NCBI GenBank assembly: GCA_965208575.1
Contig: CBDBOV010000001.1
Location: 384,001 to 448,000, forward strand
Length of the DNA stretch: 64,000 nt
From: Spirochaetia bacterium
Lineage (GTDB): Bacteria > Spirochaetota > Spirochaetia > SZUA-6 > Bin103
Direction: 5' to 3'
Part shown: positions 1-64,000 of the stretch, one piece after another
How positions within the stretch are numbered: the first letter of the stretch is position 1
Layout of the letters: the number at the start of each line of letters is the position of its first letter
Program-made: the position numbers and the translations under genes
Notes under the pieces: generated by a model
The model's database searches: none
What the model saw: the letters and a program-made list of their open reading frames with translations, nothing else
What the model was told of the DNA's origin: nothing

Positions 1-261
1 GATCCTTCCGTAGCGCTGCAGGGTGTACTGCACCAGGTCGGTGATGTCGTCCCGGATCATCACGTCGCACTTCCGGTAGGCGATCTCCCCGCTCAGCCCC
101 TGCGCCTCGCGCAGCACCGCCTCGCCGTGCTCCGGCGTGCGCCCGCGGTCGCAGACCACCACCGAGGCGCCCTCGCGTGCGAACAGCAGCGCCGCCGCCT
201 TGCCCAGGCCCAGGGTGGCGCCGGTGATGATCGCTGCCTTGCCCGCCAGTCTGCCTGCCAT
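1..261 (-). CDS. SDR family oxidoreductase (5' part; runs off window start)
   Basis: Hand translation from ATG at 261: MAGRLAGKAAIITGATLGLGKAAALLFAREGASVVVCD...KCDV; TGxxxGxG Rossmann motif. Not in the ORF track. Confidence 0.85.
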   Translation of the reverse strand, partial: MAGRLAGKAAIITGATLGLGKAAALLFAREGASVVVCDRGRTPEHGEAVLREAQGLSGEIAYRKCDVMIRDDITDLVQYTLQRYGRI

Positions 262-280
262 GCGCCGAACCGGACCGCCC

Positions 281-592
281 CTATTCCTGCTCGGCCTTCT
301 GGATGAACTTCTGCTTTGCGTAGTCGCTTACGCCCTCGGCGGCCTTGGCGGCCTGCTCCCACTCGCCGCGCTTCTCGTGGTAGTGCATCGCCTTGTAGGA
401 CTCGGGATCCTCGGCCAGGTCGCCGGTGCTGCCGATATTCGGCGAGGCGAAGGTATGGCTGGCGTAGTCGCGCGGCGCGGCGGCGCCGCAGGAGGGGCAC
501 CGCGTGCGCGCGACCTCATCGCTGTTGACGTTGAGCAGCAGTTTCTCGAACACCTGCTCACAGGCACTGCATCGATAGACGTATACCGGCAT
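281..592 (-). CDS. FmdB-family zinc-ribbon protein
   Basis: MPVYVYRCSACEQVFE...CPSCG, the classic MPxYxYxCxxC...CPxCG motif. Confidence 0.85.
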   Translation of the reverse strand: MPVYVYRCSACEQVFEKLLLNVNSDEVARTRCPSCGAAAPRDYASHTFASPNIGSTGDLAEDPESYKAMHYHEKRGEWEQAAKAAEGVSDYAKQKFIQKAEQE

Positions 593-689
593 GATCCTGG
601 ACCTGTCTCGAACGTGCGGCAGCTTACCACGCCCACGCGGGCGGCGTCACCGTCACCGTCCCGCCGCGACCCGCCACGGCCGGCTCGAC

Positions 690-2303
690 TCAGCGGGCGG
701 TCGCGGGCTGCTTGGTGACGGTGCGGTACCAGGTCTGGTCGAAGGCCGGGCCGGTGACCAGACCGGTGACGGTGCGGCGCCGGGCGATCTGCTCGGTCTG
801 CTGAAACATGATCACGTACGGCCCCGCTACCTGGAGGCGCCGCTGCAGGTCGCGGTACAACTCGGCGCGCCACGCCGGATCGCGTTCGTTGCGCGCCCGG
901 ATCACCGCGGCATTGACCTCGTCGTCGGCCCACCCGTTGCGCCACGCCAGCACGCCGGTCAGGTTCGCTTCCGCGCGGTTGTCCGGGTTGCGAGCGAAGG
1001 CGTCCGCGTTGGAGTGCGGGTCGACGTAGTCGGGTGACCAGGGTGCCAGTATGAGCTGGTGCCGCCGGGCGCGGTAGCGGGGCCAGAGCGTGCTCCCCGC
1101 CACCGCTTCGACCTGGGCTTCGATGCCGGTCTCGGCAAGCGTGTCCGCCACCGCACGCGCGATCGCCGGGAACGGTGGGCTGGAGAGGGTTTCGAGGCGC
1201 ACCGCGAAGCCCGGGCCGTGGCCCGCCTGGGCGAGCAGTTCCTTGGCCCGCGCGAGGTCGAGCCGGTAGGGTGTGGCGCTGTACGAGGCCCAGAGCCCAA
1301 GCGGCCAGAACGCCTGGTGAACCATGAATTGGCCGGCCAGAAAGGAATTCGCCATGCCGTGGTAGTCGACCGCATGGCGCAGCGCGTGCACCACCAGGCG
1401 GTTGCCGAGAATCGGATGCGATGCGTTGGCCGCCAGGTAGATCAGCGTGCCGCGCGGGTGGCTGTCGACGGCTATCTGTTCGTTGCCGGCCAGCGCCTCG
1501 ACCAGGTCCGGGGTGAGGTCGCGGGCCAGGTCGGCGTTGCCGCTCTCCAGCAGCAGCCGCTGCTCGGACGGCTCGGGCGCGTGGCGCAGGACGATGCGCG
1601 GGACGCCCGGAGCGCCGCGGCGATAGTCGGCGTTGGCTTCCAGCACCACCGACTCGTTGGCCTGCCAACTCCGCAGCCGGTACGGCCCGGAGCCGGCGCT
1701 GTTGGTCTGCAGCCACGCGGCCCCCAAGTCTCCGTCCTGCTCGTGGGCCAGCACCAACTCCCGGTCCACCACCGATCCGACGCCGGCCGACAGCGCGTGC
1801 AGCACCAGTCCGGGAGAGAACTCCTCGACGACGGTGATGCCGATGTGACGCTCGTCGACCACCTCGACCAGGCCACCGACGTTGTCCGCGTTCCAGCCGA
1901 ACTGGGTGAGAATGAATGCCGGCGATCCGCCGCGCCGCACGGCTCGCTCCAGGGAGAACTCGACATCCTCGGGCCGCACCGGGTTGCCGGAGTGAAACGT
2001 GAGGCCGTCCCGAATCCGCAGGGTGACGGTTCTGCCGTCGTCGCTCACGGTGTGGCTCTCGGCGACGCCGCCGGTCAGCGTGCCGGGATCCTCCGGCTCG
2101 AACGTCATGATCCGTTCGTAGACGTTGGCCAGGATCTCGCCCGCGGTGAGCTCGAACGACTCGGCGGGATCGAAGGTGATGATGTCGCCGATGTCCTTCG
2201 CGATCACCACGGCATCAGGCGGAGTATCGGCGGCGGCGGTTGCGGCAGCCAGGGCCAGCAGGCCCGGCAGTACGATGGGCGGTGGCGCACGGAACCGGAA
2301 CAT
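690..2303 (-). CDS. ABC transporter substrate-binding protein, family 5 (peptide/nickel)
   Basis: Signal peptide MFRFRAPPPIVLPGLLALAAATAAA; TFDP, GLTFHSGNPVRPEDVEFSLER and GSGPY motifs. Start reassigned from the over-extended 690..3470 ORF. Confidence 0.9.
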   Translation of the reverse strand: MFRFRAPPPIVLPGLLALAAATAAADTPPDAVVIAKDIGDIITFDPAESFELTAGEILANVYERIMTFEPEDPGTLTGGVAESHTVSDDGRTVTLRIRDGLTFHSGNPVRPEDVEFSLERAVRRGGSPAFILTQFGWNADNVGGLVEVVDERHIGITVVEEFSPGLVLHALSAGVGSVVDRELVLAHEQDGDLGAAWLQTNSAGSGPYRLRSWQANESVVLEANADYRRGAPGVPRIVLRHAPEPSEQRLLLESGNADLARDLTPDLVEALAGNEQIAVDSHPRGTLIYLAANASHPILGNRLVVHALRHAVDYHGMANSFLAGQFMVHQAFWPLGLWASYSATPYRLDLARAKELLAQAGHGPGFAVRLETLSSPPFPAIARAVADTLAETGIEAQVEAVAGSTLWPRYRARRHQLILAPWSPDYVDPHSNADAFARNPDNRAEANLTGVLAWRNGWADDEVNAAVIRARNERDPAWRAELYRDLQRRLQVAGPYVIMFQQTEQIARRRTVTGLVTGPAFDQTWYRTVTKQPATAR

Positions 2304-2362
2304 GACTCCGGAGTGTACCGCAACGCGCAGCCGGGTTCCGATTTCGCGGGCCGCTCCCGCGG

Positions 2363-3511
2363 CTACTGATCGTAGGGATTGCCCATGAACCGCTCGAAGC
2401 GGAGTTGCTCCGGGTGGATCCCGATCGACATCCCGTAGTCGCGGGCGGCCCGAATGGTCGCCGGCGCGTCGGCGTTCATCTCCATCACGCGGCCCGGGTA
2501 GGCGACCTTGATGACGCGGTTCCGCTCCAGGTGGAAGTACCAGCCCGGCGACCGCAGTCGCGCCGCGACCCTTCGCAGCAGGGAATCCACGTCCTCGTCC
2601 GCGACTTCGACGTTGCAGAACGTGAACTCGCCGCGCGAGCCCTCCCGCTCCAGCCGCTGCCCCGACCTGCCAGTTACCGTAACCAGGTCCCAGATTCCCG
2701 GGTCGTCGTGCAGCGACTGCGCGATCAGCACCCCTCTCCAGCGGGTCGGTGCAATGCACATGCGCACCTCGGCGCCGCCGTCGAAGCGGGCCACGGCGCT
2801 GCTGCCGGGCACGACCGGGTGCGGCTCGGTGAGCGAGCCGGTCAGGATCACCGACCCCGCCGGCAGGCCGATGCCGCGCCGGCCGAGGCTGTTCACCAGC
2901 CAGGCGAACACGTCCAGGGGATGGCGCCGCCAGGAGCCGCGGTAGGTCGGGACGGGGGCGCCACCGTCCACCCGCACGTCGACCGCGGTGCCTGTCAGGT
3001 CGCGGTCGCGCCAGTCGGGGACTTGCGTCCCGATTACCGCACCGCCGCTGTTGCCGCTGTCGGCAATCTCGGCGAGCGAGTCCGGCGCCACGGAGTAGCG
3101 CGACTGGGTGAGGTCGAACGCCGCCAGCAGCTCGCTCACCGCCGCGAGGTCGGCGGCCTCGTACGCGGCGCGTCTGGGTGGAAGCTCGGCCCGCGTCCGG
3201 ATCGCGAACTCGGTCTCGAGCTTGGCGGCGGGGAAGTCCGCCGCCGGCAGCGCCGCGCCGTCGGCGTACACCCGCGGGCCGAACAGCGGCCCCGGAATCG
3301 GAGCATCGAGACCGCGCTGTTTCATGATGGCGGGAGTTGCGGCACCTACCTTCCAGCCGACTACCGGCAGCCCAAGAAGTTCCGTCACGGTGTCCTGAAC
3401 GGCATACGCTTCGCGCCGGCTGCGCGGACGAGCGTCGCTCAGATCCGGAATCCGTGCGCCTGACCGCCATGCCTTGGTCAACTGCCGCGCCGCCACGTCG
3501 ATGCGCTTCAC
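2363..3511 (-). CDS. 2-keto-4-pentenoate hydratase-like (FAH superfamily) protein with an extra C-terminal domain
   Basis: EAYAVQD...GWKVGA...PIPGPLF...ETEFA...GSVILTGS, followed by about 125 aa of unrelated sequence. Confidence 0.8.
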   Translation of the reverse strand: MKRIDVAARQLTKAWRSGARIPDLSDARPRSRREAYAVQDTVTELLGLPVVGWKVGAATPAIMKQRGLDAPIPGPLFGPRVYADGAALPAADFPAAKLETEFAIRTRAELPPRRAAYEAADLAAVSELLAAFDLTQSRYSVAPDSLAEIADSGNSGGAVIGTQVPDWRDRDLTGTAVDVRVDGGAPVPTYRGSWRRHPLDVFAWLVNSLGRRGIGLPAGSVILTGSLTEPHPVVPGSSAVARFDGGAEVRMCIAPTRWRGVLIAQSLHDDPGIWDLVTVTGRSGQRLEREGSRGEFTFCNVEVADEDVDSLLRRVAARLRSPGWYFHLERNRVIKVAYPGRVMEMNADAPATIRAARDYGMSIGIHPEQLRFERFMGNPYDQ

Positions 3512-3518
3512 TTGCGAA

Positions 3519-3626
3519 CTACCCTACCTGCTGCAGGACGTCGACGCCGCGGCGATGCAGCTCCGAGCCGGTGCCGCCGTCCGGCACCAGCCGCGCGCCG
3601 GCCCGCAACCGTTCGACGATACTCAT
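3519..3626 (-). pseudogene. N-terminal remnant (35 aa) of a homocysteine S-methyltransferase-family gene
   Basis: RBS GAGGAG, then MSIVERLRAGARLVPDGGTGSELHRRGVDVLQQVG-stop; DGGxGSELxRRG is the typical HMT N-terminus. Confidence 0.6.
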
Positions 3627-3638
3627 TCCACTCCTCGC

Positions 3639-3875
3639 CTAACGGCGGGTCGTAGTCCGTGCAGCCGCGGCGCCAGCAGCCCAGTACTCGGCAGCCGCTC
3701 GGTCCGCCGGCTCCACCTCCAGATTCTGCAGCAGTGCCAGAATCGTCCTCCCGGTGGAGTCGCTCGGACCGAACCTCGCCCGCCGCACGGTGGCTGAGAA
3801 GGACTCCCCGGGCCGCCTGGCGGCCTTGAGCTTTTCATATGCGTCCAACTCGAGCGATATGGTTCTGGTTGCCAT
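3639..3875 (-). CDS. putative antitoxin, VapB/DUF217-like (orphan)
   Basis: MATRTISLELDAYEKLKAARRPGESFSATVRR matches the TI-x-DAYExL-x-ESFS pattern. Confidence 0.75.
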   Translation of the reverse strand: MATRTISLELDAYEKLKAARRPGESFSATVRRARFGPSDSTGRTILALLQNLEVEPADRAAAEYWAAGAAAARTTTRR

Positions 3876-3917
3876 ACCTGAACAGTACACGAAGACCTGC
3901 TATGTCATCCGTGGTGC

Positions 3918-4688
3918 TTACGACATGATCAGGCCGCCGTCGACGTTGATGGTCTGGCCGGTGATGTAGGCTGCGTCGTCGGAGGCGAGGAAGGCAACCA
4001 GGCCGGCCACATCCTCCGGCGTTCCCGCCCGCTGCAGGGGAATGCCCGCGACCCACTCGGCCATCAGCTCGCCCGGCCGGTAGTCGCCGAGCAGCGCTCC
4101 CCAGGCGCGGTCGTTGTAGGCCCACATCCCGGTGTCGATGATGCCGGGGCAGAAGGCGTTGACCGTGATCCCGTCCGCCGCCAGTTCCTTCGCCAGGCTG
4201 TGCGTGATTCCCACCACTCCCATCTTGCTCGCCGCGTAGTGCGGCGTGTAGATAAAGCCCTCGCGGGCCTGCCCGGAGGCGGTGTTGATGAGCCGCCCCC
4301 AGCCGTTCTTGCGCATGTAGGCTGCCGCGGCCTGGCAGCACAGGAACACTCCCTTGGTGTTCACCGCCATGATGCGGTCCCACGCATCCTCGCCCAACTG
4401 CTCGAGGCGGGAGATGGTGATGACCCCGGCGTTCTGCACCGAGACATCCACCGAGCCGTAGCGCTCGAAGGCGGTCGCGTAGAGTCGATCGACGTCGCTC
4501 TTGCGGGTCACGTCGCACACCAGGGAGGTGGCCTCGCCGCCATCCTTCCCGATCTCCTCGGCGACCTCGTGCACGGCCGCTTCGTCCGCGCTCACGACCA
4601 CTCGCGCGCCGTCCGCCGCAAACCGCCGCGCTATACCACGTCCAATGCCGCGGCTCGCACCCGTGACCACGACCGTCTTCGCCGACAC
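3918..4688 (-). CDS. SDR family oxidoreductase (acetoin/sugar-alcohol dehydrogenase-like)
   Basis: TGASRGIG, NAG, YAASK, CPG and VDGG motifs. Confidence 0.92.
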   Translation of the reverse strand: MSAKTVVVTGASRGIGRGIARRFAADGARVVVSADEAAVHEVAEEIGKDGGEATSLVCDVTRKSDVDRLYATAFERYGSVDVSVQNAGVITISRLEQLGEDAWDRIMAVNTKGVFLCCQAAAAYMRKNGWGRLINTASGQAREGFIYTPHYAASKMGVVGITHSLAKELAADGITVNAFCPGIIDTGMWAYNDRAWGALLGDYRPGELMAEWVAGIPLQRAGTPEDVAGLVAFLASDDAAYITGQTINVDGGLIMS

Positions 4689-4713
4689 TCCAGATTCCGC
4701 CTTTGGAGACCGG

Positions 4714-5616
4714 TCAGCCCTCGTACTCGTCCCGCTCGCGGGCGAAGCGCTTGAGCTTGGCGAAGAAGTCCTCGTGGATGAAACGCGCGTCGATGTCCTC
4801 GTAGACGCGAATCGGCCGATTCGCTCCGGTGTGACGGTAGTGCATCGTGGGCTCGAACTCCGGCGCGGGCCGCCAGCTCCATGCGCCGCAGTCCGGGTAC
4901 ATCATCACGCCGACGCACGGAGAGTCGCCGAGCGAGCGATACGGCATGGCGGTCGGCCGCGTGTCGGCGTTGTGCTCCACCAGTTGATCGACCAGGTAGC
5001 GGCCGATCTTGCCGCATGGGTATACCTTGTCGAACAGTTCCGCGTAGCTCACCGGCATCCTGCGGTACACGTTCTGCGGGATCTGCCACACGTCGAGCCG
5101 CGAGCGCATGACGACGTTGGCGGCGGCGACGTCGTTGGACAGGTTGAATTCGCGCCCGCCGAGCGGCCACGGCCCGCCGCCGATCCAGATCACCACGACG
5201 TTGCGCGATTCGATGGCCGGCTCCAGGAGCAGCGCGGACGCCATGTCGGTGAGCGGACCGTAGAAGGCGACGTGCAGGGGCCGCGGGTCGTCCTTCAGGG
5301 CCTGCTCGATGATCAGGCGCGCGCCCGGCGAGTCGACCGCCGTGTGTTCGTCGGGCAGGGCATGCGCGCCGCCGTCGGCCACGTGGACCTGGTCGCGGAG
5401 ATCCATCAGGTCGAGCAGCAGCATGGTCTCATCGTGACTGTCGCGAAGACTGTGCGCCGACTTTCCGGTCCCGAAGTGGGCGGGCACGACACCGTGCAGC
5501 TCGAACGCCGGCGTCAGTATCGCGTGCACGATGGCGTACTGATCGTCCGCCTCGTTCTTGGCATCGGTATTCACGATTACGCGAATCTTCTTGTCGTCTG
5601 GGAACTCGTAGTGCAT
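4714..5616 (-). CDS. nucleoside hydrolase family protein
   Basis: IVNTDAKNEADDQYAI, GPLTD, GREFN and LGDS motifs of the IU-nucleoside hydrolase fold. Confidence 0.85.
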   Translation of the reverse strand: MHYEFPDDKKIRVIVNTDAKNEADDQYAIVHAILTPAFELHGVVPAHFGTGKSAHSLRDSHDETMLLLDLMDLRDQVHVADGGAHALPDEHTAVDSPGARLIIEQALKDDPRPLHVAFYGPLTDMASALLLEPAIESRNVVVIWIGGGPWPLGGREFNLSNDVAAANVVMRSRLDVWQIPQNVYRRMPVSYAELFDKVYPCGKIGRYLVDQLVEHNADTRPTAMPYRSLGDSPCVGVMMYPDCGAWSWRPAPEFEPTMHYRHTGANRPIRVYEDIDARFIHEDFFAKLKRFARERDEYEG

Positions 5617-5642
5617 CAAATCCTCTCCTCGGAGTCCGTATG

Positions 5643-6455
5643 TTACCCGTCGACCGCGGCAACGACGACCTCGATGCCGCGGCGCTCGAACTCGGCGCGC
5701 TCGTCCGCACCGATGCCGTCGTCGGTGATGAAGGTGTGGATCAGGTCCAGACCGCCGAGCGCCGCAAGGGCGGACGTGCCGAGCTTCGTGGAGTCGGCCA
5801 CCAGGTACACCTGCCGTGCCGAAGCGATCATGGCGCGCTTCACGTGGATGTCGCTGAATCCCGGGTAGGTGAGACCGGCGGCGAAGGAGACCCCGCCCGC
5901 GGCGAGAAACAGCTTGGCCACGTGAACCTTGTCGAAGAACGCGGCAGCCTTCTCGCCGGTCAGGGACAGCGTGGGAGCCTTGAACTCGCCGCCGGTGACC
6001 ATGACCTCGAAACCGAAGTGGCCTCCCAGCAGCAGCGCGATATTCAGGGCATTGGTAACCACCGTGAGGTTGCGCTTGCCCTCCAGGTGCTTGGCCGCCT
6101 CGGTGACGGTGGAACCGGCGTCCAGGATGATGGTATCGCCGTCACTGACAAACTCCGCGACCTTGCGGCCAATGGCGCTCTTGCGCTGCATGTTCCCGGT
6201 GTGTTGCAGGCTGAGACTGCGCACCTGGTCGGGTATGCTCCTGAGGAACGCTCCGCCGTACTCGCGGATGATCAGGCCATCCTCCTGCAGGCGGTCCAGG
6301 TCCAGGCGGATCGTGGGTTCCGAGACGGCGAATACCCGGCTGAGTTCGCTCACCCGCGCGCTGCCCTCCTCCTGCAGCAACTCGAGGATCCTCACCCGCC
6401 GCCGCTGGCCAAGGAGATTCGCCTGCCCCTTGCTCGTATTCGCCTTGTTTGCCAT
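5643..6455 (-). CDS. DeoR/GlpR family transcriptional regulator
   Basis: HTH VSEPTIRLDL, YGGA, ILDAGST, VVTN, ADSTK. Confidence 0.95.
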   Translation of the reverse strand: MANKANTSKGQANLLGQRRRVRILELLQEEGSARVSELSRVFAVSEPTIRLDLDRLQEDGLIIREYGGAFLRSIPDQVRSLSLQHTGNMQRKSAIGRKVAEFVSDGDTIILDAGSTVTEAAKHLEGKRNLTVVTNALNIALLLGGHFGFEVMVTGGEFKAPTLSLTGEKAAAFFDKVHVAKLFLAAGGVSFAAGLTYPGFSDIHVKRAMIASARQVYLVADSTKLGTSALAALGGLDLIHTFITDDGIGADERAEFERRGIEVVVAAVDG

Positions 6456-6463
6456 CGGACGGA

Positions 6464-6523
6464 ATTATAACGAAGAATAGTGAGCAACAATAGGTTGACT
6501 GTCATCATCGATTCACTTACGGT
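6464..6523. promoter_or_regulatory. divergent sigma70-type promoters (deoR / transketolase operon)
   Basis: + strand TTGACT(6495)-17 bp-TACGGT(6518); - strand TATAAT at 6469-6464, 8 nt before the deoR ATG. Confidence 0.55.
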
Positions 6524-6543
6524 AGGCTGCGGATTTCAGAGAA

Positions 6544-7395
6544 GTGCGTGACAGAACGACGGATCGAGAGCTGGCTCTGAAGTCGGTCCGCTACCGCCGC
6601 ACGCTGCTGCGGGCCATCAAGGAGGCGGGGGCGGGCCACACCGGGGGCAGCCTGTCGTGCATCGACATTCTCAACGTGTTGTACAACGACGTGTTGAATG
6701 TCTTCCCCGCTGCCTGTGCCGATCCCGCGCGCGACCGGTACATCCACAGCAAGGGGCACTCCGTGGAGGCCCTGTACACCGTCCTCGCCGACCGCGGGTT
6801 CTTCCCGGACTCGCACCTGCGCACGTTGAGCCGCTACCGGTCGCACTTCGTCGGGCACCCGACTCGGAAGGTCAACGGCATCGAGCACAACACCGGCGCG
6901 CTCGGCCACGGCCTGCCGGTGGCCGCCGGCCTGGCGCTCGCCGGCGCGCGCAGCCGGCATCGATTCCGCGTGTTCGCGTTGCTCGGCGACGGCGAACTCG
7001 CGGAGGGCTCGGTGTGGGAGGCGGCGATGGCGGCGGCTCATTACCGGCTGGACAACCTGGTCGTGATTGTCGATCGCAACGGACTGCAGATCACCGGGGG
7101 CACGGAGGACGTGATGGGCCTGGAGCCGTTGGCGCAACGGTTCGCGGCCTTCGGCCTGGAGGTGCGCACGTGCGACGGCCATGATGTCGGCGCCCTGCGT
7201 GCGGCGTTCGACGAGACCCCGTTTGCCGCGGGGCGGCCGAGTGTGCTGCTTGCCCGCACGGTGAAGGGCAAGGGCGTGAGCTTCATGGAGGGCCGGCCGG
7301 GGTGGCACCACCACGTGCCGAGCGACGAAGAATTGCGTGCGGCGCTGCAGGAGCTGCAGCGTGCCGAGGCCGAGCTGCTGGCGGTGTGCGTTTGA
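6544..7395 (+). CDS. aptA: transketolase N-terminal subunit (probable apulose-4-phosphate transketolase A)
   Basis: GHTGGSLS, DRYIHSKGH, GALGHG and the ThDP motif GDGE...N; operonic with an isomerase and an FGGY kinase. Confidence 0.8.
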   Translation: MRDRTTDRELALKSVRYRRTLLRAIKEAGAGHTGGSLSCIDILNVLYNDVLNVFPAACADPARDRYIHSKGHSVEALYTVLADRGFFPDSHLRTLSRYRSHFVGHPTRKVNGIEHNTGALGHGLPVAAGLALAGARSRHRFRVFALLGDGELAEGSVWEAAMAAAHYRLDNLVVIVDRNGLQITGGTEDVMGLEPLAQRFAAFGLEVRTCDGHDVGALRAAFDETPFAAGRPSVLLARTVKGKGVSFMEGRPGWHHHVPSDEELRAALQELQRAEAELLAVCV

Positions 7396-8375
7396 GCAGC
7401 CGATCCGATGGCTGGCGGCACGTTTCCGCGCTGCCGGCCGGCCGGCCGAACCAGGAGGTGTTCGCCGAGACGCTGCTCGAGGCGGCACGGCGCGACCCCA
7501 CCGTCCTGGTAGTTACCAGCGACTCGCGAGGGTCCGCCAGGCTCGTGGAGTTCGCCGCCGAGCTTCCCGAACGCATCGTGGAACTCGGCATCGCGGAGCA
7601 GAACCTGGTCGGCGTCGCGGCCGGCCTGGCAGCCGGAGGCTACACGGTGTTCGCCGTCTCGCCCGCCTGCTTTCTCACCACCCGGTCGCTGGAGCAGATC
7701 AAGAACGACGTCGCCTACTCGGGTCACAAGGTGGTCCTGGTGGGGATCAGCGCAGGGGTGAGCTACGGCGCCCTGGGGTCGACCCACCACTCCCTGAACG
7801 ACTTCGCATCGCTCAGGGCCGTCAACAACCTCGACATCGTGGTGCCGGCCGACAACCGTCAGACCCGCGAGGCGGTGTTGGCGGCGCTCGGCCACCCGCG
7901 CCCCCTGTACTTGCGACTTGGCAAGCGTCCGGTCCCGGTTCTGCCCGCCGGCGCCGGCGAGTTCTCCATCGGACGCGGGGAGTGCATCGCCGAGGGCGCG
8001 GATGCCGCGCTGGTGGCCACCGGCGAGACGGTGTGGCGAGCCGTGGCGGCGCGCTCGGCGCTCGCGGAGGATGGGATCTTCTGCCGGGTCCTGTGCATGC
8101 ACTCGATTCGCCCGTTCGACGGCGCGGCGCTTGTGGAGGCAGCCCGGTCGGTACGCGCGGTCGTGTGCATCGAGGAGCATTCGGTGCACGGCGGTCTCGG
8201 CGAGCAATGCGCGGCGCTGCTCATGCAGGAAGGGGTGCGCGTGCCATTCCGGATCATGGGAATTCCGGACGAGTACACGGTGACCGGCAGTCAGGAGGAG
8301 ATACTGTCACACTACGGCATTTCTCCGCATGGCATCGCCGGCGAGATTCGGCGCCTGCTGGCGTGCCGCCGATAA
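7392..8375 (+). CDS. aptB: transketolase C-terminal subunit (probable apulose-4-phosphate transketolase B)
   Basis: GIAEQN, YGALGSTHHS, EEHSVHGGLG; TTG start overlaps the upstream TGA. Confidence 0.8.
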   Translation: MSSRSDGWRHVSALPAGRPNQEVFAETLLEAARRDPTVLVVTSDSRGSARLVEFAAELPERIVELGIAEQNLVGVAAGLAAGGYTVFAVSPACFLTTRSLEQIKNDVAYSGHKVVLVGISAGVSYGALGSTHHSLNDFASLRAVNNLDIVVPADNRQTREAVLAALGHPRPLYLRLGKRPVPVLPAGAGEFSIGRGECIAEGADAALVATGETVWRAVAARSALAEDGIFCRVLCMHSIRPFDGAALVEAARSVRAVVCIEEHSVHGGLGEQCAALLMQEGVRVPFRIMGIPDEYTVTGSQEEILSHYGISPHGIAGEIRRLLACRR

Positions 8376-8416
8376 GGAGGTAACGCGACATGCAAGACGA
8401 CACACGGAGGAGAGAC

Positions 8417-9388
<972 letters not shown>

Positions 9389-9410
9389 GCCGGTTGCTCT
9401 GTTGAGCCCT

Positions 9411-10901
9411 ATGCATATCCTGGCCGTGGACCAGAGCACCGCGTCCACCAAGGGGGTGGTGTTCGACGAGCAGGGCATGGTCGTGGCGCGGGCGGCGCGG
9501 CCCCACCGGCAGCATCACCCGCGGCCGGACTGGGCCGAGCACGATGCGGAGGAGATCTACCGCAACGTCGTCGCGGTGATCCGAGACCTGGTCCAGGGCG
9601 CGGTGGAAGCCCGGTCGCTTGCCGGTCTGGCCATCACCAACCAGCGCGAGACCGTGGTGGTCTGGGACCGGAGCAACGGCCGTCCCGTGCACGCGGCGAT
9701 CGTGTGGCAATGCATGCGCGGCGCCGAGGTGTGCCGCGAACTGCGCGCGGCGGGGCTCGAAGAGCTGTTCCGGCAGCGCACCGGGCTGCTCCTGGATCCG
9801 TTCTTTTCCGCGAGCAAGATACGCTGGGTGCTGGAGCACGTACCCGGCGCCCGCCAGAAGGCCGAAGCAGGCGAGCTGCTGGCCGGCACCATCGACAGTT
9901 GGCTGGTGTGGAAGCTCACCGGCGGCGGTGTGCACGCCACCGACCTCTCCAATGCGAGCCGTACGCTCCTGTTGGACATACGGCAGCGCCGGTGGGATCC
10001 CGAGCTGTGTGCGCACTTCGCCATTCCCGTCGAGATGCTGCCCGAGCTGGTTCCCTCCAGCGGGCTGCTCGGCGAAACGACCGCGGAGGGTGCGCTGCCG
10101 GCGCCGGTACCGATTGCCGGCATCGCCGGCGACTCGCATGCCGCGCTGTTCGGCCAGCGCTGTTTCTCTCCCGGTGACGTGAAGGTGACCGTGGGCACCG
10201 GCTCCTCGATCATGATGAACGTGGGCGGCCAGGTGCGTGATTCCGGCCCCGGGCTGGTCAGCTCGATCGGGTTCGGGCTCGGGGACCGTGTCGACTACGT
10301 GCTCGAGGGCAACGTGCACGCGGCCGGCGACACCGTGCAATGGCTGATCGACGGACTGGAGCTGTTCGACGGCATCGACACGATCGAGCGGCTGGCCGGC
10401 TCGGTAGCCGGCAGCGGCGGGGTGTACCTGGTGCCGGCGTTCAGCGGCTTGGGGGCGCCCTGGTGGGACAATGGCGCCACCGCCGTGCTGGCCGGCATGA
10501 GCCGCGAGACCACCCGCGCGCACGTCGCGCGCGCCGCCGAAGAGAGCATCGCCTTCCAGGTGCGCGACGTGCTGGAGGCGGCGTGCGCGGCGGTGGGCGC
10601 CCGACTGGCCGACCTGCAGCCGCGCTTCGACGGCGGCGGCAGCGAGAGCGACTTCCTGATGCAGACCCTGGCGGATCTGATCGGGGTGCCGCTGTTGGCG
10701 GCGCCGCACCAGGACATGTCGGCGCTCGGCGCGGCTCTGCTGGCCGGCCTGGCGACCGGGTTGTGGCAGGACCCGGGCCGGATCGGTGAGCTTCCCTTCG
10801 CCCCGCGCCGCTTCCAGCCCGCGCTGGCGGCCGGCGAGCGGGAGCAGCGCTACGCGGACTGGCTGCACGCCGTGCGGCGCGCCAGGTTGCGCCCGGCGTA
10901 G
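9411..10901 (+). CDS. aplK: FGGY (glycerol-kinase-like) carbohydrate kinase, probable apulose kinase
   Basis: DQSTASTK, ITNQRET, GTIDSWL, NASRT, GDSHAALFGQ, PAFSGLGAPWW. Confidence 0.78.
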   Translation: MHILAVDQSTASTKGVVFDEQGMVVARAARPHRQHHPRPDWAEHDAEEIYRNVVAVIRDLVQGAVEARSLAGLAITNQRETVVVWDRSNGRPVHAAIVWQCMRGAEVCRELRAAGLEELFRQRTGLLLDPFFSASKIRWVLEHVPGARQKAEAGELLAGTIDSWLVWKLTGGGVHATDLSNASRTLLLDIRQRRWDPELCAHFAIPVEMLPELVPSSGLLGETTAEGALPAPVPIAGIAGDSHAALFGQRCFSPGDVKVTVGTGSSIMMNVGGQVRDSGPGLVSSIGFGLGDRVDYVLEGNVHAAGDTVQWLIDGLELFDGIDTIERLAGSVAGSGGVYLVPAFSGLGAPWWDNGATAVLAGMSRETTRAHVARAAEESIAFQVRDVLEAACAAVGARLADLQPRFDGGGSESDFLMQTLADLIGVPLLAAPHQDMSALGAALLAGLATGLWQDPGRIGELPFAPRRFQPALAAGEREQRYADWLHAVRRARLRPA

Positions 10902-10961
10902 AGTCGCGCGCACGTCCCCTGTTCGGCGGTCGCTGGCAGTGGCGAAAGGCAAAGAGAACGC

Positions 10962-10990
10962 TTGACATCGAAAGCAGTCGAGCCTATGGT
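10962..10990 (+). promoter_or_regulatory. sigma70-type promoter of the sugar ABC operon
   Basis: TTGACA-17 bp-TATGGT, then RBS AGGAGG before the ATG at 11017. Confidence 0.7.
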
Positions 10991-11016
10991 CGTCCGATCA
11001 TCGTTAGGAGGTGTGT

Positions 11017-12342
11017 ATGATCAAACGAAGTCTCGTATTCGTTTTGGTGCTTTCGGTCGCGGCGGGGATGGGCTTTGCAGCCCCCGCGGACGAGTCAGGC
11101 TCGAGCGCCGAGGAGTTGACGTATTGGTACGCGGGCACGGACGCAGAGGTCGCGTTCGTACAAGCGGCCGTGGACGAGTACAACGCTCAGTCCAGCGGCC
11201 CGGTCATCAACATGGTCGAACGCCCGGACAGCAACGAGGCGATGGCGACCGCGATCGCCGGAGGTCAGGGGCCGGACATCATGCATTACAACCACAACAC
11301 CGTGTGGTTCTTCGGCCTGGATTCAATCTATGACCTGAAGGAGTTCGTGCTCGACGGCGAGATCGGGCTGGACTCGGGGTCGTTCATGCCGGCTCCGCGC
11401 ATGTCGGTGAACTACGGCGGCCAAGTGATCGCGTTGCCGATCTCGTTCGGCCTTGGAGCGGTGATGTACAACGCCCGGCTGGTCGAGGAGGCGGGGCTTG
11501 ATGCGAGCGATCCGCCGCAGACGTGGGCCGAATTCGAAGAGTGGGCGCAGGCGCTGACGATTCGCGAAGGCGAGGAGACGGTTCAGTGGGGCGTGACGGT
11601 GGACTCGGTGGACTGGCTGCTGCAGGAAGTGATGTTCGCGAACGGCGGCGACTGGAACAACGACGACATGTCCGAGTACGCACCGTTCAAGGAAGAGCTG
11701 ATCGGAGGAGTGGCCTGGATCGATCGACTGGTCAACGAACTGGAGGTGATGCCGATCCCGCGCGGGGTTACCTGGACAGGAACGTCGCAGATGCTCGCCG
11801 GCGAACAGGGCTTCGAGAACGAGACGATCGCGATGAAGATCGGCTACAGCGGGTTTGCCGATGAGATGGCGGTAAATCCCGATCTCCGCATCGGGCTGTT
11901 TCCGATTCCGCGCGGCCCGATGGCGGGCGACACGGTCCGGATCAGCACCGGCTACAACGGACTGCACGTGATGTTCAACTCCGCCGATCCGCGCGAGAGC
12001 TACCTGTTCGCCAAGTGGATGGTGGAGAACAAGGCAGCCGACCTGGCGGCCCTCACCACCAGTTTCCCGGCGTACGCCGGCAACCTGGACAGCTATCGGA
12101 ACGATCCCACCTTTGCTGCGATGGTGGATCACCTGCTGATGAGCCCGGTGCGGCGGTTTCACGTCTTTCCGGCGCGCCTCGACGTACGCTCACAAGAACC
12201 TGCCGTCGTGGAGAATGTCCTTCTTGGCCGCATGACTCCGCGCGAGTCTGTGGAGAACTTCAAGGAGCATGCCACGCGCGTGTTCGCCGAGAACCGCATG
12301 GAGCTCGACGAGTTCATCTCGATTCAGGAGCCGGTCTGGTAG
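11017..12342 (+). CDS. carbohydrate ABC transporter substrate-binding protein (family 1)
   Basis: Signal peptide; GQGPDI, MYNARLVEEAGLD, PPQTWAE. Confidence 0.9.
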   Translation: MIKRSLVFVLVLSVAAGMGFAAPADESGSSAEELTYWYAGTDAEVAFVQAAVDEYNAQSSGPVINMVERPDSNEAMATAIAGGQGPDIMHYNHNTVWFFGLDSIYDLKEFVLDGEIGLDSGSFMPAPRMSVNYGGQVIALPISFGLGAVMYNARLVEEAGLDASDPPQTWAEFEEWAQALTIREGEETVQWGVTVDSVDWLLQEVMFANGGDWNNDDMSEYAPFKEELIGGVAWIDRLVNELEVMPIPRGVTWTGTSQMLAGEQGFENETIAMKIGYSGFADEMAVNPDLRIGLFPIPRGPMAGDTVRISTGYNGLHVMFNSADPRESYLFAKWMVENKAADLAALTTSFPAYAGNLDSYRNDPTFAAMVDHLLMSPVRRFHVFPARLDVRSQEPAVVENVLLGRMTPRESVENFKEHATRVFAENRMELDEFISIQEPVW

Positions 12343-12438
12343 GCGCTCATCGTCTTGCAGGAGCGAGATGACGAAACTCGGCGCCTGTCCGTGTCCATGA
12401 GCGCGGGCAGGCGCCTTCGTACGTAAGGAGATTGGACC

Positions 12439-13365
12439 GTGCACAGCGGAGCCGGTCAGACCGCGCTGGCAGCGCATCAACGTTCAGGGCTTACCGCGAG
12501 GCGCCAGGAAATGATCTTCGGAATCCTGTTTGCGGCTCCCGTGGTACTGCACCTGGTCATCTTCAAGTACTACCCCGTGCTCTATTCCATCGGCCTCAGT
12601 CTCTACCGGGGATCGCTGCTGGACCCGTTTCAGAAGTTCTTCGGGTTGGGGAACTACCTGTTCGTGCTGCGCAACGAATACGCCATTCGCGGCTTCCTGA
12701 ACACCTTTCTGTATGGGGCGATGTACGTTCCCGGCACCGTCGTGCTGGGCATCATATTGGGCCTGCTGGTGTCCAAGGAGCGCGTCGGCAAGAGCATCTT
12801 CCGGGTAGCCTACTATACGCCGGTGGTGGTCTCCATCGTGGCCGCCGTGCAGGTCTGGTCGTGGGTGCTCAGTCCGAACAACTACGGCCTGGCGAACACG
12901 GTCCTGACAGCCGTGGGTCTCCCGGCCCTGGAGTGGTTCTATCACCCGACAACCGCGATGGCGTCCGTGGCGGTGCTGGGATTCTGGAGTGTCGGGCTCA
13001 ACATGCTCATCTTCCTCGCCGCTATCAAGAACATTCCCGCCCAGCTCTACGAGTCCGCCACCGTGGACGGCGCCGGCCCCTGGCGGATGTTCTGGCGAAT
13101 CACGATCCCGTTGCTGATGCCCACAATCTACTTCGTGACGATCACCTCCACGATCCTGTCGCTGCGGCTGTTCGAGCCGATCCTGCTGCTGACCGGCGGC
13201 GGCCCGTTGAACTCGACCACTACCGTTTCCTTTCAGATCTACGAGCAGGCATTTCAGTTTGCGCGCTGGGGCCGGGCGTCGGCACAGGCGGCGATCTTCT
13301 TCGTCATCGTGCTCGGCATCACCATCGTGCAGTACCGGGTGCTGCCGGAGTCGTACGAGAAGTAG
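12439..13365 (+). CDS. carbohydrate ABC transporter permease
   Basis: Six hydrophobic segments; EAA-loop LYESATVDGAG..RMFWRITIPLL. Confidence 0.92.
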   Translation: MHSGAGQTALAAHQRSGLTARRQEMIFGILFAAPVVLHLVIFKYYPVLYSIGLSLYRGSLLDPFQKFFGLGNYLFVLRNEYAIRGFLNTFLYGAMYVPGTVVLGIILGLLVSKERVGKSIFRVAYYTPVVVSIVAAVQVWSWVLSPNNYGLANTVLTAVGLPALEWFYHPTTAMASVAVLGFWSVGLNMLIFLAAIKNIPAQLYESATVDGAGPWRMFWRITIPLLMPTIYFVTITSTILSLRLFEPILLLTGGGPLNSTTTVSFQIYEQAFQFARWGRASAQAAIFFVIVLGITIVQYRVLPESYEK

Positions 13366-13381
13366 GAACGGAAGCAGGCAG

Positions 13382-14227
13382 ATGTATCAGAACCGGGTTT
13401 ACGTACTCAAGAGGCGTCTCAATGCCCTGGTGTGGTATCTCCTGTGCGTGATGTTCCTGTTCTTCTTCGTCGGCCCGTTCGTGTGGATGGTGACGACGTC
13501 GTTCAAGGCTCCCGCCGACATCATCCGCTTCCCGCCGCGGCTGTTTCCGGAGCTCTGGGTGGTCGACAACTACGTGACCATGTGGAACGAGCTGAACTGG
13601 CTGCCGATGTTCGCAAACAGTTTCTGGATCACCGGAGTGAGCGTCTTCCTGCTGGTGATGGTGAGCGCGCTCGGCGGGTTTTCGTTCGCCAAGATGCGCT
13701 GGCCGCTGCGCACGTTCTGCTTCCTGCTGATCATCGCCGGCCTCATCGTGCCGACCGAGGTGGACATGATACCGCGCTTCCTGATGATGACCAGTTGGGG
13801 GCTCACCGGCACCTACATTCCGGTGATCCTGCTGATCATCGGCCAGGGCTTCCAGACGTTCATGATCCGGCAGTTCATCGGCACCATTCCGGACGACTAC
13901 TTCGACGCGGCGAAGGTCGACGGGATGGGCTACGTGTGGATGTTCGTGAAGATCGTGCTGCCGCTGTCCAAGGCGGGAGTGATCACGATGGCGATCTTCT
14001 CCACGTTCATGGTGTGGAACCAGTACGTCTATCCGCTCATCTACCTCACCAAGCCGCACCAGTTCACGCTGCAACTCGGTCTTGGTCTGCTGCAGCAGCG
14101 CCTCGTCGGCCAGTTCGGGCCGCTGATGGCGGCCGCTACCATGGTCAGCATCCCGACGCTCATCATCTACCTGATGTTCCAGCAGCGCCTGACCAGCGGC
14201 ATCGCCATGACCGGCGTAAAGGGTTAG
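13382..14227 (+). CDS. carbohydrate ABC transporter permease
   Basis: IPDDYFDAAKVDG, WNQYVYPL; start at MYQNRV. Confidence 0.92.
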   Translation: MYQNRVYVLKRRLNALVWYLLCVMFLFFFVGPFVWMVTTSFKAPADIIRFPPRLFPELWVVDNYVTMWNELNWLPMFANSFWITGVSVFLLVMVSALGGFSFAKMRWPLRTFCFLLIIAGLIVPTEVDMIPRFLMMTSWGLTGTYIPVILLIIGQGFQTFMIRQFIGTIPDDYFDAAKVDGMGYVWMFVKIVLPLSKAGVITMAIFSTFMVWNQYVYPLIYLTKPHQFTLQLGLGLLQQRLVGQFGPLMAAATMVSIPTLIIYLMFQQRLTSGIAMTGVKG

Positions 14228-14270
14228 CCAACTGGGAATCCTGTCCCCTCCTTCGGCAGCGCGTATCCTC

Positions 14271-15281
14271 GTGATCGGCGGTACCGGCATTATCAGCACG
14301 GGAATCAGCCGCCTGTTGATTGACCAGGGTCACGAGGTAGTTCTCTACAATCGAGGTCGGAGACACTCTCAGGTTGAGGGCCGCTACACGACCATGAGCG
14401 GTGATCGCAAGGCGTTCGCCGCATTCGAGAAGCAGATGGCGGAAGCAGGTACGTTCGACTGTGTAATCGACATGGTCTGCTATCTGCCGGCAGAGGCGGA
14501 AAGCGCCATTCGTGCCTTCCGGGGCCGCACCGCACAGTACGTGTTTTGCAGCACGGTCGATGTCTATACCAAGCCTGCCGCAGCCTATCCGATCACCGAG
14601 GCCGCCGAAAAGCTACCCTCGGAAAAGTTTGCGTACGGCTACAACAAGGCCCGTTGTGAGGAGTTGCTCTTTGCGGCCCACGAACGCGGCGACCTGGTGG
14701 TGACCAGCATCCGCCCCGGGCACACCTACGGTGAAGGCGGGAACAATCTCCTGCATGCGCTCGGCCGGGGCACCTATCACGTGGACCGCTTGAAGAAGCG
14801 GCAGCCCATCATTGTTCACGGCGACGGGAGGTCGTTCTGGCCAACCTGCCACCGGGATGACGTGGCGGTGGCCTTTGCAGGCGCCGTTGGCAACGCGAAA
14901 GCCTACGGGCGCGGATATCACGTGGCCGGCGAGGAATGGATGACGTGGGAAGGGTACCATCAAGGCCTCGCGAACGCGATCGGCGCCGAACCGCCGGAGT
15001 TTGTCTACATTCCCACCGACGCACTGGTGCGCATGGCGCCCGAGCAGGCCAGCTTGACGGAGGTCAACTTCAGCTACAACAACCTGTTCGACAACACGGC
15101 GGCCAGGCAGGATCTCGGCTTCCGCGTGACCATCGCCTGGGTTGAGGGCGCCCGCCGGACGATCGAGTGGCTGCAGGACCACGGCCAACTCGACAGCAGT
15201 GACGATTTTCCTTTTTACGATCAGATCATTGATACTTGGCGGAAGGCCACGGGCAACCTGACAGATCTCGGAGACCGATGA
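14271..15281 (+). CDS. NAD-dependent epimerase/dehydratase family protein (start uncertain)
   Basis: (RIL)VIGGTGIIS, YNRG, CSTVDVY, YGYNK, IRPGHTYG. Confidence 0.85.
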   Translation: MIGGTGIISTGISRLLIDQGHEVVLYNRGRRHSQVEGRYTTMSGDRKAFAAFEKQMAEAGTFDCVIDMVCYLPAEAESAIRAFRGRTAQYVFCSTVDVYTKPAAAYPITEAAEKLPSEKFAYGYNKARCEELLFAAHERGDLVVTSIRPGHTYGEGGNNLLHALGRGTYHVDRLKKRQPIIVHGDGRSFWPTCHRDDVAVAFAGAVGNAKAYGRGYHVAGEEWMTWEGYHQGLANAIGAEPPEFVYIPTDALVRMAPEQASLTEVNFSYNNLFDNTAARQDLGFRVTIAWVEGARRTIEWLQDHGQLDSSDDFPFYDQIIDTWRKATGNLTDLGDR

Positions 15282-15398
15282 ACCGGAGCTCCCCCGCGAA
15301 GAGCGTCACAGTGACATGATGCCTTACGGTTAGCCATCGGTGGCGCCGGCGGAGCCGCCGACTTGGGCCGCCCGCGCCGCCGTCGAAAAGGAGAAACG

Positions 15399-15806
15399 AT
15401 GATCCGCAAGCTGTCATTCGCCGTCCCCGGTCAGGGTCTGCACGAGTGCACGCGGCAGGTCGAAGAAGCGGTAGCAGCGGCCGGTCTGAACGAAGGCCTG
15501 TGTACGATCTTCCTCCGACACACATCCGCCAGCCTCACGATCCAGGAGAACGCGGACCCGTCCGCGCGCCACGACCTCGAGCGCTGGCTGAACCGCTTGG
15601 TCCCCGAGGACGATCCGATCTACACACACACGGCCGAGGGCCCGGATGACATGCCGAGCCACATCAAGGCGGCGCTGACCGCGACATCGCTGGCGATTCC
15701 GATCGTCGACGGCCGACTCGCACTCGGAACGTGGCAGGGGATCTACCTCTGGGAACACCGCCGCACGGGTGGCCATCGCCAACTCGTGCTTCACTTCGCG
15801 CCGTAA
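15399..15806 (+). CDS. yjbQ: YjbQ/UPF0047 secondary thiamine-phosphate synthase family protein
   Basis: HTSASLTIQENADP, EGPDDMPSHIK, LGTWQGIYLWEHR; RBS AAGGAG. Confidence 0.92.
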   Translation: MIRKLSFAVPGQGLHECTRQVEEAVAAAGLNEGLCTIFLRHTSASLTIQENADPSARHDLERWLNRLVPEDDPIYTHTAEGPDDMPSHIKAALTATSLAIPIVDGRLALGTWQGIYLWEHRRTGGHRQLVLHFAP

Positions 15807-15845
15807 CCCCGCATCCAGGCGGTTCGCGATACGTCCGGAAGCGGG

Positions 15846-17216
15846 TTATCGCTCCCAGGGCGGGGTGGAGCGCTCGCCCCACTCGAAGGCGTCGAGACGG
15901 GCGCGCAGGCGCTGCAGGTCGGCGGCGTAGGCGGGATCGTCGATCAGGTTGCGGGTCTCGGCCGGGTCGGCGGCGAGGTCGAACAGTTGCTCCGGCCAGC
16001 CCTTTCCCAGGAACCGGAAATACTTGAGGTCGTCGACCTTGACCATCTCGGAGGGGCCGTTGAGTTCGTGGTACAGCTCGCAGTACGCCTCGTTGAGCCA
16101 GCCGTCCGCGTTGCCCTCCATCAGCGGCACCAGCGAGCGCCCGTCCAGGCCGTCGGGGGTCGGGAGGCCGGCGATGTCGCACAGGGTGGGAAACAGGTCG
16201 ACCAGCGACACATTGTGGGTCACGGTGCGCGGACCGCCGGCAACGCGGCCCGGCGCGGTGATGCTGAACGGCACCCGCGCGGAGGCCTCGAAGAACTGCT
16301 GCTTCTCCCACAGCCCCTTCTGGCCGAGCATCTCGCCGTGGTCGCTCAGGAACACGATCACGAAGTCGTCGAGCACGTTCAGATCCTCCAGCTTGGCCAC
16401 CACGCGGCCGTACTGGCGGTCCACCAGCTCGATCATGCCGTAGTAGGCGGCGGTGGCGCGGTGCGCTTCGCGCCAGGTTACGTCCTCGCCCACCTTGACC
16501 TTGAAGAAGTCGTCGCAGTCGAACTGCTCGGGCAGATCCTCCACGTTGGGCTCGACGCGGCGCAGGTAGTGTCTGAACAGGTCCTCCGGGCACTGGTAGG
16601 GGTAGTGCGGGCTGTTCAGGCTCACCGCCAGCATCAGCGGCCCCTCGCCGGGGCGGTCGTAGGGTTCGCCCACGAAGTACTCGTCCAGGTACAGCAGCGC
16701 CCCGTCGACCGTGTACAGGTCCTGCTCCATGTGCAGGCCCCTGCCCACGCGGGCGTTGGTGATCTCCTTGATGGTAGGCCACTTGCCGGTGCCCTGCACG
16801 TGCGGGCGGGCGGCGCTCAGGTGCGGCTCGCCGGTGCGCCGCGTGCTGAACTCGATGTTGCGTCCGATCCGCTCCCGCCAGCCGTGCATCTGGTCGCGCC
16901 CGACGAAGTGCATCTTGCCTGCGCAGGTGGGGTTGTAGCCGTAGTTGGCGAAGTGCTCCGGTATGGTGAGCACGTCGCTCGGCAGCGGCGTGTCGAAGCC
17001 GGTGCAGCCGCTGCGGCGCGCGTACAGCCCGGTCAGAAAGCTCTGCCGCGCCGGCACGCACACCGGCGCCGGCGTGTACGCCGACCGAAAGTAGGTGCCC
17101 TGCCCGATGATCCGGTCCAGGGTGGGCATGCGGATGTGCGGGTTGCCCTCTGCGGTCATCACGTCGGGCCGATGCTCGTCGTCGATCAGCAGGAGAATGT
17201 GGGGGTGGTCGCTCAT
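15846..17216 (-). CDS. formylglycine-dependent sulfatase (choline-sulfatase-like)
   Basis: DEH, CVPARQSFLTG (CxPxR), GKMH, PHYP, SDHG. Confidence 0.93.
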   Translation of the reverse strand: MSDHPHILLLIDDEHRPDVMTAEGNPHIRMPTLDRIIGQGTYFRSAYTPAPVCVPARQSFLTGLYARRSGCTGFDTPLPSDVLTIPEHFANYGYNPTCAGKMHFVGRDQMHGWRERIGRNIEFSTRRTGEPHLSAARPHVQGTGKWPTIKEITNARVGRGLHMEQDLYTVDGALLYLDEYFVGEPYDRPGEGPLMLAVSLNSPHYPYQCPEDLFRHYLRRVEPNVEDLPEQFDCDDFFKVKVGEDVTWREAHRATAAYYGMIELVDRQYGRVVAKLEDLNVLDDFVIVFLSDHGEMLGQKGLWEKQQFFEASARVPFSITAPGRVAGGPRTVTHNVSLVDLFPTLCDIAGLPTPDGLDGRSLVPLMEGNADGWLNEAYCELYHELNGPSEMVKVDDLKYFRFLGKGWPEQLFDLAADPAETRNLIDDPAYAADLQRLRARLDAFEWGERSTPPWER

Positions 17217-17471
17217 GATTGCCGCCTTGCTTTGGGTGCTGTTGCGGGCCGATGGTTTCACTCCCGGACCGGCGCGTCAACGCCGAGGCTGTCGATGGCG
17301 CACCACGGCGGCAGGTAGCACGGGCTGCGCCGCTTCAGTTCAGGCGCCCAGCCCCGCTGCCTCGAAGAGATCGGATACGGGGCCGTGAGTCCCGCCAACA
17401 GGGCCGATCTCGCGAGGCCGCCGCGCGCATGCACGCCGTGTTCCGCGCAGGTGTCGCCCGCGGACGCTTCA

Positions 17472-17501
17472 TTGACAGCCCCGGCATGGCGCAATTAGGC
17501 T
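17472..17501 (+). promoter_or_regulatory. sigma70-type promoter
   Basis: TTGACA-18 bp-TAGGCT upstream of RBS AGGAGG and the ATG at 17530. Confidence 0.55.
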
Positions 17502-17529
17502 CAGGGACTTACTACAGGAGGGACGCATA

Positions 17530-19569
17530 ATGATCGACAGACGATTGCTCGCCGCTGCCATCGGGCTGGCGTTGGCGCCGTGGCTGGCGCTGGCCGGAGG
17601 CGCCGAGGAGACCGCCGCGACAACCGAGGCCGACACCGCCGCCGCGGCCGCGCCGATGGCTGAGATTGAGGGCCTGGTGCCGGACATGGTGAACTTCTTC
17701 ACCACCGTGACCGAGTACGAGCAGGCGACCGGCAACCGCATCGCCAGCTTCCAGGAGGCGCCGATGCTGGCCGCGCTGGTCAAAGCCGGCGAGTTGCCGC
17801 CGCTGGAGGAGCGCATGCCGCCCGACCCGATGGTGATCGTGCCGCTGGAGAGCGTGGGCACCTACGGCGGCAGCCTGCGCCACGGTGCGCTGAGCCCGGT
17901 GACCGCCGGCGCCGAGTCGTGGACCGCGCGCACCCAGCCGCTGCTGATGGTGCACCCGAGCCTGCAGGCGATCGCCCCCAACGCCGCCACCGGCTGGGAC
18001 TGGAACGACGACTTCTCCGAGCTCACCGTGCACCTGCGCCCCGGCCTGCGCTGGAGCGACGGCGACCCGCTGACCGCCGACGACTTCACCTTCTGGTACG
18101 AGGAATTCCTGGGCAACGAGCAACTGGTGGCGTCGCGTCCCGCTTCGTGGCGTCTCCTGGACGCCCTGGAGCGCGTCGACGACCACACCGTGCGCCTGAC
18201 GTTCAGCAGGGCTTACCCGAGCGTGCTCAACATTCTCGGCACCGAAGCGCGCCGCTATCACGAGGTGCCGTTCCTGCCCTCCCACTTCCTGGCGCAGTTC
18301 CACGTCGACCACAACCCGGACGCGGCCGACCTGGCCAAGGCCGAGGGGCACGAGAGTTGGGCGCAACTGTTCCTGAGCAAGTGGCCGGTGGACGTGCAGC
18401 AGCGCATGGATCCGGCGATTCCCACCATCGACCCGTGGACCATGGTGGAAGTGGACGAGCTCGGCAACAAGTTCTTCTCCCGCAACCCCTACTACTGGAA
18501 GGTCGACACCGCCGGCAACCAGCTCCCCTACATCGACACCCAGGATCGCCTGCTGCACGAGAACCTGGAGGCGGTCACCTCCAAGATCATCGCCGGCGAG
18601 CTGGACTACGCGCTGCAGTTCACCACCATGGACAACTTCCCGCTCTACAAGGAGCACGAGGAGCGCGGCAACTACCGCACCAACCTCTGGTACGACGGCC
18701 GCGGCAACGTGATGCTGGCGATCCGGCCCAATTTCAACCACCGGGACCCGGTGATGCGTGAGCTGTTCCAGGAGCTTCGGTTCCGCGAGGCGCTGTCGGT
18801 CTCCCTGGACCGCGACGAGATCAACGAGGTGATCTGGCGTGGCTTGGCCACTCCGCGTGCCGCCACCGTCGATCCCACGGTGAGCTTCTACCAGCCGTGG
18901 ATGGGCTCCAATTTCATCGAGTACGACGTGGAACGCGCCAACGCGATTCTGGACGAGCTGGGCCTGGCCTGGGACGACCGGCAGGAGTTCCGCCTGCGTT
19001 CCGACGGCGACACGCTATCCATCCACATCGACTACTACCAGTTGGAAGAGAAGATGGAAGTGGGCGTGGAGCTGATCAAGCAGTTCTGGGAGGAGATCGG
19101 CATCAAGGTGGGAACCCGGGCCGTGGACGGGCCGCTGTTTGGGCAGCGCCGCAGGGCCGGCGAGCTGGACGTGTTCATCTGGAACTTCGACCAGACCACC
19201 GAGATCGGCTTTCACGGCCGCCCGACGTTCGCCATGCCGCCATTGGACAACGCCGTGGACTGGAACGCCTGGGTGGAGTCCGGGGGCGAGCAGGGCGAGC
19301 AGCCGCCGGCCGAGGTGACCCGCTGGATGGAGCTGGCCGAGGAGTTTCAGCAGTACCCGATGGGGCATCCGCGCTACATGGAAATCGGCACGGAGCTGCT
19401 CACCGTGGCATCCAACAACCTGTGGGACATCGGCATCGCCGGCATCACGCCCAAGCCGATGACCGTCAAGGCCAACCTGCGCAACGTGAAGGGCGACGGC
19501 GGCCTGTTCATCTACTCCTACCGCTTCTGGATGATCTATCACCCGGAGCAGTGGTATTACGAGCAGTAA
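17530..19569 (+). CDS. ABC transporter substrate-binding protein, family 5 (oligosaccharide-type subgroup)
   Basis: EAPMLAALVKAGELPPLEERMP, GTYGG, WSDGDPLTADD, RNPYYWKVDTAGNQLPYID. Confidence 0.93.
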   Translation: MIDRRLLAAAIGLALAPWLALAGGAEETAATTEADTAAAAAPMAEIEGLVPDMVNFFTTVTEYEQATGNRIASFQEAPMLAALVKAGELPPLEERMPPDPMVIVPLESVGTYGGSLRHGALSPVTAGAESWTARTQPLLMVHPSLQAIAPNAATGWDWNDDFSELTVHLRPGLRWSDGDPLTADDFTFWYEEFLGNEQLVASRPASWRLLDALERVDDHTVRLTFSRAYPSVLNILGTEARRYHEVPFLPSHFLAQFHVDHNPDAADLAKAEGHESWAQLFLSKWPVDVQQRMDPAIPTIDPWTMVEVDELGNKFFSRNPYYWKVDTAGNQLPYIDTQDRLLHENLEAVTSKIIAGELDYALQFTTMDNFPLYKEHEERGNYRTNLWYDGRGNVMLAIRPNFNHRDPVMRELFQELRFREALSVSLDRDEINEVIWRGLATPRAATVDPTVSFYQPWMGSNFIEYDVERANAILDELGLAWDDRQEFRLRSDGDTLSIHIDYYQLEEKMEVGVELIKQFWEEIGIKVGTRAVDGPLFGQRRRAGELDVFIWNFDQTTEIGFHGRPTFAMPPLDNAVDWNAWVESGGEQGEQPPAEVTRWMELAEEFQQYPMGHPRYMEIGTELLTVASNNLWDIGIAGITPKPMTVKANLRNVKGDGGLFIYSYRFWMIYHPEQWYYEQ

Positions 19570-19682
19570 TCCGCCGCCGGTGACCCGCCGGCGCCCGCCT
19601 CCGTGCGCCGCACCGGCACGCGCGGTGCGGGCGGCTGGCGGGCGCCGCTGCGGTACGAGACCCTGACCACGCCGCCGCACCG

Positions 19683-20666
19683 ATGCTGAAGTTCGCCGCC
19701 AAGCGCCTGCTGTACATGCTGATCCTGGTGTGCGCGGTGGCGGTGCTCGGCTTCGTGGTGATCCAGCTACCGCCCGGCGACTGGCTGTCCACCTACATCC
19801 TGCAGGTGGAGATGAGCGGCGACCGCGTCGACCAGGATCAGGTCGAGACGCTCAAGCGCATGTACGGCCTCGACCGCCCCATGGTCGCGCAGTTCCTGAA
19901 GTGGGTGTGGGGCATGCTGCGCGGCAACTTCGGCTACTCGTTCTTCTGGAACCGTCCGGTGGCGGACCTGGTGACCGAGCGGCTCGGCTTCACGCTGCTG
20001 ATCAGCGGCACCACCATCGTGTTCAGCTACGTGGCGGCGATCGCGATCGGCGTGTACTCGGCCACCCGCCAGTACGGCATCGGCGACTACCTGGCCACCG
20101 TGTTCGGCTTCCTGGGCCTGTCCACGCCGCCGTTCCTGGTGGCGCTGGTGCTGGTGTACCTGTTCCTGGTGATCTTCGACGTCAACGTGGTGGGGCTGTT
20201 CTCGCCCGACTACCTCAACGCCGACTGGTCGCTGGCGCGGGTATTCGACATGCTGAAGCACCTGCCGGTGCCGGTGCTGGTGATCGGGCTGGGCGGCATC
20301 GCCGGCCTGCAGCGCATCATGCGCGCCACCCTGCTGGACGAGCTGCGCAAGCAGTACGTGATCACGGCGCGCGCCAAGGGGGTGGTGGAGACCCGGCTGC
20401 TGTTCAAGTACCCGGTGCGGGTGGCGATCAACCCGATCGTGAGCACGGTGGCGTGGGTGTTCCCGGAACTGGTGTCGGGCGGCGCCATCGTCGCCGTGGT
20501 GCTCAACCTGCCCACCATGGGGCCGCTGCTGCTGTCGTCGCTGCGCGGCCAGGACATGTTCCTGGCCGGCGCCATCATGACCCTGCTCAGCATGCTGACC
20601 GTGGTGGGGTTCTTTCTTTCCGACCTGCTGCTGATGCTGATCGATCCGCGCATCCGGATGGAGTAG
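19683..20666 (+). CDS. ABC transporter permease (OppB/DppB-like)
   Basis: QLPPGD, GNFGYS, YVITARAKG, DPRIR. Confidence 0.93.
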   Translation: MLKFAAKRLLYMLILVCAVAVLGFVVIQLPPGDWLSTYILQVEMSGDRVDQDQVETLKRMYGLDRPMVAQFLKWVWGMLRGNFGYSFFWNRPVADLVTERLGFTLLISGTTIVFSYVAAIAIGVYSATRQYGIGDYLATVFGFLGLSTPPFLVALVLVYLFLVIFDVNVVGLFSPDYLNADWSLARVFDMLKHLPVPVLVIGLGGIAGLQRIMRATLLDELRKQYVITARAKGVVETRLLFKYPVRVAINPIVSTVAWVFPELVSGGAIVAVVLNLPTMGPLLLSSLRGQDMFLAGAIMTLLSMLTVVGFFLSDLLLMLIDPRIRME

Positions 20667-20670
20667 GCGG

Positions 20671-21819
20671 GTGGCTGACACCGGCGCCGTGGGCGCGGTC
20701 GCCACCGAGACCGCCACCGCCAGCGCCGCCGAGCGCTACGAGCTCGCCTCTCAATGGCAGCTCGTGCGGCGCAGCTTTCTGCGCCACCGCGCGGCGCTGG
20801 TCGGCCTGGTGGTGCTGGCGCTGTTCTACCTGGTGGCGCTGTTTCCGGAGTTCCTGGCGCCGCACGACCCCTACCAGCGCAACTCCGGCTTCATCGACGC
20901 GCGCCCGCAGCGGGTGCGCCTGTTCCACGACGGGCGCCCGGTGCGTCCGTTCGTGTACGCCATGGTCAAGTCGGTGGACCCGGTGACGCTGGAGCGGGTG
21001 TACACCGACGACCCCAGCCGGCGGCTGCCGTTGCGGCTGCTGGTGCGCGGCGACGAGTACCGGTTCTGGAACCTGGTGCCGGCGCGGGTGCACCTGTTCG
21101 GCGTGGACGACAGTGACGGCGGCCACCGCCTGTTCCTGTTCGGCAGCGACAACCTGGGCCGCGACCTGTTCTCGCGGGTGATCTACGCCACCCGCGTGTC
21201 GATGTCGATCGGCCTGCTGGGGGTGGCGGTGAGCTTCGTGCTGGGGTCGCTGTTCGGCGGCCTGTCCGGCTACCTGGGCGGACGCATCGACGTGATCATC
21301 CAGCGCGTGATCGAGTTCCTGCTGGCGATCCCGAAGATCCCGCTGTGGATGGCGCTGGCCGCGGCGCTGCCGCCGGGGTGGGACCCGGTCAAGCTGTACT
21401 TCGGCATGACGATCATCCTGTCGCTGGTGGGGTGGACGCAGATCGCCCGCGTGGTGCGCGGCAAGATCATCAGCCTGCGCGAGGAGGACTTCGTGGCCGC
21501 GGCCCGCATCGGCGGTGCCGGGACCGGCGCCATCCTGCTGCGCCACCTGCTGCCCGGCTTCCTGAGCTACCTGATCGTGAGCCTGACCCTGGCGGTGCCG
21601 CAGATGATCCTGGCCGAGACCGCGCTCAGCTTCCTGGGGCTGGGCCTGCAGCCGCCCGCCATAAGCTGGGGGGTGCTGCTGCAGGACGCGCAGGCGATCC
21701 GCTCCATCGCCCTGCAGCCGTGGCTGCTGATCCCGGGCCTGTTCGTGACCGTCGCGGTGCTCGCCTTCAACTTCGTCGGCGACGGCCTCCGCGACGCCTC
21801 CGACCCCTATTCGCAATGA
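20671..21819 (+). CDS. ABC transporter permease (OppC/DppC-like)
   Basis: GSDNLGRDLFSR, EEDFVAAAR, LSFLGLG, GDGLRDASDP. Confidence 0.93.
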   Translation: MADTGAVGAVATETATASAAERYELASQWQLVRRSFLRHRAALVGLVVLALFYLVALFPEFLAPHDPYQRNSGFIDARPQRVRLFHDGRPVRPFVYAMVKSVDPVTLERVYTDDPSRRLPLRLLVRGDEYRFWNLVPARVHLFGVDDSDGGHRLFLFGSDNLGRDLFSRVIYATRVSMSIGLLGVAVSFVLGSLFGGLSGYLGGRIDVIIQRVIEFLLAIPKIPLWMALAAALPPGWDPVKLYFGMTIILSLVGWTQIARVVRGKIISLREEDFVAAARIGGAGTGAILLRHLLPGFLSYLIVSLTLAVPQMILAETALSFLGLGLQPPAISWGVLLQDAQAIRSIALQPWLLIPGLFVTVAVLAFNFVGDGLRDASDPYSQ

Positions 21820-21913
21820 TCCTGAGGACGGCACCAAGATTCGGCAGGCATGAGGCTTGTAACGGGAAGATCTATGTACTACGTTTTGTCGCGACAGGAT
21901 GAGGAGGCGTGTG

Positions 21914-22246
21914 GTGAGGGAAATCTCGGTGTTCTCGGTGCGTGACCTGCGGGTGAGTTCAAGTGCGCTGGTGCGTGAAGTTGAGGCCGGGCAGGTCTCC
22001 ATCATCACCAAGCGAGGCAAGCCGGCCGTACTGGCGTTGCCGTTCGGGAGCCGGCTCCTGGATGTGGGCGTCGACAAGGATCTGGCACTCGCCCTGTTCG
22101 AACGCCGGCTGATCACCATGGCGAAGGCCGCCAAGCTCGCCGGCGTCACCCAGGACGTATTCATGGACCTGATTGCCGAAAGCGGACTGGTTGCGGTCGA
22201 CTACCCTGCAGAGGAGTTGGCGGACGAGTTGCGCCTCGACATTTGA
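21914..22246 (+). CDS. antitoxin, Phd/YefM N-terminal domain plus UPF0175-like C-terminal domain
   Basis: FSVRDLR...IITKRGKPAV; LALALFERRLITMAKAAKLAG; RBS GAGGAGG (ORF track starts at 21899). Confidence 0.8.
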   Translation: MREISVFSVRDLRVSSSALVREVEAGQVSIITKRGKPAVLALPFGSRLLDVGVDKDLALALFERRLITMAKAAKLAGVTQDVFMDLIAESGLVAVDYPAEELADELRLDI

Positions 22247-22734
22247 GATCGCTGATCGTCTCCGATGCCGGCCCATTGATTGCACTGTCACGGATCGGGC
22301 GACTCTCCCTGCTACCGGATCTGTTCGCAACCGCGGCCGTTCCGCGCACCGTGGTCCACGAGCTTCGGCTCGACGAGCCGCGCGCGGGGGTAGCTGCGCT
22401 GGCCGCGGCCGTGCGGGACCAGACTTGGTTGCGCTCGATGGATTCGCCGGACGAAGTATCGATTCCCGGCCTCGACGCCGGCGAGTCCGCAGCGATCCGT
22501 CTCGCTGTCTGCCTGAATTGCACGCTGCTGATCGATGAGCGTCGAGGACGGAGTATTGCGCGGCACCGCGGTATACCGGTCATCGGTATCGGGCGCGTTC
22601 TCATCGCGGCAAAGCAGCGGGGGCGGATCGAGTCGGTAGCGGTTGCCCTTGCCGAACTGAGAGGAGCCGGTTACCGGCTGTCGGACCGTATCTGCTCGCA
22701 GCTTCTCACCATCGCCGGAGAACGACCGACGTAG
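22243..22734 (+). CDS. PIN-domain toxin, DUF3368 family
   Basis: IVSDAGPLIAL, LDAGESAAI, LLIDERRGR; 4-bp overlap with the antitoxin. Confidence 0.88.
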   Translation: MRSLIVSDAGPLIALSRIGRLSLLPDLFATAAVPRTVVHELRLDEPRAGVAALAAAVRDQTWLRSMDSPDEVSIPGLDAGESAAIRLAVCLNCTLLIDERRGRSIARHRGIPVIGIGRVLIAAKQRGRIESVAVALAELRGAGYRLSDRICSQLLTIAGERPT

Positions 22735-22779
22735 CAGGTTCAACGGCACGCGTCACCCGAGTGCCGCTCATGACCGCGG

Positions 22780-24396
22780 TTACCATGGAGCGACCGGTTC
22801 CATGTCCCAGGCCTCGACGACCGTGGCTAGCGCCGCGCCGCCGGATGCAAACAGCCGGACCTCGGTGCTGTCGGCGCGGGTGGGGTACACGCGCTGCGTA
22901 AGGGACTGGCGGCCGTTGGCGAACACCTCGATCACCGAGCGGTCGATGAACACGCGCAGTTCCAGGGCTTCCCCGGCGGCGAGCCGGAAGGGGGCGGCCT
23001 GCACCGCGCCGGTGGTACGGAAGGCCTCCACGCGGGCCGCGTCGTAGTCCCAGTACTCCAGGTTCTTCGCCAGGCTGGACCGGCGGAAGTCGACCTGCAG
23101 CCTTCGCTCGCCCGGAACGTAGGAGATGGCGGTCTGCTCGCTGCCGTTCGGTGCGCACAGCACCTTCACCCCCACCGCGGTCGCGTCGTGGGGTTCGATC
23201 CGTAGGAACAGTTCGAGGCTGTTCCCCGAGATTCCCGGAAGAATTATCTCGTACCCCGAGGGTACGGCTGATACCCTCTGCCGGCGCGGGTTGAAGCGCA
23301 GGGTCTCCAGCTCCGGCGCGGGAGCGATGGCAAGCGTGCCGTCGTCGGCCAGGGACAGCACCCGCGGCAGGCTCACCACCGAGGCCCAGGCGAGCAGGTT
23401 GCGCTCTTCCGGTGCTGACTCCGCGGCGCGTTCGTAGCCGTACAGGGTGGCGGCGCCGGGCCGGAAGTCGGCCATCCAGCCGAACATGATGTTGCGACCG
23501 CGGTCGTCGATCAGCGATTCCGGCGCCGAGAGCTGGCCGCCGATCCAGCTCATCCTCCCGTGCTGCTCCGGCGTGAAGTGCCGGTCGCGGTAGCTGCCCA
23601 GGTAGTAGTGGGTGGTGTTGCGGTAGGGGCGGTGGCAGTGCATCAGCAGCATGTGACGTGGAGTCGCCCCGGTTGGCGACTCCTTGCCGATCGGGAAGAA
23701 ATCGGGGCAGGCGGCGTCCTCCGCTTCCAGGGTCCACTCGCGGCGCGACCGGTAGAACGGGCCCCGGTACTCCCAGTGGACCAGGTCGGGCGAGGTGAAC
23801 AGGCTGGTGCTGTCGCCCGCGTAGCCCGGGCGCCGGTTCTTGTTGCCGATCAGCGCGTGGTAGGTGCCGTCCCCCGACTCCTCGTACCACCCGGCGGGGT
23901 CGAACACCACGAATTCGTCGCCCTCCCGGTGCAGCGGGATGACCGGGTTCTGCGGCAGCTCGCGCCACTCGTCCAGGTCGTCGTCCTCGGCCACCGCGAT
24001 GCAGGTGCCCTGGTGCGGGACGTGGTAGATCAGGGTCGGCCGCGGCGCGTTCTTGATCGCACCGCCGCTGTAGATGCCCATAGGGGTCGACCCGTCGCGC
24101 CTGGGCCTGATGGCCGGCGGGTGCTGGATCCAGTGCACCAAGTCGCGGCTGGAGACGTGGTCCCACACGGCGACCCAGAACTCCTCGCCGGGCCGGCGGG
24201 GATGCGGGATCGGCTCCCGCGCCAGGTAGAACAGGTGGTAGCGGCCCCTCCAGAACAGCGCGCCGTTGGGATCGTTGAAGAACCCCTCCGGCGGCACGAG
24301 GTGATAGCGCGGCCGGTGCGGATCCTGCCAGATCAACTCTCGCAACCGGCGGGCACCGCGGATCAGTGCCTGAATGTCGTCACTTGTGGTGCTCAT
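22780..24396 (-). CDS. glycoside hydrolase family 32 protein (variant catalytic motifs)
   Basis: RPRYH, NDPNG, YHLFY, SRDLVHW, YSG, FDP, CPDFF, SLPRVL, FIDRSVIEVF. Confidence 0.88.
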   Translation of the reverse strand: MSTTSDDIQALIRGARRLRELIWQDPHRPRYHLVPPEGFFNDPNGALFWRGRYHLFYLAREPIPHPRRPGEEFWVAVWDHVSSRDLVHWIQHPPAIRPRRDGSTPMGIYSGGAIKNAPRPTLIYHVPHQGTCIAVAEDDDLDEWRELPQNPVIPLHREGDEFVVFDPAGWYEESGDGTYHALIGNKNRRPGYAGDSTSLFTSPDLVHWEYRGPFYRSRREWTLEAEDAACPDFFPIGKESPTGATPRHMLLMHCHRPYRNTTHYYLGSYRDRHFTPEQHGRMSWIGGQLSAPESLIDDRGRNIMFGWMADFRPGAATLYGYERAAESAPEERNLLAWASVVSLPRVLSLADDGTLAIAPAPELETLRFNPRRQRVSAVPSGYEIILPGISGNSLELFLRIEPHDATAVGVKVLCAPNGSEQTAISYVPGERRLQVDFRRSSLAKNLEYWDYDAARVEAFRTTGAVQAAPFRLAAGEALELRVFIDRSVIEVFANGRQSLTQRVYPTRADSTEVRLFASGGAALATVVEAWDMEPVAPW

Positions 24397-24432
24397 GGCT
24401 TGAGCGACAGAATGCCGATCGAGGACCGGTCA

Positions 24433-24999
24433 TCAGGGAAACACGGCGCCGAGCACCCTCTGCATCACCGGGAACAGGACCGTGGCGGCTAACAGCACGG
24501 TCAGCAGCCAGCGCGTCTGTACGGTGATCTCCTTGCGCAGGTCCGCCCGTACCTCGCCGATCTCCGCCCGTACCTTGCCGATCTCCGTGCTGAGGTCCGC
24601 CCGTACCTTGCCGATCTCCGTGCTGAGGTCCGCCCGCACGCTGCCGATCTCGGTGGCCATGCCGGTAAGCTGTTGCTGCTGATCGAGCAACTGCTTCTGC
24701 AGGTCCAGGAAACCGGCGTGCATCTCGCTGCGCAGGGCGTCAAAGCCGGTGTGCATCTCGCGACGCAGGGTGTCGAGACCGGTATGCATCTCGCCACGCA
24801 GGTCGTCATGACCGGCGTGCATCTCGGAGCGCAGGGCGTCACGCGACTCTGCGACATGGCGCGCAAAGCGCTCCTCGACCACGGCGATCAGGTCTTGCCG
24901 CTGTTCGTCGCCGAACTGGTGCAGAAGATCCACCAGGGAGTCGGTGGCCGGGTCGCCCAACTTTTCGCGCAGTTCGCGTGGCACCGAGATGACCGCCAT
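24433..24999 (-). CDS. coiled-coil repeat membrane protein (Bdr/LA_3696/DUF1640-like)
   Basis: VPRELREKLG..SLVDLL N-terminus, 11-aa repeats, C-terminal TRWLL plus a TM helix. Confidence 0.75.
   Translation of the reverse strand: MAVISVPRELREKLGDPATDSLVDLLHQFGDEQRQDLIAVVEERFARHVAESRDALRSEMHAGHDDLRGEMHTGLDTLRREMHTGFDALRSEMHAGFLDLQKQLLDQQQQLTGMATEIGSVRADLSTEIGKVRADLSTEIGKVRAEIGEVRADLRKEITVQTRWLLTVLLAATVLFPVMQRVLGAVFP
24542..24840. repeat. two in-frame 33-bp tandem repeat blocks
   Basis: tccgcccgtaccttgccgatctccgtgctgagg exact x2 (24563-24628) plus partial copies; (g/a)tgcatctcg at 24718, 24751, 24784 and 24817. Confidence 0.9.
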
Positions 25000-25010
25000 G
25001 GCTCGACGCC

Positions 25011-25039
25011 AGCTTACGCCGTCGGGCGGCCGGCGTCAA
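25011..25039 (-). promoter_or_regulatory. sigma70-type promoter of the repeat-protein gene
   Basis: TTGACG-17 bp-TAAGCT, 11 nt before the ATG at 24999; abuts the IS target duplication. Confidence 0.55.
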
Positions 25040-25170
25040 CAATTCGCATTGACTCATCGAAAATCTAACCGTAGCGAAAGCATGCCTCATCTAAAAATCT
25101 AACCGAACGGGCTGGACCTTCCGGGTCCGGTTGGAGCCTCTCCGAGGGACGTGAGGAGGTTCCGGAGGAG

Positions 25171-26445
25171 ATGGGGTTGAAGATGAGTTCAAGGCGAGAG
25201 CTCACCGAGCAGCACGCGCAGCGGTATCGTCGGGCGGGCAAGAAGGAGAAGGGGCGCATACTCGACGAGTTCGTCGAGTCGACCGGGTACCAGCGCAAGT
25301 ACGCGATCCATCTGTTGACCTGGTGGGGACGGACCCGCATGGTGCGAGTCGACGGCACACTGGTGAAGCTGGTGGTCGGGCGTCCGCGGCCTGCCCAGCG
25401 CCGCGTGCGACCGCGGCGCTACGACCAGGAGGTGCTGGTCGCTCTGAAGCTGATCTGGTACGTGTTCGACTGCATGTGCGGCAAGCGCCTGGTGGTCGTG
25501 CTGCGCACCATGCTGCCGACGCTGGAGTCGTTCGGCGAGATCGAGCTGACCGCAGCGGTGCGCGGCAAGCTGCAGACCATCAGCGCCGCGACCATCGACC
25601 GGCTGCTGCAGCAGGAGCGCGCACGGCTGCGCCTGAAGGGTCGCACGCACACCAAGCCGGGCACCCTCCTGAAGGATCAGATCGCGATCCGAACCTTCGC
25701 TGACTGGGACGAGCAGGAGCCGGGCTTCTTCGAGATCGACTTGGTGGGCCATGAAGGCGGCAACGCGTCAGGCGACTTCTGCCACACGCTCACCATCACC
25801 GACGTTGACACCGGCTGGGTCGACCTGTACGGCGTGCAGAACAAGGCGCAGCGCTGGACCCACGAGGCGATCGACGCTGCCCGGCAGAGCCTGCCGATCG
25901 TGATGCGGGGGATCGACACCGACAACGGCAGCGAGTTCATCAATCATCATTTGCTGCGCTATTGCGAAGCGCACGGCATCACGTTCACTCGGGGTCGCCC
26001 GCATCGCAAGAACGACACCTGCTACGTCGAGCAGAAGAATGGCCACGTGGTGCGACGGGCGGTCGGCCACCTGCGTTACGACACCGACCGGGAACTGGCT
26101 GCCCTCAACGCGATATACCGCCCGCTGTGCCTGCTGGTGAACTTCTTCTATCCCTCGGTGAAGCTGGTGAAGAAAACCCGCACCGGCAGCAAGGTGCGCC
26201 GCATCTATGACGACCCGCAGACGCCGTATCACCGCATGCTGGCCTCCGAGTCGGTGAGCGAGAAGGTGAAGAACCGCCTCAAGCAGCAGTACGCGACGTT
26301 GAATCCGGTCGCCCTCAAGCGCGAGCTGACCAGGTTGACCGAGGATCTGCTGCAGCTGAACGTCAGCAAGACCGCCAAGGCCGCACCAAGCACGGTGCAA
26401 ACACCGAGCGAGGAGCGTGGTGGCAGCGGTCGCACGGCAAAATGA
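25171..26445 (+). CDS. DDE-type (rve/integrase core) transposase
   Basis: RYRRAGKKEKGRILDEF, CGKRL, ISAATIDRLL, EIDLV, DTDNGSEF, YVEQKN. Confidence 0.92.
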   Translation: MGLKMSSRRELTEQHAQRYRRAGKKEKGRILDEFVESTGYQRKYAIHLLTWWGRTRMVRVDGTLVKLVVGRPRPAQRRVRPRRYDQEVLVALKLIWYVFDCMCGKRLVVVLRTMLPTLESFGEIELTAAVRGKLQTISAATIDRLLQQERARLRLKGRTHTKPGTLLKDQIAIRTFADWDEQEPGFFEIDLVGHEGGNASGDFCHTLTITDVDTGWVDLYGVQNKAQRWTHEAIDAARQSLPIVMRGIDTDNGSEFINHHLLRYCEAHGITFTRGRPHRKNDTCYVEQKNGHVVRRAVGHLRYDTDRELAALNAIYRPLCLLVNFFYPSVKLVKKTRTGSKVRRIYDDPQTPYHRMLASESVSEKVKNRLKQQYATLNPVALKRELTRLTEDLLQLNVSKTAKAAPSTVQTPSEERGGSGRTAK

Positions 26446-26569
26446 CCCTCTCAGGCGGGTCTGACGGTCGATAATCGGAGAATGGGCGGTCAGCGATGAG
26501 AAAACGTCGCCTCAGCCGCGCTGTAAGGCCCCTCCACGACACGAGGTGGTGTCTGGATACCCCCGTGTC
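26415..26569 (+). repeat. structured direct repeat, copy A
   Basis: Core 26505-26569 is near-identical to 28477-28541; weaker similarity extends about 90 bp upstream. Confidence 0.8.
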
Positions 26570-26611
26570 TATGCATAACCATGCAATTCAGTGCAACTTT
26601 ATCCGCGACCG

Positions 26612-28160
26612 TAAGCCGGGTGGCGGAGTCCCGGTGCCGTCCCTGCAGTGCCTCGGCGAGGCGATTGCGGACCGCTGCCAGCCGGCTGCGTACCCGCCTG
26701 ATGCTCTTTTCCAGGGCCCGGCGCACCGGTTCACGACCCGTGCGTCGGGCTCCGGCGGCGCAAGGTCATGGCTCGGCAGCGCGTCAAGGTTGAACTGCTC
26801 GCGCAGGTACTTGAAGAAGTTCTCCTGCGACCAGCGCGAGAACATGGCGCCGGCGACCTGCGCCAACGGCATCTGCGGGTGCGTGGTGATCACCGCCACC
26901 TGACGACCGTTGGCCAGACGCCGCCGGATCTGGCGCACCACCAGCCCGTTGCGCAGCATGATCGGCTGCTCGGCCAGATCAACCGCAGTCGTGCTGGTGC
27001 CGGCGGGACCATGGATCGGTACCTCGAAGGTGTGGAAGTCTTCCGGCAGCCAGTCCGCGCCGTTGAAGTTCTTGTGCCAGGTGATGCAGGCGATGCCACG
27101 CCGGGCCAGGCGCTTGAACAGGTCCGGGCTCCAGCCCTCGCGGTCGAACACCAGGGTCAGCTGCGGGGTACCGGCCGGTGCTCCGGTCAGGTCGGGGGCC
27201 GCTTCGGTCACCACCCCCAGGTGCTGCAACTGCGGCACCACGTCGTGCTTGATCGCATTCACCGGCTTCGGGTCCAGCGCCTTGTGCAGGCACAGCAGCG
27301 GTGCGCCGCCGAGGGCGTTGATCCAGTAGCTCACCGACGCCGGCAGACACAGCTTCTGGCGTGCGACGAAGTGTTTCGGCAACCGCCCGTTGCGCCCGGT
27401 GTACACCTTCACGTGGCCATCCACGGCCAGCGTCGTCCAGTCGTCGTCGTGCTCGCTGGCCCAGGTACGCGCCAGTACCGATTGCCAATCGCGCACGGTG
27501 TGCTCGGCGCTGGCCAGCAGCCTGATCTTGCGGCGCAGCGTCTTGGTCTCCGGACAGCGGTCGAGGCCGAGGATGGCGCCCCACTCGCCGGGTGCCTGGT
27601 AGCGCAGGCTCTCGGGGTTGCGCACCCGGGCCAGGGTCATGCAGGCGACGAACAGGAGGATGGTGGTCAGGCCGTAGAATCCGGCCGGCAGGCGGAACAG
27701 GCGGTTGGCGGCGGTGAGCAGGCCCTCGCGCAGCAGCATCGCCAGTGCGGCCAGCACGCCGCCGCCAGCGACCGCGTGGGCGGGCTCGACGAACGCTGGT
27801 GTGGCCTCGGTCAGCAGGCCGGCTCTGGCGAGCGTGCGGCGTTCCACGTCGCGCGCCGCGCGGCCCATGGGCGCGTGCTTGTCGCGGGCGTCGCGGCTGG
27901 CGCGCTCAGTGGCGACCGCCGGGTCGCTGACCGCGGCGGCGGTGCTGACCGGGTGATCAGTGGTGGTGGCCGCCGGCGCAACCTCGGCGCTGGCGGCGGG
28001 CTCCCGGGTGGGATCTGTGATGACGCCGGCGCGGCGGTTCTCGTTGAAGGTGCTCACCGGGATGCCGAGTTCGCGAGCGCAGGCTGAGCCGCTCATCCCG
28101 GAAGCGAGCAGCTTGGCTGCCTGGTCCGCCATCTCGGCGTCGTCCACGGTGGCCTCCACG
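26612..28160 (-). pseudogene. internal fragment of a second, large DDE transposase (frameshifted, apparently truncated at both ends)
   Basis: LAVDGHVKVY, YWINALG, FDREGWS and RWSQENFFK motifs; 1-nt deletion near 26728 (VVN-[P]-VRRALEKSIRR continues in another frame); homology ends near 26612. Confidence 0.75.
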
Positions 28161-28389
28161 GCACCGCGCCGGCTGACTCCGGTCGGGCTACGCCCTCCGT
28201 CCGTCAGCGGGGTACAGCATCTCCTCCGCCCCGTTCGATCCCGACGGCTCCGGTGTCGCAACCTCGTCGCCTACCCCGTCCCGGCGGTGGGGAATTGTCA
28301 TGACCCTGCCCCGGGCAACGCACCTCGGTGCAGTTGTCCGGGGCGCCTCGCTCCGTGCGCTCCGCAGCAACCTGCGCGCCGCTCGCGGC

Positions 28390-28541
28390 GTGGGCGGCAT
28401 CACCCGGCTCGGCAAATGACTTCTGAGCGTCTCTGACGCCCGTATATCCGTGAGCCAGACGGTCGGCGTCAAGAAATGTCGCCTCAGCCGCGCTGTAAGG
28501 CCTCTCCGCGACACGAGGTGGTGTCTGGACATCCCCGTGTC
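28390..28541 (+). repeat. structured direct repeat, copy B
   Basis: gtcgcctcagccgcgctgtaaggcc..gacacgaggtggtgtctgga..ccccgtgtc is shared with copy A. Confidence 0.8.
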
Positions 28542-28710
28542 ACCAGCACCGAAGTCGCCTCCAGACCCGTCCGCCCCCTCTTCGGTCAGCGACACGACAC
28601 GGCACCGACCACCTCCCTGCCGTTGACGCCTCCTCATCCGCGCCGACCAACCAGATACGCCCCCGGTCGCGTTGGTGTGCTTGAATCAACCCGGCCGGTC
28701 GCCCAGCAGC

Positions 28711-28727
28711 CTATCCACTTATCCACA
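28711..28727 (+). promoter_or_regulatory. DnaA-box-like tandem (CTATCCACT/TTATCCACA) near the IS right end
   Basis: Perfect TTATCCACA at 28719-28727. Confidence 0.45.
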
Positions 28728-28846
28728 ATTTATGAGTCTCCCCCCTCGCGCTCCCCCCTCGTTCTCCGCCTCCCTTTCGGTTAGATTCTTACGTGAGGCA
28801 CGCTCACCGTAAGGTTAGATTTTTACGTGAGGCAATAGGCAATTCA

Positions 28847-28881
28847 CAACCGGGTCAACCGGGTCAACCGGGCCACCGGGC
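28847..28881. repeat. short 9-bp tandem repeat (caaccgggt)
   Basis: caaccgggt x2, caaccgggc, caccgggc. Confidence 0.7.
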
Positions 28882-28923
28882 CAGCCCAGGCATAGCGCAA
28901 TCAGGAAGTGTTCGCGTGGTAAG

Positions 28924-30654
28924 GTGGCGGTGATGGTACGGGGGCGCGCCGGATGGCGAGGCCGGGCAGGGAGGGCGGCACTGGTGTGCCTGGCCATCAC
29001 GGTCGCGGCGGCGGGGGCGGAGGTGCGGCTGGCTACCTGCGACGTGGATGCGCGCCTGTGTCCGGAGGCGACCGGGCTCGTCCACGCGCACGCGCCGGCG
29101 GAGGGCACCCACGACGACTTCTCCGGCGGCGTGTCGGTGGGCGACTTCAACCGCGACGGCTGGCAGGACCTGTTCGTGGTGACCGGCGGCGCAGGGCCCG
29201 ACCGCCTCTACCTGAACCGGGGCGACGGCACCTTCCGGGAGGCCGCGGAGCGGGCGGGCATCGCGACCGTGCACCGCGGTCACGGCTCGGTGGTGGGCGA
29301 CGTCGACGGGGACGGCTGGCTGGACATCTTCGTGACCAGTTTCGGGCCGACCGCCGGCGCGCCTGCGATGGCGGGCCACCACCTGCTGTGGCTCAACCTG
29401 GGCAGCCGGCGCGGCGGGGTGCTGGCCGACGGCACGCCGCTGTTCCGCAACATCGCGCTGCCGGCGCTGGCCGCGACCACCTCTCCCGAGCAGCCCTCCG
29501 GCATGGGGGCGGCGTTCGGCGACTACGACCGCGACGGCGACCTGGACCTGGCGGTCGTTGCCTGGCTGCGCGATGCCTCAGGCAGCGTGCTGCTGAACAA
29601 CCAGGGCATCGACGAGTGGACCGGCCTGCCGCGCTTCCTGAACGCCACGCGGCGGGCACGCCTGTTCGACACCGACATGCACGGCTTCACCCCGCACATC
29701 GTCGACGTCGACGGCGACCGCTGGCCGGAAATCCTGGTGGCGGCCGACTTCGGCACCAGCCGCCTGTACCGCAACAACCGCGACGGTACCTTTACCGACG
29801 TAACGGACCAGGCGCACGTGGGGCTGGACACCAACGGCATGGGCAGCGTGCTCGCCGACGTGGACAACGACGGCCTGCTCGACTGGTACGTCACCTCGAT
29901 CTGGACCACCTCGCCGTTCGAGAACCCGCCCAACAACGGCAACTACCTGTACCGCAACCTGGGCGGGCTCGCCTTCGACCCGGGTCCCGAGACGCCCCGC
30001 CCGCTGGCCCGCGGCGGCTGGGGCTGGGGCACGGCCGCGGCCGACCTGGACCACGACGGCCTGGTGGAGTTGATTGCAACCAACGGCTCCGAGGACCGCA
30101 ACACCGACGAACGCCGGGAATGGCTGGAAGACGCCACCCGCGTGTTCCACAACCGCGGCGCCGACGGCTTCCGGGACGTGGCGCCGGAGGCCGGCCTCGA
30201 CCACCGCGGCCAGGGGCGCGGGCTGGTGCGCTTCGACTACGACAACGACGGCGACCAGGACATCCTGATCGTCAACAGCCGCGGCGTGCCCACCCTGGTC
30301 CGCAACGACGGCGGCACGGCATCCGGCAACTGGCTGTGGGTGGAGCTGCGTCCGGCGCGCGGCCTGCCGGTGCCGCCGGACGGCGTCGGCGCCGTGGTGC
30401 GCGTGCAAGCCGGCGGCGCCACGCAGACCCGCCACATCGAGACCGGCGGCGGCTACCTCGGCTCCTCGGAGCTGAGCGCCCACTTCGGGCTCGGCGGCGC
30501 GACGGAAATCGACGAGGTGCGCGTCGAGTGGTCGGACGGCTGTGATACCTCGCTCTACGGGGTGGCGGTCAACCGCCGACTGCGGCTCGAACGGCCGTTC
30601 GGCTGCATGATGGAAGCCGCGGTCCTGGACGCCGCCGTCCTCCCGGCGCGGTAG
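28924..30654 (+). CDS. CRTAC1-family protein (FG-GAP/VCBS repeats plus ASPIC/UnbV C-terminal domain), secreted
   Basis: Repeated GDFNRDGWQDL, GDVDGDGWLDI and DYDNDGDQDI motifs; GNWLWVEL, AHFGLG...VEWSDG. Confidence 0.9.
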   Translation: MAVMVRGRAGWRGRAGRAALVCLAITVAAAGAEVRLATCDVDARLCPEATGLVHAHAPAEGTHDDFSGGVSVGDFNRDGWQDLFVVTGGAGPDRLYLNRGDGTFREAAERAGIATVHRGHGSVVGDVDGDGWLDIFVTSFGPTAGAPAMAGHHLLWLNLGSRRGGVLADGTPLFRNIALPALAATTSPEQPSGMGAAFGDYDRDGDLDLAVVAWLRDASGSVLLNNQGIDEWTGLPRFLNATRRARLFDTDMHGFTPHIVDVDGDRWPEILVAADFGTSRLYRNNRDGTFTDVTDQAHVGLDTNGMGSVLADVDNDGLLDWYVTSIWTTSPFENPPNNGNYLYRNLGGLAFDPGPETPRPLARGGWGWGTAAADLDHDGLVELIATNGSEDRNTDERREWLEDATRVFHNRGADGFRDVAPEAGLDHRGQGRGLVRFDYDNDGDQDILIVNSRGVPTLVRNDGGTASGNWLWVELRPARGLPVPPDGVGAVVRVQAGGATQTRHIETGGGYLGSSELSAHFGLGGATEIDEVRVEWSDGCDTSLYGVAVNRRLRLERPFGCMMEAAVLDAAVLPAR

Positions 30655-30861
30655 GGCGCTCGCGGGGGAGGCCGCACCCGCGGCCGGTGGCGTAACTTCT
30701 TCCCCATCAAGTGCGGCGCCGCATCCCGGCCGGCTGTGTTGCGCGTCGCTCACCTGCACCCGATGGGCTCGTTTGCCGCGGCTTGCAGCCGGATGCCGCG
30801 GCGCTCTCGGTGCGGCGCCCCACTCCGACACCGGATGTCGTCTCCGAACGGCTCGTTCCGG

Positions 30862-30890
30862 TTGACAGGGCCGCGGCGTTCGGCTATCAA
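30862..30890 (+). promoter_or_regulatory. sigma70-type promoter
   Basis: TTGACA-17 bp-TATCAA(TAAT) upstream of the ATG at 30926. Confidence 0.5.
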
Positions 30891-30925
30891 TAATCGGCCC
30901 TTCGGAAGGGCCTTCCCGTGACCGT

Positions 30926-31915
30926 ATGCGAGCCTACCTGATCAGACGACTGTTGCTGGTGATTCCGTCGGTGTTCCTCATCAGCGCCATCATCTTCCTG
31001 CTGATGCGCTTGGTGCCGGGCGACATCGTCGACGGGATCATGGCGCGCATGGAGGAGTCGGGCGAGGTGTCCGAGATCGACGAGACCATCCTGTCGCGCC
31101 AGTTCGGCCTCGATGCACCGCTGATCGTGCAGTACGGCCGCTTCCTGGGCGTGGTGAAGCAGAAGGACGGCGTGTTCGCCGGCCTGGCGCAGGGCCACCT
31201 GGGCATTTCCTGGTTCACGCGCGAGCCGGTCACCGAGAGAGTGCTCGCCAAGCTGCCGGTGACCGTCGAGCTGGGCTTCTTCAGCCTGATCATCTCGCAG
31301 CTCATCGCCATACCGATAGGGGTGATCTCGGCGCTGCGCCAGGACACGGCGGCCGACTACCTGGGGCGCAGCTTCGCCATCCTGTTCATCTCGATCCCGA
31401 GCTTCTGGCTGGGCACCGTGGTGATCCTGTTCGCTTCGATCTGGTGGGGCTACCTGCCGCCGATCCGGTGGACTTCCTTTGCCGACGACCCGATCAAGAA
31501 CCTGGGCAACATCATGGTCCCGGCGGTGATCAATGGGCTGCTGATGGCGGGCGGCACCATGCGCATGATGCGCACCATGATGCTGGAGGTGCTGCGCCAG
31601 GACTACGTGCGCACGGCGTGGTCGAAGGGCCTCCGCGAGCGGATCGTGGTGTACCGCCACGCCCTGCGGAACGCCCTGATTCCGGTGGTCACCATGGTCG
31701 GGCTGCAGATACCGATCCTGATCGGCGGCACGGTGATCATCGAGCAACTGTTCACCCTGCCGGGCATGGGGCAGATGATCATCGACGCGCTGCGGCAGCG
31801 CGACTACCCGACGGTCAACGGCGTCATGGTGATTACCTCGTTCACCATCGTCGTGGTCAACCTGCTGGTCGACATCACCTACGGGATCATCGATCCGAAG
31901 GTCAAGTACACGTAG
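30926..31915 (+). CDS. ABC transporter permease (OppB/DppB-like)
   Basis: YLIRRLL, VPGD, QDYVRTAWSKGL, HALRNALIP, DPKVKY. Confidence 0.93.
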   Translation: MRAYLIRRLLLVIPSVFLISAIIFLLMRLVPGDIVDGIMARMEESGEVSEIDETILSRQFGLDAPLIVQYGRFLGVVKQKDGVFAGLAQGHLGISWFTREPVTERVLAKLPVTVELGFFSLIISQLIAIPIGVISALRQDTAADYLGRSFAILFISIPSFWLGTVVILFASIWWGYLPPIRWTSFADDPIKNLGNIMVPAVINGLLMAGGTMRMMRTMMLEVLRQDYVRTAWSKGLRERIVVYRHALRNALIPVVTMVGLQIPILIGGTVIIEQLFTLPGMGQMIIDALRQRDYPTVNGVMVITSFTIVVVNLLVDITYGIIDPKVKYT

Positions 31916-31917
31916 CC

Positions 31918-32961
31918 ATGGCAGACCGCGGCATCGCCGGCGCAGATGCGCCCACCCAGACGAAGCAGCCTTCGAAGTTCGCCACGTTCTTCAAGCGGCT
32001 GGTGACCGAGCATCCGCTCGGCACGGTCGGCGCCATCATTACCCTGGTGCTGCTGGTGACCGGCATCTTCGCCGACTACATCGCTCCTTTCGGCATGAAC
32101 GAGACCGCCATGCAGTACCGCCTGGCCCTGCCCAACGAGCGCTACCTGCTCGGCGCCGACGAGCTCGGCCGCGACCTGTTGACCCGCATCATCTACGGCG
32201 CGCGGATCTCGCTGATCGTGGGCCTCGGCGCCACCATCCTGTCCACCGCCATCTCGCTGCTGATCGGCATGGTGTCCGGATACCTGGGCGGACCGGTCGA
32301 CACCCTGACCCAGCGCTTCGTCGACGCCTGGATGAGCATTCCCTCGCTCATCATCCTGATGGTGATGGTGACCATCATCACGCCGGGCATCTTCTCCATC
32401 ATCGTGGTGCTGGGCATCACGACGGGAATAGAGGGATCGCGCATCATCCGCAGCGCGGTGATCGCCGTCAAGGAAGACGCGTACGTGTCCGCGGCAGCCG
32501 CGGTCGGCGGCCGCACCTCGACCATTCTGCTGCGCCACATCCTGCCCAACATCCTGGCGCCGACCATCGTCCTGTTCAGCCTGCGCGTGCCGGGCGCGAT
32601 CCTGTCGGAGGCGGGCCTCAGCTTCCTGGGCTTCGGCATCCCGCCGCCATACCCGAGCTGGGGCGGGATGCTGTCCGGCGACACCCGCTGGCACATGTAC
32701 GCCGCTCCGCACCTGGTCATCTGGCCGGGCGTGGCCCTGGCGGTCGTGGTGTACGGCACCAACATGTTCGGCGACGCACTGCGCGACATACTCGATCCGC
32801 GCCTGCGCGGCGGTGCCGGCCGGTTCGGCGGCGGCAAGGTCAGGAAGGGCATGCGTCAGCGGGTCGCGCAATCCAACGGCGGTACGGCCGGGGGCAGCCT
32901 GAACGGCGGGGAGGCGCAGGCGCCATCCACGGCAGGCACTTCCGCCCGCGAACAGCACTGA
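31918..32961 (+). CDS. ABC transporter permease (OppC/DppC-like)
   Basis: LGADELGRDLLTR, HILPN, LSFLGFG, GDALRDILDP. Confidence 0.93.
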   Translation: MADRGIAGADAPTQTKQPSKFATFFKRLVTEHPLGTVGAIITLVLLVTGIFADYIAPFGMNETAMQYRLALPNERYLLGADELGRDLLTRIIYGARISLIVGLGATILSTAISLLIGMVSGYLGGPVDTLTQRFVDAWMSIPSLIILMVMVTIITPGIFSIIVVLGITTGIEGSRIIRSAVIAVKEDAYVSAAAAVGGRTSTILLRHILPNILAPTIVLFSLRVPGAILSEAGLSFLGFGIPPPYPSWGGMLSGDTRWHMYAAPHLVIWPGVALAVVVYGTNMFGDALRDILDPRLRGGAGRFGGGKVRKGMRQRVAQSNGGTAGGSLNGGEAQAPSTAGTSAREQH

Positions 32962-33047
32962 GCCCCATAACAGTTGATCATTGGACCGATTATGCGCAGA
33001 TTATGAGGCGCAACCAATTCGCACACAAAAGCTTTATAGGAGGAAAC

Positions 33048-34772
33048 ATGAGAAAGCTTTTTGTATTCGCTCTCGTCGCCATGCTGGCGGCGGCGGGCCT
33101 CGGATTCGCCGGTGGCGAGGAAGAGACGTCGGCCGCGGCCGCGATGTCGGACGGTGGTCCGATCTACGGCGGGACGTTTACCCTGGCGCCGCGCTGGGGC
33201 AACAAGCCGGGTTCGCCCGATCCCGCGGACGGCAACCTGGGCCGCACCTGGTACCACGAGCTGATTCAGGAGACGCCGATGATCGGCGACTTCGACACGT
33301 ACGGCCCGCGCGGCAGCGGCGACTTCGACTTCAAGCTGATCGGCGCCATCCCGATGAAGTACATCAAGGGCAACCTGATCGACAGTTGGGAAGTGGACCA
33401 GTCCAAGATCACCTGGACGGTCAAGAGTGGCATCTACTGGGCACCGACCGAGGCGCAGAGCGCCTGGATGGACGCCCGCGAGTTCACCGCCGAGGATCTG
33501 GCCGCCGACCTGCGCCACTGGGCAACCGGCCCCGAGGGCGCGCGCCTGCTGGCCAACAAGGACGCCAACATCTACGCCGAAGGCGACAGCGTGATCATCG
33601 AGTTCGCGGCGTTCGACTTCATCCTGAACGCCACGCTCGGCCTGAGCCGCGCCGGATTCGTCGGACCGCCGGAGATGCTCGAAGACGGGCGCATCGCGCG
33701 CTGGGAGGACCAGGTCGGTACCGGCCCGTTCATGTTCGCCGAGTACGTGCCCGACCAGTTCTTCCGCATGGTCAAGAACCCCAACTACCGGGGCACCACC
33801 ATGGTCGACGGCGAAGAGTACCAGCTTCCGTTCCTGGATGAGTTCATCATCCCGCTCGCCAACGACGAGTCGTTCGAGGAAGCGGCGCTGCGCACCGGCA
33901 TTGCCGACGGCGGCCCCTCGGTCTACGGCACCCACTGGGAGACGCTGGACCGCACCGCTCCCGACCTGATTCAGGACCGCCTGCCGATCTCGTTCGGCGG
34001 CACGTTCGCGTTCAACACCGAGAAGCCCCCGTTCGACAACCGCGACGTGCGCCGCGCCCTGCTGGTGGGCACCAACCTGGACGACTTCGCGGCGCAGCGC
34101 GGCGCCAAGGGCGTGGACCTGCCGGAGCACTGGTGGCCGATCTACCCGAGCCTGGCGTCCTACACCCCGCAGAGCGAGTTGCCGCCGGAGGCCGCGATGC
34201 TGTACGAGTACGACCCGGAGAAGGCGAAGCAGATGCTCGCCGACGCCGGCTACCCGGACGGATTCACGGTCAACTTCTACACCGGCAACTGGGCGACGAT
34301 CCTGCAGCAGGCATCGATCATGAAGGACCAGTGGGCCAAGATGGGGGTGGATTTCAACATCGTGGTCAACGACGCCGCGATCCACCGGCAGGCCGTCCAG
34401 GATGGCGAGTACGACATGACCCGCATGGGCTACGGCTCCGGCAACCCGGTGCGCGACATGCCCAACAACTGGGCGTCGTGGGGCAGCCGCAACGACTACC
34501 ACTTCAACGATCCGAAGTTCGACGAGCTCGCCCGCGCCATGCAGGCGGAGATGGACGAGGACAAGCGCGACGAGATCATCAAGGAAGCCGCGGTCTACAT
34601 CCTCAACGAGGTGCCCGCCATTCCGTTGGCCGTGAAGGCGATCTCGCAGGCGTGGTGGCCGTGGGTCAAGAACTACTACGGTGAGTTCCGCTGGATCAAC
34701 GACGACACCTACGTGATGCCGTGGGGCTGGGCCTGGATCGATCCCGCCATCAAGCAGGAGATGGGCTACTAA
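33048..34772 (+). CDS. ABC transporter substrate-binding protein, family 5
   Basis: RBS AGGAGG; signal peptide MRKLFVFALVAMLAAAGLGFAGGEEE; GTGPF, KPPFDNRDVRRAL, AKQMLADAGYPDGF. Confidence 0.93.
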   Translation: MRKLFVFALVAMLAAAGLGFAGGEEETSAAAAMSDGGPIYGGTFTLAPRWGNKPGSPDPADGNLGRTWYHELIQETPMIGDFDTYGPRGSGDFDFKLIGAIPMKYIKGNLIDSWEVDQSKITWTVKSGIYWAPTEAQSAWMDAREFTAEDLAADLRHWATGPEGARLLANKDANIYAEGDSVIIEFAAFDFILNATLGLSRAGFVGPPEMLEDGRIARWEDQVGTGPFMFAEYVPDQFFRMVKNPNYRGTTMVDGEEYQLPFLDEFIIPLANDESFEEAALRTGIADGGPSVYGTHWETLDRTAPDLIQDRLPISFGGTFAFNTEKPPFDNRDVRRALLVGTNLDDFAAQRGAKGVDLPEHWWPIYPSLASYTPQSELPPEAAMLYEYDPEKAKQMLADAGYPDGFTVNFYTGNWATILQQASIMKDQWAKMGVDFNIVVNDAAIHRQAVQDGEYDMTRMGYGSGNPVRDMPNNWASWGSRNDYHFNDPKFDELARAMQAEMDEDKRDEIIKEAAVYILNEVPAIPLAVKAISQAWWPWVKNYYGEFRWINDDTYVMPWGWAWIDPAIKQEMGY

Positions 34773-34820
34773 GCCGCATCCATCCGACGTTTTAGCGGAT
34801 CAGCCGATCCGCGAATTGTG

Positions 34821-34863
34821 GAGGCCGGGCTTCTCTCACCTGAGAGGCCCGGCCTTCTTCTTT
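34821..34863 (+). terminator. rho-independent terminator
   Basis: aggccgggc..tctc / gaga..gcccggcct stem followed by tcttcttt. Confidence 0.8.
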
Positions 34864-34887
34864 GTGGGCTCAGTGGGGCTCAGCTAC

Positions 34888-35586
34888 TCACGGTACGCAG
34901 GCCATGACCTGCCACGGGTCCGCGCTGGAGAGGGTGGCGGTGACCTGCACGCTGCCGTTGCGGTTGGCAAAGGCGACCGCCTCGAACACCGGCTTCAACA
35001 GTTCGATCACGTCGGCGCAGTCGCACGTCCCGCACTTCTCGGGCAGCGGAATCGGAATCTCCTCGCGCACCCGCAGCCCGAACGTCCGCTCCACCGCATC
35101 GGGAAAGTCGACGATGTCGTCGAGCGCGGCGGCCACCACGACCCGGTCGACCGGCGCGCGCGGGACCGTGACGCTCCAGTGTACCTCTCGTGTCTCCTGC
35201 AGGAGCCGTGCGTCGCCCAGGGAGGAGCACGCCCAGTGTTCGTAGCGAACGCGGGAGGCGAGCCGCAGCGCGACGCCGGCATCGAGCACGGCCGTGTCGC
35301 CGACCCAGTAGATGCGCTGCGAGCAGCGGCTGCGGAAGTAGCCCTTGCCGGCGAGATAGCGGTCCAGTTCCGCGGCGAAGTCGGCGAAGACTGCCTTCAC
35401 CGCCACGTTCACGCGCGCCGCGTTGCCGGGGTCGCTCCACATGTCGATGCTCTCGATGGTTCCGACCTGGCGCCCTTCCAGCGTGATGGCGCTGCCGTGA
35501 ATGGCGCCCGCCATCGCGAACGGTGACGCGGCGAACAGCAGGCAGCCTGCCGCCGCCAGTCGCCTGGCCCGATCGAGCCCTCTCAG
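34888..35586 (-). CDS. hypothetical secreted protein (possible CTG start; ORF track starts at 35514)
   Basis: Open frame upstream encodes the signal-like RARRLAAAGCLLFAASPFAMA; CTG overlaps the TGA of the upstream gene; GAGGA lies 7 nt upstream. Confidence 0.55.
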   Translation of the reverse strand: MRGLDRARRLAAAGCLLFAASPFAMAGAIHGSAITLEGRQVGTIESIDMWSDPGNAARVNVAVKAVFADFAAELDRYLAGKGYFRSRCSQRIYWVGDTAVLDAGVALRLASRVRYEHWACSSLGDARLLQETREVHWSVTVPRAPVDRVVVAAALDDIVDFPDAVERTFGLRVREEIPIPLPEKCGTCDCADVIELLKPVFEAVAFANRNGSVQVTATLSSADPWQVMACVP

Positions 35587-36683
35587 CGCGTGTCCTCGGG
35601 GTTATCGTCGTGACGCGCCATGCGCTGCAGTTGCCACTTTACCCACAGGTCGGTTTCGCTGTCGTAGCCGTTGCTGAAGCCGTGGAACTCCACCTTGTGG
35701 TACTGGTACTCCTCGTTGAACCAGTTGGTGAGGGCGGTGGACTTGGCCGCCTCGCGCGCCTCCGGTTCGATCTCCCGCGCCGCGGCGCGCTCGCCGACCA
35801 TCGCCACGGCATAGGCGTTGGCGCCGAGCGCGAGCAGACGGCTCGGCTGGCCGACCGGCAGATCGAACACGGCGGCGAGCTCCGGCCGCATCGCGTCGCG
35901 GGGCAGCCAGCCCAGGTCGCCGCCCCTGGCGCGCAGCTTTTCGTCGGCGTTCGCGTCGCTGCGCGCCAACTCGTAGAAGTCGGCGCCGGCTTCAAGTTGT
36001 TCCAGGACCTCGGTGGATGCCTCCGGGGAGGCGAACACGATTATGTACAGGCGCACCTGCTCCACCACCGTCGGCATCCGTTCGCCGAGGTAGTCGGTCA
36101 GGCGGAGGGAGATCAGGTTGCGGCGCATCAGTTCGCGGAACTCGCCGTCGTTCAACTCCGAGTCGTTGAGCGCCTGCCGATACCACTCCTTCACCTCTTC
36201 GTCGGTGATCGAGTCGGCGGCGCCGCGGGCCGCGGTCTCGCGCATGTAGTTCTCGACGTCCTGGTCGGTAACTTCGATGCTGTAGGGAGGCTTTACCGCC
36301 GTCTGCGTGATGATCAGTTCCCGCGTCAGGAGCTGCAGCACTTCCAGCGGTTCGCGCCCCAACATGCGCGCCCGCTTCAGGAAGTAACGCATCTCGACCG
36401 ACTCGTCGTCGACGATCAGCACCTTGGTCTGCAGCGGCTTCACCCGGTCGCGATAGATGGCAACGCCGGCAACGCCGCCCACGATCACGGCCACCACCAC
36501 GACCAGTACCACCACCTGCGTCAGACCCAACGTCAGGGTCGCCGGCTGCGCGCTGTTCTGTTTGCCGCGCGGTCCCGCGCGCCGCGCCCCGCTCTTCGAT
36601 CCGCTTCGCGCTGCGCTCCGCGATACGCTTCGCGAAACGCTTTGCGTCGGGGTCTTCGCGGAGCCCTTCCTGCTGTCGTTCAC
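35583..36683 (-). CDS. membrane-anchored SurA/PrsA-like peptidylprolyl isomerase (parvulin)
   Basis: Single TM helix, SurA-like helical region, AGADFYELARS..RGGDLGW..PELAAVF.LPVGQPS. Confidence 0.85.
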   Translation of the reverse strand: MNDSRKGSAKTPTQSVSRSVSRSAARSGSKSGARRAGPRGKQNSAQPATLTLGLTQVVVLVVVVAVIVGGVAGVAIYRDRVKPLQTKVLIVDDESVEMRYFLKRARMLGREPLEVLQLLTRELIITQTAVKPPYSIEVTDQDVENYMRETAARGAADSITDEEVKEWYRQALNDSELNDGEFRELMRRNLISLRLTDYLGERMPTVVEQVRLYIIVFASPEASTEVLEQLEAGADFYELARSDANADEKLRARGGDLGWLPRDAMRPELAAVFDLPVGQPSRLLALGANAYAVAMVGERAAAREIEPEAREAAKSTALTNWFNEEYQYHKVEFHGFSNGYDSETDLWVKWQLQRMARHDDNPEDTR

Positions 36684-36702
36684 GTTGTCCGGTCTGATGC
36701 GC

Positions 36703-37710
36703 TCAGGATGCCTCGACGAGGTGGCAAGCGGTCCAGTGGTTGGGACCGGTCGACTTCAACTCGGGCACCTGGCTCTTGCAGATCTCTTCGGCGTGCGGGC
36801 AACGGGTATGGAACGGACAGCCGCTCGGCGGGTTCATCGGACTCGGGACATCCCCCTTCAGGATGATCCGCTCGCGGGTGCGGTCGATCACCGGGTCGGG
36901 AATCGGCACCGCGGACAGCAGCGAGATGGTGTACGGATGCTGTGGCTCGTCGTACAGCCGGTCGCTGCTGGTGATCTCCATGATCTTGCCGAGGTACATC
37001 ACCGCCACCCGATCGCTGATGTTGCGCACCACCGCCAGGTCGTGGGCGATGAACAGGTAGGTGAGGTTGAACTCCTCGCGCAACCGCATCAGCAGGGTGA
37101 TGATCTGCGCCTGGATCGACACGTCGAGCGCCGACACCGGCTCGTCGCACACGATGAACGCCGGGCGCACCGCCAGCGCGCGGGCGATCCCCAGGCGCTG
37201 CCGCTGGCCGCCGCTGAACTCGTGCGGATAGCGGCCGGAGACGGTAGGCGACAGCTCCACCATGCTGAGCAGTTCGGAGACCTGCTGCCGATACTTCTTG
37301 CCGCGCGCGATGTCGTGCACCTTCAGCGGTTCGCCGACGATGTCGCCGGCGGTCATGCGCGGATCGAGGGAGGCGAACGGATCCTGGAAGATGAGCTGCA
37401 TGTGGCGCCGCATGCGGCGCAGCGACTCGCCCTTCATCTGCGTCAGGTCCTGGCCCTGAAACACCACCTCGCCGGCGGTGATCTCCTGCAGTTGCAGGAT
37501 GCAGCGGCCGGTGGTGGTCTTGCCGCAGCCGCTCTCGCCCACCAGCCCCAGGGTCTCGCCCGGTTCGATGGAAAAGCTGATCCCGTCCACCGCCTTGACG
37601 TCGCCCACCTTGCGGCGCAGCACGCCGGCGGTAACCGGGTAATACTTGACCAGGTCGTGTACTTCCAGCAGGTGTTCAGTGCCGTTGCTGCCGTTGCTGC
37701 CGTTACTCAT
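36703..37710 (-). CDS. oligopeptide/dipeptide ABC ATPase (OppF-like)
   Basis: [37 protein letters not shown]; N-terminal (SNG)3 arises from a 9-bp repeat. Confidence 0.95.
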
Positions 37711-38735
37711 ACTGTTACCTTCTCCAGCTTGCTTGGATCATAGAAACAACTCCGCAAATGGCCTTCGGTTACCGCCTCCAACTGCGGCGCCTCCTGGTGG
37801 CACTGGTCCATGGCATAGGAGCAGCGCGGCGAGAAGGAGCAGCCTTCCGGCAGGTGCGCCAGGTTGGGCGGCAGCCCCTCGATGGCGCGCGGCGCCACCT
37901 TGCGCGGGCTGTCGAGCCGCGGCACCGACGCCATCAGGCCGATGGTGTAGGGATGCTTGGGTTCGGCGAAAATGATGTCGGTGGTGCTCGATTCCACCAT
38001 CTTTCCGGCGTACATCACGTTCACGCGGTCTACGTAGCGCGCCACCAGCCCCAGGTTGTGGGTGATGATGATGCCGGCCATGTCGAGCTGCTCGCGCAGG
38101 TCGGCGATGATCTCCAGGAGCTGCGCCTGCACCGTCACGTCCAGCGACGTGGTGGGCTCGTCCGCGATCAGCAGCTCGGGACTGCAGCTCAGCGCCATGG
38201 CGATCATTACGCGCTGCTGCATGCCGCCCGAGAACTGGAACGGGTAGTCCTTGATGCGCCGCTCCGGGTCGGGAATGCCGACCAGTTCCAGCAGCTTGAC
38301 GCTCTCGGCGAGCGCGGTGGCCTTGTCGGCGTTGCGGTGCAGCTCGATCGATTCCGAGATCTGCCGCCCGACGGTCAGCACCGGGTTGAGCGACGTGGTG
38401 GGTTCCTGGAACACCATGGCGATGCGATTGCCGCGAATGTCGCGCATCCGCGCCTCGTCGACCTTCAGCAGGTCTTCACCCTGGAACAGGATCTGACCGC
38501 CGACGATCAGGCCGGGCGGATGCGGGATGAGGCGCAGCACCGACATGGCGCTGACACTCTTGCCGCAGCCGCTTTCCCCTACCAGACCGACAAATTCGCC
38601 CTTCCGCACCCGGTAGGAGAGGCCGTCAACCGCCTTGACGACGCCCTCGTCGGTGTAGAAGTAGGTCTGGAGCCCGTTTACCTCAAGAACCGTCTCGCGT
38701 TCGGCGTGACTATCCGTGGTTTCCGATGCACTCAA
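37707..38735 (-). CDS. oligopeptide/dipeptide ABC ATPase (OppD-like)
   Basis: [36 protein letters not shown]; TTG start chosen after GAGG. Confidence 0.95.
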
Positions 38736-38839
38736 AGCTGTACCTCTTCGCCACATTGGTGGCGCACCGCACTATAAGAACAGAGTTTGCCCACTAAGTC
38801 AACCTCGCGTCCGACTCGCCGATTCGCCGGCATGCTACG

Positions 38840-39415
38840 CTACGATTCGACCGGTTTCTGGTCGGGCGGAGCGTATGGTGGGTCGGTCACCAGCCGCGCC
38901 AGCACGCCGTACCAGGTATAGTCGACGGTGTAGACGTCCACGTCGGTAATCTCCTTGATGTAGTAGCTGCGCCCGTCGGGCGTGGCGTCGCCCACGATCA
39001 CCTCCACGAGCCGGCCGTCGATCAGGGTGAGGCCGAGCGTCATCTGCGGCTCGGCAAGGCCGAACAGCTCCATTTGCTCATCCGTTGCCTCCTCGGCGAT
39101 GAGCCGGTTGGCGCCGGGACCGCTGACCAGCAGCGCCACGCCGCCGCCCCAGCGTTCGCGGTTCACCGGCTGCCCCTGTTCGTCGTCGAAATACCACTGC
39201 CGATCCTCGCCGCGCTTCCAGCGCTCCTTCATGCCGGCGCGCGGCAACTGGATCTCCAGGTGGACCAGGTCCATCATGTCGAATCCCCACACGAAGGGGC
39301 GCGGTTCGGCGCGCGGCTGCGGCTGCGGCCGGGTGGCGTAGTACAGGCCGACCCCCAGGCCGCCGGCCACCACGACCAGCAGGATCAGCGAGCGCAGTTT
39401 CAACAGCCGCTGCAT
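38840..39415 (-). CDS. DUF4340-like membrane-anchored protein
   Basis: N-terminal TM helix; FGLAEP...VGDATPDGRSYY..VYTV; lies after the GldG-like gene. Confidence 0.7.
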   Translation of the reverse strand: MQRLLKLRSLILLVVVAGGLGVGLYYATRPQPQPRAEPRPFVWGFDMMDLVHLEIQLPRAGMKERWKRGEDRQWYFDDEQGQPVNRERWGGGVALLVSGPGANRLIAEEATDEQMELFGLAEPQMTLGLTLIDGRLVEVIVGDATPDGRSYYIKEITDVDVYTVDYTWYGVLARLVTDPPYAPPDQKPVES

Positions 39416-39419
39416 CGGA

Positions 39420-40958
39420 TCAGCGCCGCCGCCACCACACCAGCGCGCCGACGATCAGCACCAGCAGCGGCAGCAGGCCGGCGCTGGACAGGTTGAAGAA
39501 GCGCGCTTCCTCGGGGCTCAGCACCAGCCGGCGCACCGGCAGCACCTTGCGGTCCACCGAGATGATCTCCTCGCCGAAGGCGAGCTGGTTCACCAGGGTC
39601 AGGAACAGGTCGCTGTTGCCGGCGTTGCGGAAGTGCTGGTTTGCCGCGAAGTCGGAGTCGCCGATCACGACCAGGCGCGTGGTGAGGTTCGGGTCGTCCT
39701 CGCCGGGCGGCTGGCGGACAAGCAGCACGCCCATCGCCAGCGGCCCCTGCAGATCCTCGTCGGGATCGAACTGCGGCTCGTCGTCGCTGAGCGGTTGCAT
39801 CTCCTGCCACCCGTCCGGCGTGGTCCACGCGAGGGGCACGATCTGGATCTCGTCCGGCTGGTCGGGCAGCGGCAGGACCGCGGTCACGCCCGGGAAGTAG
39901 AGGTCGGCCAGTTGCAGGTTGTTGCGGTTGCGCGCCACCAGCGGGTTGTCCACGTTGGGCACCACGTGCGAGGCGGGGTCGACCAGCGTGCCGTCGCGCA
40001 CCTCCAGCCACCACGTGCGCAGCAACTCGCGCAGCTCCTCCTGCGGGTCGGGATTCAGCAGCAGCAGCATGCGCCCGCCCTGCTGCAGGTACTCGTCCAG
40101 GATCTCCAGTTCCTTGGCGGAAATCGGCTGCTGCGGGCCGGCCACCACCAGGGCGGCGGCGTTTTCCGGTATGCTGCCGAAGCGCAGCAGGTCGAGCTGC
40201 GCCACCTGGAACAGGTTGTCGCGCAGGCCGCTGCGCGCACTGTCGTAGTCGCCGGAGATGGTGGCCTCGCCGTGGCCGGTGAGGAAGTAGACGATGCGCT
40301 GCCTGGTACCGGTCACCTCCAGGAGCGCGCTGGTGAAGGCGTGCTCGGCCTCGAAGCCGATCTGCGGGCCGAACACCTGGCGCTGGCCGGCGCTGCCCAC
40401 GAACACCATGGTGCCGAGGCTGGCGGCCGCCGGGCCGATGCGGTACTGGCGCGCCAGGTCGGGGCGCAGCTCCGGGTCCTCGACGCGCAGCGTCAGCAAG
40501 TCGGTGTAGGTCTGGTACTCGGTCAGCAGGTTGTGGCCGAAGTCGCGCAGCCCGATCAGGCGCGGATCGGCGGGGTTGAAGAACGACACCACCTCGACCG
40601 GCTCTTCCAGCTCTTCGAGCACCTCCTTGGTCTGGGTGGTGAGGGTGAATTGCGACAGGCCGGTAAAGTCGAAGCGGTAGTTCACGCGCACGCTGATTGC
40701 GTTGGCCATCAGCACGATGCCGAGTACCAGTGCCATGCCGGCGCCGGCGCCGACGCCGAACAGCCCGCGCCGGCTGGCAAACGCCCCGCTCACGCGGCGG
40801 AAGTCGAGCACCACCGCGGCCGCCACCAGCGCGGCGCCGAGGCCCACGACGATGTAGGTGACGACGCGGATCGACGGCATCACGAAGCCGAGCACCCACG
40901 CCACGAACAGGGTAGCCAGACCGATAATCGCCAGAACGGAACTGGACATCAGCGCCAC
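39420..40958 (-). CDS. GldG-family ABC transporter auxiliary component
   Basis: RFDFT..FTL..TKEVL, VYFLTGHGE, LVVAGP, RLVVIGDSDF, NSDLF, C-terminal TM-WWRRR. Confidence 0.88.
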   Translation of the reverse strand: MALMSSSVLAIIGLATLFVAWVLGFVMPSIRVVTYIVVGLGAALVAAAVVLDFRRVSGAFASRRGLFGVGAGAGMALVLGIVLMANAISVRVNYRFDFTGLSQFTLTTQTKEVLEELEEPVEVVSFFNPADPRLIGLRDFGHNLLTEYQTYTDLLTLRVEDPELRPDLARQYRIGPAAASLGTMVFVGSAGQRQVFGPQIGFEAEHAFTSALLEVTGTRQRIVYFLTGHGEATISGDYDSARSGLRDNLFQVAQLDLLRFGSIPENAAALVVAGPQQPISAKELEILDEYLQQGGRMLLLLNPDPQEELRELLRTWWLEVRDGTLVDPASHVVPNVDNPLVARNRNNLQLADLYFPGVTAVLPLPDQPDEIQIVPLAWTTPDGWQEMQPLSDDEPQFDPDEDLQGPLAMGVLLVRQPPGEDDPNLTTRLVVIGDSDFAANQHFRNAGNSDLFLTLVNQLAFGEEIISVDRKVLPVRRLVLSPEEARFFNLSSAGLLPLLVLIVGALVWWRRR

Positions 40959-41665
40959 CTCCCCACTTCGATGGAACGCACCGAAAGGTACAGGAACAGC
41001 AGGGCGAAGGTCACGTAGTACACGACGCCGCGGGTGTCCACGATGCCGCGTTCGAAGTCGGCGAAGTAGGTGGACAGCGAGAACAGGGCCAGCACGTCAC
41101 CGATCGCGCCCGGCGCGACGCCGCCCAGGACGCCGAGGAACCACAGCCCGAACAGGATGCCGCCGGCCACCACCGCCGACACGATCTGGTTGGCTGTGAT
41201 CGACGAGGCGAACACGCCGGCGGCAAGGCAGGCGCCGCCGAGCAGGAACAGCCCCAGGTAGCTGGTCGCCATCGGCCCGATGTCCGGGTCGCCGAACGAC
41301 ATCAGCACGATCGGGTAGTAGAAGGTGAGCACCAGCATACCGGTGAGCATGGCCAGGGCGCCCAGGAATTTGCCGACCACGATCTCGACGTCGCGCACCG
41401 GAACGGTGAGCAGAAGCTCCCAGGTGCCGACCTTCTTTTCCTCCGACACCAGCCGCATGGTCAGCACGGCCGCGAACAGCAGCACCAGGAAGCGGGCGGC
41501 GTTCACGAAGCCGCGGATGCTGGTGTCCGCGTAGCCGACGCCGGCCAGGTAGGTGGTGAAGAAGGTGCCGGTCAGCGCCAGGAACACCGCCGTCACGATG
41601 TATGCCATCGGCGAGCCCAGGTAGGTGCCCAGTTCCTTGCGCGCTACGATCAGTATGTTCTTCAT
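40949..41665 (-). CDS. ABC-2 permease (GldF-like)
   Basis: ARKEL..Y..SPMAYIV, TMRLVSEEKKVGTWELLLTVPV, NQIVSA, RGIVDT. Confidence 0.9.
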   Translation of the reverse strand: MKNILIVARKELGTYLGSPMAYIVTAVFLALTGTFFTTYLAGVGYADTSIRGFVNAARFLVLLFAAVLTMRLVSEEKKVGTWELLLTVPVRDVEIVVGKFLGALAMLTGMLVLTFYYPIVLMSFGDPDIGPMATSYLGLFLLGGACLAAGVFASSITANQIVSAVVAGGILFGLWFLGVLGGVAPGAIGDVLALFSLSTYFADFERGIVDTRGVVYYVTFALLFLYLSVRSIEVGRWR

Positions 41666-42723
41666 CGCTCGGCCCCGTCATCGGCCCTGGCGTCGGCTTC
41701 GTCGCCCGCCTCGGTTTCGTCGCCGGGGACCTCGTCCCCTTCCTCGGCCAGGTCGTCCGCGCCGCCGTCATCGTCCTCGTCGTCGTCTTCGTCGTCGATC
41801 TCGTCGCCGTCCGCGGTGGTGAGCTGCAGGAAGATCTCCTCCAGGCTCATGGTCACCGTCTCCATGCCGGTCAACGTCCAGCCGCTCGCCACGATGGCGG
41901 CGGTGATCTCGCCGTGCGGCTGCTCGCCGGCGGCGAACTCCACCATGTGGTCCGGGTCGCTCCAGGTCACGCCGGCGACGCCGGGTACCGCTTCGAGCAC
42001 CGCGGCCACCGCGTCGGTCGGACCGTCCACGTTCAGCCGCAACCGCTCCGCCCCGCTCACCATGGCAGACAGCCGGTCGATGCTGTCCTCGGCCACGATG
42101 CGGCCCTGGTGGATGATGATTACCCGCTCGCACACCATGCTCACCTCGGGCAGGATGTGGCTGGACAGGAGAATGGTACGGTTTTCGCCCAGGTCCCTGA
42201 TCAACTGGCGCGTCTGCGACACCTGGATCGGGTCGATGCCGATGGTCGGCTCGTCGAGAATGAGCACCTCGGGGTCATGGATGATCGACTGCGCCAGCCC
42301 GACGCGCTGGCGGAAACCCTTGGACAGTTTCGCCAGGTGGACGTTGTAGTATTCCTCGAGCGCGCACTGCTCGACCACGTCGTCGACGCGACCGCGCACG
42401 GCGCGCCGTTCCACTCCGCGCAACCGGGCCACGTACTCCAGGTAGGCGCGGGTGGTCATGTCGGTGTACAGCGGCACCACCTCCGGCAGGTAGCCGATGT
42501 GGCGCCGTCCCTGCAGCGACTCGGTGGCCATGTTGTGCTCGCCCACCCACGCGTCGCCGCGGGTGGGCATCAGGAACCCGGTGATGATGCGCATGGTGGT
42601 CGACTTGCCGGCGCCGTTGGGCCCCAGGAAACCGACGATCTCACCCTGCTCGACCGAGAAGCTGATGTCGTCCACGGCGAGGCGCTCGCCATAGTACTTG
42701 GTAAGGTTTTCGATACGTATCAT
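41662..42723 (-). CDS. ABC-2 type ATPase (GldA-like) with an acidic C-terminal tail
   Basis: GPNGAGKST, LSKGFRQR, LDEPT, SSH, SLEEIFL; D/E-rich tail. Confidence 0.93.
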   Translation of the reverse strand: MIRIENLTKYYGERLAVDDISFSVEQGEIVGFLGPNGAGKSTTMRIITGFLMPTRGDAWVGEHNMATESLQGRRHIGYLPEVVPLYTDMTTRAYLEYVARLRGVERRAVRGRVDDVVEQCALEEYYNVHLAKLSKGFRQRVGLAQSIIHDPEVLILDEPTIGIDPIQVSQTRQLIRDLGENRTILLSSHILPEVSMVCERVIIIHQGRIVAEDSIDRLSAMVSGAERLRLNVDGPTDAVAAVLEAVPGVAGVTWSDPDHMVEFAAGEQPHGEITAAIVASGWTLTGMETVTMSLEEIFLQLTTADGDEIDDEDDDEDDDGGADDLAEEGDEVPGDETEAGDEADARADDGAER

Positions 42724-42756
42724 GGTGATTGCGGATCGCGTTGGCGATCAATCGAG

Positions 42757-42785
42757 ACGTTATGCGTCTGCGAGCGCCATGTCAA
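42757..42785 (-). promoter_or_regulatory. sigma70-type promoter of the Gld-like operon
   Basis: TTGACA-17 bp-TAACGT on the minus strand. Confidence 0.5.
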
Positions 42786-42875
42786 CGATGCCCGCTGCAG
42801 GGTACCCGCTGCAGCCGTCCGCTGCGCGCGCGCAGCGGACGCGCCGTCCAAAACGCCCGCGCCGCGTCCGTGGGC

Positions 42876-43469
42876 TCAGCCGGCGCACAGGGTGCCGCGG
42901 TGTGCGATTTCGCCCACCGGCTTGCGGTCGTTCGGCTGCTCGCGCTCCCGGAGCTCGCCGGGCAGCGCGTCGCGCGGGCCGATGCGGCCGGCGGCGAATC
43001 CGCACATCACGGTGTAGCGTTCGGCATCCACGCCGAGCCGGTCGTGAGCGGCCTCCCGGTCGATGCCGGCCATGGCGTGGGTGTAGAGCCCCAGCGCCCG
43101 CGCCTGCAGCGCCAGCGCCATCCAGGCCGCGCCGGTGTCGAACTGGGCGGTGCGCGGCTCGCGGCCGTCGGGGAGGCGCGTGTTGGCGTAGATGAATCCC
43201 ACCAGCGGCGCCTTCGATGCCCAGGCGCGGTTGCGCGGCATCAGGATCGAGTCGAACACCGGACGCTCGGGGCCGTCGGTCTCGTACAGGAACAGCCACG
43301 GCTGCCCGTTGAACGACGACGGCGCCCAGCGCGCGCCTTCGAACAGGGAGGCGATCTCGTTGTCGCCGAGCGGATCGGGGGAGAACGAGCGCGGCGACCA
43401 GCGCCCGATGATCAGGTCATCCACCGCCGCCGAAGCGACGCGCCCGGATTGGTCTTGGTGCGTTGTCAT
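42876..43469 (-). CDS. nitroreductase family protein
   Basis: RWSPRSF, ARWAPSSFNGQPW, FDTGAAW, HAMAG. Confidence 0.92.
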   Translation of the reverse strand: MTTHQDQSGRVASAAVDDLIIGRWSPRSFSPDPLGDNEIASLFEGARWAPSSFNGQPWLFLYETDGPERPVFDSILMPRNRAWASKAPLVGFIYANTRLPDGREPRTAQFDTGAAWMALALQARALGLYTHAMAGIDREAAHDRLGVDAERYTVMCGFAAGRIGPRDALPGELREREQPNDRKPVGEIAHRGTLCAG

Positions 43470-43585
43470 GGATAGCAGAACCGTACCGGCTTGCTGGCAG
43501 TGTGTCGATACAACCGCTGCCGCGGGTGCCGCGGTGTGATGTGTGCGCGATCGGAGCACGGCGGGCAGGCGGGCGCCGAGCCCGT

Positions 43586-44665
43586 TCAAGGTTCGGTGAG
43601 GCGTGCCTGGAGGCAGGAGCCGTAGTCGGCGGCGATCGCGTCCGGCAATTCAATGGCTACGCTCCGCCGCTCCAGCAGGCTCGTGTTCAGCGCCTCCAAC
43701 ACGGAGGCGTTCACCACCGACTGCACCAGCGGCACCAGCGGTTGCGCACGGCCGGCGGCGGCCTGCGCGAAGTTGTCGAGTTGCAGCGCGTAGGAGTTGG
43801 CCGGCTCCACCGCATGTTCCTCTCGCTCGATCTCGGCAAACCGGGGGCTCCCAATCCTGGTCACGCTGGTCACCGCGTCCAGGGACCAGGCGACCGGGAG
43901 ATGCAGCGCGCCGTGCGAGCCGGAGATCAGCAGCTCCTGGCTGAATGACGACCGCCTGCTGCTCTCGACCACGCCGATGCGCCCGTTCTCGTACTCCACG
44001 ACACCGGCGAGCCGGTTGATGGTGCCGTAGCGCTCGCTCACCGAGCCGGTCGCGCTGGCCCGCAGCGGCGGTGAGGCGGCGAAGTGCCCGCAGGCATTGA
44101 CCGCATAGCAGGCCAGGTCGTACGGCACGCCGCCGGCCGTTTCCTTGCGCTGGCGCCAGTTCCTGGTGTCGTCGTCGGGCGATTCCAGCTCCGCATCCCA
44201 CAGGTTGAAGACGGCGCGCACGTAGTCCACCTCGCCCACGGCCCCGGCTGCGATCCGCCGCTCGATGGTCCGGATCGCGGGATGGTGCCGGTACATGAAC
44301 CCTTCCATGATCAGCGCCCCGGCGGCGCGCGCAAGCTCGTAGATCTCGCTCGCCTCCGCGCCGGTCACCGCCAGCGCCTTCTCGCACAGGATGTAGCGTA
44401 CCCCCACGGACAGGCAGGTCTCGATCTGGGCGCGGTGCAGGTTGGGCCAGGTCGCCAGCAGCACGGCGTTCGGCGACTCCGAGTCGAGCAGCGCTTCGAG
44501 GCTTGCGTACGTGCGCTCGGCTCCGTACGTGGCGGCCCAGTCGCGGGCGCGTGCTGCGTCGATGTCGCAGCAGGCGGCGAACCGCACCCTCCCGCCGCCG
44601 AGGCTCAGCGCCGCGCGGGCATGGGCGTGCGAGATGCCGCCGCAGCCGACCATGGCAATCTCCAT
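43586..44665 (-). CDS. Gfo/Idh/MocA family oxidoreductase
   Basis: VGCGGIS, LCEKA, MEGFMYRHHP, GGVPYDLACY. Confidence 0.92.
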   Translation of the reverse strand: MEIAMVGCGGISHAHARAALSLGGGRVRFAACCDIDAARARDWAATYGAERTYASLEALLDSESPNAVLLATWPNLHRAQIETCLSVGVRYILCEKALAVTGAEASEIYELARAAGALIMEGFMYRHHPAIRTIERRIAAGAVGEVDYVRAVFNLWDAELESPDDDTRNWRQRKETAGGVPYDLACYAVNACGHFAASPPLRASATGSVSERYGTINRLAGVVEYENGRIGVVESSRRSSFSQELLISGSHGALHLPVAWSLDAVTSVTRIGSPRFAEIEREEHAVEPANSYALQLDNFAQAAAGRAQPLVPLVQSVVNASVLEALNTSLLERRSVAIELPDAIAADYGSCLQARLTEP

Positions 44666-44832
44666 GCTTCGGTCATCCTCCTTGGTGTATCCCGCCTCGT
44701 CAACCTGGCGGCTCGACCGCCCGCGCGGACCGCGCAGTGACCGGCAGCGCAGCCGGCCGCGACACCGGCTGCATTGATCGAGGCGCGATGCCGGCTCCAC
44801 CACGGGCCGCGATATCGTGCTATCGTCGCGTC

Positions 44833-45621
44833 ATGACTCAGGAAGTTGCACGGCAGACGCGGGAGCAGATGATCCGCGACGGGTTCTGCGTGGTGCCGGA
44901 CGTGCTGACGGACGCGTTCGTGGCACAGTTGCGGGAAGAAACCGCCCGCCTGAACGCGACCGAGGCGCATCACCCCGACACCAGGTACCAGGGCACCCAC
45001 CTCGGCATCAAGTACGCCGACAACCCGATCATGCGCCGGCTCGCCGAGTGGCCGCCCGCGCGCCAGGCGCTCGCGGAACTGGGGTTCGGCGACTTCGTCC
45101 ACAGGGACGCCCTGCTGGTCCTCACCAAGCCGGCGCGCGGGCCGGCGCTGTACTGGCACCAGGACTGGATGCAGTGGAACGACCCGCTGAGCTGCACGCC
45201 GTGGCCGCAGACCATCTTCGTGTCCTACTACCTGGAGGGCACCAGCGTCGAGAACGGGTGTCTGAAAATCATCCCCGGCACGCACCGCAAGCGCATTCCG
45301 CTGCATGACATCCTGGTGACCGCGCACGAGCAGGGCGCCCGGTTCATCGAAGAGGACCACCCGGTCATGTTCAGCGATCACCCGGACCAGGTGGACGTGG
45401 AGGTAGGGCCGCGCGACCTGGTGCTCGCCGATGCGCGCGTTCTGCACGCCGCATACAAGAACCAGACCGACGAGCCGCGTGACCTGCTGCTGCTGTGGCA
45501 CCGCCGCCCCGACACGGTGCCGGAATACTGGCAGGGCGAGGTCCCGCCGGTCATCGCCGACCGCGACCCCGGCGCCGAGTACGAACCCACCCGCATCCCC
45601 GGCAAGTACCTCACCGCGTGA
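44833..45621 (+). CDS. phytanoyl-CoA dioxygenase family (Fe/2OG) protein
   Basis: DGFCVVPDVL, WHQD, NGCLKIIPGTH, LHA. Confidence 0.9.
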   Translation: MTQEVARQTREQMIRDGFCVVPDVLTDAFVAQLREETARLNATEAHHPDTRYQGTHLGIKYADNPIMRRLAEWPPARQALAELGFGDFVHRDALLVLTKPARGPALYWHQDWMQWNDPLSCTPWPQTIFVSYYLEGTSVENGCLKIIPGTHRKRIPLHDILVTAHEQGARFIEEDHPVMFSDHPDQVDVEVGPRDLVLADARVLHAAYKNQTDEPRDLLLLWHRRPDTVPEYWQGEVPPVIADRDPGAEYEPTRIPGKYLTA

Positions 45622-45648
45622 TCATGGGGGTATGGTTAAGTTGAGCAA

Positions 45649-47028
45649 ATGAGCAAATCCATTCTTCAGGAGCGAGCTGAACGGGCAGCCAAGCTGTTTC
45701 GCGATAGGGCTCGAAAGCCCTTGGTAATTGAATTCGCAGGAGTACCAAAGGCGGGAAAGACTAGCACGCTCAATCAAGTACAGGCGTTTCTGAAGCGTTG
45801 CGGATTCCGAACCGAGGTAGTGGTGGAGCGTGCTTCAGTGTGTCCGATTCGTGACAAGAAACATGCGAACTTCAATATCTGGACGTTATGCACGACTCTT
45901 GCTCAGATCCTCGAGAAGACGCAAGAGCCTCCCAGGTCCGACGATCCGCAAATGCTCTTCCTGGACCGTGGATTATTTGATTCGATTTGCTGGCTCACCA
46001 TGATGGAGCGGATCTCGCGGATCCGTAGCGAGGACAGGGAGATCATTCAGAGTTTTCTTTCCATCGGCGACTGGCGGAAACGAATCTCTGCAGTGTTCAT
46101 GATGTTAGCGTCTCCATCTGACGCGATGAACCGTGAGCAGGGAGTACTTCCGGTGATTGGATCGGATGGTTCAATTATGAATCATGAGATCCTACAACAG
46201 ATAAAGGAAGTCAATAAGGAGTGCGCTGAACTGCTCAAACACGACTTCAGGATATATCCAATCAACACCTCGGAAGGTGAAACGAGGGGGAATCCCAAGC
46301 GTACAGCGGAGGTAGTTGCCGAAATCACCGTCGGTCTGATTGAAGAACACATCGCCGAAGAGATCCTGTCGTATCCGAGAGGTCTTGTCACCAAAGCGTT
46401 TTCCGACCGAAATTTCATTTCCTGGGAACGCGCAGGCGAGTTTCTTCGGAAATCTGGTGAGTCTGATTTCAGGGATCGAGATCAGGTCGAGATCGACGAA
46501 TCCAGAGTGCAAGCTCTTCCTATAGTTGTCGTTCGGAAGGCTGACGGCGACGTGCTTCGTCTTCGGCGCCGTGAAAGGACAAGCGACAAAACACTCCACG
46601 ATAAGGTCGTACTGTGGGCTGGTGGACATGTGCGAAGAGAGGATGCCGTCAATGGGGATCCTCTCATTCGCTGTGCGGTGCGGGAACTTGAGGAGGAGTT
46701 GCGACTCCAGATACGTCCGCAAGATCTCTCTCCGATTGGGGCAATCTATTTCGACAATGGAGGAAGCACATCGAAGCACGTCGCAATTGCATACGAATGG
46801 CGTGCCACAACGAATGATGTTTCCGTGGTTCTCAGCCGATCGGAGTTCATCGAAAGACGAGGAACTTCGCTAAGTGGACGGTTTGCCGCCGTAGATGAAC
46901 TAGTCGACTGTGTCAAGGCGAAAACGCTGAAGGAGCCGTGGTCCGTCGAGTTGGTACGCGAGTACTTGGCTAAGGGGACAATCGACGAGGGCATGAGTCT
47001 GTTCAGTATAGAATCGCCGGTGAATTGA
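45649..47028 (+). CDS. thymidylate-kinase-like P-loop domain fused to a NUDIX hydrolase domain
   Basis: VIEFAGVPKAGKTS (Walker A), LDRGLFD; C-terminal GGHV...CAVRELEEEL Nudix box; visibly lower GC than its neighbours. Confidence 0.82.
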   Translation: MSKSILQERAERAAKLFRDRARKPLVIEFAGVPKAGKTSTLNQVQAFLKRCGFRTEVVVERASVCPIRDKKHANFNIWTLCTTLAQILEKTQEPPRSDDPQMLFLDRGLFDSICWLTMMERISRIRSEDREIIQSFLSIGDWRKRISAVFMMLASPSDAMNREQGVLPVIGSDGSIMNHEILQQIKEVNKECAELLKHDFRIYPINTSEGETRGNPKRTAEVVAEITVGLIEEHIAEEILSYPRGLVTKAFSDRNFISWERAGEFLRKSGESDFRDRDQVEIDESRVQALPIVVVRKADGDVLRLRRRERTSDKTLHDKVVLWAGGHVRREDAVNGDPLIRCAVRELEEELRLQIRPQDLSPIGAIYFDNGGSTSKHVAIAYEWRATTNDVSVVLSRSEFIERRGTSLSGRFAAVDELVDCVKAKTLKEPWSVELVREYLAKGTIDEGMSLFSIESPVN

Positions 47029-47104
47029 TTCGGTGCTTTGCAGAGGGTTAACGTGGCGATTGATGGATGCGGTATGGATATGCAGGCGCAAGACTCCATT
47101 CCTG

Positions 47105-47647
47105 TCAGTGCAGCGCGGCGAGGGCGGCGAGGACGCTGCGGGTGTAGCCGGGTTGAAGTTCGATCAGGTGGGTGCCGAACCAGAACACGGGGTGGTGGGA
47201 CGCAACGATGAACTGGTAGCCCTGCGCGCAGGCGGCGTCGATGGTGGCCTTGATGCGCTGCACGGCGGCGAAGTCCTGGCCCGCCTCCGGTTCGTCGACC
47301 AGCAGGGTCATTCCACGCGGGCCGGCGGGCAGGGCGGCGAGCGCCTGGCGGATGATCTGGCCGTGCGAGGAGAAGCTTCCGCGCAGGCGCAGCGCCATCT
47401 CGGCCGGGGTGGCGGCCGGCGTCGAGAGGATTCGCGGGTTCATCCGCTCGGTGTCGAACAGGTGGATCTCGTTGCTGCCGTCGAACTGCAGCCGGCAGTC
47501 GCCGCCGTCGAGCAGCGCCTTGATGATGGTGCTCTTGCCGGAGCCGTTGGGGCCGGCGAGGGTGTTCAGGCCGGGGGCGAATCGCAGCGGGCTCTTGCGC
47601 CGCACCCGGCGCTGCCACTTGAACTGCAGCTCCGCCGACACGATCAC
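47105..47647 (-). CDS. small stand-alone ABC/AAA-type ATPase
   Basis: GPNGSGKST, SSHGQ signature, LLVDEPE, ASHH in only 180 aa. Confidence 0.8.
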   Translation of the reverse strand: MIVSAELQFKWQRRVRRKSPLRFAPGLNTLAGPNGSGKSTIIKALLDGGDCRLQFDGSNEIHLFDTERMNPRILSTPAATPAEMALRLRGSFSSHGQIIRQALAALPAGPRGMTLLVDEPEAGQDFAAVQRIKATIDAACAQGYQFIVASHHPVFWFGTHLIELQPGYTRSVLAALAALH

Positions 47648-47874
47648 GCCGCGGCCTCGGGCGTCCGGCGGCGCGGCAGCCGGCGCTCCTGCGGCGGCTG
47701 CCGCCCTGCTGGCAGGATCACGCGGCCGGCGAACGACGGGACCGGGATGCGGGACTCATGGTGCTACCTTTCCCGCTGTCTCGCTGCACGTCAACCGGGC
47801 GCCGCCTCACGTTGCGGACCGAAACCGGTGGACCGCGTGGCGGGGAGTCGAGTTGTCGGTTTACAGTGGCGGCC

Positions 47875-48900
47875 ATGAGTTCTCAGGTAGCGCAGTATAC
47901 GGCCGCCGTTGCCGCGGGCAACGACTTGACGGCCGACGAGGCGCGGGCGTGCGCCGATGCGGTGTTCGCAGGCGCGGCGACCGAGCTGGACCAGGTGGTG
48001 GCGTTGCTGCAGGCGCTGGCCGAAAAGGGGGAGACGGCAGGCGAGGTGACCGGGTTCGCGCGCGCCATCCTGGAGCGGGCCACGCCGGCTCCCGCCGGGG
48101 TGCGCGGGCGCGGCGTGGACCTGGCCGGCACCGGCGGCAGCGGGCTGGCGCGGTTCAACGTGTCCACCGCAGCGGCATTCACGGTGGCCGCCGCGGGCAC
48201 GGCGGTGGTCAAGCACGGCAACCGCGGCTCCCGCCAACCCAACGGCAGCTTCGACTTTCTCGATGCGCTGGGCATCGAATACGACATGGCGCCGGAGGCG
48301 ATGGAGCGCTGCTTCGCGGACACCGGGCTGGCGTTCTTCTTCGCACGTGCCTGGCACCCGGCGATGGCCGCGGTGGCGCCGGCGCGGCAGCAGGTGGCGC
48401 GGCGCACCATTTTCAACCTGGCGGCACCGCTGTGCAATCCGGCGCGGCCGCCCTACCAGTTCATGGGCGCGAGCAGCGTGGCCGCGGCGGAGTTGCTGAT
48501 CGAAGTGCTCGCCGACCTCGGCCGCCGCCGCGCCCTGGTGGTGTGCGGCGCGCCGGGCATCGACGACCTGTCGATCGCCGGGCCCACGGAGGTGTTCACG
48601 CTCGACGCCGGCACCGTGCGGCGAGACACCGTGAGCCCCGACCAGTTCGGCATCGCCCCGGTTCCGTACGACGCCCTGCCCGCCGGCAGCGGCGAGGAGA
48701 ACGCCGCATTGTTCACCGACCTCATTGCCGCCGGTGCCGGGCCGTCGTCCCTGATCGACCTGATGTGTCTCAACGCGGGGGCGGCATTGTTCTGTGCGGA
48801 GGCCGCTGACAGCATTGCAGCCGGTTGTGCGGCCGCCCGCGCGGCGTTCGCCGATGGCGGCGTGGCGCGCAAGGTGGCGCAGTACCGGGAGCACCGTTAG
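47875..48900 (+). CDS. trpD: anthranilate phosphoribosyltransferase
   Basis: GTGG, FNVST, KHGNR, HPAM..VAPARQ, RTIFN...NP, LNAGAAL. Confidence 0.92.
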   Translation: MSSQVAQYTAAVAAGNDLTADEARACADAVFAGAATELDQVVALLQALAEKGETAGEVTGFARAILERATPAPAGVRGRGVDLAGTGGSGLARFNVSTAAAFTVAAAGTAVVKHGNRGSRQPNGSFDFLDALGIEYDMAPEAMERCFADTGLAFFFARAWHPAMAAVAPARQQVARRTIFNLAAPLCNPARPPYQFMGASSVAAAELLIEVLADLGRRRALVVCGAPGIDDLSIAGPTEVFTLDAGTVRRDTVSPDQFGIAPVPYDALPAGSGEENAALFTDLIAAGAGPSSLIDLMCLNAGAALFCAEAADSIAAGCAAARAAFADGGVARKVAQYREHR

Positions 48901-48950
48901 GCGGGTCCGTCCGGTAGCGGCCGGCACCAGCTTGCGCCGTCGTGGACAGG

Positions 48951-49265
48951 TCAGTCCGCGCGGGCGATGTGGAGCAGCACGGTGAACTCCTCGTAGCAGT
49001 CGCCGCAACGGCGCAGGTGGTCGGCAACCAGCGGGCCGAGCGCGTTGATGTCGCCGCCGCCGGACACCAGGTCCACGAGACGGTCGAGCTCGGAAAAGCA
49101 CTCCTCACAGGACATCTCCCGTTCGCCGGTGCGCGCTACCATGGCGCCCATCCCCCTGAGGAACATGCGTAGCGGCATCTGCGGGTCCCCGAGAGGTGGG
49201 CGCCCGAGCATGCCGCCGGCGGCGCGCTGCAGGCGGCTCAACAGTGGTGCATCATGTGCGGCCAT
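48951..49265 (-). CDS. zinc-finger anti-sigma-like protein
   Basis: SCEEC...HLRRCGDC (HxxxCxxC), downstream of an ECF sigma factor. Confidence 0.75.
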   Translation of the reverse strand: MAAHDAPLLSRLQRAAGGMLGRPPLGDPQMPLRMFLRGMGAMVARTGEREMSCEECFSELDRLVDLVSGGGDINALGPLVADHLRRCGDCYEEFTVLLHIARAD

Positions 49266-49358
49266 GGATACGCTCTCTCATCCTGACGCGCCTTCCCGCG
49301 CCGAGCTTACCAATGGAACGCGCGTTCCCTTTCCTGTCGCGCGCCATCCGGCTGCGCG

Positions 49359-50003
49359 TCAGCCGAACACCCGCAGCAACTGCTCGTGGCTGAAGCCGTC
49401 TGCGGTCAGCTTGCGGCGCAATCTGCGGCGCGCATCGTGCAGCAGCTTGTACATGGCGTTGCGGGTGCTGCCCATGCGGCGGGCCACTTCCTCCAGCGGC
49501 ATGCCGTAGATTCCCACCGCCAGCAGCGCGCGCCGCTGCCGTTCGGTCAACTCGTCGTGGATGTAGCGGTGCAGGAGGGCGGTGACGGCTTTCTTGTCGG
49601 CTGCCTGCGCGGGACCCGGCGCCGGATCGGCAAACTCCACCGGCCGCCAATCATCGGGAGACGCGGCCAGCGCATCGAGCGAGACGTCCTGCCACCGCTT
49701 GCGCCGCAACTCGGTGAGCGCCACGCGCACCGCAATCTTGTGCGCCCAGGTGGTGAACCGGCTCTGGTCCCGGAACGAGTCCAGTTGATCGAGGATCTTG
49801 AGCAGCGCCTCCTGCACGAAGTCTTCCGCCTGCGAGTCGAACTCGCGTCCGCTCGCCCTGATCCGGCGCAACAGCCCGCGGCGCAGGCCGGCCACCAGGA
49901 TCCGGCGCAGGTCGGCAATGGCGGCATCGCGGGCCGGCCCCGCCGCCTGGAGATCGGCCACCCACCGCGCATTGGATCGCCCTGCCAACTGTGCTTCCGG
50001 CAT
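49359..50003 (-). CDS. ECF sigma-70 family RNA polymerase sigma factor
   Basis: AEDFVQEA, SRFTTWAHKIA, LTERQR, EEVARRMG..NAMYKLLHDARRRL. Confidence 0.92.
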   Translation of the reverse strand: MPEAQLAGRSNARWVADLQAAGPARDAAIADLRRILVAGLRRGLLRRIRASGREFDSQAEDFVQEALLKILDQLDSFRDQSRFTTWAHKIAVRVALTELRRKRWQDVSLDALAASPDDWRPVEFADPAPGPAQAADKKAVTALLHRYIHDELTERQRRALLAVGIYGMPLEEVARRMGSTRNAMYKLLHDARRRLRRKLTADGFSHEQLLRVFG

Positions 50004-50163
50004 CGGCTCTCGACAATGGTAGCGCAACCCACCTGTGCTGCAAAGTCGGACGGGGTGCAGGGGGGGTGCAGTCTGGTGCAGGGGGGTGGTGCCGGTTCCC
50101 CAACCGCGGGGTGGACGAGTACTGTTGGAGCCGTACCACGACAGGTTCAAGGGAGAGAACGTA

Positions 50164-50955
50164 ATGGCGATTCGGGTAACGGTGTGGAACGAGTTCGTGC
50201 ACGAGCAGAACAACGACTTCGTGCGCAGCATCTATCCGCACGGGATTCATGAGCAGATCGGCGGCTACCTCCGGCGGCAGCCGGGCCTGGAGGTGGCGAC
50301 CGCGACGCTGGAGCAGCCGGACCACGGCCTGACCGAGGCGGTGCTTGGCAACACCGACGTGCTGATCTGGTGGGGCCACGCGGCGCACCGCAAGGTGCGC
50401 GACGACATCGTGGACCGCGTGCAGGAGCGCATCCTGGCGGGGATGGGACTGGTGGTGCTGCACTCGGGACACTTTTCGAAGATTTTCAAGCGCATGATGG
50501 GGACCAGTTGCGGGCTGTGCTGGCGCGAGGCGGCGGAGCGGGAGCGGCTGTGGGTGGTCAATCCCAATCATCCCATCACCCGCGGCTGCGGGCGCTACAT
50601 CGAGATTCCGAACGCCGAAATGTACGGCGAGCACTTCGACATACCGGAGCCTGACGAACTGCTGTTCGTGAGCTGGTTCGAGGGCGGCGAGGTGTTCCGC
50701 AGCGGCGCCGTCTGGCACCGCGGGCGCGGCAAGATCTTCTACTTCCGTCCCGGCCACGAAACCTATCCGATCTTCCACCACGACGGCGTGCTGCACGTCA
50801 TCGCCAACGGCGTGCGCTGGTGTGCGTTCGACGGCAACACCGAGACCGTTGGCATCGGCGTGGCGCGCAATATCCCGGAGCCGATCGAGGAGTTGAGCCC
50901 GAAGGACTACGTGGAGGGCGAGATCGAGCATCCGTCCGAATCGCTGGCGCGCTAG
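50164..50955 (+). CDS. ThuA-like trehalose utilization protein
   Basis: [40 protein letters not shown]. Confidence 0.92.
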
Positions 50956-51088
50956 TAGCCCGTGGCGAAAAACCCGGCGTCGCGCCGCTCGAATGCGGCG
51001 GGAATTCGCCACGGCTGTACGCTGCTGGCGCCGGGAACCGGCCCGGAAGGCGTATGATTCGCCGCGCCGGAAGCGTCCAGAGGGTGTG

Positions 51089-51706
51089 ATGGACACGAGG
51101 TCAGAGAGACGGCGCGGCCGGCTGTCGGCGGGTTTGACGAAGATGGCGTGGCTGCCGCTGCCGGCGGCGCTCGTCCTGCTGCTGGCGGCTGCCTGCAACC
51201 GCGGCGGAGACGACTCGGGCCAGGGAGCCGCGGCGGCGGCGGCGAATCTGCCGCAGGTGGGCGACTTCGAAATCGTGGCCTATCAGACCGGTTCGGGACT
51301 CACCGCGGAGCGCATGCAGTTCAGCGCGGTGCTCGACGCCGGCAAGCCGGTGGTGCTCAACTTCTGGGCCGGACTGTGTCCCCCGTGCCGCGCGGAGATG
51401 CCGGAGTTCCAGGAAGTGTACGATGAGTATAGCGACCGCATCCTGATGCTGGGCATCGACCTGGGGCCGTTCACCGGGCTCGGCAACACCGACCAGGGCC
51501 GGGCGCTGTTGAGCGAGTTGGGAGTGTCCTACCCGGCGGGTACCACCGAAGATGCCGACGTGGTGGCGCAGTTCCAGGTGCTCGGCATGCCGACTACGCT
51601 GTTTGTCACCCCCGATGGAGGTGTCGTCGCCAAGTGGACCGGCATCCTCACCAAGGACAAGCTGATCGAGCACGTCGAAGAGTTGCTCGCGGTAAGCAGC
51701 CCGTGA
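51089..51706 (+). CDS. TlpA-family disulfide reductase lipoprotein
   Basis: Lipobox LAAAC; VVLNFWAGLCPPCRAEMP; GMPTT. Confidence 0.88.
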   Translation: MDTRSERRRGRLSAGLTKMAWLPLPAALVLLLAAACNRGGDDSGQGAAAAAANLPQVGDFEIVAYQTGSGLTAERMQFSAVLDAGKPVVLNFWAGLCPPCRAEMPEFQEVYDEYSDRILMLGIDLGPFTGLGNTDQGRALLSELGVSYPAGTTEDADVVAQFQVLGMPTTLFVTPDGGVVAKWTGILTKDKLIEHVEELLAVSSP

Positions 51707-52548
51707 GCGGCGCCGAGGCGGTCAGCCGCCGCAACCAGGTGATCAGCTTCGCGGTGCCGGCGCTGGTGGTGGCCGCGCTGCTGGCGGCGGTGATCCGCGT
51801 GCAGGCCGACGTCGAGTCGGCGGCGGCCAACGTGTCCGTTACCCTGCCGTTCCTGTTCGCGTTCCTCGCCGGCATGGTGGCGAGCGTCAACCCGTGCGGG
51901 TTCGTCATGCTGCCCACCTACATCTCCTACCACCTCGGCAGCGAGGAGGAGGGGTTCTACGACCGCTCCTTCGTCGAGCGCGCCGGGCGCGGCCTGCTGC
52001 TCGGCGTGGCGGCCACCGGCGGCTTCATCGCGGTCGCCGCCGCGGTGGGAGTGGTGGTGGCGGCCGGCGGCCAGTGGCTTACCGCCACCTTTCGGTTCTT
52101 CGGCGCCGCGCTCGGCGTCGTCCTGCTCGGCATCGGCGTGTGGCTGCTGACCGGGCGCGGCAAGCTGGCGCTGCTGGCGGCGAGCCGCGTGCACGTGAGC
52201 CCGCGCCGCAACCTCGGCAACGTGGTGGCGTTCGGCGCCGCCTACTCGATCAGCTCGCTGAGCTGCACCCTGCCGATCTTTCTCGCCGTGGTCGGCATCG
52301 GCCTCGGCACGCAGGGGCTCGGCGCCGCCTTCGGCCAGTTCATGGGCTACGCGCTGGGCATGGGGTCGGTGCTGATCGCCGTAACCGTGGGCGCCGCCCT
52401 GTTTCGCGGCGCGGTGGCGAAGTGGCTGCGCGGTTCGATGCTGGCCATCAGCCGCGCCAGCGCCATGTTCCTGGTCGGCGCCGGCGGCTACCTGATCTAC
52501 TACTGGGTCGTGTTCGCCGACGCCTTCGGCTGGTTCGCCGCCGCCTGA
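51703..52548 (+). CDS. ccdA: cytochrome c biogenesis CcdA-family membrane protein
   Basis: NPCGFVMLP and SLSCTLP cysteines; multi-TM; GTGA overlap with the TlpA gene. Confidence 0.82.
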   Translation: MSGAEAVSRRNQVISFAVPALVVAALLAAVIRVQADVESAAANVSVTLPFLFAFLAGMVASVNPCGFVMLPTYISYHLGSEEEGFYDRSFVERAGRGLLLGVAATGGFIAVAAAVGVVVAAGGQWLTATFRFFGAALGVVLLGIGVWLLTGRGKLALLAASRVHVSPRRNLGNVVAFGAAYSISSLSCTLPIFLAVVGIGLGTQGLGAAFGQFMGYALGMGSVLIAVTVGAALFRGAVAKWLRGSMLAISRASAMFLVGAGGYLIYYWVVFADAFGWFAAA

Positions 52549-52575
52549 GCCGCCGTCCGCCCGCCGCGGGACGGG

Positions 52576-53592
52576 TCACTCGTCCCAGGGGTGGAGGATT
52601 ACCTTGCCGGTCTCGCCGGTGAGTTGCAGTTCGAACGCCTTCCGGGCGTCCTTCATCGGCATGCGGTGGGTGATCTGCTTGTCGAGCAGATCACTGGAGT
52701 CGGCGATCACGCCGAGCAGCTTGGAGGCGTCGGCGCGGTTGTAGTGCCACGCCCCGAACAGTGCGAGGCCGCGGCTGATCATGTCGCGGCTGGTACCCAG
52801 CGGCACGTCGCCGCCCTGGCCGACGAACGCCAAACGGCCGCGGCGACGCAGGCAGTCGAGCGCGAAGCGCTGTGCCGGCGCGACGCCGGAGCAGTCCACC
52901 GCGGCATCCACGCCGCGGCCGCCGGTCAACTCCCACACCTGCTCGACGGCGCCGTCGGCGGCCGGATCGACCGCCACCGCACCGAGCTCCTCGGCCAGCT
53001 TGCGCCGGTAGGGGATCGTCTCCACCGCGACCGGGCGCGCGCGCCGGTGCAGGACGTTGACGATTGCCCCAAGGCCCACGGGACCGATGCCGGTGACCAT
53101 CACCGTCTCGCCGCTGCCCACGTTCATGCGCTGCATGGCGCCGAACGTGGGGCCGAGACCGCAGCACGCCATGCTGCCGTGGTCATACGACATCGAGTCG
53201 GGAAGAGGAACCAGGAACCGGTCCTGCTTGATCACGTACTGCGCGTAGGTGCCGGTGCCGTGCTCGTATATGCCGAGCTCTTCGGGACTCGGCTGGTTCT
53301 CGCAGTGGATGTACTCGCCGGCCAGACACAGGTCGCACACGCCGCAACTGGTCTGCGGCATCACCGCCACCCGGTCGCCCACCTTGATCAGGCTGGAGTG
53401 GTCCACGTCCACCACCTCGCCGGCCGCCTCGTGGCCCATCGACAGTTGCCCGCGCCCCGCCTTGTACGCCTTGTACTCGGTGCACATGGGTGCGCTGTGG
53501 ATCTTTACCACCACCCACTCGCCCTGCGCCCGCGGATCGGGAACGTCTGCCAGGCTCACCTGCCGGTCATCGGTCGTCTGAACTACTTTCAC
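52576..53592 (-). CDS. zinc-binding alcohol dehydrogenase family protein
   Basis: MCTE, GHEAAG, CGVCDLC...C, GIGPVG. Confidence 0.92.
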   Translation of the reverse strand: MKVVQTTDDRQVSLADVPDPRAQGEWVVVKIHSAPMCTEYKAYKAGRGQLSMGHEAAGEVVDVDHSSLIKVGDRVAVMPQTSCGVCDLCLAGEYIHCENQPSPEELGIYEHGTGTYAQYVIKQDRFLVPLPDSMSYDHGSMACCGLGPTFGAMQRMNVGSGETVMVTGIGPVGLGAIVNVLHRRARPVAVETIPYRRKLAEELGAVAVDPAADGAVEQVWELTGGRGVDAAVDCSGVAPAQRFALDCLRRRGRLAFVGQGGDVPLGTSRDMISRGLALFGAWHYNRADASKLLGVIADSSDLLDKQITHRMPMKDARKAFELQLTGETGKVILHPWDE

Positions 53593-53787
53593 GATGGTAC
53601 TCCCACGATTGCGCTCGGCGGCATCATAGTGACCCGCGCCGGGCACGACAAGGACGCGTGGCGAGCCGGCTGCGCTGTGCCAGAGGGGGCGCTTGCGGAC
53701 CCCGTGGTTGCCGCTTGCCGGGGTGCGTCGGCGGCAAGTAACTTTCGGCGCCGTGAACAGCTACCCGCAGCCGAACGGTACCGGGCA

Positions 53788-56016
53788 ATGACCGACACCA
53801 TTGCCGCCGGCGACGATGGCCTGACCCCGCGCCAGATGCGCGCAGCGCAGCGCAACTTCACCTTGTTCTCGTTCCTGAACGTGGTGTCGTTCCACCTGTT
53901 GACCGGCAATCTGATCGCCCTCTACGCCCTGCGCCTCGGCGCCGGCGACCTGCTGGTCGGCGTGCTGTACTCGTTCTTTCCACTCGGCCAACTGGTGCCG
54001 CTGCTCGGCCGCCTCATCGTGCGGCGGCTCGGCACGGTGCGCACCATGGGCATCTTCTGGGTTGCCCGCTATGCGCTGATGTCGCCGATCCTGCTGGCGC
54101 CCCTGTTTGCCAACAATGCGGCCCCGGTCAGCATCTGGCTGATCGTGGCGGCCGTGGTCGGCTTCAACCTGGCGCGCGGCGTCGCCATCACCGGCCACAA
54201 CGCCATCGTCGGCGCCATTACCACCGAAACCGAACGTGGCTCGTTCCTGTCGCGCAATCAGCTCGTGATCCATGCCGCCGGCATCGGCGCGGGGCTGGCG
54301 ATCGGGCTGCTGCTGCAGGAACAGTCGCCGCTGTGGCTGTATTCCCTGCTGATGGGAGCCGGCATCGTGATCGGCCTGTCCTCGACCCGGCTGGTGTTCC
54401 GCTTCCCGGAGCCGCCCGCCCCCGACCGCGCCGGCGGCTTCTTCGCGTCGCTCGGCCGCACGCTGCGGCGCACCGGCGTGCCGCGCTTCCTGGTCCTGCT
54501 GGCGGTGCACAGCTTCGCGGTTTCCATGGTGATCCCGTTCCTGGTGGTGTACGCCAAGCGGGCGCACGGCCTCGGCGACAACACCGCCATGCTGCTCGGG
54601 GCGGTGGGCGGAGCCGGCGCCATCGTCATGGCGCTGGTGAGCGCATTCGTGATCGACCGGGTAGGCGCCAAGCCGCTGATTTCGCTGTTCACCGCGACCC
54701 TGGCCGTGACCACGGTGATGCTGGCCGTGGCACCGCCGCTCGACACCGTCACCGCGGTGTGGGTGTACCTGGGCGTGGTGTTCTTCTTCGCCACCTTCGG
54801 CGCCGCCGGAGCCACCAGCGCCAACAGCGTCTACTATTTCAATCTCACGCCGAGCGCCGACCGGCTCAACCTCGGCATTCTTTACTTCCTGGTCACCGGC
54901 ATCCCGGCATCGCTCGGGTCGCTGGGCGGCGGCTTGGCACTCGACTTCCTGAGGTCGGTGCGGGCGCTGGACGTGCCCGACGTGTACCGGATCTATTTCG
55001 GCGCCCTTGCGGTGGCCTACGTCGGCATTCTCATGCTGGCATCGCGCATTGAGCGGCTTGGCGCCTACCGGGTGCACGACCTGCTGGGACTGTTCGCGTC
55101 GCCGCGCGACCTGCGGGCGCTGGCGCTGTTGCACCGGCTGAAGGGCAGCAGCACCTCCGACAGCGAGCAGTCGCTGGTGCGCCGGCTCGGCGATGCGCCG
55201 TCGCGGCTGGCGGCGCCCGACCTGCTGCGCCGCCTCGACTCACCGCGCTTCGCGGTGCGGTCGGAGGCGCTGGACTCGCTCGCCGACATGCCGGCCACCG
55301 ACGAACTGGCGCGCGCCCTGATCGCGGAGGTGGCCGGGCAGCCGTTCACGACCGCGCACAAGGCGGCCGACCTGATCGGGCGCAAGCAGCTGGCCGACGG
55401 GGTGGAGGTGCTGCGCGGCAGCCTCACCTCGCCGGACGTGTTCCTGGTCGGCAAGGCGATGGTGTCGCTGGCCCGTCTCGGCGACCAGGCGAGCCGCGCT
55501 CCCATCGAGGAGCTGTTCCGCTCTACCGACAACCCGCGCCTGCTGATCCACGGCGCGGCCGCGCTGGAGCTGTTCGGCGACCCCGCGTCGCTGGACGACG
55601 TGCTGGCGGTGCTGGAACGAGCGCCGAGCCGCTACGTACGCGACGAGGTGATCCTGTCCGCGGCCGGCATCCTGGAGATGGCCAACAACTTCTACCCGCT
55701 GTACCAGGGGTTCCTCGCCGACGCGCGGCGCGGCATCGCGCTGGTTACCGACTACGTGGCCGAGCAGCAGGAGCGCGCCCGTCTGGAGCCGCACGTGCTG
55801 GGGCTGGTCACGGCGCCGGTGGCCGCGTTCGGCGATCCGGCGGCGTTCCGCTCCGCCGCCGGCGACGCGCTGGAGGCGATCCCGGTCGTGGTGCGCGACG
55901 TGCCGCTCACCGCCATCCTCTCCGAGGCGTTGCAGCGACCGGTCACCGGCGCTCTCGACCACTACCGCTTCCTGCTCGCCGCCAGCGTCGCGTTCTACGC
56001 CTGGCGCCGCCTGTAA
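53788..56016 (+). CDS. MFS transporter fused to a C-terminal HEAT-repeat domain
   Basis: About 12 TM segments (IDRVGAKP loop), then SPRFAVRSEALDSL, SPDVFLVGKAMVSLARLGD and YVRDEVILS repeats. Confidence 0.82.
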   Translation: MTDTIAAGDDGLTPRQMRAAQRNFTLFSFLNVVSFHLLTGNLIALYALRLGAGDLLVGVLYSFFPLGQLVPLLGRLIVRRLGTVRTMGIFWVARYALMSPILLAPLFANNAAPVSIWLIVAAVVGFNLARGVAITGHNAIVGAITTETERGSFLSRNQLVIHAAGIGAGLAIGLLLQEQSPLWLYSLLMGAGIVIGLSSTRLVFRFPEPPAPDRAGGFFASLGRTLRRTGVPRFLVLLAVHSFAVSMVIPFLVVYAKRAHGLGDNTAMLLGAVGGAGAIVMALVSAFVIDRVGAKPLISLFTATLAVTTVMLAVAPPLDTVTAVWVYLGVVFFFATFGAAGATSANSVYYFNLTPSADRLNLGILYFLVTGIPASLGSLGGGLALDFLRSVRALDVPDVYRIYFGALAVAYVGILMLASRIERLGAYRVHDLLGLFASPRDLRALALLHRLKGSSTSDSEQSLVRRLGDAPSRLAAPDLLRRLDSPRFAVRSEALDSLADMPATDELARALIAEVAGQPFTTAHKAADLIGRKQLADGVEVLRGSLTSPDVFLVGKAMVSLARLGDQASRAPIEELFRSTDNPRLLIHGAAALELFGDPASLDDVLAVLERAPSRYVRDEVILSAAGILEMANNFYPLYQGFLADARRGIALVTDYVAEQQERARLEPHVLGLVTAPVAAFGDPAAFRSAAGDALEAIPVVVRDVPLTAILSEALQRPVTGALDHYRFLLAASVAFYAWRRL

Positions 56017-56021
56017 ACAGT

Positions 56022-56993
56022 CTACTCGATGCGCTCCAACTGTCCTGAATCGGCCGAGCGCTCGGCGGCTTCCACGATGCGCTGCGCGTGGACGGCGTCG
56101 GCCATGGTCGACAGCGGCGCCGGGCCCCCGTCGCGCACGTGGGCGACGAAGTGCTCCACTTCGCGGTAGATCGAGTAGGGGTAGGCGCTGTAGGTCTGCG
56201 AGTGGACCTCGGCGGGCTTGTTCTGCACCCAGTCGCGGTAGCTGTAGCGGGTGGCACCGTCGGTGCCGATCGCCTTGATCAGCACCGTCCACGGGTCGGC
56301 GGTGTGGTCGTCGGCGGCGAAGCTGGCCTCAAGGTGGGCGAGCGCTCCCGAACCCATGCGCAGGTTCACCAGCGCGACATCCTCCTGGGTGATGGTCTGG
56401 TAATGCAGGGTGGCCTTCATGGCACTCAACTCGACCGGGCGTCCGGCGAGGTAGAGCAGAATGTAGGCGTGATGGGTCAGGATCTGGCGAATCACGCCCG
56501 GAATCGTGCGCACGTGCTCTTCGGCGTGGTGAATGTTGTACAGCACGTACACCGCGATCAGCCGCCCGAGCGCGCCGCCCGCGATCAGTTCGCCGGCGCG
56601 TCGCACGCCGTCCTCGTAGATGTAGTTGTGGCCCGGCATGCACACCAGGCCCGCGGCGTCGGCGCGCGCCGCCATCTCCTCGATCTCGGCCACCGTGACA
56701 CTCACCGGCTTTTCCACCAGCACGTGCTTGCCGGCCGCCAGCGCCTGCAAGGTGAACTCGTGATGGCTCTCCAGGTTGGTGAGCACGTGCACGGCGTCGA
56801 TGGCCGGGTCGGCGAGCAGGTCGTCGGCGCTGTCGTAGCGCGCGCAGCCCCAGGCGCGCGCCTTCTGCTCGGCCCGCGCCGGGGTGCGGTTCCACACTCC
56901 CACCAGCCGCACCCCGGCGCAGCGCCGCACCGCCTCCGCGTGCAGGTTGGCCACCACTCCGGCGCCGAAGAATCCGATTCCCAGTTGTTTCAT
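56022..56993 (-). CDS. Gfo/Idh/MocA family oxidoreductase
   Basis: GFFGAGVVA, AGKHVLVEKP, GHNY. Confidence 0.92.
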   Translation of the reverse strand: MKQLGIGFFGAGVVANLHAEAVRRCAGVRLVGVWNRTPARAEQKARAWGCARYDSADDLLADPAIDAVHVLTNLESHHEFTLQALAAGKHVLVEKPVSVTVAEIEEMAARADAAGLVCMPGHNYIYEDGVRRAGELIAGGALGRLIAVYVLYNIHHAEEHVRTIPGVIRQILTHHAYILLYLAGRPVELSAMKATLHYQTITQEDVALVNLRMGSGALAHLEASFAADDHTADPWTVLIKAIGTDGATRYSYRDWVQNKPAEVHSQTYSAYPYSIYREVEHFVAHVRDGGPAPLSTMADAVHAQRIVEAAERSADSGQLERIE

Positions 56994-57074
56994 GTCGCCG
57001 AAGACTATGGTGTCCCGACCCCGGCCTGTGCAATGCCCGGTCCGCGTGGTTCGTGCTACTGTGCGGCCACGAAT

Positions 57075-58097
57075 ATGGAATATCGCCGCTTGGGGCGTTC
57101 GGGCCTGAAGGTGTCCGAACTGTGTCTGGGAACGATGACCTTCGGGGTGACGGCCGGCGCCGAAGCCGCCTCCGCCATGGTGAACGCCGCCTTCGACGCC
57201 GGGGTCAACTTCTTCGACACCGCCAACTCCTACGCCGAGGGCGCATCGGAGCGCCTGCTCGGCCAGGCGCTGGCGGGTCGCCGCCGGGACGCGGTGGTGG
57301 CCACCAAGTTCTTCAACCCGATGGGCGGCGGCATCAACGACTCCGGCATGTCGCGCGTGCACATCATGGCGGCCGTGGAGGACAGCCTGCGCCGGCTCGG
57401 CACCGACTGGATCGACATCTACTACATCCACCACGTCGACGTGGAGACCGAGCTGGACGAGATGCTGTACGCCGTCGATGCGCTCGTGCGTCAGGGCAAG
57501 GTGCGCTACCCGGCGTGCAGCAACTACGAGGCATGGCGGCTGAGCGAGGCGCTGTGGCTCAGCGACCACCACGGGCTGGCGCGATTCGCCTGCTACCAGC
57601 CGCAGTACAGCCTGGTGGTGCGCGACATCGAGCTGGAGCTGCTGCCGCTGTGCCGGTACAAGCGGCTCGGCGTGGCGGTGTGGGCTCCGCTGGCGGGCGG
57701 CTTCCTGGCCGGCAAGTATCGCCCCGGCACGCAGGTGCGCGAGGGCAGCCGTTCGGCGGACGGATGGGCCTATCCGCGGGCGTACTTCGCGCCGACCGCG
57801 GACGCCACCCTGGCGCTGCTGCTGGATCGCGCTTCGGAGACCGGCCGGACGCCCGCCCAGGTGGCGTTGCGCTGGGTGCTGGAGCGACCGGGCATAACGT
57901 CGGCCATCGTGGGCGCACGCGACGTCGAGCAGTTGTCCCAGAACCTGGGCGCGGCCGGCTGGCGGCTGGATCCGGCGCTGCGCGAGGCGCTCACCGAGGT
58001 GAGCGAGCCGGCGGCGCGCTACCCGCAGGCGATGGAGGGAGAGATGGTGCAGCGCCGCGCCGCCGCGGTCGCGACACCGGCGGGAGACAAGCGATGA
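57075..58097 (+). CDS. aldo/keto reductase
   Basis: LGRSGLKVSELCLGTMTFG, DTANSY, SLRRLGTDWID, GKVRY, PLAGG. Confidence 0.94.
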   Translation: MEYRRLGRSGLKVSELCLGTMTFGVTAGAEAASAMVNAAFDAGVNFFDTANSYAEGASERLLGQALAGRRRDAVVATKFFNPMGGGINDSGMSRVHIMAAVEDSLRRLGTDWIDIYYIHHVDVETELDEMLYAVDALVRQGKVRYPACSNYEAWRLSEALWLSDHHGLARFACYQPQYSLVVRDIELELLPLCRYKRLGVAVWAPLAGGFLAGKYRPGTQVREGSRSADGWAYPRAYFAPTADATLALLLDRASETGRTPAQVALRWVLERPGITSAIVGARDVEQLSQNLGAAGWRLDPALREALTEVSEPAARYPQAMEGEMVQRRAAAVATPAGDKR

Positions 58098-58981
58098 GCT
58101 GGCAGTGGGAATTGATCCACCACCACGAGTTCATCACCGAGGGACCGGTGTGGGACGGCCGCTACCTGTTCTACTCCGAGATATACGCCAACCGCACCTG
58201 GCGCTACGATCCGGCCGGCGGCGAGCGGGTGGTGTGGCGCGAGGGCACGCAGCGCGCCAACGGCATGCTGCGCGCGCCCGGCGGCGGCCTGCTGGCGTGC
58301 GAGGGCGGCGGGCGGCGCGTGGTGCGTTATGTCGCGGATGGGTCCGCCGAGGTGATCGCCGACCGCTTCGAGGGCAAGCAGTTCAACGAGCCCAACGATC
58401 TCGCCCAGGCGAACAGCGGGCGCATCTGGTTCAGCGACCCCAACTACGGCGGGCGCCCCATGCAGCTCGACCACGAGTCGGTGTACTGCGTCGATCCGTC
58501 CGGTGCACCGGTCGCCACGCCGGAAGGCACGCCGGGCGGCGCGGCGGCGCGGCGCGTCACCTTCGACACCAACCGGCCCAACGGCGTCCTGCTGAACGAG
58601 GACGAGAGCGAACTGTACGTGGCCGAGAGCCCGCACCGGCCCGATCAGCGGCGCCAGTTGCGCGCCTACCCGATCGCCGCCGACGGTTCCCTCGGCGAAC
58701 ACCGCGTGCTGCACGACTTCGCCGACGGACGCGGCGTCGACGGCATGACGCGCACCACCGAGGGGCTGATCGTGGCCACGGCCGGGCACCGCGAGCGCGG
58801 CCCCGGGCCGATGATCTACGTGTTCGAGCCGTCCGGACGGGTGGTGTCCACGCATCCGTCGCCCACCGACAAGCCCACCAACTGCACCTTCGCCGAGGCG
58901 GGGCGCCGCGTGCTGTACGTTACGTTTTCCGGTGGCGAGCTGTACCGGGTGGCCGACACCGGCTTGGGCGGCGCCGTGTAG
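58094..58981 (+). CDS. SMP-30/gluconolactonase family protein
   Basis: TEGPVW, ANG, NEPND, FSDP, RPNG, VDGM, PTNCTF. Confidence 0.92.
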   Translation: MSWQWELIHHHEFITEGPVWDGRYLFYSEIYANRTWRYDPAGGERVVWREGTQRANGMLRAPGGGLLACEGGGRRVVRYVADGSAEVIADRFEGKQFNEPNDLAQANSGRIWFSDPNYGGRPMQLDHESVYCVDPSGAPVATPEGTPGGAAARRVTFDTNRPNGVLLNEDESELYVAESPHRPDQRRQLRAYPIAADGSLGEHRVLHDFADGRGVDGMTRTTEGLIVATAGHRERGPGPMIYVFEPSGRVVSTHPSPTDKPTNCTFAEAGRRVLYVTFSGGELYRVADTGLGGAV

Positions 58982-59080
58982 CTCTCCGGCCAGCCGGTGG
59001 CGAACTCCTGCCGGCCCGCCGCTCTCGGTGCGACGCCGGGCTCCACCACCGGCGGCGAGCAACCGCTGCGACAGCGCGGT

Positions 59081-59506
59081 TCAAGCCACGAACAACTGGT
59101 AGGCAAGGGTCGAGAACACCGCCCCGACCACCATGCCGACCACCACCTCGGAGGTGCTGTGGCCCACGACCGGCGGGTTGAACGCGGGCCGCCGGTCGGG
59201 CAGCAGTGCGATCAGCTCGCGCAGCACGCGGCTGTGGTGGTCTACGGTGCGGCGCAGGCGGATCGCGTCGAACACCACGATGGCGGCCAGCACTACCGAC
59301 ACCGTGAACGCCGCGGACGACCAGCCCTCCACCAGGCCCACCGAGACGGTCAGCGCGCTGACGAACGCGGAGTGGGCGCTCGGCATGCCGCCGGTGGAAA
59401 ACAGGCGATGCGCTTCCAGGCGGCGGTTGCGAATCGAGTAATACACCACCTTGAAGGCCTGGCAACCGAACTGGATGGCAACCGTTATCAGCAGCGCGGG
59501 ATTCAC
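59081..59506 (-). CDS. divergent PAP2 (DUF212) family protein
   Basis: Q.FK, TGGMPSAHSA, DA..RR, GHS..EV. Confidence 0.9.
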   Translation of the reverse strand: MNPALLITVAIQFGCQAFKVVYYSIRNRRLEAHRLFSTGGMPSAHSAFVSALTVSVGLVEGWSSAAFTVSVVLAAIVVFDAIRLRRTVDHHSRVLRELIALLPDRRPAFNPPVVGHSTSEVVVGMVVGAVFSTLAYQLFVA

Positions 59507-59537
59507 GATGGGAGGCCCCGCGGTGCTCGTAGGCGAC

Positions 59538-60827
59538 TCAGGTCAGTCCCGCGCGCAGGGCGCCGAGGTGGCGCGCAAAGTGGTCGGCGAGCACGTCGCA
59601 GTAGGTATCGGGATGCGCGTGCAGCACGGCGGCGATTGCCGGACCCAACTCGGCATCGCGCAGTGTCGATCCGAACGTGCAGTGCAGAATCTGGCGCCCC
59701 GGCTGCGTGAACCCGTTGCCCGCGGGAACACGGTCCCACAACTCCAGGTAGAGATGCTCCAGTTCGGTCGCATCGTCGATGGCGTCGGCGGACGCTACTC
59801 CTTCGACCGTCGCCGACACGTGGTAGGTGGCCTTGTCGGTGTCGTAGCGCCCGCGCCCGAATGCGATGATGCGGCGAAACAGCGCCTCGTCGTGACGCGC
59901 CACCACGCGCAACGCTTCCAGGTAGCTGGTGCCGGCGGTCTTGACGTGGAAGCGGCCGCGGCTGGCGCGCGCGAACGCCGGGTACATCGACAGCTTGTCG
60001 GAGCCGGAGTGCAGTGACAGCTTGTAGGGTCCGAGCGCGTCGGCAATGTCGGCATGCTGGCCGAGCGAACGTTCCAGCGCCGCCACGTCCCCCTTGTAGT
60101 CCACGCCCTTCTCGAAGTCGCCGACATAGCGCGGCGCCAGCGACACCAGTTTCATGCCGCTCTCGATGCACAGCTCGGCCACGATGTAGTGTTCCGCGAG
60201 CGTGGTGGGCTGCTCGGTTTCGTCGACGCTGAGCTCGATTTCGTAGTCGGTGCCGGCGGCCTCGTTGACGGTCCGAATGTGGTCGCCGAGCATCAGCGCG
60301 TGACCGATGGCGCGGCCATACTTCACCGCGCAGCGTATGCACGCCAGTTCGTCGAACGTGATGGTGGTGTCGCCGCAGGTGACCTCGCGGCCCTCGTAGC
60401 GCGCCACCCAGTCGGTCTCGTCGCGCACCGCGGCATACTTGGCCCGCAGGATGGCTTCGTCGTAGCTGTCGGCGTGCTCGTCGACGTGGTCGGACGGATC
60501 GATCGTGTAGAAGGTGTAACCCGCCGCGTGCGTGGCGTCGACGTCCGCGGTGGTCTTCAGGTGGTCGGCGTCGGCTCCGGTGCATCCGGCCCAGGAACTG
60601 GCGGCCATGCCGTGCAGGGCGTCGTGCAGTACCTCGGTTGGCGAACGGTCGGTGCGCTCCATCTCGCGGATCGATTGTTGGGCGAAGATCGGTTCGATGC
60701 CGGCGCCGTTGCGCGCCATCGCCGCCACGTGTCCCGGCGTGGCGAGTCCGATGCGGTCGCCGAACCCGAAACTGGGCGCCAGGCCCAGGGTGACGGCGCA
60801 CACCTGGGGAGCAGCTTCAGTAGCCAT
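59538..60827 (-). CDS. uxaE: tagaturonate/fructuronate epimerase
   Basis: GFGDRIGLATPGH, AQQSIRE, ADADH, ELSVDE, KLSLHSGSDK, HVKTAGTSYLE, RQILH. Confidence 0.92.
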   Translation of the reverse strand: MATEAAPQVCAVTLGLAPSFGFGDRIGLATPGHVAAMARNGAGIEPIFAQQSIREMERTDRSPTEVLHDALHGMAASSWAGCTGADADHLKTTADVDATHAAGYTFYTIDPSDHVDEHADSYDEAILRAKYAAVRDETDWVARYEGREVTCGDTTITFDELACIRCAVKYGRAIGHALMLGDHIRTVNEAAGTDYEIELSVDETEQPTTLAEHYIVAELCIESGMKLVSLAPRYVGDFEKGVDYKGDVAALERSLGQHADIADALGPYKLSLHSGSDKLSMYPAFARASRGRFHVKTAGTSYLEALRVVARHDEALFRRIIAFGRGRYDTDKATYHVSATVEGVASADAIDDATELEHLYLELWDRVPAGNGFTQPGRQILHCTFGSTLRDAELGPAIAAVLHAHPDTYCDVLADHFARHLGALRAGLT

Positions 60828-60996
60828 GTTCGCGGGCGATTATGTGGCATCGTCGTGGCGGGCGCAAGCCAACGCGCTAGCGTGAGTTTCCTAGTTATTT
60901 CGGGTGGCTGGTAGTTTGAGTGGATAAGTCATTTTAGGATAGCAAGTTACTCGCTATCCTGTCGGACGGGGCTTGTATACACTGACCGTGGTGCTG

Positions 60997-62697
60997 TCAG
61001 GGATGGGCGTGTCGGTATACGTCAAGTAGGCGGCACAGTTTGTCTTGCAGGGACGACCGTTCAGAGAGCACGTATTGAGCCCGGTAGCGCCCTCTGGTGG
61101 CCGGCTCAGGCGCGGCGTAGAGGTTGACCACTTCGGTCACGCCGCTGAGTTCCGTCAGTAGTTGCTCGATGGTAAGGAGTTGTCCGCCGTCGGCCGCCTT
61201 GCGTTGCAGCAGCGAACTCAGCAGCAGTGCCAACACACAATAGAACACGTGTACGCGCAGCTTCTGATCGGTCCAGTGGAAGGTCGGCGAGAAGCTCACC
61301 CAGTGGGGATTCTTCATCTGCTTGAACGCCCGCTCCACGTGATGTTGAGCGCGGCTGGCCAAGATGATCTCCTGGTCGCTCCACGACTCGTTGTCGGTGC
61401 ACAGGATGCGTTTGCCCAAGCGCCGGCGTTGCAAGCGCTGGTACGCTGCCCAATCGGTGCGAAATCGAAAACTGAGCACGCCGTCGGATTCGCTGATCTG
61501 AACCTTGAGAATCTGCTTTACGTACTGACCCGAGGTGATCGTGTCGAAATGCTTCTGCAAGGATGCTCTGCTGTAGCCTTTGCCCTTTGCTCCCGGTAGC
61601 TGGCTGCGCGCCAGCTTGCTGCGCAAGGCGCGCAACGCAGCGCGCTTCTTGCGCAACGCGTGGTTGATCCCAGCCAGCTGCCCGTCCAGCAACCGGCGAC
61701 TGTTGGTGACCACCACGGTGCGGCGCTCACCCCAGATCACCTTGTCGCTGCGGTAAGCGGTCACCCCGGCCAGCCGTGGGTCAGTGAAGGAGTGAAACCT
61801 GCCGGCGGGAACCGCCAGCAGATCCTCGTGCTGAGTCACGGTCAAGGAGGTGACGAAATGGTATGGGCCGGCTTGCAGCGCCTCGATATTCGCTCTCGAG
61901 GTGTTGCCGCCATCGAACACCAGCGTGACATCTTCGCAGTCCTGGGCCAACTGCTTGCAGCGGCTGATCAGCGTCTCGATCAAGCTCGAGAACATCGCGG
62001 CGTCATTCTGATTTCCCGGATACGGGTGTGAGAGCAGCGGAATGTGGTAGTCGCAGCTTACCAGGAGTGCCAAGCCCAGGATCCGCAGATCGGCGCGTTT
62101 GCTTTTCGCGTGGCCACGTTGTGCCAGTGCACTGACGGTGCGACTGTCGATGAACGTATCGAAGTTGGTCGCATCGAAGATGAGCGGTCGCAGATCGATC
62201 CGGTAGTGGTCGATCACCCGCTGCGCCAGTTGTTGCTCAATCGCGCCGATGGCAGCGCTGTCGAGCATGTTCATGTGATCCCAGAATCGCTGACTGGCGA
62301 GCGAGCGCTGTGCAGCGGGGAGCAGCCGATTCAACACCGTGCGTCGATACCACTGGTACAGAGAAGCCTTGCTGGAGGCGGCCACACAACGGTTCAGCGC
62401 CGCCACCAGCAGATACTGTCCGCAGGACAGTCCTTGGTCTCGCTTGGGGACCTGGGTATCGATAAGGCCCACCACATCCAACTCTTGGGCGATCTGCCAG
62501 AGCGCGGCCAACGCACCGAACTGAATGACCTTCGCCTTTGCCGGTCGGGTGGGAGCCTCACGGAGGCGCTGGAGCAACTTCTCTGCGCTGCCGAGATGTT
62601 CGAGGACGATGGGACGTGGTTTGCCGTTGACGCGTCTGGACTCGACGATCTGCCAGTAGGTGTGCCCGCGGGAGACCTTTTTCTGGAGGGTGGCCAC
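60997..62697 (-). CDS. IS1634-family transposase
   Basis: VESRRVNGKPR, FDATNF, RGHAKSKRADL, YPGN, VFDGG, VERAFKQMK, HWTDQKLRVH. Confidence 0.9.
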   Translation of the reverse strand: MATLQKKVSRGHTYWQIVESRRVNGKPRPIVLEHLGSAEKLLQRLREAPTRPAKAKVIQFGALAALWQIAQELDVVGLIDTQVPKRDQGLSCGQYLLVAALNRCVAASSKASLYQWYRRTVLNRLLPAAQRSLASQRFWDHMNMLDSAAIGAIEQQLAQRVIDHYRIDLRPLIFDATNFDTFIDSRTVSALAQRGHAKSKRADLRILGLALLVSCDYHIPLLSHPYPGNQNDAAMFSSLIETLISRCKQLAQDCEDVTLVFDGGNTSRANIEALQAGPYHFVTSLTVTQHEDLLAVPAGRFHSFTDPRLAGVTAYRSDKVIWGERRTVVVTNSRRLLDGQLAGINHALRKKRAALRALRSKLARSQLPGAKGKGYSRASLQKHFDTITSGQYVKQILKVQISESDGVLSFRFRTDWAAYQRLQRRRLGKRILCTDNESWSDQEIILASRAQHHVERAFKQMKNPHWVSFSPTFHWTDQKLRVHVFYCVLALLLSSLLQRKAADGGQLLTIEQLLTELSGVTEVVNLYAAPEPATRGRYRAQYVLSERSSLQDKLCRLLDVYRHAHP

Positions 62698-62704
62698 TGC
62701 AATC

Positions 62705-62734
62705 AGTGTATACACTTAGTACGGAGACAGTCAA
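62705..62734 (-). promoter_or_regulatory. transposase promoter overlapped by a palindrome
   Basis: TTGACT-18 bp-TACACT, 7 nt before the GTG; the -10 lies inside AGTGTATACACT. Confidence 0.5.
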
Positions 62735-62958
62735 GGAGAACCGGCATGAGTGGGTCGGAAGGATCGAAGAGGGGATACTTCGAGTAGTATTGAGGAAGCT
62801 GTCCGGCACGGCGCTCGATATATTCAGTGTATACACTGATCCTCTCAAGAGGAGAGTCCACTTCCGTGAACCTATCTTGTTTCATGGTAACAACTTATCT
62901 GGATGAACCAGAGAATCCCGCGGTCAAATCAACGGGATAAGTAGGAAGGTCAGGCTAG

Positions 62959-64000
62959 ATGAGCCAATTGCGCTGTAGCGGTTTTTTGGGCCGTTGAGCA
63001 GCCGGTCACACCAGAGAGCACGCGCCCGGGACGTTGACGGCGTCGCTGACGCTCGCCCGGCGCCGAATGACGGCTCTATCGAGTGTGCTGAGTGGGGTCC
63101 GCGAGGTGGGATCAAGCCTCATCCGTGGCTCAATGCACAGATCGGGACAGACCGGTCTCGCTGAGGAGCCGGTGGGATTGGGTTTCTTGGTGACCGGCGA
63201 GTGGCCGTCGGTCAGGCGGGTTTGACCAGACTCCGCAGGTTCTCTGGTTGGCCGGCGCGGATGCGCCCCACGGCCATCGCCAGCATGATCGTCAGCGCCA
63301 TGGTGACGCGCAGCTGCATCTTCGCCAGCCCGCGGATGCCCGGTCGCTCGAACCCGAAGCCGCCGGCCAACCGGCTGTTGACCCGCTCCACGGCACCGCG
63401 CTGGTCGTAGAAGTCCTGCCACCGGTAGCTGGACCGCGCCACCGGCGTGAACACGCGCCGATCCTCGGCCAGCGGGATGCGCACCGCGTCGCTCACCGGG
63501 CACCGATCCATGCCCTTGCAGGTGACCCCCGAGTAGCGCGCCGGACAGCGATACTTGAGCGACTCGCGAGCCTGCTCGAAGCCGCCGTAGGCCATGCGGT
63601 GCAGTTCACCGGTCCGCGGGCACATGCAGGATACCTGGCCGTCGTGGGTATAGATCACGTTCTCCTGACCGCTCACCCGCTTGGTGAGGACGCCATCCTG
63701 CTCCGCCTCTCCGTCCTTCCAGCAGTTTCGAATGTCGATGACCGGCTTGATCTGATGCTGTTGCCACAGCCGATTGATCAGCTTTTGGTCGTCGTAGCCC
63801 TTGTCGGCGCTCAGGCGATCGCACCGTTGCAGCAGCTCGGGATGACGATCCTGCATCTGATCAAGCAGTCGCTGTGCCTGCGGCTGCTCACCGGTCGACG
63901 CCTTGGTGACCTCGAACGCCAGCGGCACCTCGTAGGTGGCGTCCACGACCAAGTGCAACAGGTAGCCGAACCAGTAGTGTTTCTTCTTGCCTTTCTTCTC
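62959..64000 (-). mobile_element. partial IS (IS5/IS1182-like DDE); extends beyond the window
   Basis: Transposase 3' end plus a ~250-bp non-coding tail ending at ATGAGCCAATTGCGC next to CTAG; boundary inferred. Confidence 0.55.
63212..64000 (-). CDS. DDE transposase, C-terminal part
   Basis: YWFGYLLHLVVD, SADKGYD, Y..RGAVERVNSRL. Confidence 0.88.
   Translation of the reverse strand, partial: EKKGKKKHYWFGYLLHLVVDATYEVPLAFEVTKASTGEQPQAQRLLDQMQDRHPELLQRCDRLSADKGYDDQKLINRLWQQHQIKPVIDIRNCWKDGEAEQDGVLTKRVSGQENVIYTHDGQVSCMCPRTGELHRMAYGGFEQARESLKYRCPARYSGVTCKGMDRCPVSDAVRIPLAEDRRVFTPVARSSYRWQDFYDQRGAVERVNSRLAGGFGFERPGIRGLAKMQLRVTMALTIMLAMAVGRIRAGQPENLRSLVKPA

Follow-up and report, generated by a model that had tools for sequence, protein, structure and literature searches.

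Intrinsic terminators and insulating hairpins occur in the ends of insertion sequences (IS). Short G+C-rich palindromic units of the REP/BIME/REPIN type lie downstream of genes, often in pairs, and probably serve in transcript stabilisation or termination and as hot spots of recombination; tens to hundreds of REPs are scattered over extragenic sites of the chromosome, and RAYT genes are associated with them. The attC site of integrons is an imperfect hairpin with unpaired bases, and direct repeats flank the inserted DNA. In IS200/IS605 elements with TnpB/IscB, the omegaRNA is a structured non-coding RNA at the 3' side of the transposon gene, with which it overlaps at the gene's 3' end, and it also overlaps the element end. 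Elements of the IS110 and IS1111 groups have DEDD transposases and no ordinary inverted ends, and loops of their RNA match target and donor. The bridge RNA of IS110 and the seekRNA of IS1111/IS110 are described as a sizeable non-coding region within the IS beside the transposase gene (PMC11187229).

The locus analysed here carries two copies of a non-coding element (the module) inside an IS. Comparison of the sequences suggests to us, with a probability of roughly 0.5, that the module is a portable cis-acting tail cassette, composed of a hairpin and, in most variants, a terminator-like stem, which spread by recombination among mobile elements and was duplicated here by chance. The host IS is of the rve/DDE type and measures 3795 bp (25045-28839 of the window, the whole 64,000-nt stretch of DNA under analysis), with a 5-bp target-site duplication, CAATT, read from the sequence at both sides (left 25040-25044, right 28840-28844). 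Its left end (25045-25111, + strand) consists of a terminal inverted repeat and two internal AAAATCTAACC repeats, as defined by inverted repeats I1 and I5, and its right end (28772-28839, + strand) of a terminal inverted repeat and two GGTTAGATTyTTACGTGAGGCA repeats (I1, I5 and direct repeat D20). An earlier note on this DNA, made from the letters alone, had placed the twin copies inside an IS, a context that the inverted ends I1/I5 and the CAATT duplication bear out and sharpen to 25045-28839. The same genome holds 29 full-length, near-identical copies of the IS (~100% identity), which align from base 5-8 of a query that begins at window position 25040, and identical 5-bp flanks were found in 25 of 26 complete copies. 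The right subterminal region contains two adjoining 9-mers, CTATCCACT and TTATCCACA (28711-28727, + strand), which resemble the DnaA-box consensus; the site at 28711-28727 is the sole exact occurrence of TTATCCACA in the 64-kb window, and the double motif is retained in relatives from both rve clades described below. A scan of 24900-29000 and of three related loci for sigma-70-like promoters gave no site.

The transposase of the IS (P0001, 424 aa; 25171-26445, + strand) matches Pfam rve above the cut-off (E 4.6e-9), and its matches to the NCBIfam families IS481, IS30 and IS3 were all far below cut-off. Plasmid relatives share at most 47% identity with P0001, and several of these are annotated as ISNCY family transposases; an rve domain, terminal inverted repeats, a short target duplication and multiple copies, as expected of an ISNCY-annotated rve/DDE insertion sequence, were all found. 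Transposases 88-91% identical to P0001 are present in ENA assemblies (P0124-P0129), and the module alignment, which is shallow, was built with the tails of these relatives left out. In a scan of JGI metagenomes the relatives reached only 58% identity at most and had short tails. Among the ORFs inside the IS, family matches were obtained for rve and Transposase_29 only.

Module copy 1 (26442-26582, + strand) starts at the transposase stop codon and matches a covariance model built from relatives with 95.2 bits (E 7.5e-20), and copy 2 (28416-28557, + strand) matches the same model with 96.7 bits (E 3.4e-20). Both copies that the earlier note had reported were also recovered, at the positions given there, by repeat search (direct repeat D8, 26502-26569 versus 28474-28541, 68 nt, 93% identical, spacing 1972) and by segment alignment, with 63/68 identical positions over the H2-H3 block and 43/84 (51%) over the preceding 84 nt. 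Three adjacent hairpins can be read as it described them, H1 at 26493-26510, H2 at 26510-26528 and H3 at 26538-26569 in copy 1, and H1 at 28466-28482, H2 at 28482-28500 and H3 at 28510-28541 in copy 2 (all + strand). RNAfold predicted H3 for copy 1 and copy 2 alike, with 13 pairs in the stem and two bases left unpaired, and the two differences between the H3 copies do swap G-C and G.U. Homology between the copies stops at 26569 in copy 1. It is followed by 43 relatively A+T-rich nucleotides (26570-26612), located between copy 1 and a captured gene fragment and without homology to copy 2 or to full-length relatives of the captured gene. Ahead of copy 2 lie the end of a first duplication unit and a pseudo gene end (…ggcaaatga) at 28318-28415 (+ strand), which is identical to 26415-26501 at 43 of 84 positions and was aligned by eye with the end of unit 1 in a related IS of a sister genome (L061, 5505-5592).

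The captured DNA is a Transposase_29 (PF21804) gene fragment on the minus strand (26613-28150; mechanical ORF 26588-28261; Pfam E 5.2e-69). The match covers only profile positions 6-360 of 562, and the product measures 514-557 aa in the window versus 766-774 aa in relatives. The fragment is 3'-truncated and without inverted repeats or element ends of its own, its DNA homology to 14 sister-genome copies of the gene is restricted to 26613-28150, and the own genome yielded no free-standing copy. A nested, independently inserted IS between the module copies was rejected on these grounds. In the sister genome, IS L061, whose transposase is 85% identical, carries two module matches 328 nt apart with no insert between them, the second preceded by the same pseudo gene end as window copy 2. 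Since the sister genome has the same head-to-tail duplication of gene end, module and spacer, copies 1 and 2 of the window are, judged from sequence, paralogues, that is, a tandem duplication split by captured DNA and not a designed pair; the twin state itself is without a demonstrated role. The twin would have arisen as a head-to-tail duplication of the non-coding tail that begins at the rve transposase stop codon. Its ancestor would have had two units of ~330 nt, each running from the final ~30 nt of the gene through a module of ~130 nt into a spacer, a state that the sister genome retains. In the lineage of the window, a ~1.5-kb fragment of an unrelated transposase gene, with no ends of its own, may then have been captured directly behind H3 of copy 1 before the composite IS multiplied to 29 copies.

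The module might also be without function, a neutral remnant of the IS tail that active elements carry along and that gene conversion keeps uniform. The IS tails in these clades are highly variable and contain many unrelated inserts (small ORFs, palindromes and gene fragments), the window copies cluster together in the module tree, and the own genome, with 29 identical copies, has left selection no time to act. Hitch-hiking and gene conversion could account for part of the conservation. However, a core of 65-90 nt is 80-91% identical between elements whose transposase genes are only ~68-70% identical in DNA or are unrelated, and within duplicated units the paralogues agree more closely over the H2-H3 block than over the flank upstream of it (93% versus 51% in the window and 86% versus 66% in genome G001). 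We consider a neutral relic very unlikely.

The distribution of the module was determined with a covariance-model census, in which 11 of 24 genomes from the family and 13 of 92 from the order proved to carry it, and it is restricted to one family of large-genome, G+C-rich, spirochaete-like and probably sponge-associated bacteria. Within the own genome, 58 of the 59 matches fall inside the 29 IS copies and the last one is weak (E 0.002). Four kinds of element carry the module in their non-coding tails, namely two rve IS clades with opposite module orientations, an IS21 element and a three-integrase element. Contexts were surveyed for 33 matches outside the window. Ten of these are co-oriented just 3' of an rve gene, nine of them in the clade of 72-85% identity and one (L192) behind a transposase pseudogene of ~51-56% identity; six are inverted behind an rve gene of the ~50% clade, and at the other 17 the locus is without an rve gene. 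Among these 17, the matches in G001 lie behind the last of three Phage_integrase ORFs in tandem and are again duplicated, 403 nt apart. Also among the 17, L199 and L236 represent an IS21 element (IstA/IstB) that carries an inverted module in the interval from istB to its right end. A ~600-nt repeat unit ending in the module was considered as an ORF-less group II intron (start TGCGA) and rejected, having no Rfam match inside and corresponding to the right end of this IS21 element. These unrelated elements have the module placed after their last gene and before the distal end, in one orientation or the other. It is absent from many relatives, among them L065-L069, with transposases of 73-74% identity, and from copies of the ~50% clade in G001, G007 and G009. 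The earlier note had proposed a link to the transposase family, and had named its absence as an argument against its own reading; the presence of the module in IS21 and three-integrase elements and its inversion in the second rve clade speak against such a link.

A distribution of this kind could also be produced by a small non-autonomous mobile or recombining cassette, either MITE/REP-like or a single-strand hairpin recombination site, which colonised dispensable tails and was then carried along, or from which the module derives. The occurrence in four element kinds and both orientations would fit, as would the sharp common 3' boundary, with homology between contexts breaking off at most a few nucleotides from the 3' side of H3. 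Moreover, members of the ~50% rve clade carry the module in an extra segment of 350-430 nt that is missing from close relatives without the module (L182 versus L240, with 91% identical genes) and is bounded by direct repeats of varying length (14-47 nt), and tandem duplications containing the module are found in two unrelated elements. Against this, no convincing terminal inverted repeats or regular target duplications bounding the module were seen, and a single 9/11 match seen by eye, tried as MITE terminal inverted repeats, was rejected as within chance for this G+C content. Nor does the module occur alone in the own genome, apart from the one weak match; no Y1/RAYT or integron-type enzyme is linked to it, rve and Transposase_29 being the only families matched in the IS; and the module tree mostly follows element type. 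A mobile cassette of its own is in our view an unlikely source of the pattern.

The earlier note proposed the module as a candidate IS-encoded RNA or single-strand DNA recombination site, with structure-preserving changes between the two copies; such a reading would make it a functional RNA (guide, bridge or regulatory) or DNA site working with the rve transposase. In the 72-85% clade the module starts at the transposase stop and is co-oriented, and hence is probably included in the transposase transcript, and H3 alone was more stable than mononucleotide shuffles in both copies (z -2.75 and -2.33). The whole 130-nt elements did not fold better than dinucleotide shuffles on the plus strand (z -0.86 and -0.61). 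It had further been claimed that the wobbles pair only on the plus strand, a claim that the fold energies do not bear out: in copy 2 the more stable fold is that of the minus strand (-54.1, z -2.32, versus -45.3 for the plus strand), and H3 by itself favours neither strand consistently (copy 1, -17.5 on plus and -15.3 on minus; copy 2, -16.9 on plus and -19.7 on minus). Consensus fold energies were weak on both strands, and a hairpin-based function is thus not backed by covariation. The 25 base pairs proposed in the note were examined on a structure-blind alignment of nine related sequences with 500 shuffles. We found 73.8% of cells paired versus 72.0% in the shuffles (36/500 reach it) and three pairs changed on both sides versus 2.6 expected (286/500), so that the changes are hardly more structure-preserving than chance by these two measures. 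Two other measures did exceed most shuffles, the covariation score (0.147 versus 0.110; 2/500) and the number of cells changed on both sides (7 versus 3.9; 12/500), the excess deriving mainly from one H1 pair and one difference between the IS and the integrase element. The outer H3 pairs hold in two of the nine sequences, which are the window copies themselves. Overall, H1, H2 and outer H3 are not kept in relatives and the three-hairpin reading does not generalise; what is conserved is the inner H3 stem (GG.GGTRT / AYACC.CC), mainly as sequence.

On a model-fitted alignment of 32 distinct rows, which is biased toward structure, all five measures exceeded the 500 shuffles, with 88.1% versus 78.7% of cells paired and 9 versus 4.3 pairs changed on both sides (above all shuffles); these counts make some selection on pairing possible. 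The IS also has a one-sided target preference: of 26 copies, 19 have CAA at positions -8 to -6 and 11 have the exact motif GTCAA. The motif GTCAA or its complement, checked by reading, is not conserved in the module: it occurs in copy 2 and in one G001 copy and is absent from copy 1, and the complement TTGAC is present in the left end of the IS. An RNA partner of the transposase is further opposed by the classical inverted ends and 5-bp duplications, by the lack of excess pairing of the proposed structure in relatives, by the existence of module-less relatives and by the occurrence of the module outside the transposase family or inverted in the sister clade. Rfam, which the note had suggested searching, gave only two chance-level matches in 22000-31000 of the window (best E 0.072, far below the gathering score) and, in 12 related loci, only group II intron pieces that all lie outside the module. 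Coding potential of the core, judged by eye in one frame, gave no conserved ORF, a stop interrupting it in L176. What stands of the original interpretation is a conserved non-coding element, absent from Rfam, inside an rve-type IS, with a hairpin-capable stretch of the core recurring in relatives; the structure-preserving changes, the transposase link and the guide role are not supported. No evidence was found here that the module is a guide-type RNA, and a functional RNA or single-strand site dedicated to the rve transposase appears highly improbable.

Conservation of sequence rather than pairing would be expected if the module were a double-stranded DNA site for a host or accessory protein used, independently of orientation, by several mobile elements, for example to regulate or assist transposition. 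The module contains two conserved symmetric palindromes, GGTATC-CC-GATACC and CGCCGT-C-ACGGCG, which fit a double-stranded site equally well, and it is found in both orientations relative to adjacent genes and in one bacterial family only. The states GT/GC/AT/AC of the variable inner-H3 pair, counted in the 23 of 32 distinct rows that fitted the pattern (nine were dropped, including window copy 2), were 11/4/6/2, virtually as computed from the column totals under independence (11.1/3.9/5.9/2.1). The nearby DnaA-box-like pair indicates that motifs resembling protein sites do occur in these tails. Yet there is no candidate protein, and H2 of the window type and the terminator-like stem of the other type are position-equivalent hairpins of unrelated sequence, which favours structure over a fixed sequence. 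G.T is also commoner than A.C in the H3 stem (13 versus 2 cells), although the base frequencies give the same. A protein-binding site is in our view a rather unlikely explanation.

The portable tail cassette, which we prefer, would have as its conserved core a 65-95-nt sequence ending in a G/C-clamped hairpin, preceded in most variants by a stem and T-run like those of a canonical intrinsic terminator. In this common variant, five G+C pairs form the stem around a loop of 3 nt, with TTTTCT behind it, and the terminator-like CGCCGTCACGGCG followed by TTTTCT was found on the module strand in L236 (700-712) and L182 (1562-1574). No terminator-like site was found in the 72% clade variant L176, none of the six such sites in 24900-29000 falls within either window copy, and H3 is not followed by a T-run; the variant in the window would have lost the T-run and may keep the hairpin only. 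The module would most likely work as a transcript-end or insulator cassette, a co-oriented copy stopping or stabilising the element's own transcript and an inverted copy blocking inward antisense transcription, and its long hairpin may serve as a breakpoint for duplication, capture and exchange. Copy 1 had a depth of 0 in the RNA contigs of metatranscriptomic run X1 (0.09 of the words), although contigs cannot show ends, strand or level; the contigs from X1 and X2 that fall on the IS correspond for the most part to relatives, at 85-95%, of its two transposase genes and leave copy 1 uncovered. We think it improbable that the module is instead a lineage-specific cis-signal, with terminator-like stem and G/C-clamped hairpin, that is recognised, as a hairpin in RNA or single-strand DNA, by a factor of the host or of a mobile element which the carriers share; the unrelated elements concerned (IS21, the three-integrase element and two rve IS clades) would have acquired it separately as a means of regulating themselves or evading a response of the host, and the tandem duplications would reflect selection for dosage.

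If the portable cassette reading holds, its lesson is mainly one of caution, as two paralogous copies inside an IS, with apparently compensatory differences, need not mark a guide RNA, and a modest comparative set suffices to tell a transposase-linked RNA from a portable tail module. A smaller but solid positive result is that a non-coding cassette of ~70-130 nt is common, in either orientation, to two kinds of DDE IS and a tyrosine-recombinase element within one bacterial family. To our knowledge, such sharing of a non-coding module across elements has rarely been documented, and the module would offer an easy handle on how mobile elements insulate transcription, or on their common host factor.

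Compared with the systems outlined at the outset, the module resembles bridge RNA and seekRNA regions in being a sizeable non-coding stretch with hairpin potential next to a transposase gene. However, the transposase in the window is rve/DDE by Pfam and not DEDD (RuvC-like), the IS has inverted ends and 5-bp duplications, at odds with the guide or bridge RNA idea of the earlier note, and the module is common to unrelated elements in both orientations and does not co-occur with a transposase family. The location at the 3' side of the transposase gene recalls omegaRNA, but the IS has no TnpB/IscB, the module lies ~270 nt from the IS end without overlapping it, and there is no scaffold-plus-guide layout. 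The imperfect hairpin H3 with its unpaired bases and the direct repeats around inserted DNA are reminiscent of attC. Unlike attC, the module is not accompanied by an integron integrase, R/L box layout or cassette array, no tyrosine recombinase was seen among the IS ORFs scanned in the window, and the three tandem integrases of G001 do not follow an IntI/attI/cassette layout; the repeats on either side continue well past the hairpin, as they should if the tandem duplication is genuine. In contrast to REP/BIME units, the module was found inside mobile elements only, essentially in one IS in the own genome. Its common variant is similar to an intrinsic terminator in having a stem and TTTTCT between the last gene and the element end, whereas the window variant has no T-run, and H3, the best-conserved part, lies behind the terminator-like stem and likewise has none. 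The closest likeness of the IS as a whole is to the ISNCY-annotated rve elements, to which it belongs by its single rve transposase of ~410-424 aa and its inverted ends with internal repeats. Most of its relatives elsewhere measure 1.4-2 kb and have short tails, as estimated from contig sizes, and only the small clade of the window IS has the long tail with its twin module and captured gene fragment.

A DNA search of the whole own genome identified 29 matches of 3744-3821 bases and ~100% identity to the insertion sequence (IS) in the window. Their shared limits correspond to 25045 and 28839 of the window, where CAATT flanks the element at either side. In a scripted check, both IS ends were located in 26/29 loci, 25 of these 26 having identical 5-bp flanks, and the right end alone in 3/29. 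The window element is therefore an active IS of 3795 bp, whose interior, including both copies of a ~130-nt non-coding module (copy 1, 26442-26582; copy 2, 28416-28557), is mobile as one unit. The genome around it is rich in G+C. A repeat search placed the inverted repeats at 25060-25111 and 28772-28823. The 424-aa transposase is encoded on the plus strand (25171-26445; Pfam rve, E 4.6e-9) and matched the NCBIfam models for IS481, IS30 and IS3, all sub-threshold; its plasmid relatives, several of which carry the annotation ISNCY family transposase, share at most 47% identity. Overall, this is an ordinary rve/DDE IS of the ISNCY-annotated group, with an unusually long and composite tail.

The target preference of the IS, read from the flanks of the 29 loci L031-L059, was one-sided: the five positions to the left of the duplicated 5 bp read GTCAA in 11 and NNCAA in 19 of 26 copies, GTCAA being the complement of TTGAC, bases 6-10 of the left IS end (25050-25054). 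No comparable preference was seen in the right flank of the 26 copies. About 110 nt inside the right end lies an adjoining pair of DnaA-box-like 9-mers (28711-28727); TTATCCACA at 28719-28727 is the sole exact match across the 64-kb window. The pair recurs in the relatives L061 (~5896-5915), L063 (~5599-5616) and L182 (1268-1287, minus strand), and since both rve IS clades (transposases 72-85% and ~50% identical to that of the window) retain it, its conservation is wider than that of the hairpin module. The pair may be a site for a host factor, as is known from IS50. Just left of the insertion site, 33-nt tandem repeats (24500-24870) lie within a minus-strand ORF (24433-24999) with a sub-threshold match to an apolipoprotein-like repeat.

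The two hairpin copies described in an earlier note were confirmed: 26502-26569 and 28474-28541 are identical at 63 of 68 positions, and upstream of this block a similarity of 51% reaches the pseudo 'gene end' ahead of copy 2. The three hairpins (H1-H3) are legible as first described, and RNAfold recovered H3 in both copies (26538-26569 and 28510-28541). H3 alone is more stable than shuffles (z -2.75 in copy 1 and -2.33 in copy 2); the whole 130-nt elements are no better than shuffles (z -0.86 and -0.61). Pairing on the plus strand only, as had been claimed, does not agree with the folding of copy 2, where the minus strand folds better than the plus strand.

RNAalifold gave -6.24 kcal/mol and 11 pairs for A1, an alignment of ten tails from six further genomes, and a model-made alignment gave weak consensus energies for either strand: forward -9.3 and reverse -10.4 in the window type, forward -3.5 and reverse -4.3 in the other. 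H1-H3 were tested in A4, a MAFFT alignment of nine window-type sequences, and the structure-preserving changes reported earlier were not supported. The covariation score (0.147 vs 0.110 in shuffles, 2/500) and the cells changed on both sides (7 vs 3.9, 12/500) exceeded most shuffles, mainly because one G-C/C-G difference separates the IS from an integrase element; the share of paired cells was 73.8% vs 72.0% in shuffles (36/500), and 3 pairs were changed on both sides vs 2.6 expected (286/500). H1, paired in 65% of A4 cells, and H2 are not kept in relatives as conserved structure, and the outer H3 pairs hold in two of the nine sequences, the window copies themselves. The inner H3 stem (GG.GGTRT / AYACC.CC) is present in most module copies. 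Its cells comprise 143 Watson-Crick, 13 G.T, 2 A.C and 3 other pairs in the 23 of 32 rows fitting a fixed pattern, a count that leaves out nine rows, window copy 2 among them, and by hand arithmetic its sole variable pair (GT/GC/AT/AC = 11/4/6/2) is as expected of independent columns. All five pairing measures exceeded 500 shuffles in a model-fitted alignment of 32 distinct rows, an alignment biased toward its own structure. Over 31 distinct H3 segments, the mean energy was -12.9 on the plus and -13.4 on the minus strand, with a mean z of -0.8. The module is thus a conserved sequence predicted to be hairpin-capable, in which pairing may be under selection. A double-stranded protein-binding site is a conceivable but unlikely identity for it.

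The covariance model R1, derived from A1, matched in 11 of the 24 genomes of the family and in 13 of the 92 genomes of the order, the two outside the family being weak. The own genome gave 59 matches: 58 are the two per IS across the 29 copies, and the remaining weak one (G000:C4:1278024-1278157, 29.1 bits, E 0.002) lies outside the window and the IS. The module occurs in different elements and in both orientations. Among 33 matches outside the window included in the context survey, ten are co-oriented and directly 3' of an rve gene, nine in the 72-85% clade and one (L192) behind a transposase pseudogene of ~51-56% identity; six follow an rve gene of the ~50% clade in inverted orientation, and 17 occupy loci without an rve gene. 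Outside L191, L202 and L195, the contexts of these 17 could be assigned: the matches in G001 were found just 3' of the final Phage_integrase ORF in a tandem series of three within a recombinase-in-trio-like element, where module and gene end are tandemly duplicated 403 nt apart (the L209 copy is a single-unit form with one module), and those in G018, G021, G014 and G020 at the right terminus of an element of the IS21 family that encodes IstA and IstB, where the module lies in reverse orientation between istB and the terminal repeats. The module is absent from many relatives of the window transposase, among them from those at 73-78% identity (L065-L069 and L084), from ~50% clade copies in G001, G007, G009 and G019, and from all JGI transposase relatives (at most 58% identity, mostly on 1.4-3 kb contigs). 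Given the IS21 and integrase carriers, the inverted copies and the relatives without a module, there is no link to the transposase family, an outcome that the earlier note had named as refuting its reading, and the initial view of a transposase-linked RNA or single-strand DNA site becomes the least probable of the explanations considered.

Several loci showed further features. In G001, L205 (1-5184) has three overlapping Phage_integrase ORFs and five near-identical copies; in G018, L236 (283-3522) is of the IS21 family, with IstA (rve and Mu-transpos_C_2), IstB and several terminal repeats of 24 nt. In L208, solo right ends of the IS21-family element are numerous and make up a repeat thicket of 15 kb. 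Amid mobile-element debris in L184 (2466-2758, minus) and L208 (1722-2693, plus), D1-D4 pieces of group II introns (Rfam RF02001, RF01998, RF02003) adjoin module copies; no link between these pieces and the module was found. IS relatives from two other genomes (L065-L069, ~5240-5820; L084, 2794-3600; L212) have an alternative tail, in which the CCGTTACGTAACGG palindrome occurs three times at intervals together with a conserved ORF of 93-95 aa with no Pfam match above cut-off. In L239 of the ~50% clade (1751-1936), a 61-aa ribbon-helix-helix protein (FitA-like, E 1.1e-5, just below cut-off) follows the transposase; the L240, L211 and L182 tails retain the C-terminal half only, and the module-bearing segment occupies the place expected for the N-terminal half.

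A terminator-like stem is present in most module variants. The common variant reads …GAGGATCGCCGTCACGGCGTTTTCT…GAGGTGGTRTCCCGATACCCCC…, and in the IS21 element and the ~50% rve clade a terminator scan flagged CGCCGTCACGGCG followed by TTTTCT on the module strand, pointing against the element's genes; the scan flagged nothing in the 72% clade variant or in the window copies. Different elements have 60-90 nt in common at 80-91% identity, ending a few bases from the 3' side of H3. Between paired copies of a duplicated unit, identity is higher in the H2-H3 block than in the upstream flank (93% vs 51% in the window, 86% vs 66% in G001), and in the units of the integrase element every part is 84-95% identical. 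A FastTree tree of 32 distinct modules, from a short alignment and without supports, produced clusters that largely follow element type, though not without mixing, and placed window copies 1 and 2 together.

The twin arrangement has a history of duplication followed by foreign-DNA capture behind H3. In L061, the sister-genome relative with an 85% identical transposase, two module copies lie 328 nt apart, each preceded by a '…ggcaaactga' gene-end motif, and the sequences behind them are 80% identical over 178 nt; the repeated motif and similar trailing sequence amount to a head-to-tail duplication of the last ~30 nt of the gene, the module and a spacer. The boundary of the second copy is the same in the window. 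Between the window copies, a minus-strand ORF strongly matches Transposase_29 at profile positions 6-360 of 562 only, and is 514-557 aa long vs 766-774 aa in relatives. DNA homology to 14 sister-genome copies is confined to coding sequence (26613-28150) without element ends, and a whole-genome DNA search found no free-standing copy in the own genome. Together these features indicate a gene fragment captured directly behind H3 of copy 1, with the junction at 26569/26570. It took the place of most of the first spacer, and homology to the sister IS restarts near 28318. That the module is itself a small mobile or recombining cassette appears quite improbable.

We suggest instead a portable tail cassette: when co-oriented, the module would end or stabilise the element transcript, and when inverted, it would block inward antisense transcription. 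Its long G+C hairpin may also be a preferred breakpoint, which would account for the capture junction, the sharp 3' limit of homology and the occurrence of two tandem duplications that arose independently. Loss of the T-run from the window variant makes the activity of this variant today doubtful. A module without any function is highly improbable.

Bridge and seek RNAs are defined by a DEDD enzyme, target- and donor-matching loops and family linkage, omegaRNA is tied to TnpB, REP/BIME sequences are dispersed chromosomal copies, and attC sites belong to an integron context. The module differs from each: it has neither the DEDD enzyme, matching loops and family linkage of the first, nor TnpB, nor dispersed chromosomal copies, nor an integron context. 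The common variant conforms to the definition of an intrinsic terminator, whereas both window copies do not. The IS110/IS1111 RNAs are the subject of PMC11187229. A limited literature search, a thin basis, found no published account of a non-coding module common to rve IS, IS21 and integrase-trio elements. The original interpretation is partly supported, in that a conserved hairpin-capable non-coding module lies in the IS. The module is a family-restricted form of the familiar hairpin/terminator theme in mobile-element tails rather than a new RNA-guided system.
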